Assembly: GCA_963664225.1 (NCBI GenBank)
Contig: OY760937.1
Coordinates: 2,016,001 to 2,080,000 of the forward strand
Length of the DNA stretch: 64,000 nucleotides
Direction of reading: 5' to 3'
Source of the DNA: Verrucomicrobiia bacterium
GTDB taxonomy: Bacteria > Verrucomicrobiota > Verrucomicrobiia > Limisphaerales > UBA1319
This document shows, in pieces, positions 1 through 64,000 of this stretch (the stretch's first letter is position 1; each line of letters begins with the position of its first letter). The notes beneath the pieces are model-generated. The model saw only the letters and a program-made list of their open reading frames with translations, made no database searches and was not told the origin of the DNA. Made by a program: the position numbers and the translations under genes.

Positions 1-1698
1 GGGTTTTGTTAATAATTGGAATTTATCCGTACCACTTTTTCCAGTGTCTGAAGCGTTTGAAGCCGAGCCGGGACTATCCGCCGAATCAGCGGAGGATACT
101 CTGGGTCGGAACAGTCCCATCGCCTTGCGCGCGAGGCTGAATACAACCCCGATGAAAAGAATCGCGATAAGAACATGCAGTATCTCATCCAGATTGGCCA
201 TAATGGCTGGCCATGGCGCCAAAACAAAGCCCGACGGGAGGATTACCACCAAAAACGCTCCCGCCAGCATCAGTGCCGAAGCGAGCAGCGATTTCGTTTT
301 CAGACCCAGTCGGTCCACAGGCGTTGAGTCCAGCGCGCGCCCCGTGGAACGGGTGACCGTGTCGCGGATCGCGTCGAACCACTCAGCGACAATGGAGTTC
401 GTGTCCCAGGTTGGTTTGAACATGCTTTCATTGGGAGTGAAACAAAGACATCGCACCTCTCCGCCCTGATCGAAAGTCACGCGAATGAAATCCAGTCCCG
501 TTGGCTTGGCAAGTAGCGAGTAACGTCCGATGCTGAGATCGCGGATGGCGGCCAGCGGGATCACCGTTTTTTGGCCGTCCCCGATAAAAGTGAGTTGCTG
601 CGCGTCGAGCACCAGCCGCCCTTTGCCTGTATAGATGTAGATGACCCTGCCCCAGAAGGTGGCCAGATGCTCCGGCGTGGAAATGTAGCTGCTGGCGGAC
701 TTGATCGTGGCCGGGTACGCAAGGCCCGGTTGAGCGGACGCTGGTTGTCCAACACCGGGAGTTGCAACCACCGTCTCCACCTGTGTGCGCAAATCGGCGG
801 CTGTCTGGTAGCGCAATTCGGGCTTCGACTCCAGCGCGCGCAGAACGATTTCATCGAGGCGCACGTCGATCTGCACCTTGCGCGAGGGGGGCTGGATTCT
901 GTCGGCGGGAAGCTCTCCGGTGAGCAGTTCATAGAGCACCACCCCGAGCGAATAGATGTCCGCGCGATGGTCGGCGCCGCCGTGCGCCTTCTGCTCCGGG
1001 GCCATGTATTGCGGCGTGCCGGCGGGCTGACTTTCCGCAAGGCCGACATCCGATCCTTCCGCATGGAGCATCCCGGCAATGCCAAAGTCAGCGATCTTCA
1101 CCCGTCCATCCTTGTCGAGGAGCAGGTTCTCGGGCTTGATGTCGCGATGCACAATGCCGTGCTCGTGGGCGTATTGCAGGGCCTCGCAGACGGGTGGCAC
1201 GACAGCCAGCGCCTGTTCGGGTGTGAAACGGCCCGCCTTCATCGCCTGGCGCAGATTCACGCCATCCACGAACTCCATGAGCAGAAAGTAAAAACCGCCA
1301 GCCTGGCCGAAATCGTAAATGGTCACGATGTTCGGATGGTTGAGGGCCGCCAGCGCCTGTGCCTCATGCGCGAAGCGTTTTGCAAACTTCGCGTCCGCCA
1401 CCCGCTCCGGGGCGAGCAACTTGATCGCAACCACGCGGTTGAGGGATTTTTGCAGTGCCTTGTAAACCACGCCCATGCCGCCGCGCCCGAGACATTCGAG
1501 GATTTCCAGTTGTGGAAAATGAGGCGCCAGTTCAGCGGGCGTCAGCGTTTTGTGCTGCGGGAAGGATTCCGACTCCGTCTGCGTCGGTTCCATCGCCCCG
1601 GCCATGAGACAGCGCGGGCAAAGTCCGGATGTGGCTGCGTTCGGCAGGCTCGCCCCGCATTTGGGGCAGGTGATCGATGATTGAGATGATTCACTCAT
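1..1698 (-). CDS. Hanks-type Ser/Thr protein kinase with C-terminal membrane extension (runs off left edge)
   Basis: Manual translation from ATG 1698 (absent from the ORF track because there is no stop in the window): N-terminal CPKC...CPRC, GMGVVYKA, HRDIKPEN, DFGIA, GTPQYMAPE, DIYSLG, then a hydrophobic segment near the edge. Confidence 0.92.
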   Translation of the reverse strand, partial: MSESSQSSITCPKCGASLPNAATSGLCPRCLMAGAMEPTQTESESFPQHKTLTPAELAPHFPQLEILECLGRGGMGVVYKALQKSLNRVVAIKLLAPERVADAKFAKRFAHEAQALAALNHPNIVTIYDFGQAGGFYFLLMEFVDGVNLRQAMKAGRFTPEQALAVVPPVCEALQYAHEHGIVHRDIKPENLLLDKDGRVKIADFGIAGMLHAEGSDVGLAESQPAGTPQYMAPEQKAHGGADHRADIYSLGVVLYELLTGELPADRIQPPSRKVQIDVRLDEIVLRALESKPELRYQTAADLRTQVETVVATPGVGQPASAQPGLAYPATIKSASSYISTPEHLATFWGRVIYIYTGKGRLVLDAQQLTFIGDGQKTVIPLAAIRDLSIGRYSLLAKPTGLDFIRVTFDQGGEVRCLCFTPNESMFKPTWDTNSIVAEWFDAIRDTVTRSTGRALDSTPVDRLGLKTKSLLASALMLAGAFLVVILPSGFVLAPWPAIMANLDEILHVLIAILFIGVVFSLARKAMGLFRPRVSSADSADSPGSASNASDTGKSGTDKFQLLTKP

Positions 1699-1746
1699 GC
1701 CACTGTCCTGACGCCCTGTTGTGGTTTGGTTACCAAAATATTTTTA

Positions 1747-2508
1747 CTAATTTCCCAGGGCGGCAAATAACGCCCGCATCTCGGCCTCGACTGATCGGGG
1801 ATCATCGAGCGTGCCGGCCACCTCGGCCTTGAGCAAATCGCGGAAACGCCGTTTCAATCGATGCACGGCCACCTTGAGCGCGTTCGCGTTCATGCCGCAA
1901 TCCCTGGCCAGGACCGTCTGGTCCCCATGCGCAGCCTCGCCGGTGAGCCACGGATTGACCTGTTTGAAAAATTCCGCCCGCCCATCGGCCTCGCATTCCC
2001 GACGCAGCGTATCGAGTGACCGCGCCAGAACGATGATCGCCCATTGCCGGTCGAAGGCCGCGTCGGGCGACAACACGCTCGAGTCCGCCACGGATCGCGC
2101 CTCGCCCGCATCGGTGTCCTGAAGCGAAATGTTTTCCACACCGCCGCCGCGCTTGAGACGCCGCGTCGCTTCACGGTGATGCGAGAGAAAGTGCTTCACA
2201 GCGCCGAGCAGATAGGAACGGAACCGACCATGCTCCGCTTCGGCGCGGGCGATGGCTCCACCGGCCAGCATGGATGCGAAGAAGTCGTGCGTCAGGTCGC
2301 GCGCGGCATCCGCATCGCGCAGTTCGCATCGCAAAAAGGCGGCCACCGGTTCATAATAGGCCTCACAAAGCTCAGTCAGGGCCCGCCGCCCCTCTGGCGA
2401 TTCCGCCTTCGCCTGTCTGACTTGCGTCCATCGCGTTGTCCGAAAATCTTCGCCGCGCGCTTCCCGCAGAGGCGGGTCTGGTATTGGTTGAGTCGGTTCA
2501 GTCGTCAT
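1747..2508 (-). CDS. ECF RNA polymerase sigma factor of the kinase-associated PVC type
   Basis: FRTTRWTQV...LCEAYYEPV...GRFRSYLL...FDRQWA...LKVAVHRLKRRF pattern; immediately upstream of the kinase; start at ATG 2508 is a choice. Confidence 0.88.
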   Translation of the reverse strand: MTTEPTQPIPDPPLREARGEDFRTTRWTQVRQAKAESPEGRRALTELCEAYYEPVAAFLRCELRDADAARDLTHDFFASMLAGGAIARAEAEHGRFRSYLLGAVKHFLSHHREATRRLKRGGGVENISLQDTDAGEARSVADSSVLSPDAAFDRQWAIIVLARSLDTLRRECEADGRAEFFKQVNPWLTGEAAHGDQTVLARDCGMNANALKVAVHRLKRRFRDLLKAEVAGTLDDPRSVEAEMRALFAALGN

Positions 2509-2756
2509 TGGCAGCCAGGCAAATCCTATCACACATTCCTGACCTGCCGGAAGGGAAAGGTTACCGACTTTTTAAACAAGGCTACAGGCCCGGGAAATCC
2601 CGTGTGGACAATTTGGATGGCGGGGATCAAAATCAAATCATCGGGAACGTGGTCCGTGAAATGACAGCGTCCATGCGAGTGCCGGGGTGGATGGCGGGGT
2701 GCCAACAGAAGTTTGCAATGAGAATCAAATCAAAACGCGGGAGTTTGCTTTACGTT

Positions 2757-3587
2757 ATGAAGACATCAACGACCTTTGCATGGTCATGGCTGGTTCTGCT
2801 GATGTGTGGTTTTGCACAAGTGGCGTCCGCCCAGCAGACACCGGCGCAGGCATATAAAACAGACACGAACATCCTCTACCGGACGGACGGCACGCCGACG
2901 GATTACATGCAGCAACGCTGCCGACTGGATGTCTATTACCCGGCGGATAAAAAAGCGTTCACCACCGTGGTCTGGTTCCATGGCGGAGGCCTGACGGGGG
3001 GCGAGAAGTTCATTCCGGCGGAGCTGAAAGAGAAGGGGATCGCGGTCGTTGCCGCCGGATACCGCCTGAGTCCGCAGGCCAAATGCCCTGCGTATATCGA
3101 GGACGCCGCGGCTGCGGTTGCGTGGACCTTTCAAAACATTGAAAAATATGGCGGATCGACCAACCGCATATTCGTAAGCGGGCATTCGGCGGGAGGCTAT
3201 CTCACGTGCATGATCGGGTTGGACAAACACTGGCTGGCCCCATACGGAGTGGATGCGAACCGGATCGCGGGGCTGATTCCCTTCAGCGGTCAGGCCATCA
3301 CGCACTTCACGATCCGAAACGAGCGGGGCATTGATTCGAAACAGCCGGTCATTGATGAAATGGCCCCCTTGTTTCATGTCCGCAAGGACGCGCCCCCACT
3401 CCTGCTCATCACCGGGGATCGTGAGCGGGAACTCTACGGACGCTACGAGGAAAACGCGTATCTGTGGCGCATGATGAAGGAAGTGGGAAACACCAACACC
3501 GTGCTCCACGAACTGGAAGGTTTCGACCACGGCCAAATGGCGGAGCCCGCGCTTTACCTGCTGTTGCGGTTCGTCAAAAAAACATAA
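2757..3587 (+). CDS. Secreted alpha/beta hydrolase (esterase/lipase)
   Basis: Signal peptide, HGGG oxyanion motif, GHSAG nucleophile elbow, C-terminal DH. Confidence 0.88.
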   Translation: MKTSTTFAWSWLVLLMCGFAQVASAQQTPAQAYKTDTNILYRTDGTPTDYMQQRCRLDVYYPADKKAFTTVVWFHGGGLTGGEKFIPAELKEKGIAVVAAGYRLSPQAKCPAYIEDAAAAVAWTFQNIEKYGGSTNRIFVSGHSAGGYLTCMIGLDKHWLAPYGVDANRIAGLIPFSGQAITHFTIRNERGIDSKQPVIDEMAPLFHVRKDAPPLLLITGDRERELYGRYEENAYLWRMMKEVGNTNTVLHELEGFDHGQMAEPALYLLLRFVKKT

Positions 3588-3658
3588 ATATCCAATCAGA
3601 CGCAGCGGGAAAGCAATATGAACGGCGGCACTCGAAAACCGTATAAGCTTGCTCCGCA

Positions 3659-3686
3659 TTGACGAAAACAACGCCGGTCGTAGCTT
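3659..3686 (+). promoter_or_regulatory. Possible sigma70 promoter for hicB-hicA
   Basis: TTGACG-N16-TAGCTT ending 10 nt before ATG 3696. Confidence 0.35.
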
Positions 3687-3695
3687 ATTTTGCAG

Positions 3696-3902
3696 ATGAA
3701 TAGCAAATATCATGTCACGCTGCTCAAACATTCGGGGGGCGTGTCTGTCAGTTGCCCCGAATTGCCGGGCTGCCATTCCCAGGGCGCAACTGTTGCCGAA
3801 ACCATGGACAACATCTGCGATGCCATTCAAGGCTACCTCGAACTTTACGGCGTGGCGGAGCTGCATTGTGAAATACGCGAGATGGAAGTGACCACCGCGT
3901 GA
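3696..3902 (+). CDS. hicB: HicB-family antitoxin (short, no DNA-binding domain)
   Basis: VSCPELPGCHSQGATVAETMDNICDAIQGYL is the HicB partial RNase H fold signature. Confidence 0.85.
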   Translation: MNSKYHVTLLKHSGGVSVSCPELPGCHSQGATVAETMDNICDAIQGYLELYGVAELHCEIREMEVTTA

Positions 3903-3903
3903 T

Positions 3904-4077
3904 ATGCCAAAGCTGCCGGGCGTCAATCATCTTCAGGCCGTAAAGGCGCTGGAAAAAGCGGGCTTCCGGGTTGATCCTCAGAGCAGGCACGTCTTCTTGT
4001 CCAAGGGGATGGATCATGTGGTTGTGCCTCGCAACAATCCGGTGGATGCCTATACCCTGCCCGCTCGTGACTCGTGA
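3904..4077 (+). pseudogene. hicA: HicA-family toxin, apparently C-terminally truncated (57 aa)
   Basis: Manual translation MPKLPGVNHLQAVKALEKAGFRVDPQSRHVFLSKGMDHVVVPRNNPVDAYTLPARDS*; starts 1 nt after the hicB stop; lacks the usual final helix. Confidence 0.65.
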
Positions 4078-4253
4078 GGTGAGGAAGAAGACTAGCCAGG
4101 ATCTTTGGCAGGGTCGTAAAGTCTGATAATCTGATTACATGAAAAAGCGGTCCATCCGCTTTCCCAGTTTTGATATCGAACGACCAATGTTGCAATGCAG
4201 CCCTCCCATTTTTTTGTGATTCCCTTATCCGATGAATCGGCTACATCTTGTGC

Positions 4254-5636
4254 ATGCCACACTCTCAAAAACGCCTCCACCAGGGGACTCAGGTCCCGCT
4301 CTTTAACATTTCACGCCGTTCCTTTCTCAGCAAACTGGCCGTAACCGCTGCCGCCACTGGTTTGCCGCTATGGTATCTGGAACAGGAAGTCGCGCTTGCG
4401 GCCCCCGCGCCCAAGGCTCTTGGGCCGAATGATCGCCCCGGCATCGCGCTGATCGGTTGCGGTGGAATGGGGCGCGGAGACGGTGCCAACTCCATGCGTT
4501 TCGGCGATATGATCGCGGTGTGCGATGTGGATTCCACACACGCCGACCAGGCCGCCCAGCAATACACCAAAAACGGAAAGACACCCGAGAAATATTCGGA
4601 TTTCCGCAAATTGCTGGAGCGCGACGACATTCATGTAGTGATCGCCGCCACGCCGGACCACTGGCACACGCTGGTCAGCACGGCGGCCGTCATTGCGCAC
4701 AAGGATGTGTATTGCGAGAAGCCACTGACCCTCACCATTGACGAAGGCAAGCAACTGGTCAAAGCCGTTCGCAAGAACAAGGCCATCCTGCAAACCGGGA
4801 CCCAGCAACGCAGCGACCGGCGCTTTCGACTGGCCTGCGAACTGGTGCGCAATGGCCGTCTGGGCAAACTCAAGAAAGTGACGGTTTATCTGCCTGCGGG
4901 ATTGCGCGAAGGGCCTTTTAAATCCGGTCCCATACCCAGCGGATTGAACTGGGATTTTTGGCAGGGCCAGGCCCCGGCAGTCGATTACGTGGCGCAGCGC
5001 TGCCATACCTACTTCCGCTACTGGTATGAATACTCCGGCGGCACCATGACCGATTGGGGCGCGCACCATAACGATATCGCTCTGTGGGCCATTGGCCTGC
5101 CGGGACCCATCAGCGTCGAAGGCAAACACCTGACGGAGCCAATCCCCGGTGGCTACACCGCCTACAGCGAATATGATGTGACCTACCTGTATTCCAATGG
5201 GGTGGAGGAAAACATCAAGACCACCAAGGATGACAATATCTATGGGGGTTCCGTGAACGACAAAGGCCAGCACAACGGCATTCGATTCGAGGGGACCGAT
5301 GGCTGGCTCTGGGTCAACCGCGCGGAGATCGATGCCAGTGACGAGGCCCTCTTCAAGACACCGCTGCCGGAAAATGCGGAGCATCTCTACGCCAGTTCCG
5401 ATCACATGGGCAACCTGTTCAATTGCGTGCGTTCGCGCAAAGATCCGATCTGCGAAGTGCAGACGGGGCACCGCTCCGCCGCGATCTCGCACCTGGGCGC
5501 CATTGCGCTAAGACTCGGCAAGAAGCTCCAATGGGATCCTGAAAAAGAGGTGTTCGTGGGTGAAAACGCCGGGGAAGGCAACGCCATGGCGGTCCGCGAA
5601 ATGCGCAAGCCTTACGATTACAGCTTCATTAGTTGA
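4254..5636 (+). CDS. Gfo/Idh/MocA family oxidoreductase, Tat-exported
   Basis: SRRSFL Tat motif, IGCGGMG, ATPDHWH, CEKP, DWGAHHND. Confidence 0.92.
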   Translation: MPHSQKRLHQGTQVPLFNISRRSFLSKLAVTAAATGLPLWYLEQEVALAAPAPKALGPNDRPGIALIGCGGMGRGDGANSMRFGDMIAVCDVDSTHADQAAQQYTKNGKTPEKYSDFRKLLERDDIHVVIAATPDHWHTLVSTAAVIAHKDVYCEKPLTLTIDEGKQLVKAVRKNKAILQTGTQQRSDRRFRLACELVRNGRLGKLKKVTVYLPAGLREGPFKSGPIPSGLNWDFWQGQAPAVDYVAQRCHTYFRYWYEYSGGTMTDWGAHHNDIALWAIGLPGPISVEGKHLTEPIPGGYTAYSEYDVTYLYSNGVEENIKTTKDDNIYGGSVNDKGQHNGIRFEGTDGWLWVNRAEIDASDEALFKTPLPENAEHLYASSDHMGNLFNCVRSRKDPICEVQTGHRSAAISHLGAIALRLGKKLQWDPEKEVFVGENAGEGNAMAVREMRKPYDYSFIS

Positions 5637-5764
5637 GCCAACTGAGTCGGATCATCAATCCCCCACCCTTCGCGCGAGGAAGTGTGGGGGCTTTGATATT
5701 TGCGAATGGGATTGAAATAGGAGAGAGCCTAAAAGTCCGACACTGCGGATCTGTGGTGGCACCT

Positions 5765-6208
5765 CTATTGATTACCGGTGATATCGGAATTGGATTGGCC
5801 GGCCATAGCTCGTTTATTTGAAAACTGTTGGACGCTGCCATCTCCCATCAAGACGACCTGGCTGCCGTCCTTCAATCGAGCTTGCATCAAAACATCGCCG
5901 GGACGCGTTTCGTCGGCGATGAGAGAAATCGAGACCTCCATGCCATCAAAACCTTTGACGTCCTCGCGGCTTAACAAGTCTTTGGCGACCAGTTCCTTAA
6001 GATCCACAGAAGCTGGAATCGGCAAACCTTTTTTCGCAAGGTCGTGAGCGTAGGTCTGTGCGGCGGCAACAATTTTCTCTGCGGCCACAGAATGAATCCT
6101 GCCGGTGGCTCCCCGGAGTGAATCCGAATGAAAGAGAGCGAAGCAAACGAGGCATGCCACAACCAGCACGCCAGCGACAACCAATATGATTGCGTGTGTG
6201 CGTTTCAT
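5765..6208 (-). CDS. Hypothetical protein with one N-terminal TM segment
   Basis: 147-aa ORF; C-terminal VLMGDGSVQQ resembles the H-X9-DG tail of PVC prepilin-like proteins. Confidence 0.6.
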   Translation of the reverse strand: MKRTHAIILVVAGVLVVACLVCFALFHSDSLRGATGRIHSVAAEKIVAAAQTYAHDLAKKGLPIPASVDLKELVAKDLLSREDVKGFDGMEVSISLIADETRPGDVLMQARLKDGSQVVLMGDGSVQQFSNKRAMAGQSNSDITGNQ

Positions 6209-6275
6209 AAGTACAAATTGTATTGGCCACTCTCAAATGTCAAGTAATACGCAATATTTTATACAGCTCATGATC

Positions 6276-7355
6276 ATGCGCTTGCGAATGTTCGCAGCGA
6301 CGCTATTGGCCCTCGCGGCGGTGACGCTGACCGGCCGTGCTGAATTCATCAAGGGCGGAGACCTCTCGCTGCTCCAGTTTATTCAGGATCACGGTGTCGA
6401 ATACAAGGAAACCAACCAGGTCAAAGATCCGCTCCTGATCTTCAAGGACCATGGCTGCAACACGGTTCGCCTGCGCCTGTTCGTGGCGCCCAATGGCAAG
6501 GCCGGCCAGGTCAATTCGCTTTCCTACACGCTGCGGCTGGCAAAGCGGGTCAAAGACGCCGGGCTCAAACTGATGCTGGATTTCCATTACTCGGATGGCT
6601 GGGCGGACCCGGGGCATCAGATCATCCCGGCCGAGTGGAAGGAACTTTCGCACGCGCAATTGGTGGATCGGGTTTACAACTACACCCGTGAGACGATGGC
6701 GGCATTCGCCCGCGAGGGTTGCATGCCGGACATGGTGGCGGTGGGCAACGAGATCAGCAATGGCATCATGTGGCCCGATGGCGGCCCGCTCTCGGACGCC
6801 GCCAAGTGGGACAACCTAACGGATTTGCTCAAGGCGGGCGTCCGGGGCGTGCGCGAGAGCGATCCCAATAGGTTTGCGCGGGTGATGATCCATATCGACA
6901 AGGGCGGAGATACGAAGGCTTCCCGTTGGTTTTATGACAACCTCCAGAGCCGGGATGTTTCGTTCGACGTGATCGGCCTCTCCTATTATCCCTTCTGGCA
7001 TGGCACGCTGGCCAATCTCAAGGAAAACCTGGCGTCGCTCTCCGAAACCTATAAAAAGGATATCATGGTGGTCGAAACCGGTTACGACAGCTGGGGCGGT
7101 CCGCAGGAAAAGCTGCCTTTCGCGATAACGCCCGAGGGACAGAAAGCGTTTCTCGAGGAACTCATCCGCTTGGTTGCAGCAACGCCGGATGGCCATGGAC
7201 AGGGCGTAGTCTATTGGGCTCCGGAATGGATCCTGGGAGAGAAATGGAACGCCTCCGGCTCTGGGGCGTGGGAAAGTCGCGCTTTATTCGATAATTCGGG
7301 AAACATGCGGCCCGCGATGAACGGCTTCCATTCCCCTGAGCCGGACAGGCGCTGA
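6276..7355 (+). CDS. Arabinogalactan endo-beta-1,4-galactanase (GH53)
   Basis: GGDLS, RLRLFV, DFHYSDGWADPGHQ, VGNEI, GLSYYPFWHG, VETGY; signal peptide. Confidence 0.92.
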   Translation: MRLRMFAATLLALAAVTLTGRAEFIKGGDLSLLQFIQDHGVEYKETNQVKDPLLIFKDHGCNTVRLRLFVAPNGKAGQVNSLSYTLRLAKRVKDAGLKLMLDFHYSDGWADPGHQIIPAEWKELSHAQLVDRVYNYTRETMAAFAREGCMPDMVAVGNEISNGIMWPDGGPLSDAAKWDNLTDLLKAGVRGVRESDPNRFARVMIHIDKGGDTKASRWFYDNLQSRDVSFDVIGLSYYPFWHGTLANLKENLASLSETYKKDIMVVETGYDSWGGPQEKLPFAITPEGQKAFLEELIRLVAATPDGHGQGVVYWAPEWILGEKWNASGSGAWESRALFDNSGNMRPAMNGFHSPEPDRR

Positions 7356-7473
7356 AAACGACATTAAAAGCCCCAATCCGGCACCCAGCCATCCCAGAGC
7401 AGTAACTATTTGGACGTATTTTGCGTTTTTCGGCGTCAACTCCTGCCTTGTCAAGGCGGGGGCCGGGGGTATC

Positions 7474-8109
7474 ATGCATGAGTTTGTGAAGACGAAGTGG
7501 AATCTCATTCTGCCTGTGGTCATGATGTTCACGCTGGCCCTGACGCGGCTGCCGGGACTCATGCCTCAGAACTTTAGCGCAGTTTATGCCCTGATGTTCT
7601 GCGCGGGTGTTTATTTTCCGGCGCGCATGGCGTGGTGGCTGCCGATGGCGACCCTGGCGGGCACGGACGTCGTTTTAAACCTGTTTTTCTATAAAGGGGC
7701 TGGCACCAGCAATTTATTGGGCATGGTGGCGTTCATCGCCCCCAATTATCTGGCCTACGTGGGGTTGATCTGGCTGGGCCGCAAGTTCACCGCCCGGGCC
7801 TCGTGGCTCTCGCTGCTATGCGGCGGGGTGCTGGGCGCGTTGATGTTTTATTTTGTAACGAATACCAGCTCCTGGATTCAAAATCCCGAATACTCCAAGT
7901 CGCTGGCGGGGTGGATTCAGGCGCTCACGGTGGGGACCACCGGCTGGCCGCACACCTGGGAATTCTTTCGCAACACGTTGATCAGTGGCGGTTTATTTAC
8001 GGGTCTATTCGCCGGAGCCATGAAGGTTTCCGCGAGCATGGAGTCCGAACAGGAGAAGGAATCCCCGGCGGATACCGAGGAAGCCGAGCCGGAGGAAGGC
8101 AAGGCATGA
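7474..8109 (+). CDS. DUF6580-like putative transport membrane protein
   Basis: Multi-TM; PQNFSAVYALMFCAG, FYFVTN..W, FFRNTL motifs. Confidence 0.7.
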   Translation: MHEFVKTKWNLILPVVMMFTLALTRLPGLMPQNFSAVYALMFCAGVYFPARMAWWLPMATLAGTDVVLNLFFYKGAGTSNLLGMVAFIAPNYLAYVGLIWLGRKFTARASWLSLLCGGVLGALMFYFVTNTSSWIQNPEYSKSLAGWIQALTVGTTGWPHTWEFFRNTLISGGLFTGLFAGAMKVSASMESEQEKESPADTEEAEPEEGKA

Positions 8110-8167
8110 AACCTTTGGATGTGTTTCTGGCGAAGCCCTTGATCACCATTTTGAACCCAAACTGCGC

Positions 8168-8653
8168 ATGATAAAAATTGGCGTGTTGTCCGACACCCAC
8201 GGTTATTTGGATCGCCAGATCGCGGATATTTTCGCGGGTGTGGACCATATTTTCCATGCAGGCGACATTGGTTATCCATCCCTGATTCTGGAATTGGAGG
8301 ATATCGCGCCTGTAACGGCGATCGCTGGCAACAACGATGAAGGCACGGAATTCCGCGAGACGGAATTGATCGTGCTGGACGGCCGGAAATTTCTTTTGCA
8401 TCACCAAATGGATCCGCATTCGCCGCCCGAAAAGATCAAGCGGCGGATCATCCGCGAGAATCCCGATGTGGTGGTGTTCGGGCACACCCATAAGAAGTTT
8501 TGCGAGACGATCGGCCAGACCCTCTTTTTCAATCCGGGTTACGCGGGAAAGCCCCGTTTCGGCCATGGCCGAAGTGTGGCGGTGCTTCTTTGTGACGCCA
8601 CAGGGATCACGGCGGAGTTTCGCGAGTTGACGGGACCGCCCGTAGTCGTTTGA
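8168..8653 (+). CDS. YfcE/MJ0936-family metallophosphoesterase
   Basis: SDTHG, HAGD, GNND, GHTH, NPG motifs. Confidence 0.9.
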   Translation: MIKIGVLSDTHGYLDRQIADIFAGVDHIFHAGDIGYPSLILELEDIAPVTAIAGNNDEGTEFRETELIVLDGRKFLLHHQMDPHSPPEKIKRRIIRENPDVVVFGHTHKKFCETIGQTLFFNPGYAGKPRFGHGRSVAVLLCDATGITAEFRELTGPPVVV

Positions 8654-8717
8654 GGGGCTCTTGACGATTTAAAGCGGGCAGGGTTAACTGGACGATGTTA
8701 GGTTGGTGAATAGTTTT

Positions 8718-9059
8718 ATGCCGACATACGAATATATTTGTGAGAAGTGCGGTCATGAGTTTGAGTTGTTTCAAAGAATTTCCGCGTCTGCGCTGAAGAC
8801 CTGTCCCCAGGAAAAGTGCAGCCAAAAAACATGGGGCAAAGGCCAGGTTAAACGGTTGATTGGAACCGGTTCGGGCATCATTTTCAAAGGCTCGGGCTTC
8901 TACGAAACCGATTACCGCAGCGATAAATACAAGGCTGCGGCACAGAAGGACTCCGTCGCGGTGTCGCCCACGCCTCCGCCGCAAAAAACAGAGAAGGCGG
9001 CCAAGACGAAGCCTGCGACCGAGGCCAAAACCGCTCCAGCCGCCAAGAGCAACGATTAA
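8718..9059 (+). CDS. FmdB-family zinc-ribbon protein
   Basis: MPTYEYICEKCGHEFE...FKGSGFYETDY. Confidence 0.88.
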   Translation: MPTYEYICEKCGHEFELFQRISASALKTCPQEKCSQKTWGKGQVKRLIGTGSGIIFKGSGFYETDYRSDKYKAAAQKDSVAVSPTPPPQKTEKAAKTKPATEAKTAPAAKSND

Positions 9060-9067
9060 GCCCTCGA

Positions 9068-9754
9068 ATGAACCCCGCCCCAACCTCCATCAAACGAAAG
9101 TTGATCCTGGGGCTGTTCTTTCTGGGGGTGGTGCTGGCCGCAGCGCTGGTTGCGGGAGCCTACCTATACACGCAGCTCACTGTTTACGCCGAACCGGCCA
9201 GCGTGGGAGCCCCAAGCTCGGTCGATGCCTTGGAGGCGGGGCGCAAACTCCTCCAATTCGAGGATTCGTTCAAGAGCAACCGGCGTGGCTTCGTGCGGTT
9301 AAACGAGAGCGAGATCAACTCCCTGTTGAACCAACGCTATTTTCGCGAAAATAAAAAGGCCAGCGCCGCCGCGCCTGCGACCGCCTCGCTGCTTTCCAAC
9401 GCGCGCGTGCGCCTCAAGGACGACAATATCACATGGTTTTCCTGGGTGCGGCGCAATTATATGGGGCGCACCCTTGATTTGATCTGGCAGCGCACGGTCC
9501 AACTTAAACGCACCGGTGACCACTGGACTTTTGAGGTGATCTCCATGCGCGTGGGCCGCCAGACCATCCCCAAGGCCTATTGGGAAACGGTTCAGAATTG
9601 GATGGGGGGTGTGGACGAGAGATTGATCGATCCGTACCAATGGCTAACGCATCTGCCTACAATCGAAATCAAGCCCGGAGAAATCAGCCAGGCGCCCGAA
9701 CTGCTGCTTTACAATTATGTCGCCACTCCGGTGGCCACAACCCAGGACCGGTAG
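9068..9754 (+). CDS. Hypothetical membrane-anchored protein
   Basis: 228-aa ORF with N-terminal TM, operonic spacing. Confidence 0.7.
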   Translation: MNPAPTSIKRKLILGLFFLGVVLAAALVAGAYLYTQLTVYAEPASVGAPSSVDALEAGRKLLQFEDSFKSNRRGFVRLNESEINSLLNQRYFRENKKASAAAPATASLLSNARVRLKDDNITWFSWVRRNYMGRTLDLIWQRTVQLKRTGDHWTFEVISMRVGRQTIPKAYWETVQNWMGGVDERLIDPYQWLTHLPTIEIKPGEISQAPELLLYNYVATPVATTQDR

Positions 9755-9779
9755 CCAATGGGGCCGCCATCGCTCTGTC

Positions 9780-11141
9780 ATGATGACTTTGTTGCGTTTA
9801 GTTTTGTGCATTCTTGCCGCTGTTGTTTGTAACAGCCCAAGCCTCCTGGCCCAAACGCCCCGGCTCAATGCCATACTCCCGACCACCAACGACGTGACAG
9901 CGCGAAGCGCCAGCCAGCAATTCATCATTCATGGCAAAAAGCTCCTGAATCGTTCCGTGGCGCCCCTGTCCGGCACCGGCGCAAACCTGATCCGCCTGGA
10001 CCCTCCGCTTCTGGCGGTGACTTGCGAACGGGTGAAGACTGGAATTTTGCGGGAACTGGATGCGACGGACCAATGGCAGGGCAAAATCCATGTCACCATT
10101 CAAAACTTTTCGGATCCGCGCCGCCCGATCGATATTCGTACTGAGCATTTCTCCAACGGCTGGCAATACCATGTTTATGTGCCTGAATCGGTGACGCCCG
10201 AACGCCTGATCCGCGGACTTACCGAGGTGGTTTTGCTGGAAATAGCCAACCGCGAAGGGCAGCCCCACATGGCGGAACTGCCCCTCTGGCTTAGTGAAGG
10301 CTTTACAGGGCTGCTGCTCAGCCACGGCGGCGCCGATTTGGTATTGCGCCCCGAATCGCGCACCGCCCGCCGGGAAATGCCCGGCGATCCCAACCGCAGT
10401 GTGAGCGATTACCTGGCCCATCACCCGGCGTTGACCATCACCCAATTGGGCCTGCCCACGCCCGACCTGTTAAATGGCGAATCGTGGCAAACCTACCAAG
10501 CCTCGTCACAATGGCTGGTCATCGAACTCTTGCGGATGCCCGAGGGGCGCGCACGGCTCCGGCTCTTCCTGAGCCTGCTGCCCAGAAACCTGAACTGGCA
10601 ATTGGGATTCCTCACCGCGTTCAACCCGCAATTCAACAGTCTGCTCGATCTCGAAAAATGGTGGGCGATGTGCCTGCTCGATACGCGGGGTCGCGAGCGA
10701 TGGCAGGGTTGGAGCCGCCAGGCAAGCTGGGATAAACTCCACGCCATCATCCACCTGCCCGCCCAGGAAATCCCGAAACCGGGCGCCACAGCCTCCTGGT
10801 CCGAAGTCACGTTACAGCAAGTCATCGAATGGTGGGATTTCCAGAACCAAAAGGCCATCCTGAACAGCGTTTTGCAAAAGCTCCAGATCTTGCGGATGAA
10901 TAGCTCGCCCGAGATTGTGCCTCTGATTCAGGAGTACCAGCAAACCTTGAGCAACTATCTGGAGCAACGGTCCAAAGCGGGTTACGAAGGAGAAGGAAGA
11001 GGTCGGAAAACCTTCAACGCGAACCTCGTCATCAAGAATGTCATCAAGCGCCTCAACGGCCTGGATGCCCAGTTGGAAGCCTTCCGCCAGAATGCCGGCA
11101 CCGCCAATTCAGCCCCCTCCCCCGCGCGCCGTTCCCGTTAA
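9780..11141 (+). CDS. Hypothetical secreted protein
   Basis: Signal peptide; LPLWLSEG resembles gluzincin-like folds but there is no HExxH. Confidence 0.7.
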   Translation: MMTLLRLVLCILAAVVCNSPSLLAQTPRLNAILPTTNDVTARSASQQFIIHGKKLLNRSVAPLSGTGANLIRLDPPLLAVTCERVKTGILRELDATDQWQGKIHVTIQNFSDPRRPIDIRTEHFSNGWQYHVYVPESVTPERLIRGLTEVVLLEIANREGQPHMAELPLWLSEGFTGLLLSHGGADLVLRPESRTARREMPGDPNRSVSDYLAHHPALTITQLGLPTPDLLNGESWQTYQASSQWLVIELLRMPEGRARLRLFLSLLPRNLNWQLGFLTAFNPQFNSLLDLEKWWAMCLLDTRGRERWQGWSRQASWDKLHAIIHLPAQEIPKPGATASWSEVTLQQVIEWWDFQNQKAILNSVLQKLQILRMNSSPEIVPLIQEYQQTLSNYLEQRSKAGYEGEGRGRKTFNANLVIKNVIKRLNGLDAQLEAFRQNAGTANSAPSPARRSR

Positions 11142-11456
11142 ACGCGCGCTCCAATCCATGGCTCGATGGCGAATCCAGAGCCACAGGATTCGCGCATCAA
11201 AATAAAGGGCTTAAGTATTTCCAAGAAAATGCCGATGGAATAACTGTCCGAAATGGTGGGCAGCAATCCGATCATCCCGGACGGGATGGGACCGGGGAAA
11301 GTTTGAGATTTGCCGGCTGCAATATCCTCGTACAGGCAGGTACATCGTATCCGTCAGGCGAAGTGGCAATAGGCAATGTGGGGCTGGCCTGATTAGATTG
11401 GCGGCGTGAAAGGCGAATATGGCAACTTTCAGAAGTCACCCGCAACAAGGCATCGG

Positions 11457-13106
11457 TTACTTGGGCAACTGTGCGAGCGCTTCGGGATGTGCCTTGGCCC
11501 AGGCTTTTGGGGTAATGGTTGGCACCTCACTTTGCTGCATGTTGGGGAGGCGGCTGAGCACATCACGCAAATAGAGGGCCGGATTGATTTTATGGCGATG
11601 ACAACTGCCCAGGATCGAGTAGATCACGGCGCTTCGCCAGCCCGCCTCGGGATGGCCAATGAACAGGAAGTTCTTTTTCCCAATGGCCGTGGGCCGAATT
11701 ATGTTCTCGATCGGATTATTATCAATCGCCACCTCCCCGAACTGGGCATATTGATTCAACTCTGTCCACAAACCCCTGGCATAATGGATGGCCTTGCCCA
11801 GAAGGCTTTGGGGCAAAATCTTGGGCTCGATTTTCTCCAGCGCCCTTCCAATGCGCGCGAGCACGGGCTTGGCCTCCGCAGCCCGCACGGCTTCCCGCAG
11901 GTTGGGCCCGGCCTTCTGCTGGCTCAGACGTCGTTCAATCTCATAGAGCAGGCTGATTTGCTTCAAAAACCAGGCCGCGTGCCGGTCATGATCCTTGGCC
12001 TTATGGAAATATCGCCGGCAATGGGCCCAGCAACCGATCAGGGTCCAATCCTCCCGTTCCCTAGCCAAAGATTGATAGACGCCATAGCCATCGCATTGGA
12101 GCTTGCCCTTGAAAGTCTCCAGAAACGCCTTGGGTCCTTCCCGGCCCCGGCTGGTCTTCCACTCGAAAATCACATCTCCGCCTGGCTGGCCATACACCCA
12201 GAAGTATCCCGTGCAACTGCGCCCGGGCACTTCCCGGTCCAGATATTGAATGGGGGTCTCGTCGGCTTGAAGATATTTGGCGGCGCGCAGTCCAGCGGCC
12301 ATCTCGCGATAGACCGGCAGGAACCAATCGGCCAGGCGTTCGGTCCAATCGACCATTGTCTGCCGGGCGATGGGCACCCTGTGTCGTTCCCGGAAGATCT
12401 TTTCCAGCCGGTAAAAGGGCAGATGATCTTCAAAGCGGCTCAAAATCAAGTGGACCAGCAAGCCCACTCCCGGCAGTCCTTTTTCGATCAGCCGGTTGGG
12501 CAGCTCCGCGATCAGAACCTCCCTGACCTCGGGCAACGAGGTCATTGCCAGGGCCAACGCCAGCGGCGGCAGCTTGCCTTCCGGTGTCGTGAGCGAAATT
12601 TCGGGGGCCGGGGCCGCCGCAGTCCGACGCACAAACTTTGGCCGCGTAATTTCCCTCCAGAAAAACCGGCCCGGCTCATAGTCCAATTCCCGTGTGATCA
12701 GCTGGTCAATCTGGCGGAACTGGTCCGGGTTGGCTTTCACCTCGTCGGGCAGCAGCACCACCTTTTCAATGGGCAGATTCTCCGGAATCCCCGAACGGGC
12801 CGGTTTGCGATTTGTCGTGGCTTTGGAAGCCGGGGCGGATTGGACCGGGGTGGCCGCAACCGGGGCGGAGGTTCCTGCCAGTCCGCTCAAGAGCAGAAGC
12901 AGTTGGTTGGGATCGAGGGTCTCGTTTTTGGGTGAACCAAAATACTGGCGGATCAGGGCATCGATTTTCTGGCGCAGGAGCTTGTTCTCGCTGGACAGAG
13001 ACTGCACCTGACTTTCGAGCTGACCAACGGCCTGGAGGACGACACCGCGGAAGGACTCGGGCATCTGAGCCAGAAGTTCGGGAGTCAGTGACGGTGCTGG
13101 ATTCAT
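11457..13106 (-). CDS. tnpC: IS66 transposase TnpC
   Basis: DHLPFYR, ADETP, CDGY, CWAHCRRYF, IDNNPIENIIRP..GKKNFLF. Confidence 0.95.
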   Translation of the reverse strand: MNPAPSLTPELLAQMPESFRGVVLQAVGQLESQVQSLSSENKLLRQKIDALIRQYFGSPKNETLDPNQLLLLLSGLAGTSAPVAATPVQSAPASKATTNRKPARSGIPENLPIEKVVLLPDEVKANPDQFRQIDQLITRELDYEPGRFFWREITRPKFVRRTAAAPAPEISLTTPEGKLPPLALALAMTSLPEVREVLIAELPNRLIEKGLPGVGLLVHLILSRFEDHLPFYRLEKIFRERHRVPIARQTMVDWTERLADWFLPVYREMAAGLRAAKYLQADETPIQYLDREVPGRSCTGYFWVYGQPGGDVIFEWKTSRGREGPKAFLETFKGKLQCDGYGVYQSLAREREDWTLIGCWAHCRRYFHKAKDHDRHAAWFLKQISLLYEIERRLSQQKAGPNLREAVRAAEAKPVLARIGRALEKIEPKILPQSLLGKAIHYARGLWTELNQYAQFGEVAIDNNPIENIIRPTAIGKKNFLFIGHPEAGWRSAVIYSILGSCHRHKINPALYLRDVLSRLPNMQQSEVPTITPKAWAKAHPEALAQLPK

Positions 13107-13172
13107 TGTTATTACTCATAACAATATAAATTATTATGTCAATAGTTATACGCAATTTATTTTAAGAATCTT

Positions 13173-13508
13173 TCAGTTTCGCCGCCAGTCTTTGCGTGCG
13201 CGGATCTCCAATCCGTTGACTAACGCGCTGAGTTCCTCGGCGCGCAAGTTTGCCTGCAATCCCTCCCCTTGTGGCCAGGTAAATCGACCCCGCTCCAAAC
13301 GTTTTGTGCTGACCCAAAGTCCGCTGCCGTCCCAGTAAAGGGCCTTGAGACGGTTCCGGTGTTTGTTGGTGAACAAAAAAAGATGGCCCGAGAGAGGATC
13401 CTGACGCAAGGACTCCTGGACCCAGGCACACAGCCCGTTAAAGGACTGGCGCAAGTCCATCGGAGCCAGGGCAACGAAGATACGTGTGGCGGCAGTGGGC
13501 GTGATCAT
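13173..13508 (-). CDS. tnpB: IS66 accessory protein TnpB
   Basis: DLRQSFNGL...LFLFTNK.RNRLKALYWDGSG...KRLERGRFTWP; ATGA overlap with tnpA. Confidence 0.93.
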   Translation of the reverse strand: MITPTAATRIFVALAPMDLRQSFNGLCAWVQESLRQDPLSGHLFLFTNKHRNRLKALYWDGSGLWVSTKRLERGRFTWPQGEGLQANLRAEELSALVNGLEIRARKDWRRN

Positions 13509-13852
13509 GAACGCGCCCCAAGCCAGGGTTGCAAAAGTCGGTCGGCCAGGTCCCCAGTCAGGCGCACCGCGGTCCCGTCGGCAAAGGTGATTTCCGCAGC
13601 CCAAGGCGAATTTCCCAGCAGGGAAGCCAGAGGGACTTCCTGCAGGCGTGGCAGTGCGGGTGGTTCCACGGCGGTGGGCACCGGGTCTCTGAGCCACCTC
13701 CCCAATGTGGACAATCCGATGCCATACTCAGAAGCAAAGGCGCGCCGCGTCAATCCACTCTGGTGATAGCGAAGGATCCATTGGGCACGTTGTTCACATG
13801 TGGTTTGCGGAAATCGATTTGAGGATGCAGTTCGGTGCTTCACGCCCCCCAT
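13505..13852 (-). CDS. tnpA: IS66 accessory protein TnpA (HTH)
   Basis: SGLTRRAFASEYGIGLSTLGRW HTH; first gene in the element. Confidence 0.85.
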   Translation of the reverse strand: MGGVKHRTASSNRFPQTTCEQRAQWILRYHQSGLTRRAFASEYGIGLSTLGRWLRDPVPTAVEPPALPRLQEVPLASLLGNSPWAAEITFADGTAVRLTGDLADRLLQPWLGARS

Positions 13853-13997
13853 TTAACCACTTCAGCCCGGCCATTGCCTATAGCCACTTCGCCTGACGGA
13901 TACGGTACATCGATGTTGACGCAGGCGGTTTGACCTCGCCATTGGCATTAAACGGTTTTGTAAAGTTACAGACGTTGCCGGTGACAGGTTGGATCAA

Positions 13998-14025
13998 CTC
14001 GGGCGGCGCTTTGGCGCCGCCCGAG
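13998..14025. terminator. GC-rich hairpin downstream of pyrF
   Basis: Perfect 12-bp stem CTCGGGCGGCGC/GCGCCGCCCGAG with 4-nt loop; no clear U tract. Confidence 0.5.
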
Positions 14026-14041
14026 CCATTGCCCGTATCGA

Positions 14042-14755
14042 TCAGGCCATTTTTTGGATTTGGGCCAGGATATTCTCGGCGGCGGCGCGTGGATTTTCCG
14101 CCGCGCAAATCGGACGTCCGATCACCAGCCAGGTGGCCCCCGCTTCAACAGCTTCTTTCGGTCCCAAAGTGCGTTTTTGATCGTTGGCGGCGTCCGTGGT
14201 GGCGCGTATGCCGGGCGTCACAAGGGCCATTTTTTCAGGAATCACCCGGCGCAAGGCGCGAATTTCCAGGGGCGAACAGACCAGGCCGCGCAATCCCGCA
14301 TCCACCGCCAGCCCGGCCAGGCGCTCCACCTGTTTCTCCACAGTTAGTGAAAAACCGATGCGGTTCAATTCGGCTCCGTCCAGGCTGGTCAACACGGTGA
14401 CACCCAACACAATCGGGGCCGGCTTTTTCAATTCAGCCGCCGCTTCCTGCGCTGCGCGCTCCGCCGCCTGCAACATCGCAAGACCCCCGGAAGTATGGAT
14501 GGTGAGCATTTGCACGTCCATCTGCACCGCAGCGCGGACGCCCTTCGCCACGGTATTGGGGATGTCATGGAATTTGAGATCCAGAAACACCGGCGCGCCC
14601 AGTTCGCGGATGCGCCGCACGATGTCCGGTCCCGCCGTCGTAAACAGTTCGTTGCCGATTTTAAAGCAGCCGACCGCCGGAGCCAACTCCCGCGCCAGCT
14701 TCAACGCAGCCCCGGGTTCCGACACGTCCAGAGCGACAATGATAGGATTCCGCAT
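14042..14755 (-). CDS. pyrF: Orotidine-5'-phosphate decarboxylase
   Basis: IVALD, FLDLKFHDIPNTV, VTVLTS, TPGIR, DQKR, IGRPI. Confidence 0.96.
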   Translation of the reverse strand: MRNPIIVALDVSEPGAALKLARELAPAVGCFKIGNELFTTAGPDIVRRIRELGAPVFLDLKFHDIPNTVAKGVRAAVQMDVQMLTIHTSGGLAMLQAAERAAQEAAAELKKPAPIVLGVTVLTSLDGAELNRIGFSLTVEKQVERLAGLAVDAGLRGLVCSPLEIRALRRVIPEKMALVTPGIRATTDAANDQKRTLGPKEAVEAGATWLVIGRPICAAENPRAAAENILAQIQKMA

Positions 14756-14884
14756 GACAACGAGCCTAACGAATTGGGACGAAATGTCAGCAGAAACCAA
14801 CCACCGGTTTGTGGGAAGCAACCCGCTTCTCCAGTTTAACCTGTCTCACCTTATGGAGGAGGCACGAAATCGCACCTTGCGCCT

Positions 14885-15418
14885 TCATCTCTCATTTGGC
14901 CTCGTCGATTTGGCCGAGACACTCCAGCTTGCTGCAAAGATAATAATCGCCGTTGCAATCCAGATTGGGTGCGCGGTTGCAGCAATGAAAGGAATGTCGG
15001 TCATTCCTTCCCGGTCCAGAGTTCTGTTCATGATGGCGCTGACAGTCTGAGGCAGCAGTAAAAACCCCAGCCATCCAATCGGAAACAATAGACCCTGCAT
15101 TGCGAAGAACCACCGGATCCGGGCCAATCCCGGGCCGTCCACTCTGATAATCAACCAGGCTCCCAATCCGTGCATAATCAAAAGAAGTCCGCTATAGGCG
15201 TAGGAAGGCGCCAGTAGTTTGTCGAAGCGGAAATGTGAAAGAATGATCCGGTAATGCTCAGCCGATAGATGGTCGTTGAATCCCATGGTCCGTCCGGCAC
15301 TGTCCGTCGTCTCCGAAGGGGTATTGTGGATGCCAACGTCAGCGATGATTACAAAAGTGCATAGCAAAAAACTGACAATTATGAGAGCCAGAGCCGCTTT
15401 CCTTAGATATCGCTTCAT
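14885..15418 (-). CDS. Hypothetical membrane protein
   Basis: 177-aa ORF with about 4 TM segments; GGGAG upstream. Confidence 0.7.
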   Translation of the reverse strand: MKRYLRKAALALIIVSFLLCTFVIIADVGIHNTPSETTDSAGRTMGFNDHLSAEHYRIILSHFRFDKLLAPSYAYSGLLLIMHGLGAWLIIRVDGPGLARIRWFFAMQGLLFPIGWLGFLLLPQTVSAIMNRTLDREGMTDIPFIAATAHPIWIATAIIIFAASWSVSAKSTRPNER

Positions 15419-15571
15419 ATGTTAACTCCCTGCTGACGATTTGGAGGAAGGGGTGCGGCATAACCCGCATCCCGAACCTTTATTTATTGTAACCGTCCCG
15501 CCATTTATACCTTCAAGCGCCGCTCGTTGCCGCGGATGGTGGGATCGCACTTCCTGGCCAGCTTCTTCTGT

Positions 15572-15988
15572 TCAGTGGTCATGACCGCCATAAATCCACA
15601 TGGGCTCGGTCTTGCCCGCGCGCTCAAATCCGCACTTGCGATAGAAATCCAGAGCGCGTCCGTCGGCCAGAAGTATGTGCTGGTGAAATCCCTCGTATCG
15701 CGCCAAGAGCCGCCGCATAAGCTCCGCGCCAATGCCGCGCCTCTGATACTCCGGCAGCACCAGCAAGTGCGGGTAGTAAACCACCAGACAACCATCCGAA
15801 ATGGCATTGCCAAGTCCGACAAGCTTCGCCCCATCCCAAGCCGTGACTAAGGAGTGAGACGCCAGCAGCGCCTTATGCAGCAACTCCGGCTTCTCTGCGG
15901 AGGACCACTCGTTCGCACGATAAAGAGCCAGAATGCCCTCCAGTGCCAACTCCCGCCCGTCGCTGTAACGAATGCCGTTGGATTTCAT
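15572..15988 (-). CDS. GNAT family N-acetyltransferase
   Basis: VLPEYQRRGIGAELM acetyl-CoA motif A; FYRKCGF. Confidence 0.92.
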   Translation of the reverse strand: MKSNGIRYSDGRELALEGILALYRANEWSSAEKPELLHKALLASHSLVTAWDGAKLVGLGNAISDGCLVVYYPHLLVLPEYQRRGIGAELMRRLLARYEGFHQHILLADGRALDFYRKCGFERAGKTEPMWIYGGHDH

Positions 15989-16137
15989 GAGTGTGATTCG
16001 GTATTTGTGTCGTGCATTGCGATGAAATCTGCCTTCTGAATGGCATCGACATCAGCATCCAAGTCCTCCTCGCGACGTGGCTGCTGAAAGGCACCAAACG
16101 CGTCCTCAATAATCGCCTGGATTTGCGCCCTGTTCAT
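15985..16137 (-). CDS. Small hypothetical protein or gene remnant (50 aa)
   Basis: MNRAQIQAIIEDAFGAFQQPRREED...; GAGG upstream; ATGA coupling to the GNAT gene. Confidence 0.35.
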   Translation of the reverse strand: MNRAQIQAIIEDAFGAFQQPRREEDLDADVDAIQKADFIAMHDTNTESHS

Positions 16138-16176
16138 TCTGATAACTTTTTGCTTTCCTCAAACACGTCCTATTTA

Positions 16177-18151
16177 GTAGAGTAGGCGAAATGGACGGAT
16201 TGAATGGCCGTGGCCAATGACCGTCGCATTTCGCCCCTCATCGAACCGGACAGGCGGTTTTCCCGCATCCGGCTCTCCGGGGATCATACGTTGCATCGCT
16301 TCGACGTCATCGTTTCCATGCCGCATATTCCGGCATTTGGTATAAACCATAACGCTCATAGAGATCCTCCTTGGGGTATGTGGACCATTGCGCCCGACTA
16401 CATCCGTGTTTGCGCCACAACCATCGTTGTAACTTGCTGCTGACGTATTCGTTCATCTGGCCCATCACCTTGGTGCTGTTCCCGTAGTGAAAGTAACCCT
16501 TCCAACCTTTGAGTTTCTTGTTGAGCTCGGGAATCACCTCTCCGATATCACGCCATAGCGTGCTTCGGTTGAGTTTCTCCCGAATCCCGTCTCGAAACTT
16601 CTTCTGGCTCTTGGGATGGGGTTCCACATGCGGATATTTCCATTTCCCCTTCCCCTGTCGCATTGTTAGCGCGAATCCCAAGAATTTGATGCCATCCTGG
16701 CGGAGGTCCACCAAGCGGGTCTTCTTCTCGTTGAGCACTAACTCGCGTTGCTTCAGCCATCGTTCCAGTCGTTCCATCAGTTCCCGTCCCTGCCCCGGCT
16801 GTCCGAGTATCACGAAATCATCCGCGTATCTCACCATCACGGGTTTGAGTTCGCAGCGTTCGTTGACTTCCCAATCCAACTGGTTGAGGTATGCATTGGC
16901 TAAAATCGGCGATACAACCCCGCCTTGCGGAGTCCCCCGTCGATTCTGACCTTGCCCCCCCTTTGTCCCGCCTTTCCCTGTGTCGCTTTGCGGTTCATTC
17001 ACGGGCGCGCGCAGCCATCCTGCGATCAGCTTGAGAATTGTTCCATCGCTGACCCGCTTGGCCACTATGCGCAACAAACGCCTGTGGGGAATGCTGTCAA
17101 AATACCCGCTTAAGTCCGCGTCTATAACTTCGACGCGTCCTGTCAGCGTAGCCTTCTTGATCGCCTCCATTGCTTGGTGGGCATTGCGTTTGGGATGATA
17201 GGCGTAACTGTTCGGATGACTATCGGCTTCCAGAATCGGCAGCAATACAATCACCACCGCTGTCTGCACCACCCGGTCTTTCACTGTCGGGATGCCCAGG
17301 GGTCGCAGCTTCCCGTCTCCTTTTGGTATATACACACGCTTCACCGGGCTTGGCCGATACTTCTTCGTGCGTAACTCCTCCAGCAGTTGGTTCCGCCATT
17401 GGTCCCAGGCTTCGTCGCTGGCAAGATAGACGTCGCATGTCTGCCCGTCGATCCCAGCCGCGCCATTGTTGTGCGCCACGGAGGCCATTGCCGTTTCCAG
17501 CACGTCCTTCCGCAGCAGTTCTCCGTAGAGGCTGTAAAACCGATACTTCGGCTCAGCCTTGGCTTTGCAATATAGCGCTCGCTGCAGCTTTTGAACTTTT
17601 ATCGGGGTTGTTATCCGTTGAAAAAGTGTTTCCACTCCCTCAAGGCCATCTCCCTGTCCCTCGCTGTTTTGATTCGCTTCGATCCAAGTGCCTTCCCTTG
17701 GCTCCGCCGGGGTTTTGGTCGCCCCAGCTTCTTCGCTACTATGGAAGACTCCGACTTCTCTGGCTGCCCGTGCGGCCTCGGAGGGTGTTCCTCCTTGCAC
17801 CGGCGGTTGAGGCTTTATCGCCCCGCCTCCAGAGATCTCCCAGCTTACCTTGGTTTCCCTTCCTGTCGTGTCGCCCTCGCTGACTCCGCCGGAATCAACA
17901 GCGCCCATTTGACGATTTGATGACGCCGCGTTTCTGCCTTCGCCGTTCGGGTAGCGGCTCGGCTTACCGGTTATTTCGGTTTCGGAGCTCATTTGATGAG
18001 GTTTACTTTCGTTACGACCCGACAGTTCTTTCAGCGTCCCGCTTGTGGTTCGGCCTCACGGCCTCGTCCCGGACGCTGCATTTCGGTCGTGAACCGTCTA
18101 ATTCGACCGGCGGGACTTTCACCCACGAGGCTACCAATTTCACTGGCGCAC
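16177..18151 (-). mobile_element. Group II intron, copy 1 (1975 nt)
   Basis: 5' GTGCG at 18151; domain V GAGCCGGATGCGGGAAAACCGCCTGTCCGGTTC at about 16243-16275; 3' end CCTACTCTAC at 16177; EBS1 17946-17952 and EBS2 17982-17987 pair with the 5' exon; second copy confirms the boundaries. Confidence 0.95.
16307..17635 (-). CDS. ltrA: Group II intron reverse transcriptase/maturase without endonuclease domain
   Basis: RPLGIPTVKDR, DADLSGYFDSIPH, GTPQGGVVSPILAN, RYADDF, X domain GWKGYF. Start uncertain: frame is open to 17992, GTG 17635 chosen. Confidence 0.93.
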   Translation of the reverse strand: METLFQRITTPIKVQKLQRALYCKAKAEPKYRFYSLYGELLRKDVLETAMASVAHNNGAAGIDGQTCDVYLASDEAWDQWRNQLLEELRTKKYRPSPVKRVYIPKGDGKLRPLGIPTVKDRVVQTAVVIVLLPILEADSHPNSYAYHPKRNAHQAMEAIKKATLTGRVEVIDADLSGYFDSIPHRRLLRIVAKRVSDGTILKLIAGWLRAPVNEPQSDTGKGGTKGGQGQNRRGTPQGGVVSPILANAYLNQLDWEVNERCELKPVMVRYADDFVILGQPGQGRELMERLERWLKQRELVLNEKKTRLVDLRQDGIKFLGFALTMRQGKGKWKYPHVEPHPKSQKKFRDGIREKLNRSTLWRDIGEVIPELNKKLKGWKGYFHYGNSTKVMGQMNEYVSSKLQRWLWRKHGCSRAQWSTYPKEDLYERYGLYQMPEYAAWKR

Positions 18152-18152
18152 A

Positions 18153-19684
18153 CCCGAACTCCGAGATAGAAAAAGAGGTCGCAATGCGCAACCTTCTGAG
18201 GCAATAGGGTTTGATGCTAAACAAGCCCGCTTCAGACTCGCACAAAACGACCCCAGTCGAAATTAGCGCTCTTTTCGGCCAAGCCAAGCTCTATCTGGAT
18301 GAGACTCCCAAGGCCATAACCCCCTTCGGCGGTCTGGCTTCATTCATAACCTTTTTGGGTCAGATCGGCTATGCGCAGGCGGTGCAGCGGTGCTTGCCGT
18401 TTGCCGCGCCCACTTCACCTAATGCCATTCCTCTAGCCCATACGCTGACCAGTTTTATCGTATCTGTGGTGGCGGGAGCACGCCGCTTTGCCCACTGTCA
18501 GTGGCTGCGTGCCGATCATGTTCTGCACGCCATGCTGGGGATGGAACGTTTCCCGGGCGATGACACCATCCGCAACTTCTTCCTGCACTTTGGCCAGGGC
18601 CACATCGAAGCGTTCTGGCGACCGCTCTGGCGATGGCTGCTCAATCTGCTGGCCTGCCCCAAGGCAGGCTTCTCGTTGGATCTGGATTCGACCGTGTTCT
18701 GCCGGGAGGGTTCGCAGGAGGGGGCTGCCAAGGGGTACAATCCACGCCGCAAGGGGCGCAAGAGCCATCATCCGCTCCTGGCGGTGCTGGCCGAAGCGCC
18801 GTTTATCCTGCATGGATGGTTGCGCAGCGGCAACACCGGAGCCGCGCGCGGGGTGGTGCCGTTTTTGCAGGAGGCATTGGCCCTGTTGCCCGAGGGAACG
18901 TGGATTCGGTGCGTGCGTGCCGACAGCGGGTTCTTCGATGAGGCGTTAGTGACGTTTTTGGAAATGCGCAAATTAACCTACATTGTGGTGGCGCGCATGA
19001 CCTCCACGATCAAATACCATTGCGTGGGAATCCAGAACTGGAAAGCCATCGATGAAAATCATGCCGTGGGGGAGTTTAGAGCCCAACTCTTTGGCTGGTC
19101 CACTGCCCGGCGATTCGTGGTGCTGCGGGAGCGGATCAGGGAAGACAAGGAGGCTCTGGGTCGCAAGCTCATTGATGTGCCCGGTTACACCTTTCGAGTG
19201 TGCGTCACCAACCGAAGTGAAGGCGCGCTGGAACTGTGGAGGGACTACAACGGAAGGGCCACCATCGAGCAGCGGATCGAGGAGCTGAAGAATGATCTGG
19301 CTGCCAACGGTTTTTGCCTGAAATCGTTTTTCGCCACCGAGTCGGCGTTTCTGGCGGTGCTCTTCACATTCAACCTGCTGAGTCTTTACCAGCATCAGAC
19401 CACTCCAACCCAGCCATACCGCCAGCCAGGAACATTGCGGACGACGGTTTTTCTGGCGGGAGCCCTCTTGGGAACGATGGGGCGTGATGTGGTGGTGAGG
19501 CTCTCGGCGGCCTGGGGTGGACTGGCTAAACACAAGCCGTTGATAGAAACCACGTTGAACTGGTTGAAAAGCGCGTCGCCGAAGTTGGTGCCACCGGAAG
19601 CCCGGCAAGCTTTCGGAGGGGGCGGAATATGACCGGAGGGGTTAGCGGTTCCCTAAAAAAACCGACCTAACTTCGGAGTTCGGG
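18153..19684 (+). mobile_element. Complete IS1380-family insertion sequence (1532 bp)
   Basis: 12-bp perfect IRs CCCGAACTCCGA; TSD TTTAA at 19685-19689 and, on the left, split by the intron (16173-16176 + 18152). Confidence 0.93.
18211..19632 (+). CDS. IS1380-family DDE transposase
   Basis: TPFGGL, LDLDST, GYNP..G..SHHPL, RADSGFF, YNGRATIEQRIEELK. Confidence 0.93.
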   Translation: MMLNKPASDSHKTTPVEISALFGQAKLYLDETPKAITPFGGLASFITFLGQIGYAQAVQRCLPFAAPTSPNAIPLAHTLTSFIVSVVAGARRFAHCQWLRADHVLHAMLGMERFPGDDTIRNFFLHFGQGHIEAFWRPLWRWLLNLLACPKAGFSLDLDSTVFCREGSQEGAAKGYNPRRKGRKSHHPLLAVLAEAPFILHGWLRSGNTGAARGVVPFLQEALALLPEGTWIRCVRADSGFFDEALVTFLEMRKLTYIVVARMTSTIKYHCVGIQNWKAIDENHAVGEFRAQLFGWSTARRFVVLRERIREDKEALGRKLIDVPGYTFRVCVTNRSEGALELWRDYNGRATIEQRIEELKNDLAANGFCLKSFFATESAFLAVLFTFNLLSLYQHQTTPTQPYRQPGTLRTTVFLAGALLGTMGRDVVVRLSAAWGGLAKHKPLIETTLNWLKSASPKLVPPEARQAFGGGGI

Positions 19685-19797
19685 TTTAAAACATACAAAT
19701 CCAACAGATAACAGGCTAGTTTTGTCTGTGTTTGCTCTCGATCAAGTTTTGCATTTCAGATTGAAGGTTTTTCCAGGTTCCTGCATCTAAAGGAGAT

Positions 19798-21132
19798 ATG
19801 AACAACTCGTTGGGATTGTCGCCCTGGCGCCGGGCCGCCGCCGGAATTTTGTCGTGTTCCCTATTTTTGGGACTGTCCTCATATCTTCAAGCGGAGAATT
19901 GGCCGCAATGGCGGGGTCCGCTCCTCAATGGGGCCACCACGGAGACCAATCTTCCCTCGCAGATCGATAAGACGAACGCCTTGTGGACCGTGCCGATGCC
20001 GGGAAAAAGCGGCGCCACGCCGATCATCTGGCAGGACCGTGTGTTCATCTCCAGCCCGGATTCGGAAAAAAATATCCACTTGATTTGCATCAACCGCGTG
20101 GACGGCAAAGTGCTTTGGGACAATCGCCTGGCTACGGGCGATCTGCAGGTGGGCAAAAACAACGCCGCATCGCCGTCCCCCGTGACCGATGGCAAAACGG
20201 TCTGGTTGATTTGCGCCACGGGAGACATTGCCGCTTATGATTTCACCGGACGCGAACTCTGGAAGCGGAACCTGGCCAGGGAATACGGCGCATTTTCCTA
20301 TATGTGGCTCTACGGCAGCTCGCCGCTGCTGCTCGATGGAAGACTCTATATCCCTGTATTACAACGTGATACGCCAGCCTATGCGCATGCCAAGGATGAC
20401 AAGCCGGAGCGTGAGTCCTACCTGCTCTGCCTGGATGCGGCCACAGGCAAGAATCTCTGGCGCCACATCCGCCCGACCGATGCCATCGAGGAATCACAAG
20501 AGTCTTATGCCACGCCAGTTCCATTCGAATTCGAGGGGCGCAAGGAAATCCTGCTGGTGGGCGGGGATTATGTGACCGGGCACGATCCGGAAACCGGCGC
20601 GGAACTCTGGCGTTGTGGTGGATTGAATCCCAAGAAGTCGCACTGGGGCCGCACTATTACGTCGGTATCAACTTCGCCTGGAATGATTTATGCGTGCAGC
20701 GCCAAACGCGAAGTCATGCTGGCCGTGAAGGCTGGCGGCAAGGGACTGGTTACCGGCACGCATGTGGCGTGGACTTATACGGAGAACGTGCCGGACGTGT
20801 GTACCCCGCTCTATTATCAAGGCCAACTCTTTGTGCTGGATGGGGATAAGCAGATGATGACCTGCATGGATCCACGGTCCGGCGAGATCAAATGGCAGGG
20901 CAAGCTCGGCGTGCGCGAGATCTTTAGCGCGTCGCCGATGGGCGCGGATGGCAAAATCTATTGCTTCAGCGAGGATGGTTCCGTGGTGGTGCTGGCCGCC
21001 GGGAACGAGTTCAAAATACTGAGCACCAGTAACTTGGGCGAAGGCCCCAGCATGTCCACGATTGCCGCCGCACAAGGCCAGGTCTTTGTCCGCACCGCAA
21101 AGAACCTCTACTGCTTCGGTCTTAAGAAGTAA
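19798..21132 (+). CDS. PQQ-binding-like beta-propeller protein
   Basis: AENWPQWRGP N-terminus; repeated xxGxxxW blades; RTAKNLYCFG end. Confidence 0.9.
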   Translation: MNNSLGLSPWRRAAAGILSCSLFLGLSSYLQAENWPQWRGPLLNGATTETNLPSQIDKTNALWTVPMPGKSGATPIIWQDRVFISSPDSEKNIHLICINRVDGKVLWDNRLATGDLQVGKNNAASPSPVTDGKTVWLICATGDIAAYDFTGRELWKRNLAREYGAFSYMWLYGSSPLLLDGRLYIPVLQRDTPAYAHAKDDKPERESYLLCLDAATGKNLWRHIRPTDAIEESQESYATPVPFEFEGRKEILLVGGDYVTGHDPETGAELWRCGGLNPKKSHWGRTITSVSTSPGMIYACSAKREVMLAVKAGGKGLVTGTHVAWTYTENVPDVCTPLYYQGQLFVLDGDKQMMTCMDPRSGEIKWQGKLGVREIFSASPMGADGKIYCFSEDGSVVVLAAGNEFKILSTSNLGEGPSMSTIAAAQGQVFVRTAKNLYCFGLKK

Positions 21133-21143
21133 GCGTTCAACCG

Positions 21144-21181
21144 GTTGACCGTGGGTTGACCAGAGTTGACCGCGGTTGACC
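21144..21181 (+). repeat. Four direct GTTGACC repeats at 10-11 bp spacing
   Basis: GTTGACC at 21144, 21155, 21165 and 21175. Confidence 0.85.
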
Positions 21182-21426
21182 GAATTGGGGTCTGGCACGC
21201 GATTGTAACAATTCGCCGCCTGACAAGCCGCCAGTTTTTCATTAGGATTCACACCGCGATTTTGGGCGCACGCAACTCCCAGGGAGTGTCCATAAGGATT
21301 GGATTGCCGGGTTGTAAAAAACGTTCTGCCGGGCGATACTGACCGCGTTAGAGCGACGCACCGGGGACTAATTCCACGGGACGGGCGGCCGCAAAAAATA
21401 TTGCAGCAAACACGGCGACATGGATT

Positions 21427-23571
21427 ATGCCTAAATTGGCGGACGAACCCTTTTTGAATCGGGAGTTAAGCTGGCTGGCCTTTAACCGCCGGGTGCTGGC
21501 GGAGGCGCAGAATCCGGAGAATCCACTTTTGGAGCGCCTGAAATTCTTCACGATTTTCAGTTCGAACCTCGATGAATATTTCGAGGTGCGCGTGGCGGGG
21601 CTCAAGCAGCAGATCGAAAGCGGCGTGGTCGAACGCAGCGACGAAGGGATGACCCCGGCGGAAACCTTCCAGGCCATTGTCAAAATGGTGCGTGAACTGG
21701 TCGATTTCCAATACAAATGCTGGAGGAAGGAGATCGCCCCCGCACTCGCCAAAAACGGCATCCGGCTGCTGGAGTTCAACCAACTCAGCGCCACGGACTC
21801 GCAGTGGGTGGATGTCTATTACAAGGCCGAGGTGCGGCCTGTGCTCACGCCGCTGGCGATCGATCCATCGCATCCATTCCCGCAGTTGTTCAATAAATCG
21901 CTCAACCTGATTGTCGAGCTGGAAACGGACCAGCCGGGCGACAAAAAGCTCCGACTGGCGATTGTTCAAGTGCCACGGATTCTGCCCCGGCTCATTCGAC
22001 TCCCGCGGCCGGACAAGGCGCAGGATTACCTGCCGCTGGGACGCCTGATCAGCCATTACCTGGGCGATCTTTTTGCGGGAATGACCATTCGCGGCTACTG
22101 GCTTTTCCGCGTGACGCGAAACAGCGAACTCTACATCGACGGCGAAGAGACCGCCAACCTGCTCAAGGCGGTGGAGAACGAACTGAAGAATCGTCGGCGC
22201 GGTGCGGCGGTGCGTCTCGAAGTCGAGGGGAATTGCCCGGAACCGATCCTCAACCAACTGCTCAAGAATCTCAATCTCACTCCCGACGATTTGTATCGCA
22301 TCGATGGTCCTTTGAGTCCGGGACGGTTGATGCTCATTTATAGCGAGAACCACGCGCCGGAGTTGCGCGATCCCTCCTTTTTCGCGCCCACGCCACGGAC
22401 GCTGAGCCACCCCGCGGATATTTTTGCCTCCATCAAAAAACAGGATATTCTGCTCCACCACCCCTACGATAATTTCGAGGGGGTGGCGGCCTTTCTGGAA
22501 CGCGCCGCCGAGGATCCCAAGGTGCTGGCCATCAAGCAGACGCTCTACCGCACCGGAGGGGATCCGCGCATCGTCGGCGCGCTGATGCGGGCGGTCAACA
22601 ACGGCAAACAAGTCACCGCGGTGGTGGAACTCAAGGCGCGGTTCGATGAGGCCAACAATATCGAATGGGCGCGACGACTTGAGGAGGCCGGGGTTCATGT
22701 GGTCTATGGTTTGGTGCGCTACAAAATCCACGGGAAGATTTGTTTGGTGGTGCGCCGCGAGGATTTGGGCATTCGCCGTTATGTCCATGTGAGCACAGGC
22801 AATTACAACCCCATCACCTCGCGCATTTACACGGACTTGGGGTTGCTGACGTGCCATCCGGATTTCGGCGAGGACGCCACCAACCTGTTCAATCTTTTGA
22901 CGGGCATCTGCCAGTTTCAAGGGATGCGCCAGTTCATGGTCGCGCCATTCCAACTGCACGAGCGGATCCTGGCCCTGATCGAACGGGAAATTCCCAACGC
23001 CGCCCAGGGACTGCCGGCGCGCATCATTGCCAAGATGAATTCGCTGGTGGACCCCCAGATCATCAAGGCTCTTTACCGGGCCTCGGCCGCAGGGGTGAAA
23101 ATCGATCTGATCGTGCGGGGAATCTGCTGCCTGCGCCCCGGCGTGAAGGGTCTGAGCGAAAACATCACCGTGCGTGGTGTGGTGGATCGCTTTCTGGAAC
23201 ACAGCCGCATTTTCTATTTCGAAAACGCCTGCCAGCCCGAGGTCTATCTGGGCAGCGCGGATTGGATGCCCCGGAATTTCTTCGGACGCGTGGAAATCGT
23301 GTTCCCCATTTTGGACGGCATGCTGTGCGAAAGAATCCGGGAGGAGATTCTGGAAACAAGCCTCAAAGACAACGTCAAGACCTGGTATTTGAACGAGAGC
23401 GGAGCCTACTCCCGGGTGGTTCGCAAGAAGGGCGAGAAGCCGTTCCGCAGCCAGTCTGAATTCATCGCCATGGCCATTGCCTCCCAGGTGCCGCCTGAGA
23501 AGGCCAAAGATAAATTCCCCCAAGTCCAAACTAACAAGACGCCAGACCTGTCGGCCACGAAGTTGCAGTAG
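21427..23571 (+). CDS. ppk1: Polyphosphate kinase 1
   Basis: NRELSWLAFNRRVL, LLHHPY, IKQTLYRT, ELKARFDEANNI, KIHGK, RFLEHSRI, SADWMPRN. Confidence 0.97.
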   Translation: MPKLADEPFLNRELSWLAFNRRVLAEAQNPENPLLERLKFFTIFSSNLDEYFEVRVAGLKQQIESGVVERSDEGMTPAETFQAIVKMVRELVDFQYKCWRKEIAPALAKNGIRLLEFNQLSATDSQWVDVYYKAEVRPVLTPLAIDPSHPFPQLFNKSLNLIVELETDQPGDKKLRLAIVQVPRILPRLIRLPRPDKAQDYLPLGRLISHYLGDLFAGMTIRGYWLFRVTRNSELYIDGEETANLLKAVENELKNRRRGAAVRLEVEGNCPEPILNQLLKNLNLTPDDLYRIDGPLSPGRLMLIYSENHAPELRDPSFFAPTPRTLSHPADIFASIKKQDILLHHPYDNFEGVAAFLERAAEDPKVLAIKQTLYRTGGDPRIVGALMRAVNNGKQVTAVVELKARFDEANNIEWARRLEEAGVHVVYGLVRYKIHGKICLVVRREDLGIRRYVHVSTGNYNPITSRIYTDLGLLTCHPDFGEDATNLFNLLTGICQFQGMRQFMVAPFQLHERILALIEREIPNAAQGLPARIIAKMNSLVDPQIIKALYRASAAGVKIDLIVRGICCLRPGVKGLSENITVRGVVDRFLEHSRIFYFENACQPEVYLGSADWMPRNFFGRVEIVFPILDGMLCERIREEILETSLKDNVKTWYLNESGAYSRVVRKKGEKPFRSQSEFIAMAIASQVPPEKAKDKFPQVQTNKTPDLSATKLQ

Positions 23572-23654
23572 TAAGCCACGGTGAATGCGGAGGAGCGCAG
23601 ATTTTAAAACGCCAATGGGCGCGGGTGTATGACAGAATTCTTCGGCAAGCGAAA

Positions 23655-24315
23655 AAGGGTGGTTTGAGTGGTGCCGCCGCGTGGGGTTGACGGGCGAAGA
23701 AGTGGGGCGCGAATAAAGCATCACGCGGAGGCGCGGAGAACGCGGAGAATTAGAGTGGATGGGATCCGAAAAGCCACCTCACCCCGGCCCAATGGCTTCC
23801 CAAGCCCGCCACGAGTTGGTGGCCCAATAAGGGACGTGCGCTTCGCGCATCGTGGTCCCCTGAGCGGAGAGGGAGGAGTGTTGGGCGGCTCTGGTGAGAT
23901 TGGATGGTTGGGAAGGTGCCGCCGCGTGGGGTCGGTTCAGGAGGAAAATATCAGTTGGATGGTGAAATAGGGCACGCCCTCATCCCGCCTTCTCCCCCAG
24001 GAGAAGGAGAAGTTTCGCAAGTTGCGGGTTGAATTGAGTGGTCTGGAAGGTGGCGGCGCGTGGGGTTGGTTGAGGACAGAATGGATAATGGACAATTGAT
24101 AATGGACAATCAAAGAAATTGAAGTTTCGAAAGTCGCGGGGTGAAGGGTGGTTTGAGTGGTGCCGCCGCGTGGGGTTGGTTCGTGAAGAAATAATTAGTT
24201 GGAGGGTGAAATAGGGCACGCCCTCATCCCGGCCTTCTCCCCCAGGAGAAGGAGGAGTTTTGGGAGCCTTGGGTTTATTGCACGGTTTGGAGGTGCCGCC
24301 GCGTGGGGTTGGTTC
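23655..24315 (+). repeat. Array of ~133-bp composite repeats upstream of the DUF559 gene
   Basis: Motif A GGTGCCGCCGCGTGGGGTTG at 23670, 23915, 24049, 24159, 24292; motif B GCACGCCCTCATCCC(G)GCCTTCTCCCCCAGGAGAAGGAG at 23972 and 24216; interrupted variant at 23777-23875. Confidence 0.9.
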
Positions 24316-24440
24316 ATAAAAGAAGGTCCAACGAAGCGGCGCATTCGTCGCCATTACGCGCGTCCAATTGGTTCTCGCTCGCGAGCGGGGGAGGCGTATT
24401 TGCTCTTCCAAAGTCATCGAGTTCATGCCAGAAACGTCTC

Positions 24441-24863
24441 ATGTTCCACGTTGCCAGCGCGCGTTCTTTGCGCAAGAGGCCCAGTTGGGCCGAAAAGCTC
24501 GTTTGGAAGTGGCTGCGGGATCGGCGATTCAGTGCTTTCAAATTCCGTCGGCAGCATCCCGTGGGTACTTACTGCCTTGATTTTTACTGCGTGGAGGCGC
24601 GGCTTTCCATTGAACTGGATGGCAGGCAGCACGGACATCCAGACCAGAAGGCTCACGATGCAGAACGCGCGAAATTCCTCGCTTCGATGGGCATAAAAGA
24701 ATTGCGCTTCTGGAACTCCCGTTTGAAGCGGGAGCAACAAGCGATTCGGGACATGATTTTCCTGGAGTTGCAGGAACGTTCTCCCCATCCATTGCCTCGT
24801 TACACGAGGCCGATGACACCATGCGATTCTCGGCCATTGGGAGATGGAATTTGCCTTCCGTGA
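24441..24863 (+). CDS. DUF559 (Vsr-like PD-(D/E)xK) endonuclease
   Basis: ARSLRK..SWAEKLVW..LRDRRF..KFRRQHP...LDFYC....IELDG.QH...D..R...L...G...LRFWN. Confidence 0.9.
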   Translation: MFHVASARSLRKRPSWAEKLVWKWLRDRRFSAFKFRRQHPVGTYCLDFYCVEARLSIELDGRQHGHPDQKAHDAERAKFLASMGIKELRFWNSRLKREQQAIRDMIFLELQERSPHPLPRYTRPMTPCDSRPLGDGICLP

Positions 24864-24902
24864 TTGAGTGCCGTCTATTGAAAGTGAGAAAAATGGATTG
24901 AC

Positions 24903-25125
24903 GCACGCCCTCATCCCTCCTTCTCCCCCAGGAGAAGGAGGAGTTTTGCGAGGTGTCGGTGTATTTGGATGGTTTGGGAGCTGCCACCGCGTGGGGTTGG
25001 CTCGTGAAGGAAACTTTAGTTGGAGTGTGAAATAGGGCACGCCCTCATCCCGCCTTCTCCCCCAGGAGAAGGGGGAGTTTTGGGAGCCTTGGGTTTATTG
25101 CACGGTTTGGAGGATGCCGCCGCGT
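24903..25125 (+). repeat. Two further ~134-bp composite repeat units downstream of the DUF559 gene
   Basis: Motif B at 24903 and 25037; motif A variants at 24980 and 25113. Confidence 0.9.
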
Positions 25126-25279
25126 CGGATTACATGCTCCACACCGGAGCCTGGATTCCATGCTGGGTTCGCACGGTTTAGGTTTCTACCCGCTTCCTGT
25201 TTTTTGTCCTGCGCCCGAGTTTATTAGCGTTCACAAATTGTATTTGTCAGGCAGTCTGTCGAGTGTTCTAATCCATCCT

Positions 25280-28200
25280 ATGAACATCGTGGCCATTCTT
25301 CGGGGGGAAGTTGCATTAAATGATCGATCTACGAACCGCCGTCTCGAGTGGTCGCGCGCGCTCGTCTTACTTACAGCGCTCTTTCTGCTGGGTTCCGTCG
25401 CCGCACAAGCCCGGGTGATTTACGTCAATGGCGCGCTTCAGACCGATCCGGTTCCCACGGGCCAAACATGGGCCACGGCATGGAACACCATCGGGGACGC
25501 TGTGAACGAAGCGAGCGAGGGGGACGAGATCTGGGTGGCACAAGGAACCTACAAGGAATTTGTGGTCATCACAAACGCCGTGGCCCTGTATGGCGGCTTT
25601 GTGGGGACGGAGACGAATCGCGAAGAGCGCAACTTCACCTGGAATACGACGACCATTTATGGGGATGGGGGCGGGGTTGTTATTCGCCAAAACGTGGTCA
25701 ACATTTTTGGTTTTACCAATGAATTGGCGCGTCTGGATGGTTTTACAGTCGGAAAGGATCCAATGGTTTTGGGCAGCGCCATCTGCAGTAGTAACGCATC
25801 CCCTGTAATTGCCAATAACCGCGTCTGCGGTCTGACGAATTTTACCACTGGAGTCATTCTTTGCACGGGAGGCGCCCCACTGGTCAGCAGTAACTACATT
25901 GCAAATAATTGGACCACTCATAGCGACCTCATTGGTACCAACTACAGCGGTGCGGGTGGTATGTATGTTCATAATAGCGATGCGCATATTGTGGAAAACC
26001 GGATTATTGGGAACAAATCGGATCATGGTGCCGGTATTACGGTTAGTTATGGCTCGCCCTTGATTGAATTTAATGACATCATGGGCAATTCTGCCGATAA
26101 TTTTTCTGGAGGTGTGGATTGCTGGAAAACTTCCGCTAGGATCTCGAACAACAGGATCATTGGAAATTCAGTGGCACACTTTTTTTCGAATGAGGCAGGC
26201 GGGGGCCTTTCTTTTTCGTCATGCGATAATATTATTGTGGCCAATAACCTGGTTATGGCGAACTATATTGTTCCATCAGCGCCACTTGCATATGGTTCTT
26301 CCGGGGGAATTAACACGATGGGTGGCAGTGGAACGATCATCAATAATACCGTACTCTATAATAGGGGAGGCCAAGCCGCAGGTATTTGGGGCACCTTTAA
26401 TGTATCGATTCTAAACAACATAATTGCCTTCGGCTCCACGAGCGTTGGATTGGATGGAGCCGCAAAATCTGCAAATAATTGTATTTATGGGTTCAAAACG
26501 AATATTTACGTTCCAATGTTCGAGCAGACTGGAACCAACGGCAATATCGATCGCGATCCGATGCTGGATGGCGACGCGCGGAATCCCGGATGGCATTTAA
26601 TGCCGGGATCTCCCTGCATCGGTGCCGGAGATATCAGCCAGGTCTCGCCTGACTGGCAGGATATCGACGGAGAGCCTCGCATGCGGGGATCAAATGTCGA
26701 TATCGGCGCAGATGCGTTTCAGGCGAATTATTCCACTCCAGCCCGACTCGTTTGTTTTGTTAGTCCAGCGGGTGACGACCGCAACGATGGATTGAGCTGG
26801 GCGACCGCCAAGCACACGGTGCAGGCTGGCCTGGACCGCGCGGTTCTGGCATGTGGCGAGGTTTGGGTGGCCGCGGGTTTTTACCCGGAACGAATCACGA
26901 TGCGGCCGTATGTTGATTTGTACGGAGGATTCTCAGGCGTGGAGACCAACCGGGATCAGCGGGATTGGAAACGCAACGGGACCATTTTGGATGGCCAGGG
27001 TTTGGGAAGTGTGGTTCTGATTGAGAATTTAGGTACAACAAATTGTCTGGATGGATTTACGATTCAAAATGGTTTTTCTGAAAATGGCGGCGGGATTTAT
27101 GCAAAGTATAGTTATCCAATCATTGCCAATAATATCATCCAAAATAACACCACAACGAATAAGGCCCGTTCCTACGCCGGTGGAGGCGTCTATTCCGCGC
27201 AGTGCGTGCTGGTCTTGTCCAATAATATTATCCAAAATAACATTTCAGCCTTTGGAGGCGGAATCTACCTGAAAGATGACCGGGGGGATATGATTGTCCG
27301 AAACACGTTCAAAGCGAACACAGCCTTCCCGTTTATTCTGGAATCTGGCGGTGGGGGGATATATGTGTTGCATAGCCTTGTGAAGATTCTCAATAATGTC
27401 TTCGTCTCCAATGTTTTCACCAATCTAAAATCTTTGCCTTTGCAATTCGCTCACGGGAGTGCCATTTGCTTAAATGAAAAACTCAGTTTGAATTCTCCCG
27501 CCAATGAAATCCGGAATAATACATTCATCGGTAACAGAACCTTTGAAGCTACAGAATCGGGCGCGATTGCGCTACTATCGTCTAAAAACACCCTGTGTTT
27601 AAACAACCTGCTCGCCTATAATTCTTCCGGGCTATTCACCATGACGAGCAGCAACATTCAATGGCTAAATAACTGTGTTTATTCGAATGTTTCATTCAAC
27701 TATAAAGGGATTAACGAACAGACAGGTTCCAATGGAAACATCAATGCAAGTCCACTTCTCGCAATGCCTCCGCAACCTTATCTTTCGTCCAAATCGCCTT
27801 GCATCGATGCTGGATTGTTCCGGCCTGAGGCAACCAACGAATTGGATTGGGCGGGGAATCCGCGATTGGTTGGAAGCTCGGTTGATATTGGCGCGGTTGA
27901 GTATTCCAGTTCGCTGCCGCTATTGGAGCGACCCGTGTATTTCGTCAGCACCAACGGTTCGGATACGAACGGCGGACGTTCCTGGCTGGATGCCAAACAA
28001 ACGGTCCAGGCGGGAATTAATGCCGCATCAGAGGACGGCGGAGAAGTCTGGGTGGCGGCGGGGACGTATGTTGAAAACTTGAAGATGCCTTCGTTTGTTT
28101 CGCTCTACGGTGGATTCAAGGGCGGCGAAACCATGCTGAACGAGCGCGATTGGAACGCCAACCCAACTATTCTTGACGGAGGCAGCATCACGAATGTGAT

Positions 28201-29419
28201 CCAAATAGCCAATGCGTGGGAGAGTTCTGTCCTGTCCGGGTTCACCATTCAGAACGGCAATGCGTGGAATGGCTCTGGAATTCAATGTGGAAACGGTGCG
28301 ATGCGCATTTCGGACAATCGACTCATCATGAACAACGGCAGCCCTGCCATAGTGAGTTTATACGCCGCACCGTTGATTTGTAATAACCTGATTGCCTTCA
28401 ACACAAATAACAATATCAGCCTGATTCTCGATCAACGTGGCGGCAGCGCGCTCGGTCTAATCTCCTCACCCAAGGCGAAAGTTATCAATAATACAATTGT
28501 ATCCAATTATGTGGATAGGACGACTCGTTATAACGGCATTTATGCGGCCGTTTACAGCAACCCGGGAGGGATTTTCATCAATAATATCATCGCCTGGAAT
28601 AACGATAGCGGCATACAATCCAACTATTCTCAGCCCGGTCCTGCGTTGACCAACAACTGTTTCTATGGAAACAACCGGACCAATTACTTATACGCGTATC
28701 CCGGCCGCACCGATATCTCGGTGGATCCTTTGTTTATTCCGGGAACGTCCCAGCTTTCGGCCAACTCGCCCTGCATCGATGCGGGGAACGATTCAATGAT
28801 CACGCCGGACATGCTGGACCTGGCGGGGGCGGCGCGGTTGCAGGGCATGCATGTGGATATCGGGGCTTTCGAATATGCGGCGGCGGGGGATTGGGTGAGT
28901 TTTGTGCCCGGTGGCGAATCGGTCCAAGCCACGCCGGTAACCATCGGCGGCATCACGTATGTGCCGTGGCGTTTTGAATTCGCGGATTCGAAGTATCGGA
29001 TGGTGGAACCGGGAACCTCAACCATGGACGGGACAAATATCACCTGCCGTTTTGATATTGAACAATGGTCGGGCGCGGAAACTCCGGGGACCAACGTCAT
29101 CGCGGGAACGTTCGTTCTGGGCGCGTTGAATCCGGGCGATTACGCAATGGTGGTGAACGTGAGCAGCAATGACGTGAAGACCGTGCCGTTCAGCGTCTCA
29201 GCGGGGAAGGCGTCCACGCTGGCCTGGCAGCCGCGCAGTGAGGGGGCGTTGAAGTTGCAGGTGCTCGGTGTGGCGGATGTGACGTATCGGCTGCTCTGCG
29301 CGACGAATCTGGTGAATTGGGAGATTCTTTCGACGCATCATGGGGCGCCGTTTGAGTTGGAGGTGACCAATAACACGGAAATCCCCACGTTGTTTTACCG
29401 GGTGGAGATCGAGAAATAG
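25280..29419 (+). CDS. Large secreted protein with three parallel beta-helix (choice-of-anchor Q-like) modules
   Basis: Three repeats of G.(S/T)W..A..T...E(I/V)WVA.G.Y.E...LYGGF.G.ET and SPCI(D/G)AG...VDIGA; Asn-rich coils; C-terminal TNL..W...FYRV tail. Confidence 0.85.
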   Translation: MNIVAILRGEVALNDRSTNRRLEWSRALVLLTALFLLGSVAAQARVIYVNGALQTDPVPTGQTWATAWNTIGDAVNEASEGDEIWVAQGTYKEFVVITNAVALYGGFVGTETNREERNFTWNTTTIYGDGGGVVIRQNVVNIFGFTNELARLDGFTVGKDPMVLGSAICSSNASPVIANNRVCGLTNFTTGVILCTGGAPLVSSNYIANNWTTHSDLIGTNYSGAGGMYVHNSDAHIVENRIIGNKSDHGAGITVSYGSPLIEFNDIMGNSADNFSGGVDCWKTSARISNNRIIGNSVAHFFSNEAGGGLSFSSCDNIIVANNLVMANYIVPSAPLAYGSSGGINTMGGSGTIINNTVLYNRGGQAAGIWGTFNVSILNNIIAFGSTSVGLDGAAKSANNCIYGFKTNIYVPMFEQTGTNGNIDRDPMLDGDARNPGWHLMPGSPCIGAGDISQVSPDWQDIDGEPRMRGSNVDIGADAFQANYSTPARLVCFVSPAGDDRNDGLSWATAKHTVQAGLDRAVLACGEVWVAAGFYPERITMRPYVDLYGGFSGVETNRDQRDWKRNGTILDGQGLGSVVLIENLGTTNCLDGFTIQNGFSENGGGIYAKYSYPIIANNIIQNNTTTNKARSYAGGGVYSAQCVLVLSNNIIQNNISAFGGGIYLKDDRGDMIVRNTFKANTAFPFILESGGGGIYVLHSLVKILNNVFVSNVFTNLKSLPLQFAHGSAICLNEKLSLNSPANEIRNNTFIGNRTFEATESGAIALLSSKNTLCLNNLLAYNSSGLFTMTSSNIQWLNNCVYSNVSFNYKGINEQTGSNGNINASPLLAMPPQPYLSSKSPCIDAGLFRPEATNELDWAGNPRLVGSSVDIGAVEYSSSLPLLERPVYFVSTNGSDTNGGRSWLDAKQTVQAGINAASEDGGEVWVAAGTYVENLKMPSFVSLYGGFKGGETMLNERDWNANPTILDGGSITNVIQIANAWESSVLSGFTIQNGNAWNGSGIQCGNGAMRISDNRLIMNNGSPAIVSLYAAPLICNNLIAFNTNNNISLILDQRGGSALGLISSPKAKVINNTIVSNYVDRTTRYNGIYAAVYSNPGGIFINNIIAWNNDSGIQSNYSQPGPALTNNCFYGNNRTNYLYAYPGRTDISVDPLFIPGTSQLSANSPCIDAGNDSMITPDMLDLAGAARLQGMHVDIGAFEYAAAGDWVSFVPGGESVQATPVTIGGITYVPWRFEFADSKYRMVEPGTSTMDGTNITCRFDIEQWSGAETPGTNVIAGTFVLGALNPGDYAMVVNVSSNDVKTVPFSVSAGKASTLAWQPRSEGALKLQVLGVADVTYRLLCATNLVNWEILSTHHGAPFELEVTNNTEIPTLFYRVEIEK

Positions 29420-29504
29420 GGACGCAAATCACGCTTGCCAGCGGGGGGCGGGTCGGGCTTAACTTTAGCGAGTTTGGCGGCCCGCACGGCCCGCCTACCT
29501 GTGC

Positions 29505-31346
29505 ATGAATTTTGAACTGTTAGCCAAAGCCAAAGCGCTCGGATTTTCCGACCGCCAGATCGCCCATCTCACGGGTCAGACCGAGGACGCCGTACGCGCT
29601 GAGCGCAAACGGGTTGGGCTGATTCCAAGCTATCGTCTGGTGGACACCTGCGCCGCCGAGTTTGAGGCTTATACGCCGTATTATTATTCGACTTACGACC
29701 GTGGGGATGACGAATCCACGCCTTCGGACAAGCGCAAGGTGATGATCCTGGGGGGCGGTCCCAACCGCATCGGCCAGGGTATCGAGTTCGATTATTGCTG
29801 CGTTCATGCCGCCTTCGCACTCAAAGAGGATGGTTTCGAGACCTTGATGGTCAATTCCAATCCCGAGACTGTTTCGACCGATTACGACACGAGCGATAAA
29901 CTTTATTTCGAGCCGCTGACGCTCGAGGACGTGCTGCACATTTACGAGCGGGAGAAGTGCTGGGGAGCCATCGCCCAGTTCGGCGGGCAGACGCCGCTGA
30001 ATCTGGCGCTGGGCTTGCAGCGCAACGGGGTGAACATCATCGGCACCTCGCCCCAAAGCATCGAAATCGCGGAGGATCGCAAATTGTTCGCGGCGATGCT
30101 TCGCAAGTTGAATATTCCCCAACCGCCCAACGGTCTGGCCACCAACGAGGCCGAGGCCCTGGAAGCCGCCCACAAATTGACCTACCCGGTTTTGGTGCGG
30201 CCCTCGTTCGTTCTGGGCGGGCGCGCCATGCAGATTGTCTATTCGGACAACGAACTGGCGCATTACATGCGTTTTGCGGTGGAAGCCTCGCCGGAGCGTC
30301 CGGTGCTGGTGGATAAATTTCTCGAAGACGCCACGGAAGTGGATGTGGATTGCATTGCGGATGTGGGCCTGTTCTCCGATCCCAGCCAGGGGACGGTGGT
30401 GATGGGCGCGCTGCTGGAGCACATTGAGTATGCCGGGGTGCATTCGGGCGACGCGGCCATGGTGCTGCCGCCGCACACGCTGGCGCCGAAAATCATCGAG
30501 GTGATCCGGGAATATACGCATGCGATGGCCCGCGAACTGAAGGTGACCGGCCTGATGAATGTGCAATACGCGGTCAAGGACGGCATCGTGTATGTGCTGG
30601 AAGTGAACCCCCGCGCCTCGCGGACGGTGCCGTTTGTCAGCAAGGCGATCGGAGTGCCCCTGGCGAAACTGGCCGCGCGGGTCATGACCGGCAAGACGCT
30701 GGTGGAACTGGGTTTCACGGCGGAAAAATGGCCCAAATACTGGGCGGTCAAGGAGTCCGTGTTCCCCTTCAATCGTTTTCACGGGCAGGATATTCTGCTT
30801 TCCCCGGAAATGCGGTCCACGGGCGAAGTCATGGGATTGGACGCGGACCTGGGTGTGGCCTATGCCAAGTCCCAGATGGCGGCGGGCGGTCCCCTGCCCC
30901 TCTCCGGCAAGGTATTCATCAGCGTGAGCGATCATGACAAAAAGGAAGTGGTGGCTGTGGCGAAAAAGTTCAGCGACCTGGGCTTCCAATTGGTTTCGAC
31001 CGGCGGCACGGCGGCTGTTCTGCAAAAAGCCGGTCTGAAGGTGGAAACGATTTTCAAACTCGCGGAAGGCCGTCCCAATGCCATCGATTTGCTGAAGAAC
31101 CGCGAAATCCAGCTCGTCATCAACACGCCTTCCGGCCAGGTGCCGAGGGCGGACGAAGTCAAAATCCGCACGACGGCGGTTTACACGGGCACACCGATCA
31201 TGACCACGTTGAGTGGCGCCAAGGCGGCCGTTCTGGGCATTGCCGCGCTGAAGAAAAGCGGTTACGGCGTGAAGGCGCTCCAGGAATTTTCCAAGAAGAA
31301 GAAGCCTTCCACCACCGCTGCCAAAGCGGGAAGCGCGAAGGCGTAG
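29505..31346 (+). CDS. carB: Carbamoyl-phosphate synthase large subunit, C-terminal half only
   Basis: Begins at KALGFSDRQIA, then VDTCAAEF, GPNRIGQGIEFDYCCVH, RPSFVLGGRAM, EVNPRASRTVPF, MGS domain; 613 aa. Confidence 0.95.
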   Translation: MNFELLAKAKALGFSDRQIAHLTGQTEDAVRAERKRVGLIPSYRLVDTCAAEFEAYTPYYYSTYDRGDDESTPSDKRKVMILGGGPNRIGQGIEFDYCCVHAAFALKEDGFETLMVNSNPETVSTDYDTSDKLYFEPLTLEDVLHIYEREKCWGAIAQFGGQTPLNLALGLQRNGVNIIGTSPQSIEIAEDRKLFAAMLRKLNIPQPPNGLATNEAEALEAAHKLTYPVLVRPSFVLGGRAMQIVYSDNELAHYMRFAVEASPERPVLVDKFLEDATEVDVDCIADVGLFSDPSQGTVVMGALLEHIEYAGVHSGDAAMVLPPHTLAPKIIEVIREYTHAMARELKVTGLMNVQYAVKDGIVYVLEVNPRASRTVPFVSKAIGVPLAKLAARVMTGKTLVELGFTAEKWPKYWAVKESVFPFNRFHGQDILLSPEMRSTGEVMGLDADLGVAYAKSQMAAGGPLPLSGKVFISVSDHDKKEVVAVAKKFSDLGFQLVSTGGTAAVLQKAGLKVETIFKLAEGRPNAIDLLKNREIQLVINTPSGQVPRADEVKIRTTAVYTGTPIMTTLSGAKAAVLGIAALKKSGYGVKALQEFSKKKKPSTTAAKAGSAKA

Positions 31347-31365
31347 ATTGTTCCCTGCGAAGTTC

Positions 31366-31402
31366 ACTCCCGACCAGTTTTTTCTGATCGGGAGTTTTTT
31401 TT
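31366..31402 (+). terminator. Rho-independent terminator after carB
   Basis: ACTCCCGACCAG...CTGATCGGGAGT stem followed by a T run. Confidence 0.85.
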
Positions 31403-31439
31403 GTTTTCAGATCCCGGGCACGCTGGCCGGACCGCCGAT

Positions 31440-32666
31440 TCAAGCGGTTCGTGGTTGGTATGAAACCGCGTGGCGCGTGGCGCCATCCAGCGCCTGTATG
31501 GTGATTTTCATTTCCTTGTTTGTCGCGAAGCCCCGGATCACGGTGGCGCCTGCAAGGTCCGGACCGCCGCCGACAAGCTGGTCATAAGGAAATTCAGGGG
31601 TTCCCTTCAGGCACGCCGCCTGGTGCATGTGACCGGAAATGACCGCCTGCACGCCCCATCGCACCAGGGATTCATTCCATGCCTCGCGGCCCCGTTTGCT
31701 GAACCAGTCGAAACCGCCCTTATCATAATCCACTTCCTTTTCCATGCTCCAACGCAGGGGAATGTGGCAGAACATCAATCGGTAGGGCGCGTTCCTGATC
31801 TCCGGGCGCTGGATCACGCGCGCCAGCCATTGCTTCTCCGCCTGGATTAACGGCTCGAACGCGGCAACGCCACGGAAGGTCGGATGTTTGTCCGGCTTGT
31901 CCTCACCGGTGTCCAACACGATGACCGCCAGAGGACCGCTGCGGAAGGCGTAATAGGGACGGCCTGCGGGATAATCGATGAAATCGGGCACCTGGCTGGC
32001 ATACAGGCCGCGACAATCATGGTTGCCGCGCGAGAACAAGACCGGCGGACCCTCGGATAAATTCACACCGGCGGGATGCACGTAGAGTCCCGGAATGACA
32101 CTGGATTTTTCGATGTTATTGCTGGCATCGCCATTCCAGATCAGGAAATCGGCCGGTTCGGAACGGGTGAAACTGTGGAGCTTGCGAATGGTTTCCGCGC
32201 GATCGTGCGTGTCGTTCCAAACGGCAAATTTGGTTTCCGCCGCAGCAGGATCCAAGGTGCGGAAGGAATAAACGGGCGAGATCTCCGGGTCGCCGCCGCT
32301 CAGGAGAACGGTGACCGTGCGCCACCAATAACGCACGCCGGGTGTCAATCCACGCAGTTTCACCTTGATAACCCGCTCGCCGTTTGGCACGAAGCCAAAC
32401 GGGTCCGAACGATATACCTGGCCCAGATCGGGGCTTTCACCATATTCCACCACGCCGCGAGCCGGGGTGTTGAGCGTCCAAACGATGGTGGCTCCGGTTG
32501 CTGTTGGCGCATAAACGGCCGGCGTGCCATCCGTCAACCGCGTGGTGGAAATCCCCCCGCTTTGGTTGGTTGTGTTGGTGGTGCTGTCGGCTTTCAGTGA
32601 GGATTCTGCCGTGACGGCGGCAGCGCTTGCGACACCCAGTGTGGCCAGGAATTTTCTGCGATTCAT
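31440..32666 (-). CDS. Tat-exported purple-acid-phosphatase-like metallophosphoesterase with FN3 domain
   Basis: NRRKFL Tat motif; DTH, NGD, RGNHD, LDTGEDKPD, HIP, SGHMH. Confidence 0.88.
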   Translation of the reverse strand: MNRRKFLATLGVASAAAVTAESSLKADSTTNTTNQSGGISTTRLTDGTPAVYAPTATGATIVWTLNTPARGVVEYGESPDLGQVYRSDPFGFVPNGERVIKVKLRGLTPGVRYWWRTVTVLLSGGDPEISPVYSFRTLDPAAAETKFAVWNDTHDRAETIRKLHSFTRSEPADFLIWNGDASNNIEKSSVIPGLYVHPAGVNLSEGPPVLFSRGNHDCRGLYASQVPDFIDYPAGRPYYAFRSGPLAVIVLDTGEDKPDKHPTFRGVAAFEPLIQAEKQWLARVIQRPEIRNAPYRLMFCHIPLRWSMEKEVDYDKGGFDWFSKRGREAWNESLVRWGVQAVISGHMHQAACLKGTPEFPYDQLVGGGPDLAGATVIRGFATNKEMKITIQALDGATRHAVSYQPRTA

Positions 32667-32851
32667 GATGGGGGCATCAAACAACCAAAGGCCCGGGAGG
32701 ATCAAGAGGTAAAATGGGCACTATCGCAGAATGGCGAATGACAAATATCTTCTGAAATGAGGAGAAGGGATATTAAAGGCGTGTGAATATATAGTTCTTG
32801 ACGAATCCATGCCGTAAAGGATCACAGGCGTCTGACTTAAAAGAAAAATCT

Positions 32852-32890
32852 CCCTCACCCTGACCCTCTCCCTCTGCCGAGGGAGAGGGA
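32852..32890 (+). repeat. Solo CCCTCTCCC...GGGAGAGGG palindrome related to motif B
   Basis: CCCTCACCCTGACCCTCTCCCTCTGCCGAGGGAGAGGGA. Confidence 0.75.
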
Positions 32891-33029
32891 ATAGCATTTC
32901 CCGCGCGGGAACGATGCGAAAACGCAACACTCATGAAAACGGACTGATTTATTGGTCATTTCATCATTGCGGAAGAATTGTGTCCTGCGCCCAACGCAGG
33001 GCGGAACCAACGCACAAACTCCAGCCCCG

Positions 33030-34229
33030 TCAAACGGTCTGGCCACGGGGACCGGAAGGAACCATGAGCGATCGGTAGAGATCGAGCACGCGTTGGGCGG
33101 ATGCCTGCCAGGAGAATTCGCGTTTCACCCGCTCGTGCAAGGCCTGGCATTCCTGCGCGTTTAGAAGCGGGTGGTTCGCCCATTCAAGCATTGCCCCGGC
33201 GAGTTCATCCACGGAATCGGGCTTGACCAGGCGGCCGTATTTGCCGACATCGAACGCCTCGGGAATGCCGTCCAGGGCGCTGGCGATCACCGGTGTACCG
33301 CACGCAAAGGCCTCGCAGAGCACCAATCCAAAGGCCTCCGTGCCCACCTGCGGATGCACCAGGCAATTGATGGCGTTCATGGCCTTGGGCATGTCATGGC
33401 AATACGGAGTCAGCAACGCCTTGCCCCGCAAGCCGAGTTCGTCGATCGTGCCCTGGAGAATTCCCGCCATGTTTCCACGGCCAATGATCAGAAATCGCGC
33501 GTTGGGTATTTTTTCGTGGATGCGGGCGGCGGCCACCAGAAACTCCACCTGGCCCTTGCCGCGCGGCAAATCGTAGCCCCCCGCCACCGCAAACGCGTAG
33601 TGGTGCGGTTCCAATCCCCACGCCCGACGCTGATCCTCCGCGTCCGCAGGCCGGAATCGCTCGACGTCCATGCCCCCATAAATGACATGGATTTTCGAAT
33701 GATCGCCGCGCAACGGCGGACGCGAACGGCGCTCCAATTCGCGAGCATCCGGTTCATACGCGCCTGACTTGAGGATTCCGGCCACCGATTCGGAAACCGC
33801 GATCAAGGCGTCGCATTGGCCCAGTAAAAACTTACGGCTGAAGGACGAACTGGGGCTTTTGGCCAGGTGCCGCGTGAGGAATACTTTGGGCCGCCGCATG
33901 GAAAGCCGCGCGGCCAGGATGGTGGGCCAGATGTCGCGACCATGGTGGCCGTGAACGATCTGGATTTTTTCGCGCCGGATGAACCGGGCCGCTGACAAAA
34001 TGAATTTGAGCTTTGCCGGGCCTTCGTGAACAGGGGTCTCCGCCAGCGGCACGCCCAATCGTTTGAGTAATTCGGAATACTCCCTTCCCGGCGGACCGGC
34101 CACCCAGACCTTTTGCCCCAGCTCAATCAGGCCCTGGGCCAGACGCACGCATTGGTTGTCGGTGCCGCCGCCGGTGAGCATCGAGTTCAAATGCAGGATG
34201 CGCAGAGGAGATTCGATGTCTTGAGGCAT
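33030..34229 (-). CDS. Glycosyltransferase family 4
   Basis: GKGQ, EAFGLVLCEAFACGTPVIAS. Confidence 0.92.
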   Translation of the reverse strand: MPQDIESPLRILHLNSMLTGGGTDNQCVRLAQGLIELGQKVWVAGPPGREYSELLKRLGVPLAETPVHEGPAKLKFILSAARFIRREKIQIVHGHHGRDIWPTILAARLSMRRPKVFLTRHLAKSPSSSFSRKFLLGQCDALIAVSESVAGILKSGAYEPDARELERRSRPPLRGDHSKIHVIYGGMDVERFRPADAEDQRRAWGLEPHHYAFAVAGGYDLPRGKGQVEFLVAAARIHEKIPNARFLIIGRGNMAGILQGTIDELGLRGKALLTPYCHDMPKAMNAINCLVHPQVGTEAFGLVLCEAFACGTPVIASALDGIPEAFDVGKYGRLVKPDSVDELAGAMLEWANHPLLNAQECQALHERVKREFSWQASAQRVLDLYRSLMVPSGPRGQTV

Positions 34230-34231
34230 AA

Positions 34232-35428
34232 TTAATCCACCACTTTAAACGAAGCTCGTAGTGACTGCGCAAAGGCCGCGCGGGTGCATTGGGGACGGTA
34301 TTTATCCAGCGCACTCAGGAACGGCGCGGTTTCGGCGTCGGTCATCCGGGAGGCTGAGGCGATGCATTCGGCCAGCGCGGCGGCGTTGCCGGAGGGAAAG
34401 AGCAGGCCCAGATGATAATCCCGAACACGCCGACCGGTGAGTTCCTCGTCCGAGGCAATCACCATCCGGTCCGCCATCACGGCCTGAGAGAGCACGGCGC
34501 TGACGCCAAAATGTTTGATATAGGGCACCAGCACGACGTCGCAGGCGCAAAAGCAGAGTTCCTCCTCCTCCGTCGTCACGTAGCGATTGAGACTCATCAC
34601 GCGGCCCGCAGCCTCCAGGCGCTTCATTCCTGCGGCCAGTTCGGGGTCTTTGGGTTGCTGGCCCGCGCAGAGCAAAAATGCGGAACTATTCTCCTGCAGA
34701 CTGGCAAGCGCATCCACCGCCAGATGCAAACCTTTGCGCCGATAGCCGCCGCCGTAGAACAGGAACACCCGTTTATCCTCGGACAGACCGAGTCTGCGCC
34801 GCGCTTCCGCCCGGGGAATGCCGTAAGTTCGCGGGGACGGTGTGGGCAGGAACGAAAAGATTTTCCCAGCGGGTGAAGCGCTCTGTTCGGCGGCCAGAAA
34901 TTCGTCGAGCAATAAAATGCGATCGAACCAACCGCCGCGCAGCAACCGGAGAAATCCGCGTTGTTTGAGGATGCGGTTCAACGAAAGGCCAGTCGGCATC
35001 AAGACGCGCGGACGATGATAGATGAATCCCAGGCGTCCCTTCAAGACGCGGGGCGGACGGAGCCCGAAGGCGGCCCGACGGAGCAAGGCGGAGGCGATTT
35101 CATCGAAGCAGGGCATGAAGACCCGCGACGCGCCGGATTTCTCCAGGCACTGGGCGACCTGAAGCGGATCGAAACGCCCCTGCGCCAGGGCTTCCGGCGA
35201 GGCCGCAGGCATAACCGTCACGCGGTCGAGCACTTCGCCCAACTGGTCCGTGACGCGCTTGCGTGTTTCCGAGCGATCATCGATGGCCAGCGTCAGACGC
35301 ATCCCCCCCGCCAGCAAATCCTCGGTGATCATGCGCAGCCACGGAAGGTGATGGCCCTCGGTCTTCGGCTCGAAAATCAGGACATCGGGCGCGCTTGCGG
35401 ATGTGGCATTGGACGTCTCTGGATTCAT
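34232..35428 (-). CDS. Glycosyltransferase (GT-B, GT4-like)
   Basis: GHH, FYGGGYRRKG, DVVLVPY...SAVL; operonic with neighbouring GTs. Confidence 0.85.
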   Translation of the reverse strand: MNPETSNATSASAPDVLIFEPKTEGHHLPWLRMITEDLLAGGMRLTLAIDDRSETRKRVTDQLGEVLDRVTVMPAASPEALAQGRFDPLQVAQCLEKSGASRVFMPCFDEIASALLRRAAFGLRPPRVLKGRLGFIYHRPRVLMPTGLSLNRILKQRGFLRLLRGGWFDRILLLDEFLAAEQSASPAGKIFSFLPTPSPRTYGIPRAEARRRLGLSEDKRVFLFYGGGYRRKGLHLAVDALASLQENSSAFLLCAGQQPKDPELAAGMKRLEAAGRVMSLNRYVTTEEEELCFCACDVVLVPYIKHFGVSAVLSQAVMADRMVIASDEELTGRRVRDYHLGLLFPSGNAAALAECIASASRMTDAETAPFLSALDKYRPQCTRAAFAQSLRASFKVVD

Positions 35429-36279
35429 GATCGCTTCCGTCGATTTTCCTCAGCCTCCATCACGCGCACGTAACGCAAGAAGGTGTAGAATGCGGTCATC
35501 CAGGCAATGCTCAGACCGGGCCAGCCATCCAGGAATCCAAGTCGAATGAAGTAGGCGCGAAGAAACCGCCAGATCGGTCGAATGGTCAGGTCCAACCAGC
35601 CAGCCCGGCGTCCGGTCTTCTCGCTGAGCTTCACAAAATCATCCGCGTAGGCCACGGTTTTGGAGATTTGCTGGTTGATGCTCTCCATCGGGTAGTGATT
35701 CAGGTCCGCGCGCAACTTGCCAATGGGGCCATCGATCTGCACCTGGGGATGCGGATCGGCGCCGACCCAGCGGCCCTGACCACGACGCCACAAACGCAGA
35801 CAGCGATCGGGATACCAGTCCCCGTGGCGAATCCAGCGTCCACAATAGAAGCTGCAGCGCGGGACGCTGAAAGCGGTGGGAGCCTTGGATTCGGGATTCG
35901 CGGCGGACGAGTCAATGGTTGCGAGAATCTCGTCACGCAGGGCTTCTGAGACTTCTTCGTCCGCATCCAGCCCAAAGACCCAATCCTGAGTGGCCTTTTC
36001 AAGGGAGGAGTTCTTTTGCTTTTGAAAACCCTGCCAGGGCTCGCGGAAGACTTTCGCACCATACTGGAGGGCGATTTTCTCGGTGCCATCGCGGGCGTCG
36101 GCATTGAGCACGATGATGATCTCGCGGGCCCATCCCGCCACGCTGGCCAGCGCGCGCCCGATGCGCCGCTCCTCCTCGCCGGAGATGATGCACACGGAAA
36201 TCGGGGCTGAACCATCCGGACGGCCCGGAAGGCTTTTCGCGTCGATGCCGCTCTGGTTGCGTTGTGGACTTTCTGTCAT
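35425..36279 (-). CDS. Glycosyltransferase family 2 (KdtX/WaaE-like)
   Basis: ISVCII, DGT, LDADE, HGDWYPD, LGFLDG. Confidence 0.9.
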   Translation of the reverse strand: MTESPQRNQSGIDAKSLPGRPDGSAPISVCIISGEEERRIGRALASVAGWAREIIIVLNADARDGTEKIALQYGAKVFREPWQGFQKQKNSSLEKATQDWVFGLDADEEVSEALRDEILATIDSSAANPESKAPTAFSVPRCSFYCGRWIRHGDWYPDRCLRLWRRGQGRWVGADPHPQVQIDGPIGKLRADLNHYPMESINQQISKTVAYADDFVKLSEKTGRRAGWLDLTIRPIWRFLRAYFIRLGFLDGWPGLSIAWMTAFYTFLRYVRVMEAEENRRKRS

Positions 36280-36459
36280 TTACCCTTTGCCAAGCTTTAT
36301 CCAATCCCAATGAATGCACTATAGGCCAACAGGAGTCCAAGTCAGTCCGAAAATTAGATGGAGTGAGGAAAATGGGGAATGGGGGAAGAATGGAAAATGG
36401 ATAATTGAGGGATGAGTGGATAATGGATACTTGACAATTGACAATTTACCGGCATCAAC

Positions 36460-36580
36460 GCACGCCCTCATCCCGACCTTCTCCCCCAGGAGAAGGAGGA
36501 GTTACGCACGTTGCGGGTTTAATTGGGTGATTTGGAAAGTGCCGACGCGTGGGGTTAGTTGATGGAAGAATGGATAATGG
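36460..36580 (+). repeat. Solo copy of the DUF559-associated composite repeat
   Basis: Motif B 36460-36498 plus motif A variant at about 36538; colinear with 23972-24090. Confidence 0.88.
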
Positions 36581-36749
36581 AATGAAACCGCTGATCCACA
36601 CTAATCCGCGCCGATAAGTTGGGAAAGGGGACTTTGAATTTCGAGAGATGCGCGATTTACAGTGGCTCCGGGATGCGATGCGATGAGGTGAGGCGGATGA
36701 AGGAAGGGAATGAATCATTTTAATGCCGTCGACAATGCGGAAGCTCCAC

Positions 36750-36927
36750 CGGCTGAAGCCGGGACTCCAAACCAAGGAGGCAACGGGACATTGGAAAGGG
36801 TCTGCGATTCCCGGCGGGATTGTGAGTTTGAGACGGTTTGCAGATTGGAAATCTGCGAAACGGCAGCTTAGGCAAGCTGCGCTACGGCGGGGAGGCTGAG
36901 ATGCGGCTGAAGCCGGGACTCCAAACC
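36750..36927 (-). repeat. REP-like palindromes
   Basis: 24-bp direct repeat CGGCTGAAGCCGGGACTCCAAACC at 36750 and 36904; GTAG-footed hairpin at 36863-36885; hairpin GCAGATTGGAAATCTGC at 36840-36856. Confidence 0.75.
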
Positions 36928-37075
36928 TGGCGCGCTACGCTGGAAACCTGGCCGTCGGCATGAAACGTTCACGAGTCATAAATGGGGACACGTTAAGCCG
37001 GTGTGGAGACGGGCGCGGTGGAGGACGAGTTCAAACTTGCCGACGGGTTTTAAAATGGGTCACACTGGAGGCATC

Positions 37076-38323
37076 ATGTATTCAACACTGCGACGGTGGT
37101 TTTCTTTTTGCCTGCTGGCCACAGGAGCCGCTCTTTGCGTCCCGAATGCCGGGGCTGAGAACTGGCCGGGCTGGCGGGGACCGCGCGGCGATGGTTCGAG
37201 TCTGGAGAAGAACATTCCCATTCACTGGGGCGCGGAAAGCAATATTCTCTGGAAAGTCGAGCTTCCGGGGAAGGGGCACGCTTCGCCGGTGGTGTGGGAG
37301 AACCGCATTTTTATCGTCACCGCCAACGAGTCCGCACAGGAACGTCTGCTCCTGTGCCTGGACCGCGATTCCGGTCAAACGCTCTGGAAACAAACGGTGC
37401 TTTCCGCCCCGCTGGAGAAGAAGAACAGCTTAAACAGCTTTGCCTCGGGCACGCCGGTCACGGATGGGAAAAAGGTGTATGCGGCCTTTCTGGACAAGGG
37501 TGAAATGTTCGTGGCCGCTTATGACATGGACGGGAAACTCCAGTGGTCCGTGCGGCCGGGGCCGTTCGCGAGCATGCACGGTTTCTGCACGTCGCCGCTT
37601 TTGTATAACGACCTGGTGATTGTGAATGGCGATCACGATGGGAACTCCTACCTGGCCGGATTATCGCGCGAGGATGGCCACACCGTCTGGAAGACGCCAC
37701 GCGAAAACCATACGCGCAGCTATTGCACGGCGCTGGTCCGGCAGATCGCCGGGCGCAATCAGATGATCCTCACGGGGGATAAATGCACGACGAGCTACGA
37801 TCCGCAGGATGGGCGCCGGTATTGGGTGATGGATGGACCGACCGAGCAGTTTGTGGCCTCGCCTGTTTATAACGAAAAGACCGGGCTGGTGCTGATCACA
37901 GGCGGATATCCCGACCACCACATCCTCGCAATCAAGCCCGATGGGACGAACAACGTGACCAAAACACACATCGCCTGGCGCACCACAAAGGGCGTGTCGT
38001 ATGTGCCCTCGCCGATTTCCGCGGAGGACTATTTCCTGGTGGTATCGGATCGCGCCCAGGCGACCTGTTTCGAGGCGGCCACGGGGACGATTTTATGGCA
38101 GGAATCGCTCGGTCAGGAGGAGCATTCCTCGCTGGTGTCCGCCAACGGGCTGGTCTATTTCCTGAACGACAACGGTGAAATGACCGTGGTGAAACCCGGA
38201 CGGGAATTCAATGTGGTGGCGCGCAACACACTGCCGGAAACGTTTTTCGCCTCCCCTGCCCTGAGCCAGGGCCGCATTTTCCTGCGCGGCGACAAGCACC
38301 TTTATTGCATTGGGATGAAATAA
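37076..38323 (+). CDS. PQQ-binding-like beta-propeller protein
   Basis: GGAGG RBS; AENWPGWRGPRGDG; LRGDKHLYCIG end. Confidence 0.9.
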   Translation: MYSTLRRWFSFCLLATGAALCVPNAGAENWPGWRGPRGDGSSLEKNIPIHWGAESNILWKVELPGKGHASPVVWENRIFIVTANESAQERLLLCLDRDSGQTLWKQTVLSAPLEKKNSLNSFASGTPVTDGKKVYAAFLDKGEMFVAAYDMDGKLQWSVRPGPFASMHGFCTSPLLYNDLVIVNGDHDGNSYLAGLSREDGHTVWKTPRENHTRSYCTALVRQIAGRNQMILTGDKCTTSYDPQDGRRYWVMDGPTEQFVASPVYNEKTGLVLITGGYPDHHILAIKPDGTNNVTKTHIAWRTTKGVSYVPSPISAEDYFLVVSDRAQATCFEAATGTILWQESLGQEEHSSLVSANGLVYFLNDNGEMTVVKPGREFNVVARNTLPETFFASPALSQGRIFLRGDKHLYCIGMK

Positions 38324-38325
38324 GG

Positions 38326-39873
38326 TTACGGCGTGGGATTGCGCCAGGCGTGGCCGCTTTGGGCGGGGAGATCGTCGGCCACAGGCGGGCCCCAGGTGCC
38401 TGCGGCGTAAAACTCGCGGTCGGTCAATGGTTTTCCGGCCCAGGCGGCGCGGATCGGGTCCACAATGCCCCAGGCGGTTTCCACAATATCGCGGCGCAGG
38501 AAGAGGGTCGAGTCCCCGGCCATTGCGTCGAGCAGCAGCCGTTCATAGGCCTCCGGTGTGTAAGCGCCGAATTCGGCGTCATAGCTGAAATTCATGCGCA
38601 CGGGGCGCAGTTGCATGCTCGCGCCGGGAATTTTTCCGTTGAACCGGATGGAGATTCCTTCATTGGGCTGCAGGCGCAGCGTCAGGGAATTCGCGTCGAG
38701 TTTCGGCCCGCATTGCGCGGCGAAGAGCACATGCGGCGTCTGGCGGAACTGCACCCGAACCTCGCTGGCGCTCAGAGGAAGATTCTTGCCTGTGCGCACA
38801 TAGAAGGGCACGCCCGCCCAGCGCCAGTTATCGATCCACAGGCGCAGGGCCACGAAAGTTTCCACGTTCGACGCGGGATTCACACGGTCCTCCTGGCGAT
38901 AGGCGGGCCGCGCCTGGCCATCGATGGTGCCTGCGGTGTATTGCCCACGGGCGACGCATTGTGCGACCTGGCTGGGATCGGGCACGCGGATGGATTTCAA
39001 GAGTTTCATCTTCTCGTCGCGAATGCTTTCCGCGCCCAATGAAACCGGAGGTTCCATGGCGACCATGGCGAGGACCTGGAGCAAATGGTTTTGCACCATG
39101 TCGCGCAGTGCGCCGGCCTCCTCGTAATACGGACCGCGCCCGCCGACGCCGAGTTTCTCGCTCAAAGTGAGTTGAACATGGTCAATCGCCTGGCGGTTCC
39201 ACAGGGGTTCAAAAATCGAATTCGAAAAGCGGAACATGAGGATGTTTTGGACCGTTTCCTTGCCCAGGTAATGGTCGATGCGATAGACCTGCGCCTCATG
39301 CGCGTGGTTTGCGAGGGTGTCATTCAAACGGCGCGCCGATTCCAGATCCTGGCCAAACGGTTTTTCCACCACGACCCGCGACCAGGAACCTGCAGGCTCC
39401 TCCTTTTGGAGCAGGCCCGGCCTGTTCAAATGGCCGATGGTTTCCTCAAACTGGGTCGGTGAAACCGCGAGGTAAAAAAGCCGGTGCTGGCGCTGCGCCT
39501 CGGTTTCCTGCCGCGCAATCTGCAGCGCCAATTTCTCATACGCGGCGGAATCGTCCAAATCCCCCTGAAAATAGGTCAAATGCTCCGCAAAAGCGGCCCA
39601 ATCGGCGGCGTCAACGGGTTTGTCCTTCGAATGCTCCGCAAGCGATTGTCGAAGTTCCTCGCGCCAGACATCGCTGGTTTTCGGCCTCCGCGCAAAACCA
39701 ATGATGCTGACCGGTTCGGGCAACTGGCCGGCCGCATGCAAATGATAGAGGGCGGGCACCAGCTTGCGGGCGGTCAGATCACCGCTGGCGCCAAGAATGA
39801 CCACCGTGCAGGACTCGGCCTTTTTCTGGCGGTCATCCAGCCGACAGACCAGCAATTCGTCCAATTGTTTCAT
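38326..39873 (-). CDS. zwf: Glucose-6-phosphate 1-dehydrogenase
   Basis: GASGDLTARKL, EKPFG, RIDHYLGKETVQN, DMVQNHLLQ, RWAGVPFYVRTGK, EAYERLL. Confidence 0.97.
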   Translation of the reverse strand: MKQLDELLVCRLDDRQKKAESCTVVILGASGDLTARKLVPALYHLHAAGQLPEPVSIIGFARRPKTSDVWREELRQSLAEHSKDKPVDAADWAAFAEHLTYFQGDLDDSAAYEKLALQIARQETEAQRQHRLFYLAVSPTQFEETIGHLNRPGLLQKEEPAGSWSRVVVEKPFGQDLESARRLNDTLANHAHEAQVYRIDHYLGKETVQNILMFRFSNSIFEPLWNRQAIDHVQLTLSEKLGVGGRGPYYEEAGALRDMVQNHLLQVLAMVAMEPPVSLGAESIRDEKMKLLKSIRVPDPSQVAQCVARGQYTAGTIDGQARPAYRQEDRVNPASNVETFVALRLWIDNWRWAGVPFYVRTGKNLPLSASEVRVQFRQTPHVLFAAQCGPKLDANSLTLRLQPNEGISIRFNGKIPGASMQLRPVRMNFSYDAEFGAYTPEAYERLLLDAMAGDSTLFLRRDIVETAWGIVDPIRAAWAGKPLTDREFYAAGTWGPPVADDLPAQSGHAWRNPTP

Positions 39874-40455
39874 TGTCTCCACAGGCAATATTGTTACACA
39901 AAAAGACTTGTATGTCGAGTTGAACTGTGCTCCAATCAGGTTTCGAACACCCAAACGCATGGAGGAGCAATCAAATGGTGATTGTTAAGCCCGCTTATTC
40001 TCGAGCGTTTTATTCTGGAGGAGCGCCCGTCTGCGAACACCGGGGAAGGGGCCGGAAACACCCTGCACTTTGCCCGCCAAACCCCTGTGTGAACTCCACG
40101 CTTTTTCGTCAAATAAACCATCCCATTTTCTTTCACCCGCACACCAATTTGGGACACTCTGTTTTAAGGGGGATTTTCGCCATCAAATCCTTGTTTTTGC
40201 CCCAATCGATGTGTGCCGCGCCTGATAATGTTTCCCTTGTTGTTATGACATCCGAACGGCTCAACACCAAACAACCCATGCGATGCAACAGGTTCTGAAA
40301 ATCCCGCCTTATGAGGCGGGGTTATGTGTTCACGGCTGCCCGTCCGGGCATTTGATGGAAACGCGTTATCCGGCCCTGTCCCATTAGTGAATCGGTCACA
40401 TGGAAGCAGGACACTTTATCGTCATAATGAAGCGCATTATCGGGGCTTTTAAGGG

Positions 40456-40471
40456 TGGCACGCCATTCGCT
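40456..40471 (+). promoter_or_regulatory. Candidate sigma54 -24/-12 promoter
   Basis: TGGCACGCCATTCGCT: GG-N10-GC spacing, one mismatch to TGGCACG-N4-TTGC; ends 50 nt before ATG 40521. Confidence 0.55.
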
Positions 40472-40520
40472 TAGTGATCGACGTCCAGGTTTACTAAGAT
40501 TCCTGGAGTGTTTTGGAAAA

Positions 40521-43397
40521 ATGAAAGTATTAGCTTTATTTAAATCGTTTTTAAGACTCAGGGTCTTATTAGTTTCTTTTTTGTTTTTGACGGTCGCCGG
40601 TTCCGCCCACGCCGCCAAAAGCATCACGCTGGCCTGGGACCCGAGCACGGATTCAAAAGTGACCGGGTATAATATTTATTACGGACCGGCTTGCGCCCAG
40701 TACACGAACCATGTCTGGGTCAGCGGCGTGGCCACCACAAACGCCACGATCAACAACCTGCTGGACGGGGTGACTTATTACTTTGCGGCCACTTCCTGCG
40801 GAAGCGCCGGGGATGAGAGCCCTTTTTCCAACGAGGTCAATTACCAGTCGGCTCCTGTGGTCACGCAACCGGTGGCTCCCAGCATCACATGGACCCAACC
40901 GGCGGCCATCGTCTATGGCACCGCGCTAAGCGCGGCACAGCTCAACGCAACAGCCAATGCTCCAGGCACTTTCACTTACAACCCGGCGCTGAATAGCGTT
41001 CTGCCCGCAGGCAATGGCCAGACCTTGACTGCGGTCTTCACGCCAACGGACCCCACGAAATACACGTCGGTCACCACCACGGTATTGCTGAACGTATCCA
41101 AGGCTCCGTTGACGATAACCGCAAACTCCGGCTCCAAGGCATACGGCGCGGCCGTGCCCGCCCTCACGGCGGTGTATTCGGGATTTGTCAATGGCAACAC
41201 AGCGGCCAGCCTGACCACACCGGTCAGCCTCTCCACCACCGCGACAGCCGCAAGCCCGATCGGCACCTATACGATCACCGCGAGCGGCGCAACCAGCCCG
41301 AACTACACCATCACCTTTGTTAATGCTTCATTGAACGTAACCCGGGCTGCTTTGACAATCGCTGCGGACGCCAAGAGCAAATGCTTCGGTGCGGCTCTGC
41401 CTGTTCTTACAGCGACCTACTCCGGATTCGTCAATGGCGACACTGCGGCCAGCCTGACCACACCGGTCAGCCTTTCCACCACCGCGACAGCCGCAAGCCC
41501 GATCGGCACTTACGCAATCACCGCCAGCGGCGCGACCAGCCCGAACTACACCATCGCCTTTGTAAATGGCTCATTGAACGTGACACCGGCGGCGCTGACG
41601 ATTGCGGCGGATGCCAAGAGCAAGACCTACGGCGCGGCTAATCCGGCTTTCACGGCGACCTACTCGGGATTCGTCAATGGCGACACCGCCGCCAGCCTGA
41701 CCACACCGGTCAGCCTTTCCACCACCGCGACAGCCGCAAGCCCGATCGGCACCTATACGATCACCGCGAGCGGCGCGACCAGCCCGAATTACACCATCGC
41801 CTTTGTAAATGGCTCATTGAACGTGACCCCGGCGGCGCTGACGATTGCGGCGGATGCCAAGAGCAAGACCTACGGGGCGGCCCTGCCTGTTCTTACGGCG
41901 ACCTACTCGGGTTTCGTCAATGGCGACACTGCGGCCAGCCTGACCACACCGGTCAGCCTGACGACAACGGCGACTGCGGCCAGCCATGTTGGCTCTTACA
42001 ACATCATTGCGACGGGTGCCGCGAGTCCGAACTACACGATTTCGTTTGCCAACAGCAGCTTGAACGTCACACCGGCAGCCCTGACCATCACCGCCAACTG
42101 CCAATCCCGGCTCGTCAATACGGCCAATCCCGCGTTGACCGCCTCTTATGCCGGATTTGTGAATGGCGAGAGCGCATCCTCCCTGACGACGCCCGTGTCA
42201 CTGACGACCACGGCCACCACCAGCAGCCCGGTCGGCACCTATCCCATTATCGCCAGCGGGGCACAGGACGCCGACTACACCATCACCCTGGTCAACGGCA
42301 CTTTGACTGTGACAGCGACTCCAGTGGCCAGCCTGGTTTCCATTGCGGTCGCACCCAACACCACCTCCTTGTTGGTTGGTCAGACCGCGCAATTCACGGC
42401 CACTGGCACCTATTCGGATGGCGCCTCGAGCAACCTGACCAGCAGAGCCTCGTGGATGACGTCGGCGGGCACGATTGCATCCGTGTCCGGCACCGGTCTG
42501 GCGACAGGCCTGACTGCAGGCAATGCCATCATCTCCGCCACCATGAGCGGGATGTCTTCAAGCGCGACTTTAACGGTCAAATCCAACACACCCAGCGGCT
42601 CGGTCACTTTGACGAGCACTGTTGCGAGGACCATTCCCACAATCGGTCTGGCCAATCCGTATGTCACCACGATCAATGCCTCAGGCCTCGCGGGCGTCCT
42701 TTCCAAGGTCACAGTGACCCTGAATGGTGTGAGCCACACCTGGCCTCACGACATCAATGCGATGCTCGTGGGACCTGCGGGACAAAAAGTCATGCTTATG
42801 CGTCATGCGGGCGGTGGGTATAAGATTAACAATATTGCAATCACCCTGGATGACGATGCCAATGTCAAAATGCCCAATTATAGCGGATTGAAAACCGGCG
42901 TTTATAAGCCGACCAATTATGGAACGATCTATAATTTCGCCTCACCCGCCCCTTCGGCTCCTTACGACACCAAGTTGTCCGTGTTCAACCGGACGAATCC
43001 CAACGGCACATGGTCCCTGTATGTGATGGATGATTCCAGCGGCGATGCAGGATCGATGGCCGGCTGGAGCCTGACCCTGACAACGACCACAACCACACTG
43101 TTGGACATTCCAATGGCGGGACCGGAACCTGAAACACCGGCGGATCTGCTGGCCGTGAAGCCGAACATCACCACGCCCCCTGCCGTATGGATCGAATCCA
43201 TTGGGTTGAACACCGACAAGCAGGCATCGCTGATCTTGAGCGGGTGCCCTGACGCCAACTACACCGTGCAATCCACCACCAACTTTGTGGATTGGTCGGA
43301 AGTTGAATCGGGCATCGTCCCGGTGGGTCAATTCACGGTGACGGATCTGCAATCAGGCCCGAACGCGGGCAAGTTTTACCGGGTCGTCGCTCCTTAA
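40521..43397 (+). CDS. Large secreted adhesin-like protein (FN3, 5 MBG-type repeats, Ig-like, P-domain-like, FYRV tail)
   Basis: Signal peptide; LAWDP...GYNIYYG FN3; LTI.A..KSK.YGAA.P.LTATYSGFVNGD repeats; HTWPHDI..L.GP.G; NGTWSLYV.D. Confidence 0.88.
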   Translation: MKVLALFKSFLRLRVLLVSFLFLTVAGSAHAAKSITLAWDPSTDSKVTGYNIYYGPACAQYTNHVWVSGVATTNATINNLLDGVTYYFAATSCGSAGDESPFSNEVNYQSAPVVTQPVAPSITWTQPAAIVYGTALSAAQLNATANAPGTFTYNPALNSVLPAGNGQTLTAVFTPTDPTKYTSVTTTVLLNVSKAPLTITANSGSKAYGAAVPALTAVYSGFVNGNTAASLTTPVSLSTTATAASPIGTYTITASGATSPNYTITFVNASLNVTRAALTIAADAKSKCFGAALPVLTATYSGFVNGDTAASLTTPVSLSTTATAASPIGTYAITASGATSPNYTIAFVNGSLNVTPAALTIAADAKSKTYGAANPAFTATYSGFVNGDTAASLTTPVSLSTTATAASPIGTYTITASGATSPNYTIAFVNGSLNVTPAALTIAADAKSKTYGAALPVLTATYSGFVNGDTAASLTTPVSLTTTATAASHVGSYNIIATGAASPNYTISFANSSLNVTPAALTITANCQSRLVNTANPALTASYAGFVNGESASSLTTPVSLTTTATTSSPVGTYPIIASGAQDADYTITLVNGTLTVTATPVASLVSIAVAPNTTSLLVGQTAQFTATGTYSDGASSNLTSRASWMTSAGTIASVSGTGLATGLTAGNAIISATMSGMSSSATLTVKSNTPSGSVTLTSTVARTIPTIGLANPYVTTINASGLAGVLSKVTVTLNGVSHTWPHDINAMLVGPAGQKVMLMRHAGGGYKINNIAITLDDDANVKMPNYSGLKTGVYKPTNYGTIYNFASPAPSAPYDTKLSVFNRTNPNGTWSLYVMDDSSGDAGSMAGWSLTLTTTTTTLLDIPMAGPEPETPADLLAVKPNITTPPAVWIESIGLNTDKQASLILSGCPDANYTVQSTTNFVDWSEVESGIVPVGQFTVTDLQSGPNAGKFYRVVAP
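41100..42314 (+). repeat. Five tandem 243-bp intragenic repeats (81-aa MBG-type domains)
   Basis: Units start at about 41100, 41343, 41586, 41829 and 42072; middle units nearly identical in DNA. Confidence 0.9.
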
Positions 43398-43419
43398 CGA
43401 TACCGGTTGATCAAGCCGC

Positions 43420-43451
43420 GAACGGCCGACCTCCTGTCGGCCGTTCTTTTT
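43420..43451 (+). terminator. Rho-independent terminator
   Basis: GAACGGCCGAC-ctcct-GTCGGCCGTTC followed by TTTTT. Confidence 0.88.
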
Positions 43452-43543
43452 GTACGTGCGTCAGGCGGAAACGCGGTTCGCGTGGAGAGAGCGGCGGTCG
43501 CGTTCCGAATTGCAATGGACGGGCGGGGCGATACAGTCACCGT

Positions 43544-44965
43544 GTGAGCAGCGAACAATATGATTTAGTGGTGATTGGCGCGGGGCCGGGAGGATATGTT
43601 GCAGCCATTCACGCCGCGCAAAAGGGATTGAAAACGGCGGTGGTCGAATTCCGCGAACCGGGCGGCGTGTGTCTGCATGCGGGTTGCATTCCCACCAAGG
43701 CCATGATCGCCAGCGCGGATCTTCTGCGTCAGGCGCGTGCGGCGACCCAAATGGGCATCGAAATCCCCACCGCAACGGCGGCACTCGCGCCCATTGCCGC
43801 GCGCAGGGACAAAATCGTGCGCCAGCTTGCGCAGGGCGTTCGTTTTCTGCTGCAAAAGAACGGTGTGGAACTCATCGCGGGGCGCGGTGTTCTCACATCG
43901 GCCAAAATGATTGAAATTCGCGACAACGCCGACCAGGTGTTGCGCGTGATTGACCAGCCTCGCGGCATACTTCTGGCGACGGGATCGCATCCGGCTGAAT
44001 TGCCGGGGCTGACCGTGGATCACCAGACCGTTCTCAATAGTAACGATATTCTCATGCTGACGGAAACGCCCGCGGAACTGTTGATCCTGGGCGGAGGCTA
44101 CATCGGCTGTGAATTTGCCTCCCTCTTTGCCGCGCTGGGCTCGAAGGTCACGGTGATCGAGGCGATGCCGAATCTGCTCCCGGGGATGGACACCGAACTG
44201 GGTCAGACCCTGGAGCGGTCGTTTAAGAAAGCGGGCATTCAATTGCGGTTGAACACGCGGGTTCAAGCAATCGAGACAACGGGGGGCGTCCAGGCAACCC
44301 TGAGCGATGGCCAGGTGTTGACGGGCACGAAGATGCTCGTTTCGGTCGGACGCGCGGCGAACGTTGCGGGTCTGGGTCTGGAAAATGCCGGGGTGACGCA
44401 TACCACCCGCGGCATCGATGTGGACGGTTTCATGCGGACCAACGTGCCGGGCATTTTCGCCATCGGCGACGTGACCGGGAAGATGGCGCTGGCGCATGTG
44501 GCGAGCGCCCAAGGCAAACTGGTCGTGGAATGCCTGGCGGCCACATTGGCCGGAACGCCCGCGCCGACGCGCGCCATGGACTACGATTCCATCCCGGCCT
44601 GCGTCTTCACGCATCCGGAAATCGCCGCGGTGGGACTGACCGAGGCGGAGGCAACGAAACGCGGCGTGCGCGTTCGCGTGGGAAAATTCCCGTTCATGGC
44701 GGCGGGCAAGGCCATGGCGGCGGGCGCGACGGACGGTTTTGTGAAGCTTATCGCCAACGAGGAAAATGGACGGCTGATCGGCGGGCACATCATTGGCGCG
44801 CATGCCTCCGAATTGATCGCGACCGTGGCGCTGGGCGTGCGGTGCGGACTGACGGTTGCGCAGGTCACGGAAACGGTGTTTGCGCATCCGACGCTGGGCG
44901 AAGCCGTGCTGGAAGCCGCGGAAGGTATTTTTGGCAAATCCACCCACATTGTCGCGAGCCGATGA
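43544..44965 (+). CDS. lpdA: Dihydrolipoamide dehydrogenase
   Basis: GAGPGGYVAAI, GGVCLHAGCIPTK, GGGYIGCE, AIGDV, HPTLGE. Confidence 0.95.
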   Translation: MSSEQYDLVVIGAGPGGYVAAIHAAQKGLKTAVVEFREPGGVCLHAGCIPTKAMIASADLLRQARAATQMGIEIPTATAALAPIAARRDKIVRQLAQGVRFLLQKNGVELIAGRGVLTSAKMIEIRDNADQVLRVIDQPRGILLATGSHPAELPGLTVDHQTVLNSNDILMLTETPAELLILGGGYIGCEFASLFAALGSKVTVIEAMPNLLPGMDTELGQTLERSFKKAGIQLRLNTRVQAIETTGGVQATLSDGQVLTGTKMLVSVGRAANVAGLGLENAGVTHTTRGIDVDGFMRTNVPGIFAIGDVTGKMALAHVASAQGKLVVECLAATLAGTPAPTRAMDYDSIPACVFTHPEIAAVGLTEAEATKRGVRVRVGKFPFMAAGKAMAAGATDGFVKLIANEENGRLIGGHIIGAHASELIATVALGVRCGLTVAQVTETVFAHPTLGEAVLEAAEGIFGKSTHIVASR

Positions 44966-45495
44966 AGAACATCGTTTATTTCGATCTTGAAACGCAAAAG
45001 TCGGCCCAGGAAGTGGGCGGCTGGGACAAAATCCGCGATCTGAAAATGAGCGTGGGCGTGACCTTCAGCACGGCCCGCAACGCCTACAAGATCTACGATG
45101 AAAAACACATCAACGATCTGATCACGGAACTGCAGCGGGCCGATCTGGTGGTGGGTTTCAACAATCTGCGGTTCGATTACGAGGTGCTGCACGGTTACAC
45201 GGTCTATGACCTGACCCAATTGCCGACCCTGGACATGCTGGTGGAGATTCACAAAATCCTGAATCATCGGGTGGCCCTCGACGACATTGCCTCCGCCACT
45301 TTTGGCGTGAATAAAACGGCAGAGGGTTTGCAGGCCATCCAATGGTACCGGCAGGGGAAACTGGCTGAAATTGCGGAATACTGCTGTTTCGACGTGAAGA
45401 TCACAAAAATGGTCCACGAGTATGGCGTGACTCACAAACAGCTTTTCTACAACAACCGCTTCGGTGCCAAGCAAACCATGACGGTGAATTGGTAG
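44962..45495 (+). CDS. RNase H-like (YprB/DEDD) domain protein
   Basis: YFDLETQ, VGFN..RFD, YCCFDV; ATGA overlap with lpdA. Confidence 0.85.
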   Translation: MKNIVYFDLETQKSAQEVGGWDKIRDLKMSVGVTFSTARNAYKIYDEKHINDLITELQRADLVVGFNNLRFDYEVLHGYTVYDLTQLPTLDMLVEIHKILNHRVALDDIASATFGVNKTAEGLQAIQWYRQGKLAEIAEYCCFDVKITKMVHEYGVTHKQLFYNNRFGAKQTMTVNW

Positions 45496-45617
45496 GGTCC
45501 TAGCCGGACTGGCGGGATGCGGTGATTGGCAATATCGGGCGGGGACGCCCGATGAACCCGCAGACGCGGAGGTCTGCGATACATGGAAAAGGGGTTGCGA
45601 TCTCTGGCCGCTCCAGC

Positions 45618-46844
45618 TCAAACCGGGGTTGGCCGGGGAGCGAGGACGGACTGGATGGCTCCTTTTTGGAAGGCGTCCCACATGGGCGACATTTCGCGGA
45701 GGACGGAGACGATTTTGGGAAAGGTCTCGATCATGTAATCGATTTCCTCGTCGGTGTTGTCCTTGCCGAGGGATAAAATCAGATTGCCCTGGGCCAGGGC
45801 GTGGTCCAGGCCAATGGCTGCGAGGACGTGGGATATTTTCAGGGATTTGCTCACGCAGCTCGATCCGCTGGCGACGGAGATGCCGTTGAAGTCGCATCGG
45901 AGCAACTGGCCTTCCCCCTCAATGAATTCGGTGCTGATGTTCAGGTTGGTCGGGAGGCGGCCGGGTCCCGGATCGGGACCGCTCAGGCGCAGGTATGGGA
46001 CGTTCTGGCGAAGGCCTTCCCAAAGCTTCTTTTGCAGGCGCGCGACATGCGCCGCTCGCGCTGGCAATTCCCGGGCCGCGATCTCGCAGGCCAATCCCGC
46101 GCCGACAATGGCCGCAACGTTTTCGGTTCCCGCACGCCGTCCGTTCTCCTGGACGCCACCGTGCTGGATTCCGAGCAGGCGGGCGCGGCGGCTGCGATAC
46201 AAAATTCCGACGCCCTTGGGGCCGTAGAAACGGTGGGGCGAGAGCGAGAGCAGGTTCGCGCCCATGGCCTGGACATCGATGGGCAGCCATCCACCACTGG
46301 CCACGGCATCGACAAAGAGAGGAATCCCTTTTTCAGCGGCGATCCTCCCGATCTCGGCAATCGGTTCCACGGTGCCAATGTCGTGATTGGCATGGTGCAC
46401 GCAGATTAAAATGGTTTTGTCCGTGAGGGCGGCGCGCACGGCTTCAGGATCGACAAAACCCTGGGAATCCACGGGAATCCGCGTGCAGGTGAAGCCCTGT
46501 TTTTCGAGAAACTCGACGGAGTTGAGGACGGAAGGATGCTCGATCTGGGTGACGACGATGTGGTTGCCACGGCGCTGATTGGCATAGGCCACGCCCTTGA
46601 TGGCAAGGTTCGCGGACTCGGTTCCGCACGATGTGAAGATGATGTCGTCCGGCATTTCCGCATGGATGGCGGTGGCAACCTGCTGCCGCGCCTTTGCAAG
46701 CGCTTCGCGCGCCATCAGACCGCGCTGGTGCAGCGAAGAGGGATTGCCGAAATCGGCCATGAAAAACGGGCGCATGGCCTCGAAAACCTCCGGTAAAACC
46801 GGGGTCCCAGCCTGATAATCCAAATAAGCAGAACGCACGGGCAT
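45618..46844 (-). CDS. iscS: Cysteine desulfurase (IscS/NifS) homologue with the PLP lysine replaced by Arg
   Basis: GNPSSLH, TESANLAI, EHPSV, RAGTEN, SGSSC catalytic loop; SPHRFYGPKG where HK is canonical. Confidence 0.9.
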   Translation of the reverse strand: MPVRSAYLDYQAGTPVLPEVFEAMRPFFMADFGNPSSLHQRGLMAREALAKARQQVATAIHAEMPDDIIFTSCGTESANLAIKGVAYANQRRGNHIVVTQIEHPSVLNSVEFLEKQGFTCTRIPVDSQGFVDPEAVRAALTDKTILICVHHANHDIGTVEPIAEIGRIAAEKGIPLFVDAVASGGWLPIDVQAMGANLLSLSPHRFYGPKGVGILYRSRRARLLGIQHGGVQENGRRAGTENVAAIVGAGLACEIAARELPARAAHVARLQKKLWEGLRQNVPYLRLSGPDPGPGRLPTNLNISTEFIEGEGQLLRCDFNGISVASGSSCVSKSLKISHVLAAIGLDHALAQGNLILSLGKDNTDEEIDYMIETFPKIVSVLREMSPMWDAFQKGAIQSVLAPRPTPV

Positions 46845-46907
46845 AAAAATAATTGGAGCGAAACCCCTCGAAAAACAACCGGCCTCTGAATGCAGCGATC
46901 CTGCGGA

Positions 46908-47321
46908 TCAGGCCTTGCCAGCCTGGGGCGCTTTCTCGGGATGACGCTTCAGATAGTCCTCAAGCGCGGCCTTGATGGCCTCTTCCGCGAGCACGGAGCA
47001 ATGAATCTTGACCGGGGGCAAACCGCCCAGGGCATCGACGACTTCCTGGTTCTTGAATTGCAGGGCTTCCTCGATGGTGCGGCCCTTGATCAATTCGGTG
47101 GCCATGCTGGAACTGGCGATTGCGGAACCACATCCGAAGGCCTTGAAACGGGCCTGCTCGATGCGGCCGTCCTTGATTTTCAGGGAAATCTTCATGATAT
47201 CCCCGCAGGCGGCCGCGCCCACTTCACCCACGCCATCGGCATCTTCCATGTCCCCCACATTCTTGGGGTTCATGAAATGGTCCATCACGGTGGAATTATA
47301 CAAACTATGACTGTCGCTCAT
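46908..47321 (-). CDS. iscU: Fe-S cluster scaffold IscU
   Basis: DHFMNPKNVG, CGD, FGCGSAIASSS, LPPVKIHCSVLAE. Confidence 0.95.
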   Translation of the reverse strand: MSDSHSLYNSTVMDHFMNPKNVGDMEDADGVGEVGAAACGDIMKISLKIKDGRIEQARFKAFGCGSAIASSSMATELIKGRTIEEALQFKNQEVVDALGGLPPVKIHCSVLAEEAIKAALEDYLKRHPEKAPQAGKA

Positions 47322-47347
47322 AAACGGTTTTGCGCCCTATCGCATTG

Positions 47348-47375
47348 AATCTAGCGTAGGAGATTTGCGTGTCAA
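47348..47375 (-). promoter_or_regulatory. Candidate sigma70 promoter for iscU-iscS
   Basis: Minus strand TTGACA-N16-TAGATT ending 27 nt before the iscU ATG. Confidence 0.5.
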
Positions 47376-47461
47376 CGTCGGGGTGCTCATGGGAACGGGA
47401 GCGAAAGTGTTTCTTTTGAACGGGCGAAAGGCCGCCACGGCGAGACCACAGAATTGATTTA

Positions 47462-49436
47462 GTAGAGTAGGCGAAATGGACGGATTGAATGGCCGTGGCC
47501 AATGACCGTCGCATTTCGCCCCTCATCGAACCGGACAGGCGGTTTTCCCGCATCCGGCTCTCCGGGGATCATACGTTGCATCGCTTCGACGTCATCGTTT
47601 CCATGCCGCATATTCCGGCATTTGGTATAAACCATAACGCTCATAGAGATCCTCCTTGGGGTATGTGGACCATTGCGCCCGACTACATCCGTGTTTGCGC
47701 CACAACCATCGTTGTAACTTGCTGCTGACGTATTCGTTCATCTGGCCCATCACCTTGGTGCTGTTCCCGTAGTGAAAGTAACCCTTCCAACCTTTGAGTT
47801 TCTTGTTGAGCTCGGGAATCACCTCTCCGATATCACGCCATAGCGTGCTTCGGTTGAGTTTCTCCCGAATCCCGTCTCGAAACTTCTTCTGGCTCTTGGG
47901 ATGGGGTTCCACATGCGGATATTTCCATTTCCCCTTCCCCTGTCGCATTGTTAGCGCGAATCCCAAGAATTTGATGCCATCCTGGCGGAGGTCCACCAAG
48001 CGGGTCTTCTTCTCGTTGAGCACTAACTCGCGTTGCTTCAGCCATCGTTCCAGTCGTTCCATCAGTTCCCGTCCCTGCCCCGGCTGTCCGAGTATCACGA
48101 AATCATCCGCGTATCTCACCATCACGGGTTTGAGTTCGCAGCGTTCGTTGACTTCCCAATCCAACTGGTTGAGGTATGCATTGGCTAAAATCGGCGATAC
48201 AACCCCGCCTTGCGGAGTCCCCCGTCGATTCTGACCTTGCCCCCCCTTTGTCCCGCCTTTCCCTGTGTCGCTTTGCGGTTCATTCACGGGCGCGCGCAGC
48301 CATCCTGCGATCAGCTTGAGAATTGTTCCATCGCTGACCCGCTTGGCCACTATGCGCAACAAACGCCTGTGGGGAATGCTGTCAAAATACCCGCTTAAGT
48401 CCGCGTCTATAACTTCGACGCGTCCTGTCAGCGTAGCCTTCTTGATCGCCTCCATTGCTTGGTGGGCATTGCGTTTGGGATGATAGGCGTAACTGTTCGG
48501 ATGACTATCGGCTTCCAGAATCGGCAGCAATACAATCACCACCGCTGTCTGCACCACCCGGTCTTTCACTGTCGGGATGCCCAGGGGTCGCAGCTTCCCG
48601 TCTCCTTTTGGTATATACACACGCTTCACCGGGCTTGGCCGATACTTCTTCGTGCGTAACTCCTCCAGCAGTTGGTTCCGCCATTGGTCCCAGGCTTCGT
48701 CGCTGGCAAGATAGACGTCGCATGTCTGCCCGTCGATCCCAGCCGCGCCATTGTTGTGCGCCACGGAGGCCATTGCCGTTTCCAGCACGTCCTTCCGCAG
48801 CAGTTCTCCGTAGAGGCTGTAAAACCGATACTTCGGCTCAGCCTTGGCTTTGCAATATAGCGCTCGCTGCAGCTTTTGAACTTTTATCGGGGTTGTTATC
48901 CGTTGAAAAAGTGTTTCCACTCCCTCAAGGCCATCTCCCTGTCCCTCGCTGTTTTGATTCGCTTCGATCCAAGTGCCTTCCCTTGGCTCCGCCGGGGTTT
49001 TGGTCGCCCCAGCTTCTTCGCTACTATGGAAGACTCCGACTTCTCTGGCTGCCCGTGCGGCCTCGGAGGGTGTTCCTCCTTGCACCGGCGGTTGAGGCTT
49101 TATCGCCCCGCCTCCAGAGATCTCCCAGCTTACCTTGGTTTCCCTTCCTGTCGTGTCGCCCTCGCTGACTCCGCCGGAATCAACAGCGCCCATTTGACGA
49201 TTTGATGACGCCGCGTTTCTGCCTTCGCCGTTCGGGTAGCGGCTCGGCTTACCGGTTATTTCGGTTTCGGAGCTCATTTGATGAGGTTTACTTTCGTTAC
49301 GACCCGACAGTTCTTTCAGCGTCCCGCTTGTGGTTCGGCCTCACGGCCTCGTCCCGGACGCTGCATTTCGGTCGTGAACCGTCTAATTCGACCGGCGGGA
49401 CTTTCACCCACGAGGCTACCAATTTCACTGGCGCAC
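47462..49436 (-). mobile_element. Group II intron, copy 2 (1975 nt)
   Basis: Same ends and the same ORF-track translations as copy 1, offset by 31285 bp; different outer flanks. Confidence 0.95.
47592..48920 (-). CDS. ltrA: Group II intron reverse transcriptase/maturase (copy 2)
   Basis: Same protein as copy 1 with YADD; frame open to 49277, start uncertain. Confidence 0.93.
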   Translation of the reverse strand: METLFQRITTPIKVQKLQRALYCKAKAEPKYRFYSLYGELLRKDVLETAMASVAHNNGAAGIDGQTCDVYLASDEAWDQWRNQLLEELRTKKYRPSPVKRVYIPKGDGKLRPLGIPTVKDRVVQTAVVIVLLPILEADSHPNSYAYHPKRNAHQAMEAIKKATLTGRVEVIDADLSGYFDSIPHRRLLRIVAKRVSDGTILKLIAGWLRAPVNEPQSDTGKGGTKGGQGQNRRGTPQGGVVSPILANAYLNQLDWEVNERCELKPVMVRYADDFVILGQPGQGRELMERLERWLKQRELVLNEKKTRLVDLRQDGIKFLGFALTMRQGKGKWKYPHVEPHPKSQKKFRDGIREKLNRSTLWRDIGEVIPELNKKLKGWKGYFHYGNSTKVMGQMNEYVSSKLQRWLWRKHGCSRAQWSTYPKEDLYERYGLYQMPEYAAWKR

Positions 49437-49457
49437 ACCCGAAATCCGATGAAAGGA

Positions 49458-51116
49458 TTACCGGACCGGCCCGTTTTTCACCATCACCGCGCTCCGCTTG
49501 AGCAGTTTCTGCTGGCTGACGCAGGCGCCATGGCAGCGGTATTCACAAAGACCGCAGCCCACGCAGGCATCCTCTTTCAAGAAGGGAGCGAGGATGCGGC
49601 CCATCTGTTCGATTTGCTCGGGTGAAAATATGCCTTCAGGAACCGGTCCGGTGGCCAATTGAACCGGGCGCATCTCGATGGCGCGATAGCCGGCGGCGTT
49701 GCATTCATCGAAACAAAGCTGGCATTCGCGCTCGCCGCGATGCGGCAGGCAGATGGTGGTGTCCACGACGGCCAGGCCCATTTGAAAATGGCGCTTGTCG
49801 GCCAATGAAAGCGGTTGAATCGCGCCGGTCGGGCAGACTTGAGTGCAGAAGTTGCAATCCTGGTGGCAGCCGGAATGCGGGAAAATCGCGACGGGAGTCC
49901 AGAGCGCCTCGAAACCGTGTTCCAATCCGGCCGTTTGCAACACCGGACCCGGGCAAACCTTGATGCACTGCTCGCAGCGAATACACAGGTCGAGAAAACG
50001 CTCCTCCGCCACACTGCCTGGCGGGCGTATGGGGTGGGCGCTGGCGGGCGCGGCAAATCGTGTCAGGAGTGCTGCGGCCGTGCCGCCCGCGACGGAACCC
50101 AGCATCGCCCGGCGGGTCAGCGGTTGGCCTGGCGTTACGTTGGATTTCTCACCTGGGGTGCTGCTCGGGGCTGCAACGAAATCAATGGCCCCTGTTGGAC
50201 AAACACCCCCGCAAGTCTGGCAGAACGCACAGTTCAGAGCGCGTGTGCGGAGGTCCGGCTCGATGGCGTCAAACGGGCATGCCTTAACGCACTTGCCACA
50301 CCGGGTGCAACGGTCATTGACCTGCCGTTTGAATCTGCTTAGAAAGCCCGGCAGTGAAAGCAGCGCGCCGCTCGGACAGACGTATCGACACCAAAACCGC
50401 GGGCCGAACAGGCCCAGAAGAAATACCACGGCAAAGCACACGAGCGACACCCACACCGAGGGCGTCATTGGAGGAACCATGCCCCAGTTTTTGGCCAGGC
50501 CAAGTTGCACATTCCCGGCGCCAAAGAGCAGCCCACGCGTCAGCACCGGGATGGCGGCGACGAAGCTGGAAAGGAGTACTCCGCCGCACGCTGACACCAG
50601 CACAGCGGCGAGGAGGTGGAAGCGCAAGTGGACCCACCACCCAACGGGTGGATCTTTGCGCTTGCTGATGCGTTTTCCGACCAGGAAGTCGAACAAGTCA
50701 ATGCTCGTTCCCAGCGGACAGACATAGCCGCAGAAGGCACGCGAAAACATCAGCCCGATCGCCAGCACGGCTGCTGTGCCGAGAAAGGCAGCGTTCCACC
50801 ATCGCGCGGCGATGGCAGTCGAGAGGCCGACCAGCGGGTCAAGCCAAAGGAAGGTCTCCACCGGCAGCCACTCCTTGTCCGGCAGCACCTGACTCGAGAA
50901 CCGCGCGGCGTAAGGCCAGGAAACGAAGAAGAAAAGGTAAAGGTATAACAGGAGGCAGGAGGCCTGGATCAAACGGCGCAAAGGCGCGAACTGCCATGAG
51001 GGACCGATCTTTCGGAGGATTGTGTCGAGAGACTTGCGCCATCCGGCGAATTGTTTCACCCGGCTCGCGGCACGAAAAAGATTCAACGTGCGGAACGGTG
51101 GGCGGCTGGCCTTCAC
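49458..51116 (-). CDS. Membrane polyferredoxin (NapH/MauN-like fused to NapG/MauM-like 4Fe-4S domains)
   Basis: TM helices, CGYVCPLG, CRYVCPSG, several CxxCxxCxxxCP, IRPPGS. Confidence 0.88.
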   Translation of the reverse strand: MKASRPPFRTLNLFRAASRVKQFAGWRKSLDTILRKIGPSWQFAPLRRLIQASCLLLYLYLFFFVSWPYAARFSSQVLPDKEWLPVETFLWLDPLVGLSTAIAARWWNAAFLGTAAVLAIGLMFSRAFCGYVCPLGTSIDLFDFLVGKRISKRKDPPVGWWVHLRFHLLAAVLVSACGGVLLSSFVAAIPVLTRGLLFGAGNVQLGLAKNWGMVPPMTPSVWVSLVCFAVVFLLGLFGPRFWCRYVCPSGALLSLPGFLSRFKRQVNDRCTRCGKCVKACPFDAIEPDLRTRALNCAFCQTCGGVCPTGAIDFVAAPSSTPGEKSNVTPGQPLTRRAMLGSVAGGTAAALLTRFAAPASAHPIRPPGSVAEERFLDLCIRCEQCIKVCPGPVLQTAGLEHGFEALWTPVAIFPHSGCHQDCNFCTQVCPTGAIQPLSLADKRHFQMGLAVVDTTICLPHRGERECQLCFDECNAAGYRAIEMRPVQLATGPVPEGIFSPEQIEQMGRILAPFLKEDACVGCGLCEYRCHGACVSQQKLLKRSAVMVKNGPVR

Positions 51117-52096
51117 TTAAGCCCGGCTTGTTTCAAGGCTTGGAATGTGCCGTCCACAATCGCCTGCGAAGTAATGGTGGCCCCGGTGATGCCGTCCACC
51201 TGCACGCTTTGTTTCTCGATGATGCGCTGCGGGATGATTTTAGTGGCATTGAGATCGATTTTTTCCGCGTGCTTCAGATTCACATCCTTGATTTTGCCCG
51301 TGCTGATCGTGAGGGTGACTTCCATGTCTTGTTTGTCCGAATAGGCCAAGGCTCTGCCGGTGTAGTCGCCGTCGCGCAGCTTGGTGACGGCCAGCGATTG
51401 CATCACCACCAGATCCAGCTTGGTCTGCACCTTGGCCGCGTAACGAGGCAGCAGGTGACGCCCATAAGGCTGATCGGAGGTCGGATAGAGGCGGATGGCT
51501 TCGGCGTAGTGTTCCCTGGCTTTGGCGGGGTCCCCCTTCTTCGCGTAAAGATCCCCATATTGTTCTTGAATGCCGGCAAGGCTGGTGATGCGCCATGGAT
51601 TGGGTGGCAGGTCGTTCATCGCCTGGTCCAGAACGTGGAGGGCTTTGGTGTATTCGCCGAAATGCGCGAGGCACGAGGCGTAACAGAGAAAAATGTGCGT
51701 CGGACCGGTGCCGGCAGCTTTCTCAATGTGTTTCGGAAACTCCAGCGCGGCCCAGGCATAGTTGCCGCTCATGAAGAGGTACATTGGAAACTCGTGACCG
51801 TTTCCGATGTCGTTCTTCTGTGCGTAAAGCCATGTCAGCTTGACTCCCTGGCGCACTGACGCGTCGTCCAGCCCGAGCAAACGGCGCACCTCCAGCCGGG
51901 CATCCGCCCAAGGCCTGGCGGTGTCCCATGTGATGGGAGTGGTGGCGATCCAGTCGGGTGGGACTTTGAGTTGGGCCAGGGTTTCTTCGAGGGATGGAGT
52001 CGGGGCGGAGTCGGCTGCTGAGGCGCCCGGAGACGGCATCACCAACATCACGGAGGCGGCAATCAAACCGAGACGCATAAAGAATGCGTGTTTCAT
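51113..52096 (-). CDS. Secreted protein with TPR-like region and C-terminal FMN-binding domain
   Basis: Signal peptide; DGDYTG...VDGITGATITSQAI flavinylation motif. Confidence 0.82.
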   Translation of the reverse strand: MKHAFFMRLGLIAASVMLVMPSPGASAADSAPTPSLEETLAQLKVPPDWIATTPITWDTARPWADARLEVRRLLGLDDASVRQGVKLTWLYAQKNDIGNGHEFPMYLFMSGNYAWAALEFPKHIEKAAGTGPTHIFLCYASCLAHFGEYTKALHVLDQAMNDLPPNPWRITSLAGIQEQYGDLYAKKGDPAKAREHYAEAIRLYPTSDQPYGRHLLPRYAAKVQTKLDLVVMQSLAVTKLRDGDYTGRALAYSDKQDMEVTLTISTGKIKDVNLKHAEKIDLNATKIIPQRIIEKQSVQVDGITGATITSQAIVDGTFQALKQAGLK

Positions 52097-52187
52097 AGAG
52101 TGAGTGGACCCTAACTAAGACGCTGCGATTCTGTCAATGGGCCTTATTCGGTGCCCCTCTTGTCCAGTGTCCAGGCCTGGAACGCAT

Positions 52188-52646
52188 TCAAACCACCGGT
52201 TTCTGTGGTGTGGTGGCGGCGGTCGTTTGTGAGGCGGTGGCGGGGACTTGGACTGGGGGTTTGGGTTTGGCCTGCTCGCTCCAGGAGATGACGCCCGCGC
52301 CGGCCACGATGAGGATAATCCCCATCCAGCGCGCGCCGGTCACCTGCTCGCGCAGGATGAAATGCGCCGCGATGGGTGTGATGACAAAGCCCAGCGAGGT
52401 CATGGGCCAGACGAAACTCACATCCGCCTGGGACATCAAATACAGAAGCCCGCAGAAGAACAGCGCCTCGAAGAGAATGCCGGTGAGAATGGAGGGATTC
52501 GTCACGCCGCTTTTGACCAGGCGAAACATCTCGGGCACGGAGACCTCGCGCAGATCGCCGATTTCGACGATGCCCTTTTTCAGGAACACCACCCCAACGG
52601 CTTCCAACATCAGGGCGACCAGCAGAACAATCACAATTTTATACAT
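52188..52646 (-). CDS. EamA/DMT family small transporter
   Basis: 4 TM; DVSFVWP.TSL...ILREQV...RW.G. Confidence 0.85.
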   Translation of the reverse strand: MYKIVIVLLVALMLEAVGVVFLKKGIVEIGDLREVSVPEMFRLVKSGVTNPSILTGILFEALFFCGLLYLMSQADVSFVWPMTSLGFVITPIAAHFILREQVTGARWMGIILIVAGAGVISWSEQAKPKPPVQVPATASQTTAATTPQKPVV

Positions 52647-53496
52647 AACTCAAATCCTGGTAGCGAATGCCCTGGATACCCAGGGTTCGCATTTGATCCA
52701 TCACCTTGGGGCTGATCAATGCCGCAAGCTCTTCCGGAGCCTCATCCACGCATGGATGGGAGTAAAGCTCGAAATCCCCCGCCGGCAAACGCGGCAGCAG
52801 GTCCAGCAGATACTTCTCCGTCACGCGGGCGTTCTGGAGCAGGCCGAACACCGCCTGCGTATGGCGAACCCCCGCGCGGTGGAGCACCGGGCGGGCGCGT
52901 CGCGATAACAACGTGAAAATCAGGGCGTGACTCGTCCGGTAAAGCCATTGGCCGGATGTCATCCGCGCATTCATCCAAAACCAGTCCCGGGTGAGGCGAA
53001 ACGCGCGAAATCCGGACGCCCCCGCATGCGACATGAGGAGTTTGAAAACGGCCGGATGCAGGTGGATGTTCAGATGGCCATTCACATGGTCGAGAGGCAA
53101 ACCGGTTTGCGAAAATCGCTCGAATTGAGCCGCAATCTCGGATTGCAACTGGGATTGGAGCGCGCTTCGGAAAAAGAATTCAAAGCCCGCGCGCACCGCA
53201 TTATCGCTGAAGCGGCCGTGCGCATCCGCGAGGTCCGGAATGCGTTCGTGCGGCAAAACCGCATTTCCACAAACCAGGGTTACGTGCAACCCAATGCCCA
53301 GGCGGGGATTGGCCCGAGCCAGCGCCACGGCTTCGTCAAACGCCTCGCCGCCCACCATCAAACTGGCCGAGGTGAGAATGCCTTGTCGATGGGCCTGAAT
53401 GATGGCCTGGTTGCGACTGTGCGAGCGTCCGAAATCATCCGCATTGACGATCAGGCGGGCTCTGCCGCTCTTCGCCCTGGCGTCCTCAGCCGCCAT
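52639..53496 (-). CDS. hpnK: Hopanoid biosynthesis-associated protein HpnK (ChbG/YdjC deacetylase)
   Basis: LIVNADDFG, GLH, DHVNGHLNIHLHP, QAVFGL, ELYSHP. Confidence 0.88.
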   Translation of the reverse strand: MAAEDARAKSGRARLIVNADDFGRSHSRNQAIIQAHRQGILTSASLMVGGEAFDEAVALARANPRLGIGLHVTLVCGNAVLPHERIPDLADAHGRFSDNAVRAGFEFFFRSALQSQLQSEIAAQFERFSQTGLPLDHVNGHLNIHLHPAVFKLLMSHAGASGFRAFRLTRDWFWMNARMTSGQWLYRTSHALIFTLLSRRARPVLHRAGVRHTQAVFGLLQNARVTEKYLLDLLPRLPAGDFELYSHPCVDEAPEELAALISPKVMDQMRTLGIQGIRYQDLSYV

Positions 53497-54388
53497 AACG
53501 CGCGCCTCCGAGGCCGGCCTTGAGCCGCAGCCACGCGCCTAAAATCAGGGCGATTTTTTGCGCCTTGCAGACGCGGGTCAGTTTGGGTTCCAGCACCCGG
53601 TACTGGCGCTGCTCGATCTTCCGCAGCAATTTCCAATACACCGCAGCCATGAGTTCGGCAGCCATCATGGAGGAGCGATCCTCGCTGGGCAGGGCTTCCC
53701 GCGCCAGCTTGAAAAAATGCCGGGCGCGCTGGGCCACACCCGCCGCCAGGTTGTAAAATCGCACCGAATATTCGGATCGAAAAATCTCGTCGGCAGTCAC
53801 ACCAAACCGTTGGCGTTCGCTTTCCGGGAGATAAATCCTGCCGCGCGCGGCGTCCACGCGGACATCGCGGAGGATATTGGTCAATTGCAGCGCCTTGCCC
53901 AGATGCACCGCATAATCGCGGCAGGCGGGGTTGTGGTAGCCGAAAATCTCGATGCTCAACAGGCCCACCGCGCTGGCCACGCGGTAACAGTATTTTTCAA
54001 GCGCCTCATAATCGGCGTAACGAGGGACATCCAGGTCCATCTCGCATCCCTGGATCAGTTCATCGAACAAGGCGAACGGCAGGCGGCAACGGGCGATGAC
54101 CGGCTGCAATTCACGGTTGACGGGAAATTTGGGATCGCCCGCCAGCAAACACGCGGCCCGAATGTCCTCGCGCCAGGCGGCCAGTTCGGAGCGGCGCTGC
54201 CCGACGGGTTTGGAGTCCTCATCGGCCACATCATCCACACTGCGGCAAAAGGCGTAGAGGGCGGCCATGCCCTCGCGCTTTTCGCGCGGGAGCAGGACAA
54301 AGGCCAGGGCGAGGTTTGAAGCGCTCTTGCGAGTGATCTGCTCGCATTCCCCGGTCATGCCAGCCATGGTGTTGGAGGGGCGGGACAT
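53486..54388 (-). CDS. hpnD: Presqualene diphosphate synthase (squalene/phytoene synthase family)
   Basis: LYAFCRSVDDVAD, YCYRVASAVG, ALQLTNILRDV.D..RGRIYLP; adjacent to hpnK. Confidence 0.85.
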   Translation of the reverse strand: MSRPSNTMAGMTGECEQITRKSASNLALAFVLLPREKREGMAALYAFCRSVDDVADEDSKPVGQRRSELAAWREDIRAACLLAGDPKFPVNRELQPVIARCRLPFALFDELIQGCEMDLDVPRYADYEALEKYCYRVASAVGLLSIEIFGYHNPACRDYAVHLGKALQLTNILRDVRVDAARGRIYLPESERQRFGVTADEIFRSEYSVRFYNLAAGVAQRARHFFKLAREALPSEDRSSMMAAELMAAVYWKLLRKIEQRQYRVLEPKLTRVCKAQKIALILGAWLRLKAGLGGARYGG

Positions 54389-54403
54389 GGGCTTGCCAGC
54401 GAC

Positions 54404-54847
54404 TCAGGCCTGCGGTGGCGGGGCGGGCGGGCCGGGAGGCCGCGCGGGAGGCAGGCCGCCGGTTTCGGCCAGCGTGGGGTTGCGGTGACGGTGACTGCGG
54501 CGCATGCGACGCCGACCATGGTGCGCATGCGAGGACCGCTCTTCGTCCTCCGGCTCCTCGTCGGCAGCCTCCCTGACTTCGTTCTCAACAGAAATGGAGC
54601 CCCCATTGCTTTTCGCCTTGTCCTCCGAATGATGGTGGTGGTGATGATGGCTGCGGCGGCGCTTGGAGGATTTGCGGAAAAAGACAGCCCAGACGATTAC
54701 CAGGCTGCAGACCAGAACCACCGCGCCGATGATCAGCAGGATATCGCCAATCATCATGGTCGATGAGGAGTTGATGGTCCCCGCAGAGTTTCCCACAGTG
54801 GCCCGGTCTCCCAAGGCCAGCAATAAAGGTTGAAAAAGGTGGTTCAT
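54404..54847 (-). CDS. Single-pass membrane protein with His/Arg-rich cytoplasmic tail
   Basis: TM then SHHHHHHHS and RRRMRRSHRHRNPTLAETGGLPP; overlaps the regulator stop. Confidence 0.7.
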   Translation of the reverse strand: MNHLFQPLLLALGDRATVGNSAGTINSSSTMMIGDILLIIGAVVLVCSLVIVWAVFFRKSSKRRRSHHHHHHHSEDKAKSNGGSISVENEVREAADEEPEDEERSSHAHHGRRRMRRSHRHRNPTLAETGGLPPARPPGPPAPPPQA

Positions 54848-56271
54848 TGATTATCCCGGGCGGATGGACCCGCCGATTCATCATCAAATCCAGGTCCCCC
54901 GCCAATATTCAGGCGCTGCATGCGATATCTCAAAGCATGCCGACTGATCTTTAACTGGTCGGCCGTCTTAGTCAAACTGTAGTGATAACGTTCGAGAGTC
55001 GCCAAAATGACCTCGCGCTCATAGTTGGACAGATAATCATCGAGCGTTTCAGAGGCGGAAATGGAAACGTCCCCCGATTTTCGCAGGCGCGCCTCCAACT
55101 GAAAATCCGGCAGGCTCTCGGGCCTGATTTCAGGGGTGTTCTCCAGGATCACCGCCCGCTCGATGACGTTTCGCAATTCGCGGACATTGCCGGGCCAATG
55201 GTGTGACTTTAGCTTGGCGATGGCGCCCTGGGAGAGCCGCTGGATGGTTTTATTCATCGACCGGGTGAATTGCGTCAGAAAATGCTCCGCCAGCAGCACG
55301 ATATCCTGGTCCCGTTCGCGCAGAGGCGGCGGGCGGAACTGGACCACGTTGAGCCGGTGGAAGAGGTCCTCCCGGAAATGGTTCTGGCGGATGGCATCGA
55401 TGATGTCGCGGTTCGTGGCGGCGATCAGGCGCACATTGACCTGTAGTTCCTCATTGCCACCCACGCGCGTGAAGGTGCCATCTTCGAGAAAGCGGAGTAA
55501 TTTGGCCTGGAGCGGACGACTCATGTCGCCGATCTCATCCAGGAAGATGGTGCCCCCGCCCGCTTCCTCCACACGCCCGAGCTTTTGCTTGAGCGCGCCG
55601 GTGAAGGATCCCTTCTCGTGCCCGAAAAGCTCACTTTCCAGCAGCGCCTCGGGTATGGCGGCGCAATTGATGCGCACGTAATTGGCGGCTCTGCGCGCGC
55701 TCAGGGAATGAAGGGCGCCGGCCACCAATTCCTTGCCTGTGCCGCTTTCACCCAGGATCAACACGGTGGCGTCCGTGGGGGCGACGGTCTGGATGAGCTG
55801 CTTGAGATCGCGCATTTTCGCGCAATCGCCAATGATCTGGTCCAGTTGGTAAATCTCGCTTCCGCGCGCCTTGAGAGTGATGTTTTCCTCGATCAACTGA
55901 TGGCGCTCGGCGCAGCGGGCCACGGCGTGCAGCAATTCCTCCGGCTCAAAGGGTTTGGCGAGGTAATCGATGGCGCCGGCTTTGATGGCTTCCACGGCCA
56001 GCCTCGGAGTCGCATAGGCGGTGATGAGCAGAATGGGCATTTGGGGCCAGCGCTGGCGGACTTTTTCCAGGAATTCATAGCCGCTCATTCCGCCCAGCCG
56101 GGCGTCGGTGATGACCATGAAGAACTCTTCGGCTTCAAGCGCTTTAAGGCCCTGCTCGGCGGATTCGAGCGTCACCACCTTATAGCCTTCATCGACCATG
56201 ACCGCCTCGAGCGAAAGGCGCATGTTCTTCTCATCGTCGATAATGAGCAACGGCGGCAGATTGGGTTTCAT
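54844..56271 (-). CDS. Sigma54-dependent NtrC-family response regulator
   Basis: Receiver domain; GESGTGKE, ESELFGHEKGSFTGA, FLDEIG, WPGNVREL; Fis-type HTH. Confidence 0.95.
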   Translation of the reverse strand: MKPNLPPLLIIDDEKNMRLSLEAVMVDEGYKVVTLESAEQGLKALEAEEFFMVITDARLGGMSGYEFLEKVRQRWPQMPILLITAYATPRLAVEAIKAGAIDYLAKPFEPEELLHAVARCAERHQLIEENITLKARGSEIYQLDQIIGDCAKMRDLKQLIQTVAPTDATVLILGESGTGKELVAGALHSLSARRAANYVRINCAAIPEALLESELFGHEKGSFTGALKQKLGRVEEAGGGTIFLDEIGDMSRPLQAKLLRFLEDGTFTRVGGNEELQVNVRLIAATNRDIIDAIRQNHFREDLFHRLNVVQFRPPPLRERDQDIVLLAEHFLTQFTRSMNKTIQRLSQGAIAKLKSHHWPGNVRELRNVIERAVILENTPEIRPESLPDFQLEARLRKSGDVSISASETLDDYLSNYEREVILATLERYHYSLTKTADQLKISRHALRYRMQRLNIGGGPGFDDESAGPSARDNQ

Positions 56272-57650
56272 TTACGCAAATTAATCAAGGACCGGGCTGG
56301 CAACGTGACAATAAAACAAGTGCCCTTGCCCAAATCGCTCTCCACTTTGACGGTTCCGCCGTAAATTTCAACGTTGTGTTTCACAATTGCCAGGCCCAGA
56401 CCCGTGCCCTTGGTCTTGGTGGTGTAATAAGGCTCGAAGATTTTGTCCCGCAACTCAGGGGAAATGCCCGGGCCGTCATCGGCGATCTTGATCGCCACGG
56501 TGAAATTCTCGCCCGAGTGCGCGCTCACGGTCACATTGCCCACGCCATTCATGGCTTCGCGGGCGTTTTGCAAGAGATTGATCAGGATTTCGGACAAATG
56601 GTTGCGCTGCATGAGCAGATTGGGCAACGCCGTCCCGTAATCGCGATGCACCGTGACCTCAAAATGGGCCGCCGCCGGATACACCTGCTCAATGGCGCGG
56701 TCCAACTCTTCGGAGGCGCTGAGCCGCTCCAGCCGACCATCCGCCAGTCGGGCGTAACCCATCAGATCCGTGATGATCCGGTCCGAGCGCTCCACCTCCT
56801 CCCGGATGATCCGAATCTGCTGCGTAATCGTCGCCTTGCCCTCCTTGACGTTGCGCTGGAGGTTGAAGGCCGCGTTATTGATGATGCCCAGGGGATTCTT
56901 CAACTGGTGGGCGATCTCCGCCGCCAACTGGCCCGTGACCCGCAGTTGCTCGCGCCGGAGCGCAAATTCACGCGCCTCCTCCTCTGTGCGCTGGTATTTA
57001 TCCACCAACACCTGGAACGCGTAGCAACACAGAGTCATCATGAACAACAATGCCACCCGCAATAAGAACGGCTCGGTGCCCGTTTCAAATTCGCCGTTCA
57101 GCGGGCGGTCGAACTCATAGATCGCCACATCCAGGAAACCCGCCAATATGTAAAAACCGCTGGTGAGCAGGTTCAGGAGAATTTGGAGCGGCGCCTCAGG
57201 AACACTCACCGCGTTGCGCACAATCAATCCCAGAAACACCCAGAACAGCATGCTGTCGAAGCCCCCGGTCAGCAGGGTCAGCCCGGCCAGGGACAATCCG
57301 TCGATCAGCGCGGTGGTAAAAGCCACCCAGCGAATGAACCCCAATGGCAATTGCGCCATGCCCAATAGCATGATTCCGGCGGCCAGGTTGATGATGACGT
57401 AGAAGAAGAAGAACCGCTGGAGAACCTCCATCACCACTTCCTGCGTGGAGTCCTGGGTTGTGGCTGTGTTATCCGCCCAATGCGAAAAAAAGAGGAAATA
57501 CAACAGGATGCCAATGACGATGGCTTTAACCGGCAATCCCACATTGCGCTCCATGAACCGAAGGCGGGACGCCTCTTCCTCGGGGTCGGGCGGAGTGGTA
57601 GCCACCAGTTTGGGCAGGTTGCGCAATGATTGCCAATTAATGAACGCCAT
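56268..57650 (-). CDS. Membrane sensor histidine kinase
   Basis: Multi-TM N-terminus; AHQLKNPL H-box; NLLQNA, DDGPG, GTGLGL. Confidence 0.94.
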   Translation of the reverse strand: MAFINWQSLRNLPKLVATTPPDPEEEASRLRFMERNVGLPVKAIVIGILLYFLFFSHWADNTATTQDSTQEVVMEVLQRFFFFYVIINLAAGIMLLGMAQLPLGFIRWVAFTTALIDGLSLAGLTLLTGGFDSMLFWVFLGLIVRNAVSVPEAPLQILLNLLTSGFYILAGFLDVAIYEFDRPLNGEFETGTEPFLLRVALLFMMTLCCYAFQVLVDKYQRTEEEAREFALRREQLRVTGQLAAEIAHQLKNPLGIINNAAFNLQRNVKEGKATITQQIRIIREEVERSDRIITDLMGYARLADGRLERLSASEELDRAIEQVYPAAAHFEVTVHRDYGTALPNLLMQRNHLSEILINLLQNAREAMNGVGNVTVSAHSGENFTVAIKIADDGPGISPELRDKIFEPYYTTKTKGTGLGLAIVKHNVEIYGGTVKVESDLGKGTCFIVTLPARSLINLRK

Positions 57651-57766
57651 TTTATTTAATTACCGCTTTGAGCCCGAAAAAAACAGGAACCCTTGTGGCC
57701 CAGTGAACGACCTCAAATGCCCGCATGGCATCTGGCCAAAAGTCTCAAGCCACTGGGGAATCCATG

Positions 57767-58336
57767 TCAGACCAGACTGTCCGGCTCTTTTATGAGCATT
57801 TCCAATGCCCGGCTGACAATGGCCTCCACGGGCCACAAACGCCCAATTCCCTCATAGCCGCACGCCAGCATACCCTCTTCCGGCCCAATGAATTGCGCAC
57901 CGCGGCTCTTGAGCGTGGCCACATGGCCCTGGGTGGCCGGGTGCAGCCACATTTTACCGTTCATGGCGGGCGCAATCAGAATTTTCGCCGTGGGATTGAG
58001 CGCCAGCGCCACACAACCCAGGGCATTATCCGCCAGCCCAAGAGCCATTTTCGCCAGCGTGTTTGCCGTGGCGGGGGCCACCAATAAGAGGTCCGCCTCG
58101 TCCGCCCATGCGATATGCGGCGGTTGCCAATCGTCGTTTTGTTCGAAGAGTTCCGTGACCACCGGATTCTTTGACAATGTCTTGAAAGGCAGCGGCTTGA
58201 CGAATTCCTGCGCGTCACGGGTGAGAATCACACGCACCTGGCAGCCCTGCCTGACCAGTTGACTGGTAAGATCGATCGCCTTGTGGGCCGCAATGGAACC
58301 CGTAACTCCCAATACAATAATCGGTTGCTTTCGCAT
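57767..58336 (-). CDS. coaC: Phosphopantothenoylcysteine decarboxylase (standalone CoaC flavoprotein)
   Basis: GVTGSIAA.K, PPHI, APATANTLAK, PAMN, LACGYEG.GRL; no CoaB domain. Confidence 0.88.
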   Translation of the reverse strand: MRKQPIIVLGVTGSIAAHKAIDLTSQLVRQGCQVRVILTRDAQEFVKPLPFKTLSKNPVVTELFEQNDDWQPPHIAWADEADLLLVAPATANTLAKMALGLADNALGCVALALNPTAKILIAPAMNGKMWLHPATQGHVATLKSRGAQFIGPEEGMLACGYEGIGRLWPVEAIVSRALEMLIKEPDSLV

Positions 58337-58523
58337 GACAGTGTGCGCGTCACTATACCCAATGCCCCGCGCCAACCCAAACCAATTCTGCAGGCGAGAT
58401 CGGCTTGCGTTACCGCATGAAAGGCACGTATTCCGCCGAACAGCGGCTTACCGTCATGCTTTTGCGGATGAAAAGAGCCTGCGGAAATATCCACACGCTC
58501 CTTGTCGCCGTGCAGGGGCGATC

Positions 58524-58952
58524 TTACACATTGAGTTCGCCATTTTCGTTGAAGGTGAACATGGGAGCCCAGGCAACCTCCCAATAATAGCCGTCAGGAT
58601 CAGCAAAGTAACCGCTGTGGCCTCCCCAGAACTCATCGCGCCCGGGCCTCGCGATCTTGCCTCCGGCCTTTTCCGCCAACGCAAGCACCTCCGCCACCTC
58701 GGCTTTCGTGCGAACATTGTGGCCCAGAGTGATTCCTCCAAATTGACCGATACACGGACGCACTCCCTCGCCAATGTATTCCGCCAGCCGGTCCAGTGGA
58801 TAGAGAACCAGTCGCGTGCCACCAGTCCTGAAAAAGGCAATCGGCGCCCCTTTTTCAACGGTCGTTGGAAAGCCCAGCCCATCGCGGTAAAAGTGAATCG
58901 AGCGCGTCAAGTCCGCGACGCCGAGGGTTACGGTGGAGATGCGAGATTCCAT
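58524..58952 (-). CDS. VOC/glyoxalase family protein
   Basis: TLGVADL.RS..FYRDGLG; WGGHSGYFADPDGYYWEVA. Confidence 0.92.
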   Translation of the reverse strand: MESRISTVTLGVADLTRSIHFYRDGLGFPTTVEKGAPIAFFRTGGTRLVLYPLDRLAEYIGEGVRPCIGQFGGITLGHNVRTKAEVAEVLALAEKAGGKIARPGRDEFWGGHSGYFADPDGYYWEVAWAPMFTFNENGELNV

Positions 58953-59053
58953 ATGTTTTGGTTATTGAACGGCTATCCGATTATAAGGACTGCCCCTGAT
59001 GTGTCAGCCATGAAACAGGGCACCCCCCACTCCCCGACATTCGATTGAGAGCA

Positions 59054-59467
59054 TTATCGGTCTTTGTCTTCACCCTTTGCCGCCTGCTGTTTGATGTAGT
59101 TCCTGGTTGTCTTCGCGATCAAGACCACGGAAAAAAGCAGCAATCCAATTCCGGTCAAAACCCCCAGGCGATCGCCCATGTTCCAACTTATGCCCAGAAC
59201 AGTGGCCCCCACAGTTGCCATAAGGCCAAAAACCACCCATATCCCAATCACCACAACGAGCCACTGAGGTTGTTCGGCAACCCTGCCGAAATGATGGCCT
59301 TCGACCAGCATTGTCGCAACCGGGTCGGCTGAAGCGCGGGAACCGAGTCGGGCACCGCATTGGCGGCAAGAACTGGCGCCGACTGGATTACCCGTCATGC
59401 ATTGCGTGCAAAGTTCCTGTTCCCCTGCTGGAGCGGGATCCGGGTTTTGATGTGAGTTCTCGTTCAT
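59054..59467 (-). CDS. Hypothetical membrane protein with N-terminal zinc ribbon
   Basis: CTQC...CRQCG then two TM; ATGA coupling to the upstream gene. Confidence 0.7.
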   Translation of the reverse strand: MNENSHQNPDPAPAGEQELCTQCMTGNPVGASSCRQCGARLGSRASADPVATMLVEGHHFGRVAEQPQWLVVVIGIWVVFGLMATVGATVLGISWNMGDRLGVLTGIGLLLFSVVLIAKTTRNYIKQQAAKGEDKDR

Positions 59468-60210
59468 CGCATGATCTTTACCTGGGGATTTTCCGACCAA
59501 TCGTTGTGCCCGCCTGTAATCGCGACGAAATGGGCGTTTGGAATCTGGCTCGCCAGGGCTTTTGCGTGGGCCATTGGAATGATCGAGTCGTCCAGCGCTC
59601 CAAAGATGTCCACCGGGCCAGAATAGTTCCTCAACGATTCCACGTTATCCCATGTGTCTTGAAGCAGGAGCCGGACGGGAAGAATGGGGAAATGTTCCGC
59701 AGCCACATTCGCCAGGGTATCGAAGGGCACCACGAGGACGATCTTGTCTGGAGGATTTTTCTCGCGGGCCAGGGCGCAGGCCGGGCCGCTGCCGATGGAC
59801 TCCGCCAGGACGCACACCGGAGTGTTCGTGTTCCGCGATCGCAAGAGTTGATAGGCTTCCGCCGCGGCCTGGTTTATCGAGTCCATGCTTGGACTGCCTT
59901 CGCGCGAGCCATACCCGGGATATTCCAGCACGTAGAGGGAGTCCTGCGCGGAGATGCGCGGCAGAACGTAATCCCGGTTCGCAGCCTGGCCGGCGTTCCC
60001 GTGCATCATCAGCCAGATCGTGCGCGGTTCCAACACCTCCCGGCAGTAACCGATCGTGCTTAAACCGTTGGTCCACGGAGTCAGCGTTGTGGCGGGTGCG
60101 GCATGCGACGGAAAATAGAGCATGGATCGTTGCCGAAAGAATACAATCGCGACAACGACCCCGTAGAGCAGCAATAGAACGACAAGAATTCTTAGCACAA
60201 GTCTAAGCAT
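59464..60210 (-). CDS. Alpha/beta hydrolase (ABHD13/Bem46-like)
   Basis: HGNAG, YPGYG, AESIG, D..IP, GGHND. Confidence 0.88.
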   Translation of the reverse strand: MLRLVLRILVVLLLLYGVVVAIVFFRQRSMLYFPSHAAPATTLTPWTNGLSTIGYCREVLEPRTIWLMMHGNAGQAANRDYVLPRISAQDSLYVLEYPGYGSREGSPSMDSINQAAAEAYQLLRSRNTNTPVCVLAESIGSGPACALAREKNPPDKIVLVVPFDTLANVAAEHFPILPVRLLLQDTWDNVESLRNYSGPVDIFGALDDSIIPMAHAKALASQIPNAHFVAITGGHNDWSENPQVKIMR

Positions 60211-60258
60211 ACGCCAAATGACCGCGGGCGTGACATGAGGTGGCTTGGGGCATGGCGA

Positions 60259-60558
60259 TCAAGCCCTATTGATTGGCTCGTAATCGAGTTCCAGGAAATC
60301 GACCACTTCGGGAATCCAACGTGTTTGAACAAATTTAACGTGGTCCGGGTGAGAGTTATAGGTTTGATAATCCTCCATGCTGGAGAACTCCATCGACAAG
60401 CCGAAATTGAAATGGTTCTTTTTACTGGTCTGCCGAAGACACTCGAAATTCCTGACGGTGGAAATGGCCGCGAGTGTCCGCGCAGCTTGCAGAAAATCGA
60501 GTTCCGCTGGCGATCCTGTAGGATGCTTGAGTTTGAAGGTGACAGTGTGGCGAATCAT
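60259..60558 (-). CDS. Dabb (stress-responsive A/B barrel) protein
   Basis: MIRHTVTFKLK...YNSHPDH..F.......LELDY. Confidence 0.9.
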   Translation of the reverse strand: MIRHTVTFKLKHPTGSPAELDFLQAARTLAAISTVRNFECLRQTSKKNHFNFGLSMEFSSMEDYQTYNSHPDHVKFVQTRWIPEVVDFLELDYEPINRA

Positions 60559-60575
60559 AGTTGTGGCACAGTGTA

Positions 60576-60890
60576 TTATTCCGGATAGATTTTGAAGGCA
60601 TGGCTGGAAAAACCGGGGCAGGACGTTGCGGCCTCAGCCGGCTTTCCCCCGCAGTGGCTGCACACAACCGTGGCCGACGCTGGAGCGCTGCGAAAAGCAT
60701 GGGAGGAAAAACCCGGACAAGTCGTGCTTGTCCCTGCCAGAATTCCGCAGTGATCACAAAAGATAATGATATCGGCTGATTTCGCCGGAACTGCCACGGG
60801 CTTTGGGACCGGTGTCTCATGGTGCGTCGTGACCTGACATCCCGTTGCGCAGACACACAACAGGCCGAATAGGAGTGATTTAATATGCAT
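60576..60890 (-). CDS. Small lipoprotein with duplicated Cys/His motif
   Basis: Lipobox-like ATGC; two CxHCG...CPGFSSHAF repeats. Confidence 0.65.
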   Translation of the reverse strand: MHIKSLLFGLLCVCATGCQVTTHHETPVPKPVAVPAKSADIIIFCDHCGILAGTSTTCPGFSSHAFRSAPASATVVCSHCGGKPAEAATSCPGFSSHAFKIYPE

Positions 60891-61217
60891 AAAACTCAAT
60901 CATTCAAACTGGGTGCTTGGATTATTCCTTTTCATCTTTGAACATAGATTCCACAATACGGCGACTCCTGACAATGAGATAACCCTGCTGACCATCCATA
61001 TCAAGGGTGATACCGGATAAAGCCAGACATCGTGTTGCAGTGCAAATCCACTGGTCGCGTCCTGTTGAATATCCCGGTCGCAACGGCCGGAATCCCGCTC
61101 ACTACATCTGGCAGTCCCAAATATTGGTTAAACATTCGCCAAAGGTTTGGCGTCATGTTTCCACGGTGGATTTCGGAGGCTTGATGACCCCAGTGATTTC
61201 TTAGGCGTTGCTCAGAA

Positions 61218-61568
61218 TCACTTCTTCTTGTGAAGCATGATGCTGTTCCCGTCAGGGTCCGATACGCAGGCGAAACGACACACTGGCGTATCAAACGGTT
61301 CGGTAACGAATGGCACCCCTTTGGCCTTGAGCTTTGCCACCGTCGCATCCAAATCGTCCACTTCAAACGCGACCATGCCGCCGCGCGCGCCGGGAGTTTC
61401 TTTTTCAAGCATGGTCGAAATGGCGAATGTGCCGCTGGCGATGTCATATTCAATCCACGCATTTTCGTAGTTCATAGATTGAACCAAGCCGAGTGCCTCC
61501 TCGTAGAATTTTATCGAACGCGCGGCGTCGCGCACCGGGTAAACAAAAAAGGCGATATTTTTGATCAT
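61218..61568 (-). CDS. VOC/glyoxalase family protein
   Basis: YPVRD..RS.KFYEE.LGL; FEVDDLD; DPDGN. Confidence 0.9.
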   Translation of the reverse strand: MIKNIAFFVYPVRDAARSIKFYEEALGLVQSMNYENAWIEYDIASGTFAISTMLEKETPGARGGMVAFEVDDLDATVAKLKAKGVPFVTEPFDTPVCRFACVSDPDGNSIMLHKKK

Positions 61569-61936
61569 GGGTTTGATTGTTGGATTTTATGATTGGTCAC
61601 GTTCACCATACATCCTCAGTTCGGGCAATTCGTGATTGCACAAGCTAATAATAGCGAAAAAGGGCACCATTATCAATCCATAATTGGGCGAATTCGCTTT
61701 TGTCGTTGAAGAAACCAAGCTGGAGGGCGTCCGCGCGTTTCATGCGACCCCAGTGCGTTCCTTGCTCCTGCAATTGGGGAGTGCTCGAATGCAGCTCCTT
61801 GTTCGAGAAATACGTGGCCACGCGAATGCCGACAATATGTAGGTCGGCTGCACAATCAAGGCTTATGTCCCGTTGGAACGATTATTCCAACAATTATAGC
61901 GGTAGCGTGCGCAACTCGCGTTATTCAAACAATATG

Positions 61937-62788
61937 TTAGGCGTTTGGTTGCATCCCCGGAGAATCATTAGTTGATGCCGAATATGGAACGGGTGGCGGA
62001 ATCACCGTTTGAGCACTGGTGACTATTGCTTCTTTGGGCATGGTCACGCGCAACGAAGTATTGGCAGCACGAGAAACCTTTTTCCGGGCTTCGTCGGCTT
62101 TGTCGCCCTCCATAACCTCACGCTTCAGAACTTCGTTAACCAGCACGGCGCGAATTTGGTCCAATTCAATGCGGACACCGGGCGTTAATCGGCGCAACTC
62201 TCGCCGGACAACCTCCAGAACTGGATCGGAGAGGACCATGGCGCCAAGAAAGAAGCGACTGAGCGCCTGTTTCTGCGTGTGGAAGTCGCCGAGTGCTGAG
62301 CGTTGCCACCCCTCTTTGCACCAGAGATATATCATCTCAAGGTCGCTATCAGATTTTGGGTTGAGTGAGGAAAAATCGATGTCCACGACAAGCTCCTGTT
62401 GTATGGGACGGGTGAAAAGCACATGATACACACACCACCGGATGCCGTTGGTCAGAAGCACCCAGTCAACACCTTGATTGGCGGCGTAATCAATGGCTTG
62501 CTTGATATGCGATTCCTTGAGGTCGATGCCAATAGCCTTGACTTCGATGAGAGTGGAAAGTTTTCCATCGAGTTTGATGGCAAGGTCGCAATAAGTGCCT
62601 CGGATGGCGTACTCAGACGTAAGTTCGGAATACTTATCGTAACCGAAGACATCTGCGAGCATATCCTTGATAATGGTTACGGTATCGGTTTCACCCACAT
62701 CTCGGGCCTTCGCGCCAGCGAGGATCGGCTGAAATAGTTTGATACCTGCGACGAGTCGCTCCGCTACTTTTTTAGGGACGTTGGCCAT
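61937..62788 (-). CDS. Standalone HsdR N-terminal-like PD-(D/E)xK nuclease
   Basis: ETDT, CDLAIK...IEVKA, QAIDYA, LTNG motifs. Confidence 0.85.
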   Translation of the reverse strand: MANVPKKVAERLVAGIKLFQPILAGAKARDVGETDTVTIIKDMLADVFGYDKYSELTSEYAIRGTYCDLAIKLDGKLSTLIEVKAIGIDLKESHIKQAIDYAANQGVDWVLLTNGIRWCVYHVLFTRPIQQELVVDIDFSSLNPKSDSDLEMIYLWCKEGWQRSALGDFHTQKQALSRFFLGAMVLSDPVLEVVRRELRRLTPGVRIELDQIRAVLVNEVLKREVMEGDKADEARKKVSRAANTSLRVTMPKEAIVTSAQTVIPPPVPYSASTNDSPGMQPNA

Positions 62789-63197
62789 GGTGACCTTTGG
62801 GGTTGGTTGTTAGATTGCTCTTTGAATTAATACACGACGTAGAGTCCAAACATAAATATTGTTCATAATTCAAACACCGGATACAAACCGGGCCTCCAGT
62901 GGAATATTCTTAAAGGGTAAATCCGCAATGTCTTATAGCGCAAGAAAATAAAAACAGGTCAAAAAGCCTTAAGGACAGCTCGATCCATTTTATGTTTGAG
63001 GGCAAGTGTTGAACAGAGAAAATGCCAAACGTGTTGTTAGGGCTAAAGAGCTAAAATGGCATTCACAATTTGACGTTAAGCCGCGTAATACAACACGTCG
63101 TTCGGTGAAGCATAATTTGCCCGGTTGCCCAGGTCAGAAAAGCCTCGTAATTGCCATCGGGAGGAGGAAGATGATCCGCCTCCAGCGTGCAATTCGT

Positions 63198-64000
63198 TTA
63201 CGCCTTCCCAGCAAACACCGCGCGGATGAACTCGTCACCCTGGAGCAGGCCGTAGCCGCCGGAGGCGCAGCTTTTCTCGTCGTAAACTTGCACCGCGTCG
63301 GGTTTCTTTCCCGGGGTGCGGATGGCAAAAGGCACGGCGTCGCGGACATGGATGCGCAGTTCCACGGGTGTGGGATGGTCAGGCAGGATGGCCACCACGG
63401 CCTCCTGTTTGCAATCTTCCAAGCCCTGAAGTATGCGGCCCACCAGGCGCGCGTCGAGGTCCTCAATGGTGCGGACTTTCAAGTTCAAATCCCCTTCGTG
63501 CCCGGCCTCGTCCGGGGCTTCGACATGGACGTAGCAGAAATCGACATGTTTGAGGGCCTCGAGACAGGCATCGGCCTTGCCTTCGTAATTGGTATTGTAG
63601 AGTCCGGTGGCCCCTTGAACTTTAACAATCTCCAACCCCGCATAAACCCCGATGCCGCGGATCAGGTCCACAGCGGAAATCACCGCGCCAGTCACACCAA
63701 ACCGGTCCTTGAAGGTCCACATGTCCGGGCGATGTCCGGGGGACCAGAGCCAGATGGAATTACCCGGATCTTTATGCGCCGCGCGACGGCGCTGGTTGAC
63801 CGGGTGGTTTTTGAGAATTTCCCAGGAACGGCGCGTCAGATCGTTGAGCAAGTCAGCGGTCGCTTTCGCCTCGGGAACTTGGGGACGGATGAGCAGGCCT
63901 TCGGCGTTTTCGCCGGGATGGTCGTGAGGCGGGGCGCATTCCAGGCGCGTATCCAGTCCTTTTGCCACGAGCAGATTGCGGTAGCTGACGCCGCTGTAAA
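63198..64000 (-). CDS. apgM: Cofactor-independent phosphoglycerate mutase (ApgM type), 5' end beyond the window
   Basis: GVSYRNLL, PPHD, SAVDLIRGIG, GATG..NTNY, HVEAPDEAGH, PDHPTP. Confidence 0.92.
   Translation of the reverse strand, partial: YSGVSYRNLLVAKGLDTRLECAPPHDHPGENAEGLLIRPQVPEAKATADLLNDLTRRSWEILKNHPVNQRRRAAHKDPGNSIWLWSPGHRPDMWTFKDRFGVTGAVISAVDLIRGIGVYAGLEIVKVQGATGLYNTNYEGKADACLEALKHVDFCYVHVEAPDEAGHEGDLNLKVRTIEDLDARLVGRILQGLEDCKQEAVVAILPDHPTPVELRIHVRDAVPFAIRTPGKKPDAVQVYDEKSCASGGYGLLQGDEFIRAVFAGKA

Follow-up and report, generated by a model that had tools for sequence, protein, structure and literature searches.

An endonuclease-less group II intron at the outer ends of IS1380-family elements and MITEs in a Verrucomicrobiia bacterium

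Results

The intron and its neighboring element

The DNA analyzed (the window) is a 64,000 nt stretch from a Verrucomicrobiia bacterium, contig OY760937.1 of assembly GCA_963664225.1, positions 2,016,001-2,080,000 of the forward strand. Coordinates are those of the window unless marked as genome. Two identical copies of a group II intron lie within it, the first of them a single base away from an insertion sequence (IS):

16173-16176: TTTA, bases 1-4 of the left target duplication; read on the minus strand (TAAA), it is the 3' exon of intron copy 1
16177-18151, minus: group II intron copy 1, 1975 nt, GUGCG...CUAC, complete
16177-16277, minus: intron domains V and VI
16310-17644, minus: intron-encoded protein (IEP) carrying reverse transcriptase (RT) and maturase (X) domains, no endonuclease domain
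17874-18119, minus: domain I core
17946-17952, minus: EBS1, ACCCGAA, in the 9-nt loop of a GCCG/CGGC hairpin
17971-17979, minus: candidate EBS2 CCGAAAUAA, in a hypervariable internal loop
17982-17987, minus: CUCCGA, EBS2 as first proposed, complementary to exon positions -13 to -8 of the IS ends
18152: plus-strand A, base 5 of the left target duplication and, as T, the last base of the 5' exon; the only base between intron and inverted repeat (IR)
18153-19684, plus: IS1380-family IS, 1532 bp
18153-18164 and, inverted, 19673-19684: left and right 12-bp IRs, CCCGAACTCCGA
18211-19632, plus: transposase, 473 aa
19685-19689: TTTAA, right copy of the duplication
47457-47461, minus: TAAAT, 3' exon of intron copy 2
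47462-49436, minus: group II intron copy 2
49437-49449, minus: TCGGATTTCGGGT, 5' exon of copy 2; it resembles a MITE-type IR but stands alone, with no recognizable MITE body

A reading made from the sequence alone (the sequence-only reading) had placed a group II intron next to an undamaged IS1380-family element at this locus, and both identifications hold. The minus-strand intron at 16177-18151 matches the Rfam models RF02005 (group-II-D1D4-6; 54.9 bits, gathering score 49) in domain I, where the structure is supported on alignment A4, and RF00029 (49.3 bits, gathering score 40; model positions 1-77 of 77) in domains V and VI. It has the features of a bacterial mobile group II intron ribozyme: a GUGCG start (5' GUGYG), a D5 with the AGC triad and, with the pairing of D6 read from the sequence, a bulged A 7 nt from the 3' splice site. 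The longest frame of the IEP runs from 17992 and encodes 561 aa, its true start codon not being fixed. This frame contains Pfam domains RVT_1 (residues 222-441, E 1.8e-34) and GIIM (464-536, E 1e-13) and a YADD motif, and scores 357.1 bits against TIGR04416 (cut-off 300), as expected of an RT with a maturase (X) domain encoded in D4. No HNH endonuclease domain follows the X domain in the IEP, in which Pfam detects RVT_1 and GIIM only and 25 aa remain past GIIM; the intron thus belongs with the endonuclease-less lineages.

The transposase matches the IS1380-family profile NF033539 at 227.2 bits (cut-off 180) over positions 5-419 of 419, and PF13701 as well. Members of the IS1380 family typically generate duplications of 4-5 bp and have IRs starting with CC; the present element combines 12-bp terminal IRs with a 5-bp direct duplication. 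All five genomic copies keep the transposase frame open and are 100% identical. A search of 18100-19800 for outward promoters in the IS returned no sigma-70-like sites against 0.8 expected, using a consensus that may not be that of the host. A terminator-like hairpin lies just inside the left IS end (18194-18176), at a frequency not above that in shuffled sequences (3 found, 2.5 expected).

The genome also carries about 22 full or split copies of a non-coding, 162-bp miniature inverted-repeat element (MITE). Its IR, CCCGAAATCCGAAATA, shares 11 of the 12 terminal bases with that of the IS and its duplications are 5-bp TTTAA; it is probably mobilized by the IS1380-type transposase. The MITE is near-palindromic, aligning at about 73% to its own reverse complement. 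A 2027-bp element with MITE ends, considered as a possible parent, proved to be a MITE split by an IS1634-family IS and was rejected. Two MITEs hold both the IS and the intron (genome 828002-831675, duplication TTGAG; genome 2984655-2988328, duplication TTTAA).

Nineteen identical copies at one kind of site

Genome-wide, there are 19 full-length intron copies, 100% identical to one another, and no fragments; the R1 model retrieves the same 19. Their identity suggests recent mobility and that the intron is currently active. All 19 have the 5' exon TCGGA(G/T)TTCGGGT, position -8 being G or T, and a 3' exon T(A/T)AA (TAAA in 10, TTAA in 9) whose first base is always T. At least five unrelated kinds of sequence lie upstream of this common 5' exon, so its sharing goes beyond chance: three copies are at the left IS end, one at the right IS end, 13 at MITE ends (two different ends) and two at solo IR-like sequences without an element body. 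Copy 2 in the window is such a solo case, its 5' exon lying 8 nt past the stop codon of a ferredoxin-like gene.

The use of transposon ends as homing sites, proposed from the first copy, is supported by the full set, as 17 of the 19 copies abut recognizable transposable elements (4 the IS1380-family IS, 13 the MITE with its near-identical IR) and do not lie away from such ends. A second intron family in the same genome (4 copies) was considered as an internal control and set aside; the R1 model does not match it, and the sequences flanking it bear no relation to IS ends. A search for sequencing runs found 24, none of them of RNA. Contigs assembled from four sequencing runs over 15800-19900 contain no joints and no bridge of an empty site or a spliced junction; they are short unitigs that end at repeat borders.

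Occupied ends lie mainly on one replication strand

With the origin set at dnaA and the terminus at the GC-skew maximum, 51 near-identical candidate ends were scored. Of the 26 ends on the lagging-strand template, 18 are occupied; of the 25 on the opposite strand, 1 is (Fisher 1.1e-6). The labels lagging and leading are approximate, as the replichores are highly uneven and the GC skew is unusual. The gene-strand bias agrees in outline with this assignment of origin and terminus. Eight lagging-type ends are empty, four of which have a full TTTAA or TTAAA flank (genome 266580, 623754, 3232797, and 3982650). The only copy in the "wrong" orientation (genome 2986270) lies about 4 kb from dnaA, within one of the MITE + IS + intron composites.

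The element came first

The 5' exon of copy 1 had been described as the 12-bp IR plus one flanking T, and removal of the intron as restoring TTTA|A to match the duplication on the far side; both are seen at the coordinates given above. When the intron is taken out, the 5-bp duplication matches at 21 of 23 elements, including 15 of the 16 that bear an intron (TTTAA or TTAAA). The IS tips are set at CCC...GGG by empty elements whose duplications are TTTAT and TTGAG. Because, without the intron, the duplication encloses nothing but the element, the IS or MITE was inserted first and the intron later, one base outside the IR, in the order that the sequence-only reading had deduced from one locus.

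Passive co-transposition, in which the IS or MITE would carry the intron about as a composite with no homing to ends, is extremely improbable. It could draw on the two MITEs that contain IS and intron, each composite having its own 5-bp duplication (TTGAG and TTTAA), and on the location of the wrong-strand copy in one of them. However, the intron sits at opposite IS ends in the two composites, which indicates independent insertions. The intron lies outside the IR and splits a duplication that in 15 of 16 cases surrounds the element alone, and one and the same intron abuts four different end sequences, at either end of an element. The strand bias, moreover, follows genome position rather than element orientation.

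EBS1 pairs with the repeat tip and the first duplicated base

EBS1 (ACCCGAA) is complementary to IBS1, TTCGGGT, at -7 to -1 of the 5' exon. Its assignment to the GCCG/CGGC loop by the sequence-only reading stands, since the loop is unpaired in the RF02005 consensus and covaries with the exon in relatives. Five close relatives have an exon that can be used (L021, L023, L024, L025, and a mini-intron in G034); their EBS1 sequences all differ, and each forms 7 of 7 pairs with its own exon. In a wider survey, from which 16 of 84 rows were dropped because they lacked a boundary or 25 nt of exon, pairing of at least 6 of 7 was found in 57 of 68 rows against 39 of 960 mismatched partners, values that are favored by the choice of the 5' boundary of distant relatives as the best EBS1 score among GUGYG-like candidates. 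As judged from this covariation, EBS1 pairs with its target.

The close relatives derive from metagenome-assembled genomes and mostly from short contigs (L021-L023 and L025, 2.0-3.2 kb; L024, 10.6 kb), and their exons differ from the IS1380 IR. Among 60 relatives, long matches were obtained for G034, G048, and G005 only, all on broken contigs; in five selected genomes, the R1 model found D1 in one. Plasmid hits, examined with a view to assigning the intron to a class, gave 2208 records, all at less than 60% identity and annotated only as ltrA.

Could the intron instead recognize shape, that is, a hairpin formed by the near-palindromic MITE in single-stranded DNA together with a short guide match, as class C introns do with terminator or attC hairpins? 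The self-complementarity of the MITE would suit such a mode, as would the position of the L024 relative at the tip of a palindromic repeat of roughly 75 nt, that of the G034 mini-intron 29 nt from a nested inverted repeat of roughly 195 nt, and the terminator-like hairpin inside the left IS end, though that hairpin is no commoner than in shuffled sequence. Yet the IS ends, 1.5 kb apart, are used (4 copies), the two solo sites have no partner arm, and a 7-nt EBS1 covaries with the exon. The T after GGG is missing from five 12-mer IR-like ends, all of them empty; only one of these is informative, four being on the leading-type strand. Shape recognition is accordingly very improbable, and base pairing by EBS1 is preferred.

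Two candidate registers for EBS2

The sequence-only reading had assigned EBS2 to CUCCGA (17987-17982), noting that with EBS1 it is fully complementary to TCGGAG-TTCGGGT. The complementarity is real, but the segment is not in a loop: CUCCG lies in a conserved helix. The alternative, CCGAAAUAA (17979-17971), lies in the adjoining variable loop and would pair with -10 to -18 of MITE ends, over 9 bp at the one examined (locus L001), and at IS ends with -10 to -13. Comparison of related introns makes this loop appear the likelier EBS2.

That CUCCGA is nevertheless the working EBS2, on -13 to -8 next to IBS1, is possible but doubtful, and would demand that the helix open on target binding. With each IS end it forms an unbroken six of six pairs that run straight up to IBS1; shifted to UCCGAAA, it forms seven pairs with MITE ends (-9 to -15). 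The match is created by a U-A helix pair unique to the window intron among 55 distinct related sequences, a two-sided change from the usual C-G. The helix itself (GCUCCG/CGGAGU) includes five of the six bases of CUCCGA as its 5' strand, and its six pairs are formed in 52-54 of the 55; compensation of the change on the 3' strand argues that the helix is retained, and hence against CUCCGA as EBS2. The 12-nt loop adjoining the helix is hypervariable, as EBS1 is. Runs of 5-7 pairs that start in this loop and begin at -8 to -11 occur in five or six other lineages (L082, L087, L081, L054:5933, L066, and the L032 family), against runs of at least five in the helix segment for the window intron, L089, and L070 (at -21) only. 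The exons of five close relatives fit neither register, helix or loop, and a Bradyrhizobium-type group (20 rows) displays no consistent EBS2 pairing, only a conserved GACG at -13 to -10. A bolder and unlikely reading is that the lineage-specific double change in the D1 helix lets the guide work in two registers, fitting the IS-type IR in one and the MITE-type IR in the other.

Discussion

A proposed homing route

In all likelihood, this endonuclease-less group II intron retrohomes to the point at which the outer end of an IS1380-family element, be it IS or MITE, meets the target duplication. The transposase would place the element into TTTAA or TTAAA, so that both ends read outward as ...TCGGA(G/T)TTCGGG-T|T(A/T)AA. 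EBS1 of the intron ribonucleoprotein would then pair over 7 nt with TTCGGGT, made up of the six terminal IR bases and the first duplicated T, and a second guide segment with IR bases further in. The RNA would reverse-splice one base outside the IR, mainly into the lagging-strand template, and be copied to DNA; by analogy with RmInt1 and RmInt2, this probably takes place at the replication fork. As the intron is located outside the IR, the element remains whole and presumably still transposes with the intron beside it. Every new transposition would create two new sites, one per strand.

A bolder proposal joins the junction-reading intron, the IS1380-type transposase, and the MITE in a three-part system, in which the intron reads the IR tip together with the first base of TTTAA, a junction that exists only in an integrated element. 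We consider this unlikely. Were it true, each transposition would supply two fresh homing sites, the maker of the sites would never be disabled by the intron, and the intron might alter the end that it occupies, for instance by blocking its reuse or by insulating neighboring genes from transcription leaving the element. The intron would then be a regulator of a transposon family, not a mere lodger.

Comparison with known systems

The strategy itself is already published for RmInt2 and ISRm17 (PMC4615759). RmInt2, from Sinorhizobium meliloti GR4, homes into the inverted repeats of ISRm17 and resembles the window intron in being endonuclease-less, in having its IBS in a terminal inverted repeat of an IS and in its multiple copies, seven in the GR4 genome (PMC4615759; PMC5894124). 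Every ISRm17 offers one site per strand, and whichever way it lies, one of the two falls on the lagging-strand template (PMC4615759; PMC5894124). In the literature, homing into IS inverted repeats was found reported for RmInt2 only, and no group II intron with an IS1380 or MITE-end target was found.

The two introns differ in where they insert. The RmInt2 copy examined, placed by computation from the left coordinate 132887 stated by PMC4615759, lies within the IS, 20 nt in from its tip, reads inward and splits the IR. In contrast, the window intron reads outward and sits in the target duplication, one base beyond the IR; its site thus comes into being only through integration and is tied to the TTTAA preference of the transposon. 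RmInt2 matches RF01999 (107.3 bits), the window intron RF02005, and the IEPs are 28% identical, which sets the window intron apart from class D (the RmInt1/RmInt2 type). RmInt2 also uses a different IS family, and a MITE provides 13 of the 19 sites of the window intron.

The target of RmInt1 in ISRm2011-2 is inside the transposase gene; unlike RmInt1, the window intron interrupts neither coding sequence nor IR. The two are alike in lacking an endonuclease, in homing into an IS by EBS/IBS pairing and in preferring the lagging-strand template, as portions of PMC5894124 and PMC8914252 describe for RmInt1, whose insertion blocks the spread of ISRm2011-2 according to a passage in the former (PMC5894124). 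Class C (IIC) introns, as outlined in part of PMC7923331, likewise lack an endonuclease and insert beside a repeated structured motif outside genes, with an IBS1 of 3-4 bp, no EBS2 pairing and hairpin recognition. By those criteria the window intron does not belong to class C, given its 7-nt covarying EBS1 and its use of IS ends and solo sites with no adjacent hairpin partner.

The RmInt2/ISRm17 strategy is thus extended to a different intron class and IS family and to MITEs, with the target element undamaged and the target dependent on the transposon's own site preference. The genome offers a natural experiment in which an endonuclease-less intron colonizes a chromosome with 26 lagging-type and 25 other candidate sites, 18 and 1 of them occupied. 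In practical terms, introns specific for such junctions interrupt short-read assemblies where an IS or MITE ends, and can mark the order of insertion events. Three features are new with respect to RmInt2: a different intron class (by Rfam match and IEP identity), insertion outside the element at the junction of IR and duplication, and MITEs as the main pool of targets.

Intron structure and the adjoining insertion sequence

The window contains two copies of a group II intron, the first of which adjoins an insertion sequence (IS).

16177–18151, minus strand: group II intron copy 1, 1975 nt, starting GUGCG and ending CUAC
17874–18119: domain I match to RF02005 (group-II-D1D4-6), 54.9 bits
16177–16277: D5–D6 match to RF00029, 49.3 bits
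47462–49436: group II intron copy 2, identical to copy 1
18153–19684: IS adjoining copy 1, 1532 bp, with 12-bp inverted repeats (IRs) CCCGAACTCCGA

As read from the intron sequence, D6 is formed by pairing of GAG-GGGCGAAAUG with CAUUUCGCC-U-(A)-CUC. Its bulged A is 7 nt from the intron 3′ end, which sets the terminus at CUAC and not five bases further. The frame of the intron-encoded protein (IEP) comprises RVT_1 and GIIM domains, includes YADD and scores 357.1 bits against TIGR04416; only 25 residues remain after these domains, so an endonuclease domain is absent.

The IS encodes a 473-residue transposase; its score with the IS1380-family model is 227.2 bits (cut-off 180). BLAST identified five identical copies in the genome, and tblastn with the transposase returned the same five. 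A 162-bp non-coding element with termini CCCGAAATCCGAAATA, sharing 11 of 12 terminal bases with the IS IR, is present in about 22 full or split copies and is a MITE with IS1380-type ends. A 2027-bp element with MITE ends was considered as the MITE parent and rejected, being a MITE interrupted by an IS1634-family IS: at genome 264554–266580 (locus 264054–267080), an insertion of about 1.86 kb carrying an IS1634-family transposase (NF033559, 328.6 bits) splits the MITE, and comparison of the outer flanks of this MITE revealed no duplication. Two further MITEs, outside the window (genome 828002–831675 and 2984655–2988328), carry the IS1380-family IS, which occupies the same central TTTAA in both and has the same relative orientation. 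The outer duplications of these composites differ (TTGAG and TTTAA); either a MITE moved with the IS already inside it, or one MITE site was struck twice by the IS.

Just within the left end of the IS, a terminator-like hairpin and T run (18176–18194, minus strand) point outward and precede the 13-nt 5′ exon by 11 nt. Terminator-like sites in the region do not exceed shuffled expectation (3 observed, 2.5 expected).

Target sites of the intron copies

A BLAST search of the whole single-contig genome (5.78 Mb, the window being bases 2016001–2080000) returned 19 intron copies, all full-length and 100% identical, and no intron fragments. The sequence-only reading had matched the guide sequences of copy 1 to the IS1380 IR; when the 5′ exons of all copies were compared with that IR, 19 of 19 read TCGGA(G/T)TTCGGGT. 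Of the 3′ exons, 10 begin TAAA and nine TTAA. Most copies abut a MITE.

Upstream context of the intron copies
IS left end: 3 copies
IS right end: 1 copy
One or other MITE end: 13 copies
IR-like stretch without recognizable element body: 2 copies (window copy 2 and genome 3974267)

At genome 3974267, some 50 nt weakly resemble one half of a MITE. None of the genome's elements carries the intron at both ends. Metagenome contigs from two sequencing runs (X6 and X7) that cover window 16245–18978 represent slightly divergent versions of the intron and IS, indicating that variants of both circulate outside this genome; one such 1911-nt contig has seven differences, including one at 17956 in the EBS1 hairpin stem.

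Order of insertion

Taking copy 1 out of its locus joins TTTA (16173–16176) to A (18152), restoring the TTTAA found at 19685–19689, as had been proposed. The same holds across the genome: in 21 of 23 elements, and in 15 of the 16 that bear an intron, the intron-removed flanks give an identical 5-bp direct repeat, which is TTTAA or TTAAA with few exceptions. Since the repeat is intact once the intron is removed, the element came first and the intron later, which upholds the proposal that the IS preceded the intron. Two unoccupied elements have other duplications (TTTAT and TTGAG), from which the element tips are CCC…GGG and the T following GGG is part of the duplication. The flanking sequences thus show that the intron entered behind the first base of the duplication, one position beyond the IR, in agreement with the proposed 1-nt offset, and that it is not cargo within the element. 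In the two MITEs with an IS inside, the intron occupies the IS left end in one and the right end in the other, so these insertions were independent.

Guide sequences

EBS1 (ACCCGAA, 17952–17946) lies within a 9-nt loop that is unpaired in the Rfam consensus. Five close relatives (75–78% IEP identity or 71% nucleotide identity), with boundaries taken from alignment to the whole intron, have the EBS1 sequences ACCUGAA, UCCUGAA, CCACGGA, GCAUCCA, and GCCGUAA, each pairing 7/7 with its own exon. A covariance model of the EBS1-containing part of domain I gave 84 matches from 80 sources. With 16 rows left out, 68 rows had a usable boundary; 57 of them showed pairing of at least 6/7 in the same register, compared with 39 of 960 mismatched partners. 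The boundary in distant relatives was taken as the GUGYG-like candidate with the best EBS1 score, which favors the observed count. This covariation supports the placement of EBS1 at 17952–17946.

Two relatives have notable surroundings. One (76% IEP identity; locus L024, 1900–1980) lies exactly at the end of a palindromic repeat of about 75 nt with CACGGAT/ATCCGTG units, and its EBS1, CCACGGA, pairs with the final seven bases of the repeat. The other is a mini-intron of some 695 nt that lacks an ORF (locus L003, 1308–2002, on contig C102 of genome G034), with 71% identity to the first 508 nt of the window intron and 84% to its 3′ end; its own EBS1 and IBS1 match 7/7, and a nested inverted repeat of about 195 nt lies 29 nt away.

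For EBS2 two registers exist, since the guide region, like the IR, includes a short tandem motif. The CUCCGA originally proposed is indeed complementary to positions −13 to −8 of the IS ends, but its CUCCG belongs to the six-pair helix GCUCCG/CGGAGU. At each of these six positions the commonest pair is found in 52 to 54 of 55 distinct sequences, in an alignment fitted to the model and hence biased towards structure, and a U-A pair in the window intron alone, where others have C-G, is a compensated change. That CUCCGA serves as EBS2 consequently appears rather unlikely. The Rfam consensus has no pairing for the 12 nt following the helix, AAACCGAAAUAA, and they are hypervariable across the relatives. 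Within them, CCGAAAUAA pairs with positions −10 to −18 of MITE ends (9 bp for the one copy inspected) and −10 to −13 of IS ends, and five or six further lineages likewise have runs of five to seven pairs that start in this loop and begin at −8 to −11. The exons of the five close relatives match neither register. On balance we lean towards the loop after the helix as the candidate EBS2.

Replication strand

Intron orientation follows genome position, with 13 plus-oriented copies from 2.986 Mb through the contig end to 0.95 Mb and six minus-oriented copies at 1.66–2.19 Mb. Three independent markers were used to place origin and terminus: dnaA at 2.991 Mb; gene-strand bias, which changes from minus to plus near 3.0–3.2 Mb and reverses between 0.5 and 1.2 Mb; and a local maximum of cumulative GC skew at 1.41 Mb. 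With dnaA as origin, 1.41 Mb as terminus, and only ends with T after GGG counted, the intron occupies 18 of the 26 ends with the sense strand serving as lagging-strand template, versus 1 of the 25 others (Fisher 1.1e-6), the labels being approximate given unequal replichores and atypical skew. Read with that latitude, the bias matches the strand preference described for RmInt1 and RmInt2. The sole exception lies about 4 kb from dnaA inside a MITE–IS composite, which may have moved as one. The intron is missing from eight lagging-type ends, of which four have a complete TTTAA or TTAAA flank; the target ends are not saturated.

Cumulative GC skew climbs along most of the contig, with a flat stretch between 1.8 and 3.6 Mb. 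With dnaA at 2.99 Mb and an apparent terminus at about 1.0–1.4 Mb, the replichores measure about 4.1 and 1.7 Mb. This pattern suggests rearrangements, perhaps between the many repeats.

Other repeats

A second repeat of about 1.97 kb occurs four times (genome 1676532–1678500, ~2329490–2331456, ~5161411–5163379, and ~5604130–5606098). It terminates in CUCUACUCUAC and shares 76% identity with a portion of the RT region. It probably represents a further group II intron family, whose GUGNU start would lie some 20 nt upstream of the conserved core. The domain I covariance model does not match it, and the flanks of its four copies are unrelated to IS ends. An adjoining 1280-bp repeat (genome ~1674981–1676262 and 10 further places; at least 11 copies, 98–100% identity) is presumably another IS.

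Comparison with known systems

Apart from the placement of EBS2, the sequence observations of the sequence-only reading are confirmed. Its view of transposon ends as renewable, harmless homing sites is supported by the 19 of 19 copies, the split duplication, and the strand bias. The principle of homing to transposon ends is already published: every RmInt2 copy is reported to lie within ISRm17 inverted repeats, whose two sites are on opposite replication strands, so that at least one is a lagging-strand site (PMC4615759; PMC5894124), and homing assays are described (PMC4615759). A literature search, with most subscription journals outside its scope, found no homing into IS inverted repeats beyond the RmInt2 reports, and within the same scope no IS1380 or MITE ends as a group II intron target. 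RmInt2 matches RF01999 and the window intron RF02005, and their proteins are 28% identical. The one RmInt2 copy compared, at the coordinates given in PMC4615759, lies within the IS, its start 20 nt from the tip, and is oriented inward. What is new here is an intron of another class, associated with an IS of another family. Also new are the position of the insertion, immediately beyond the element at a junction created only by integration, the dependence of the site on the element's TTTAA preference, and the supply of most sites by a MITE.
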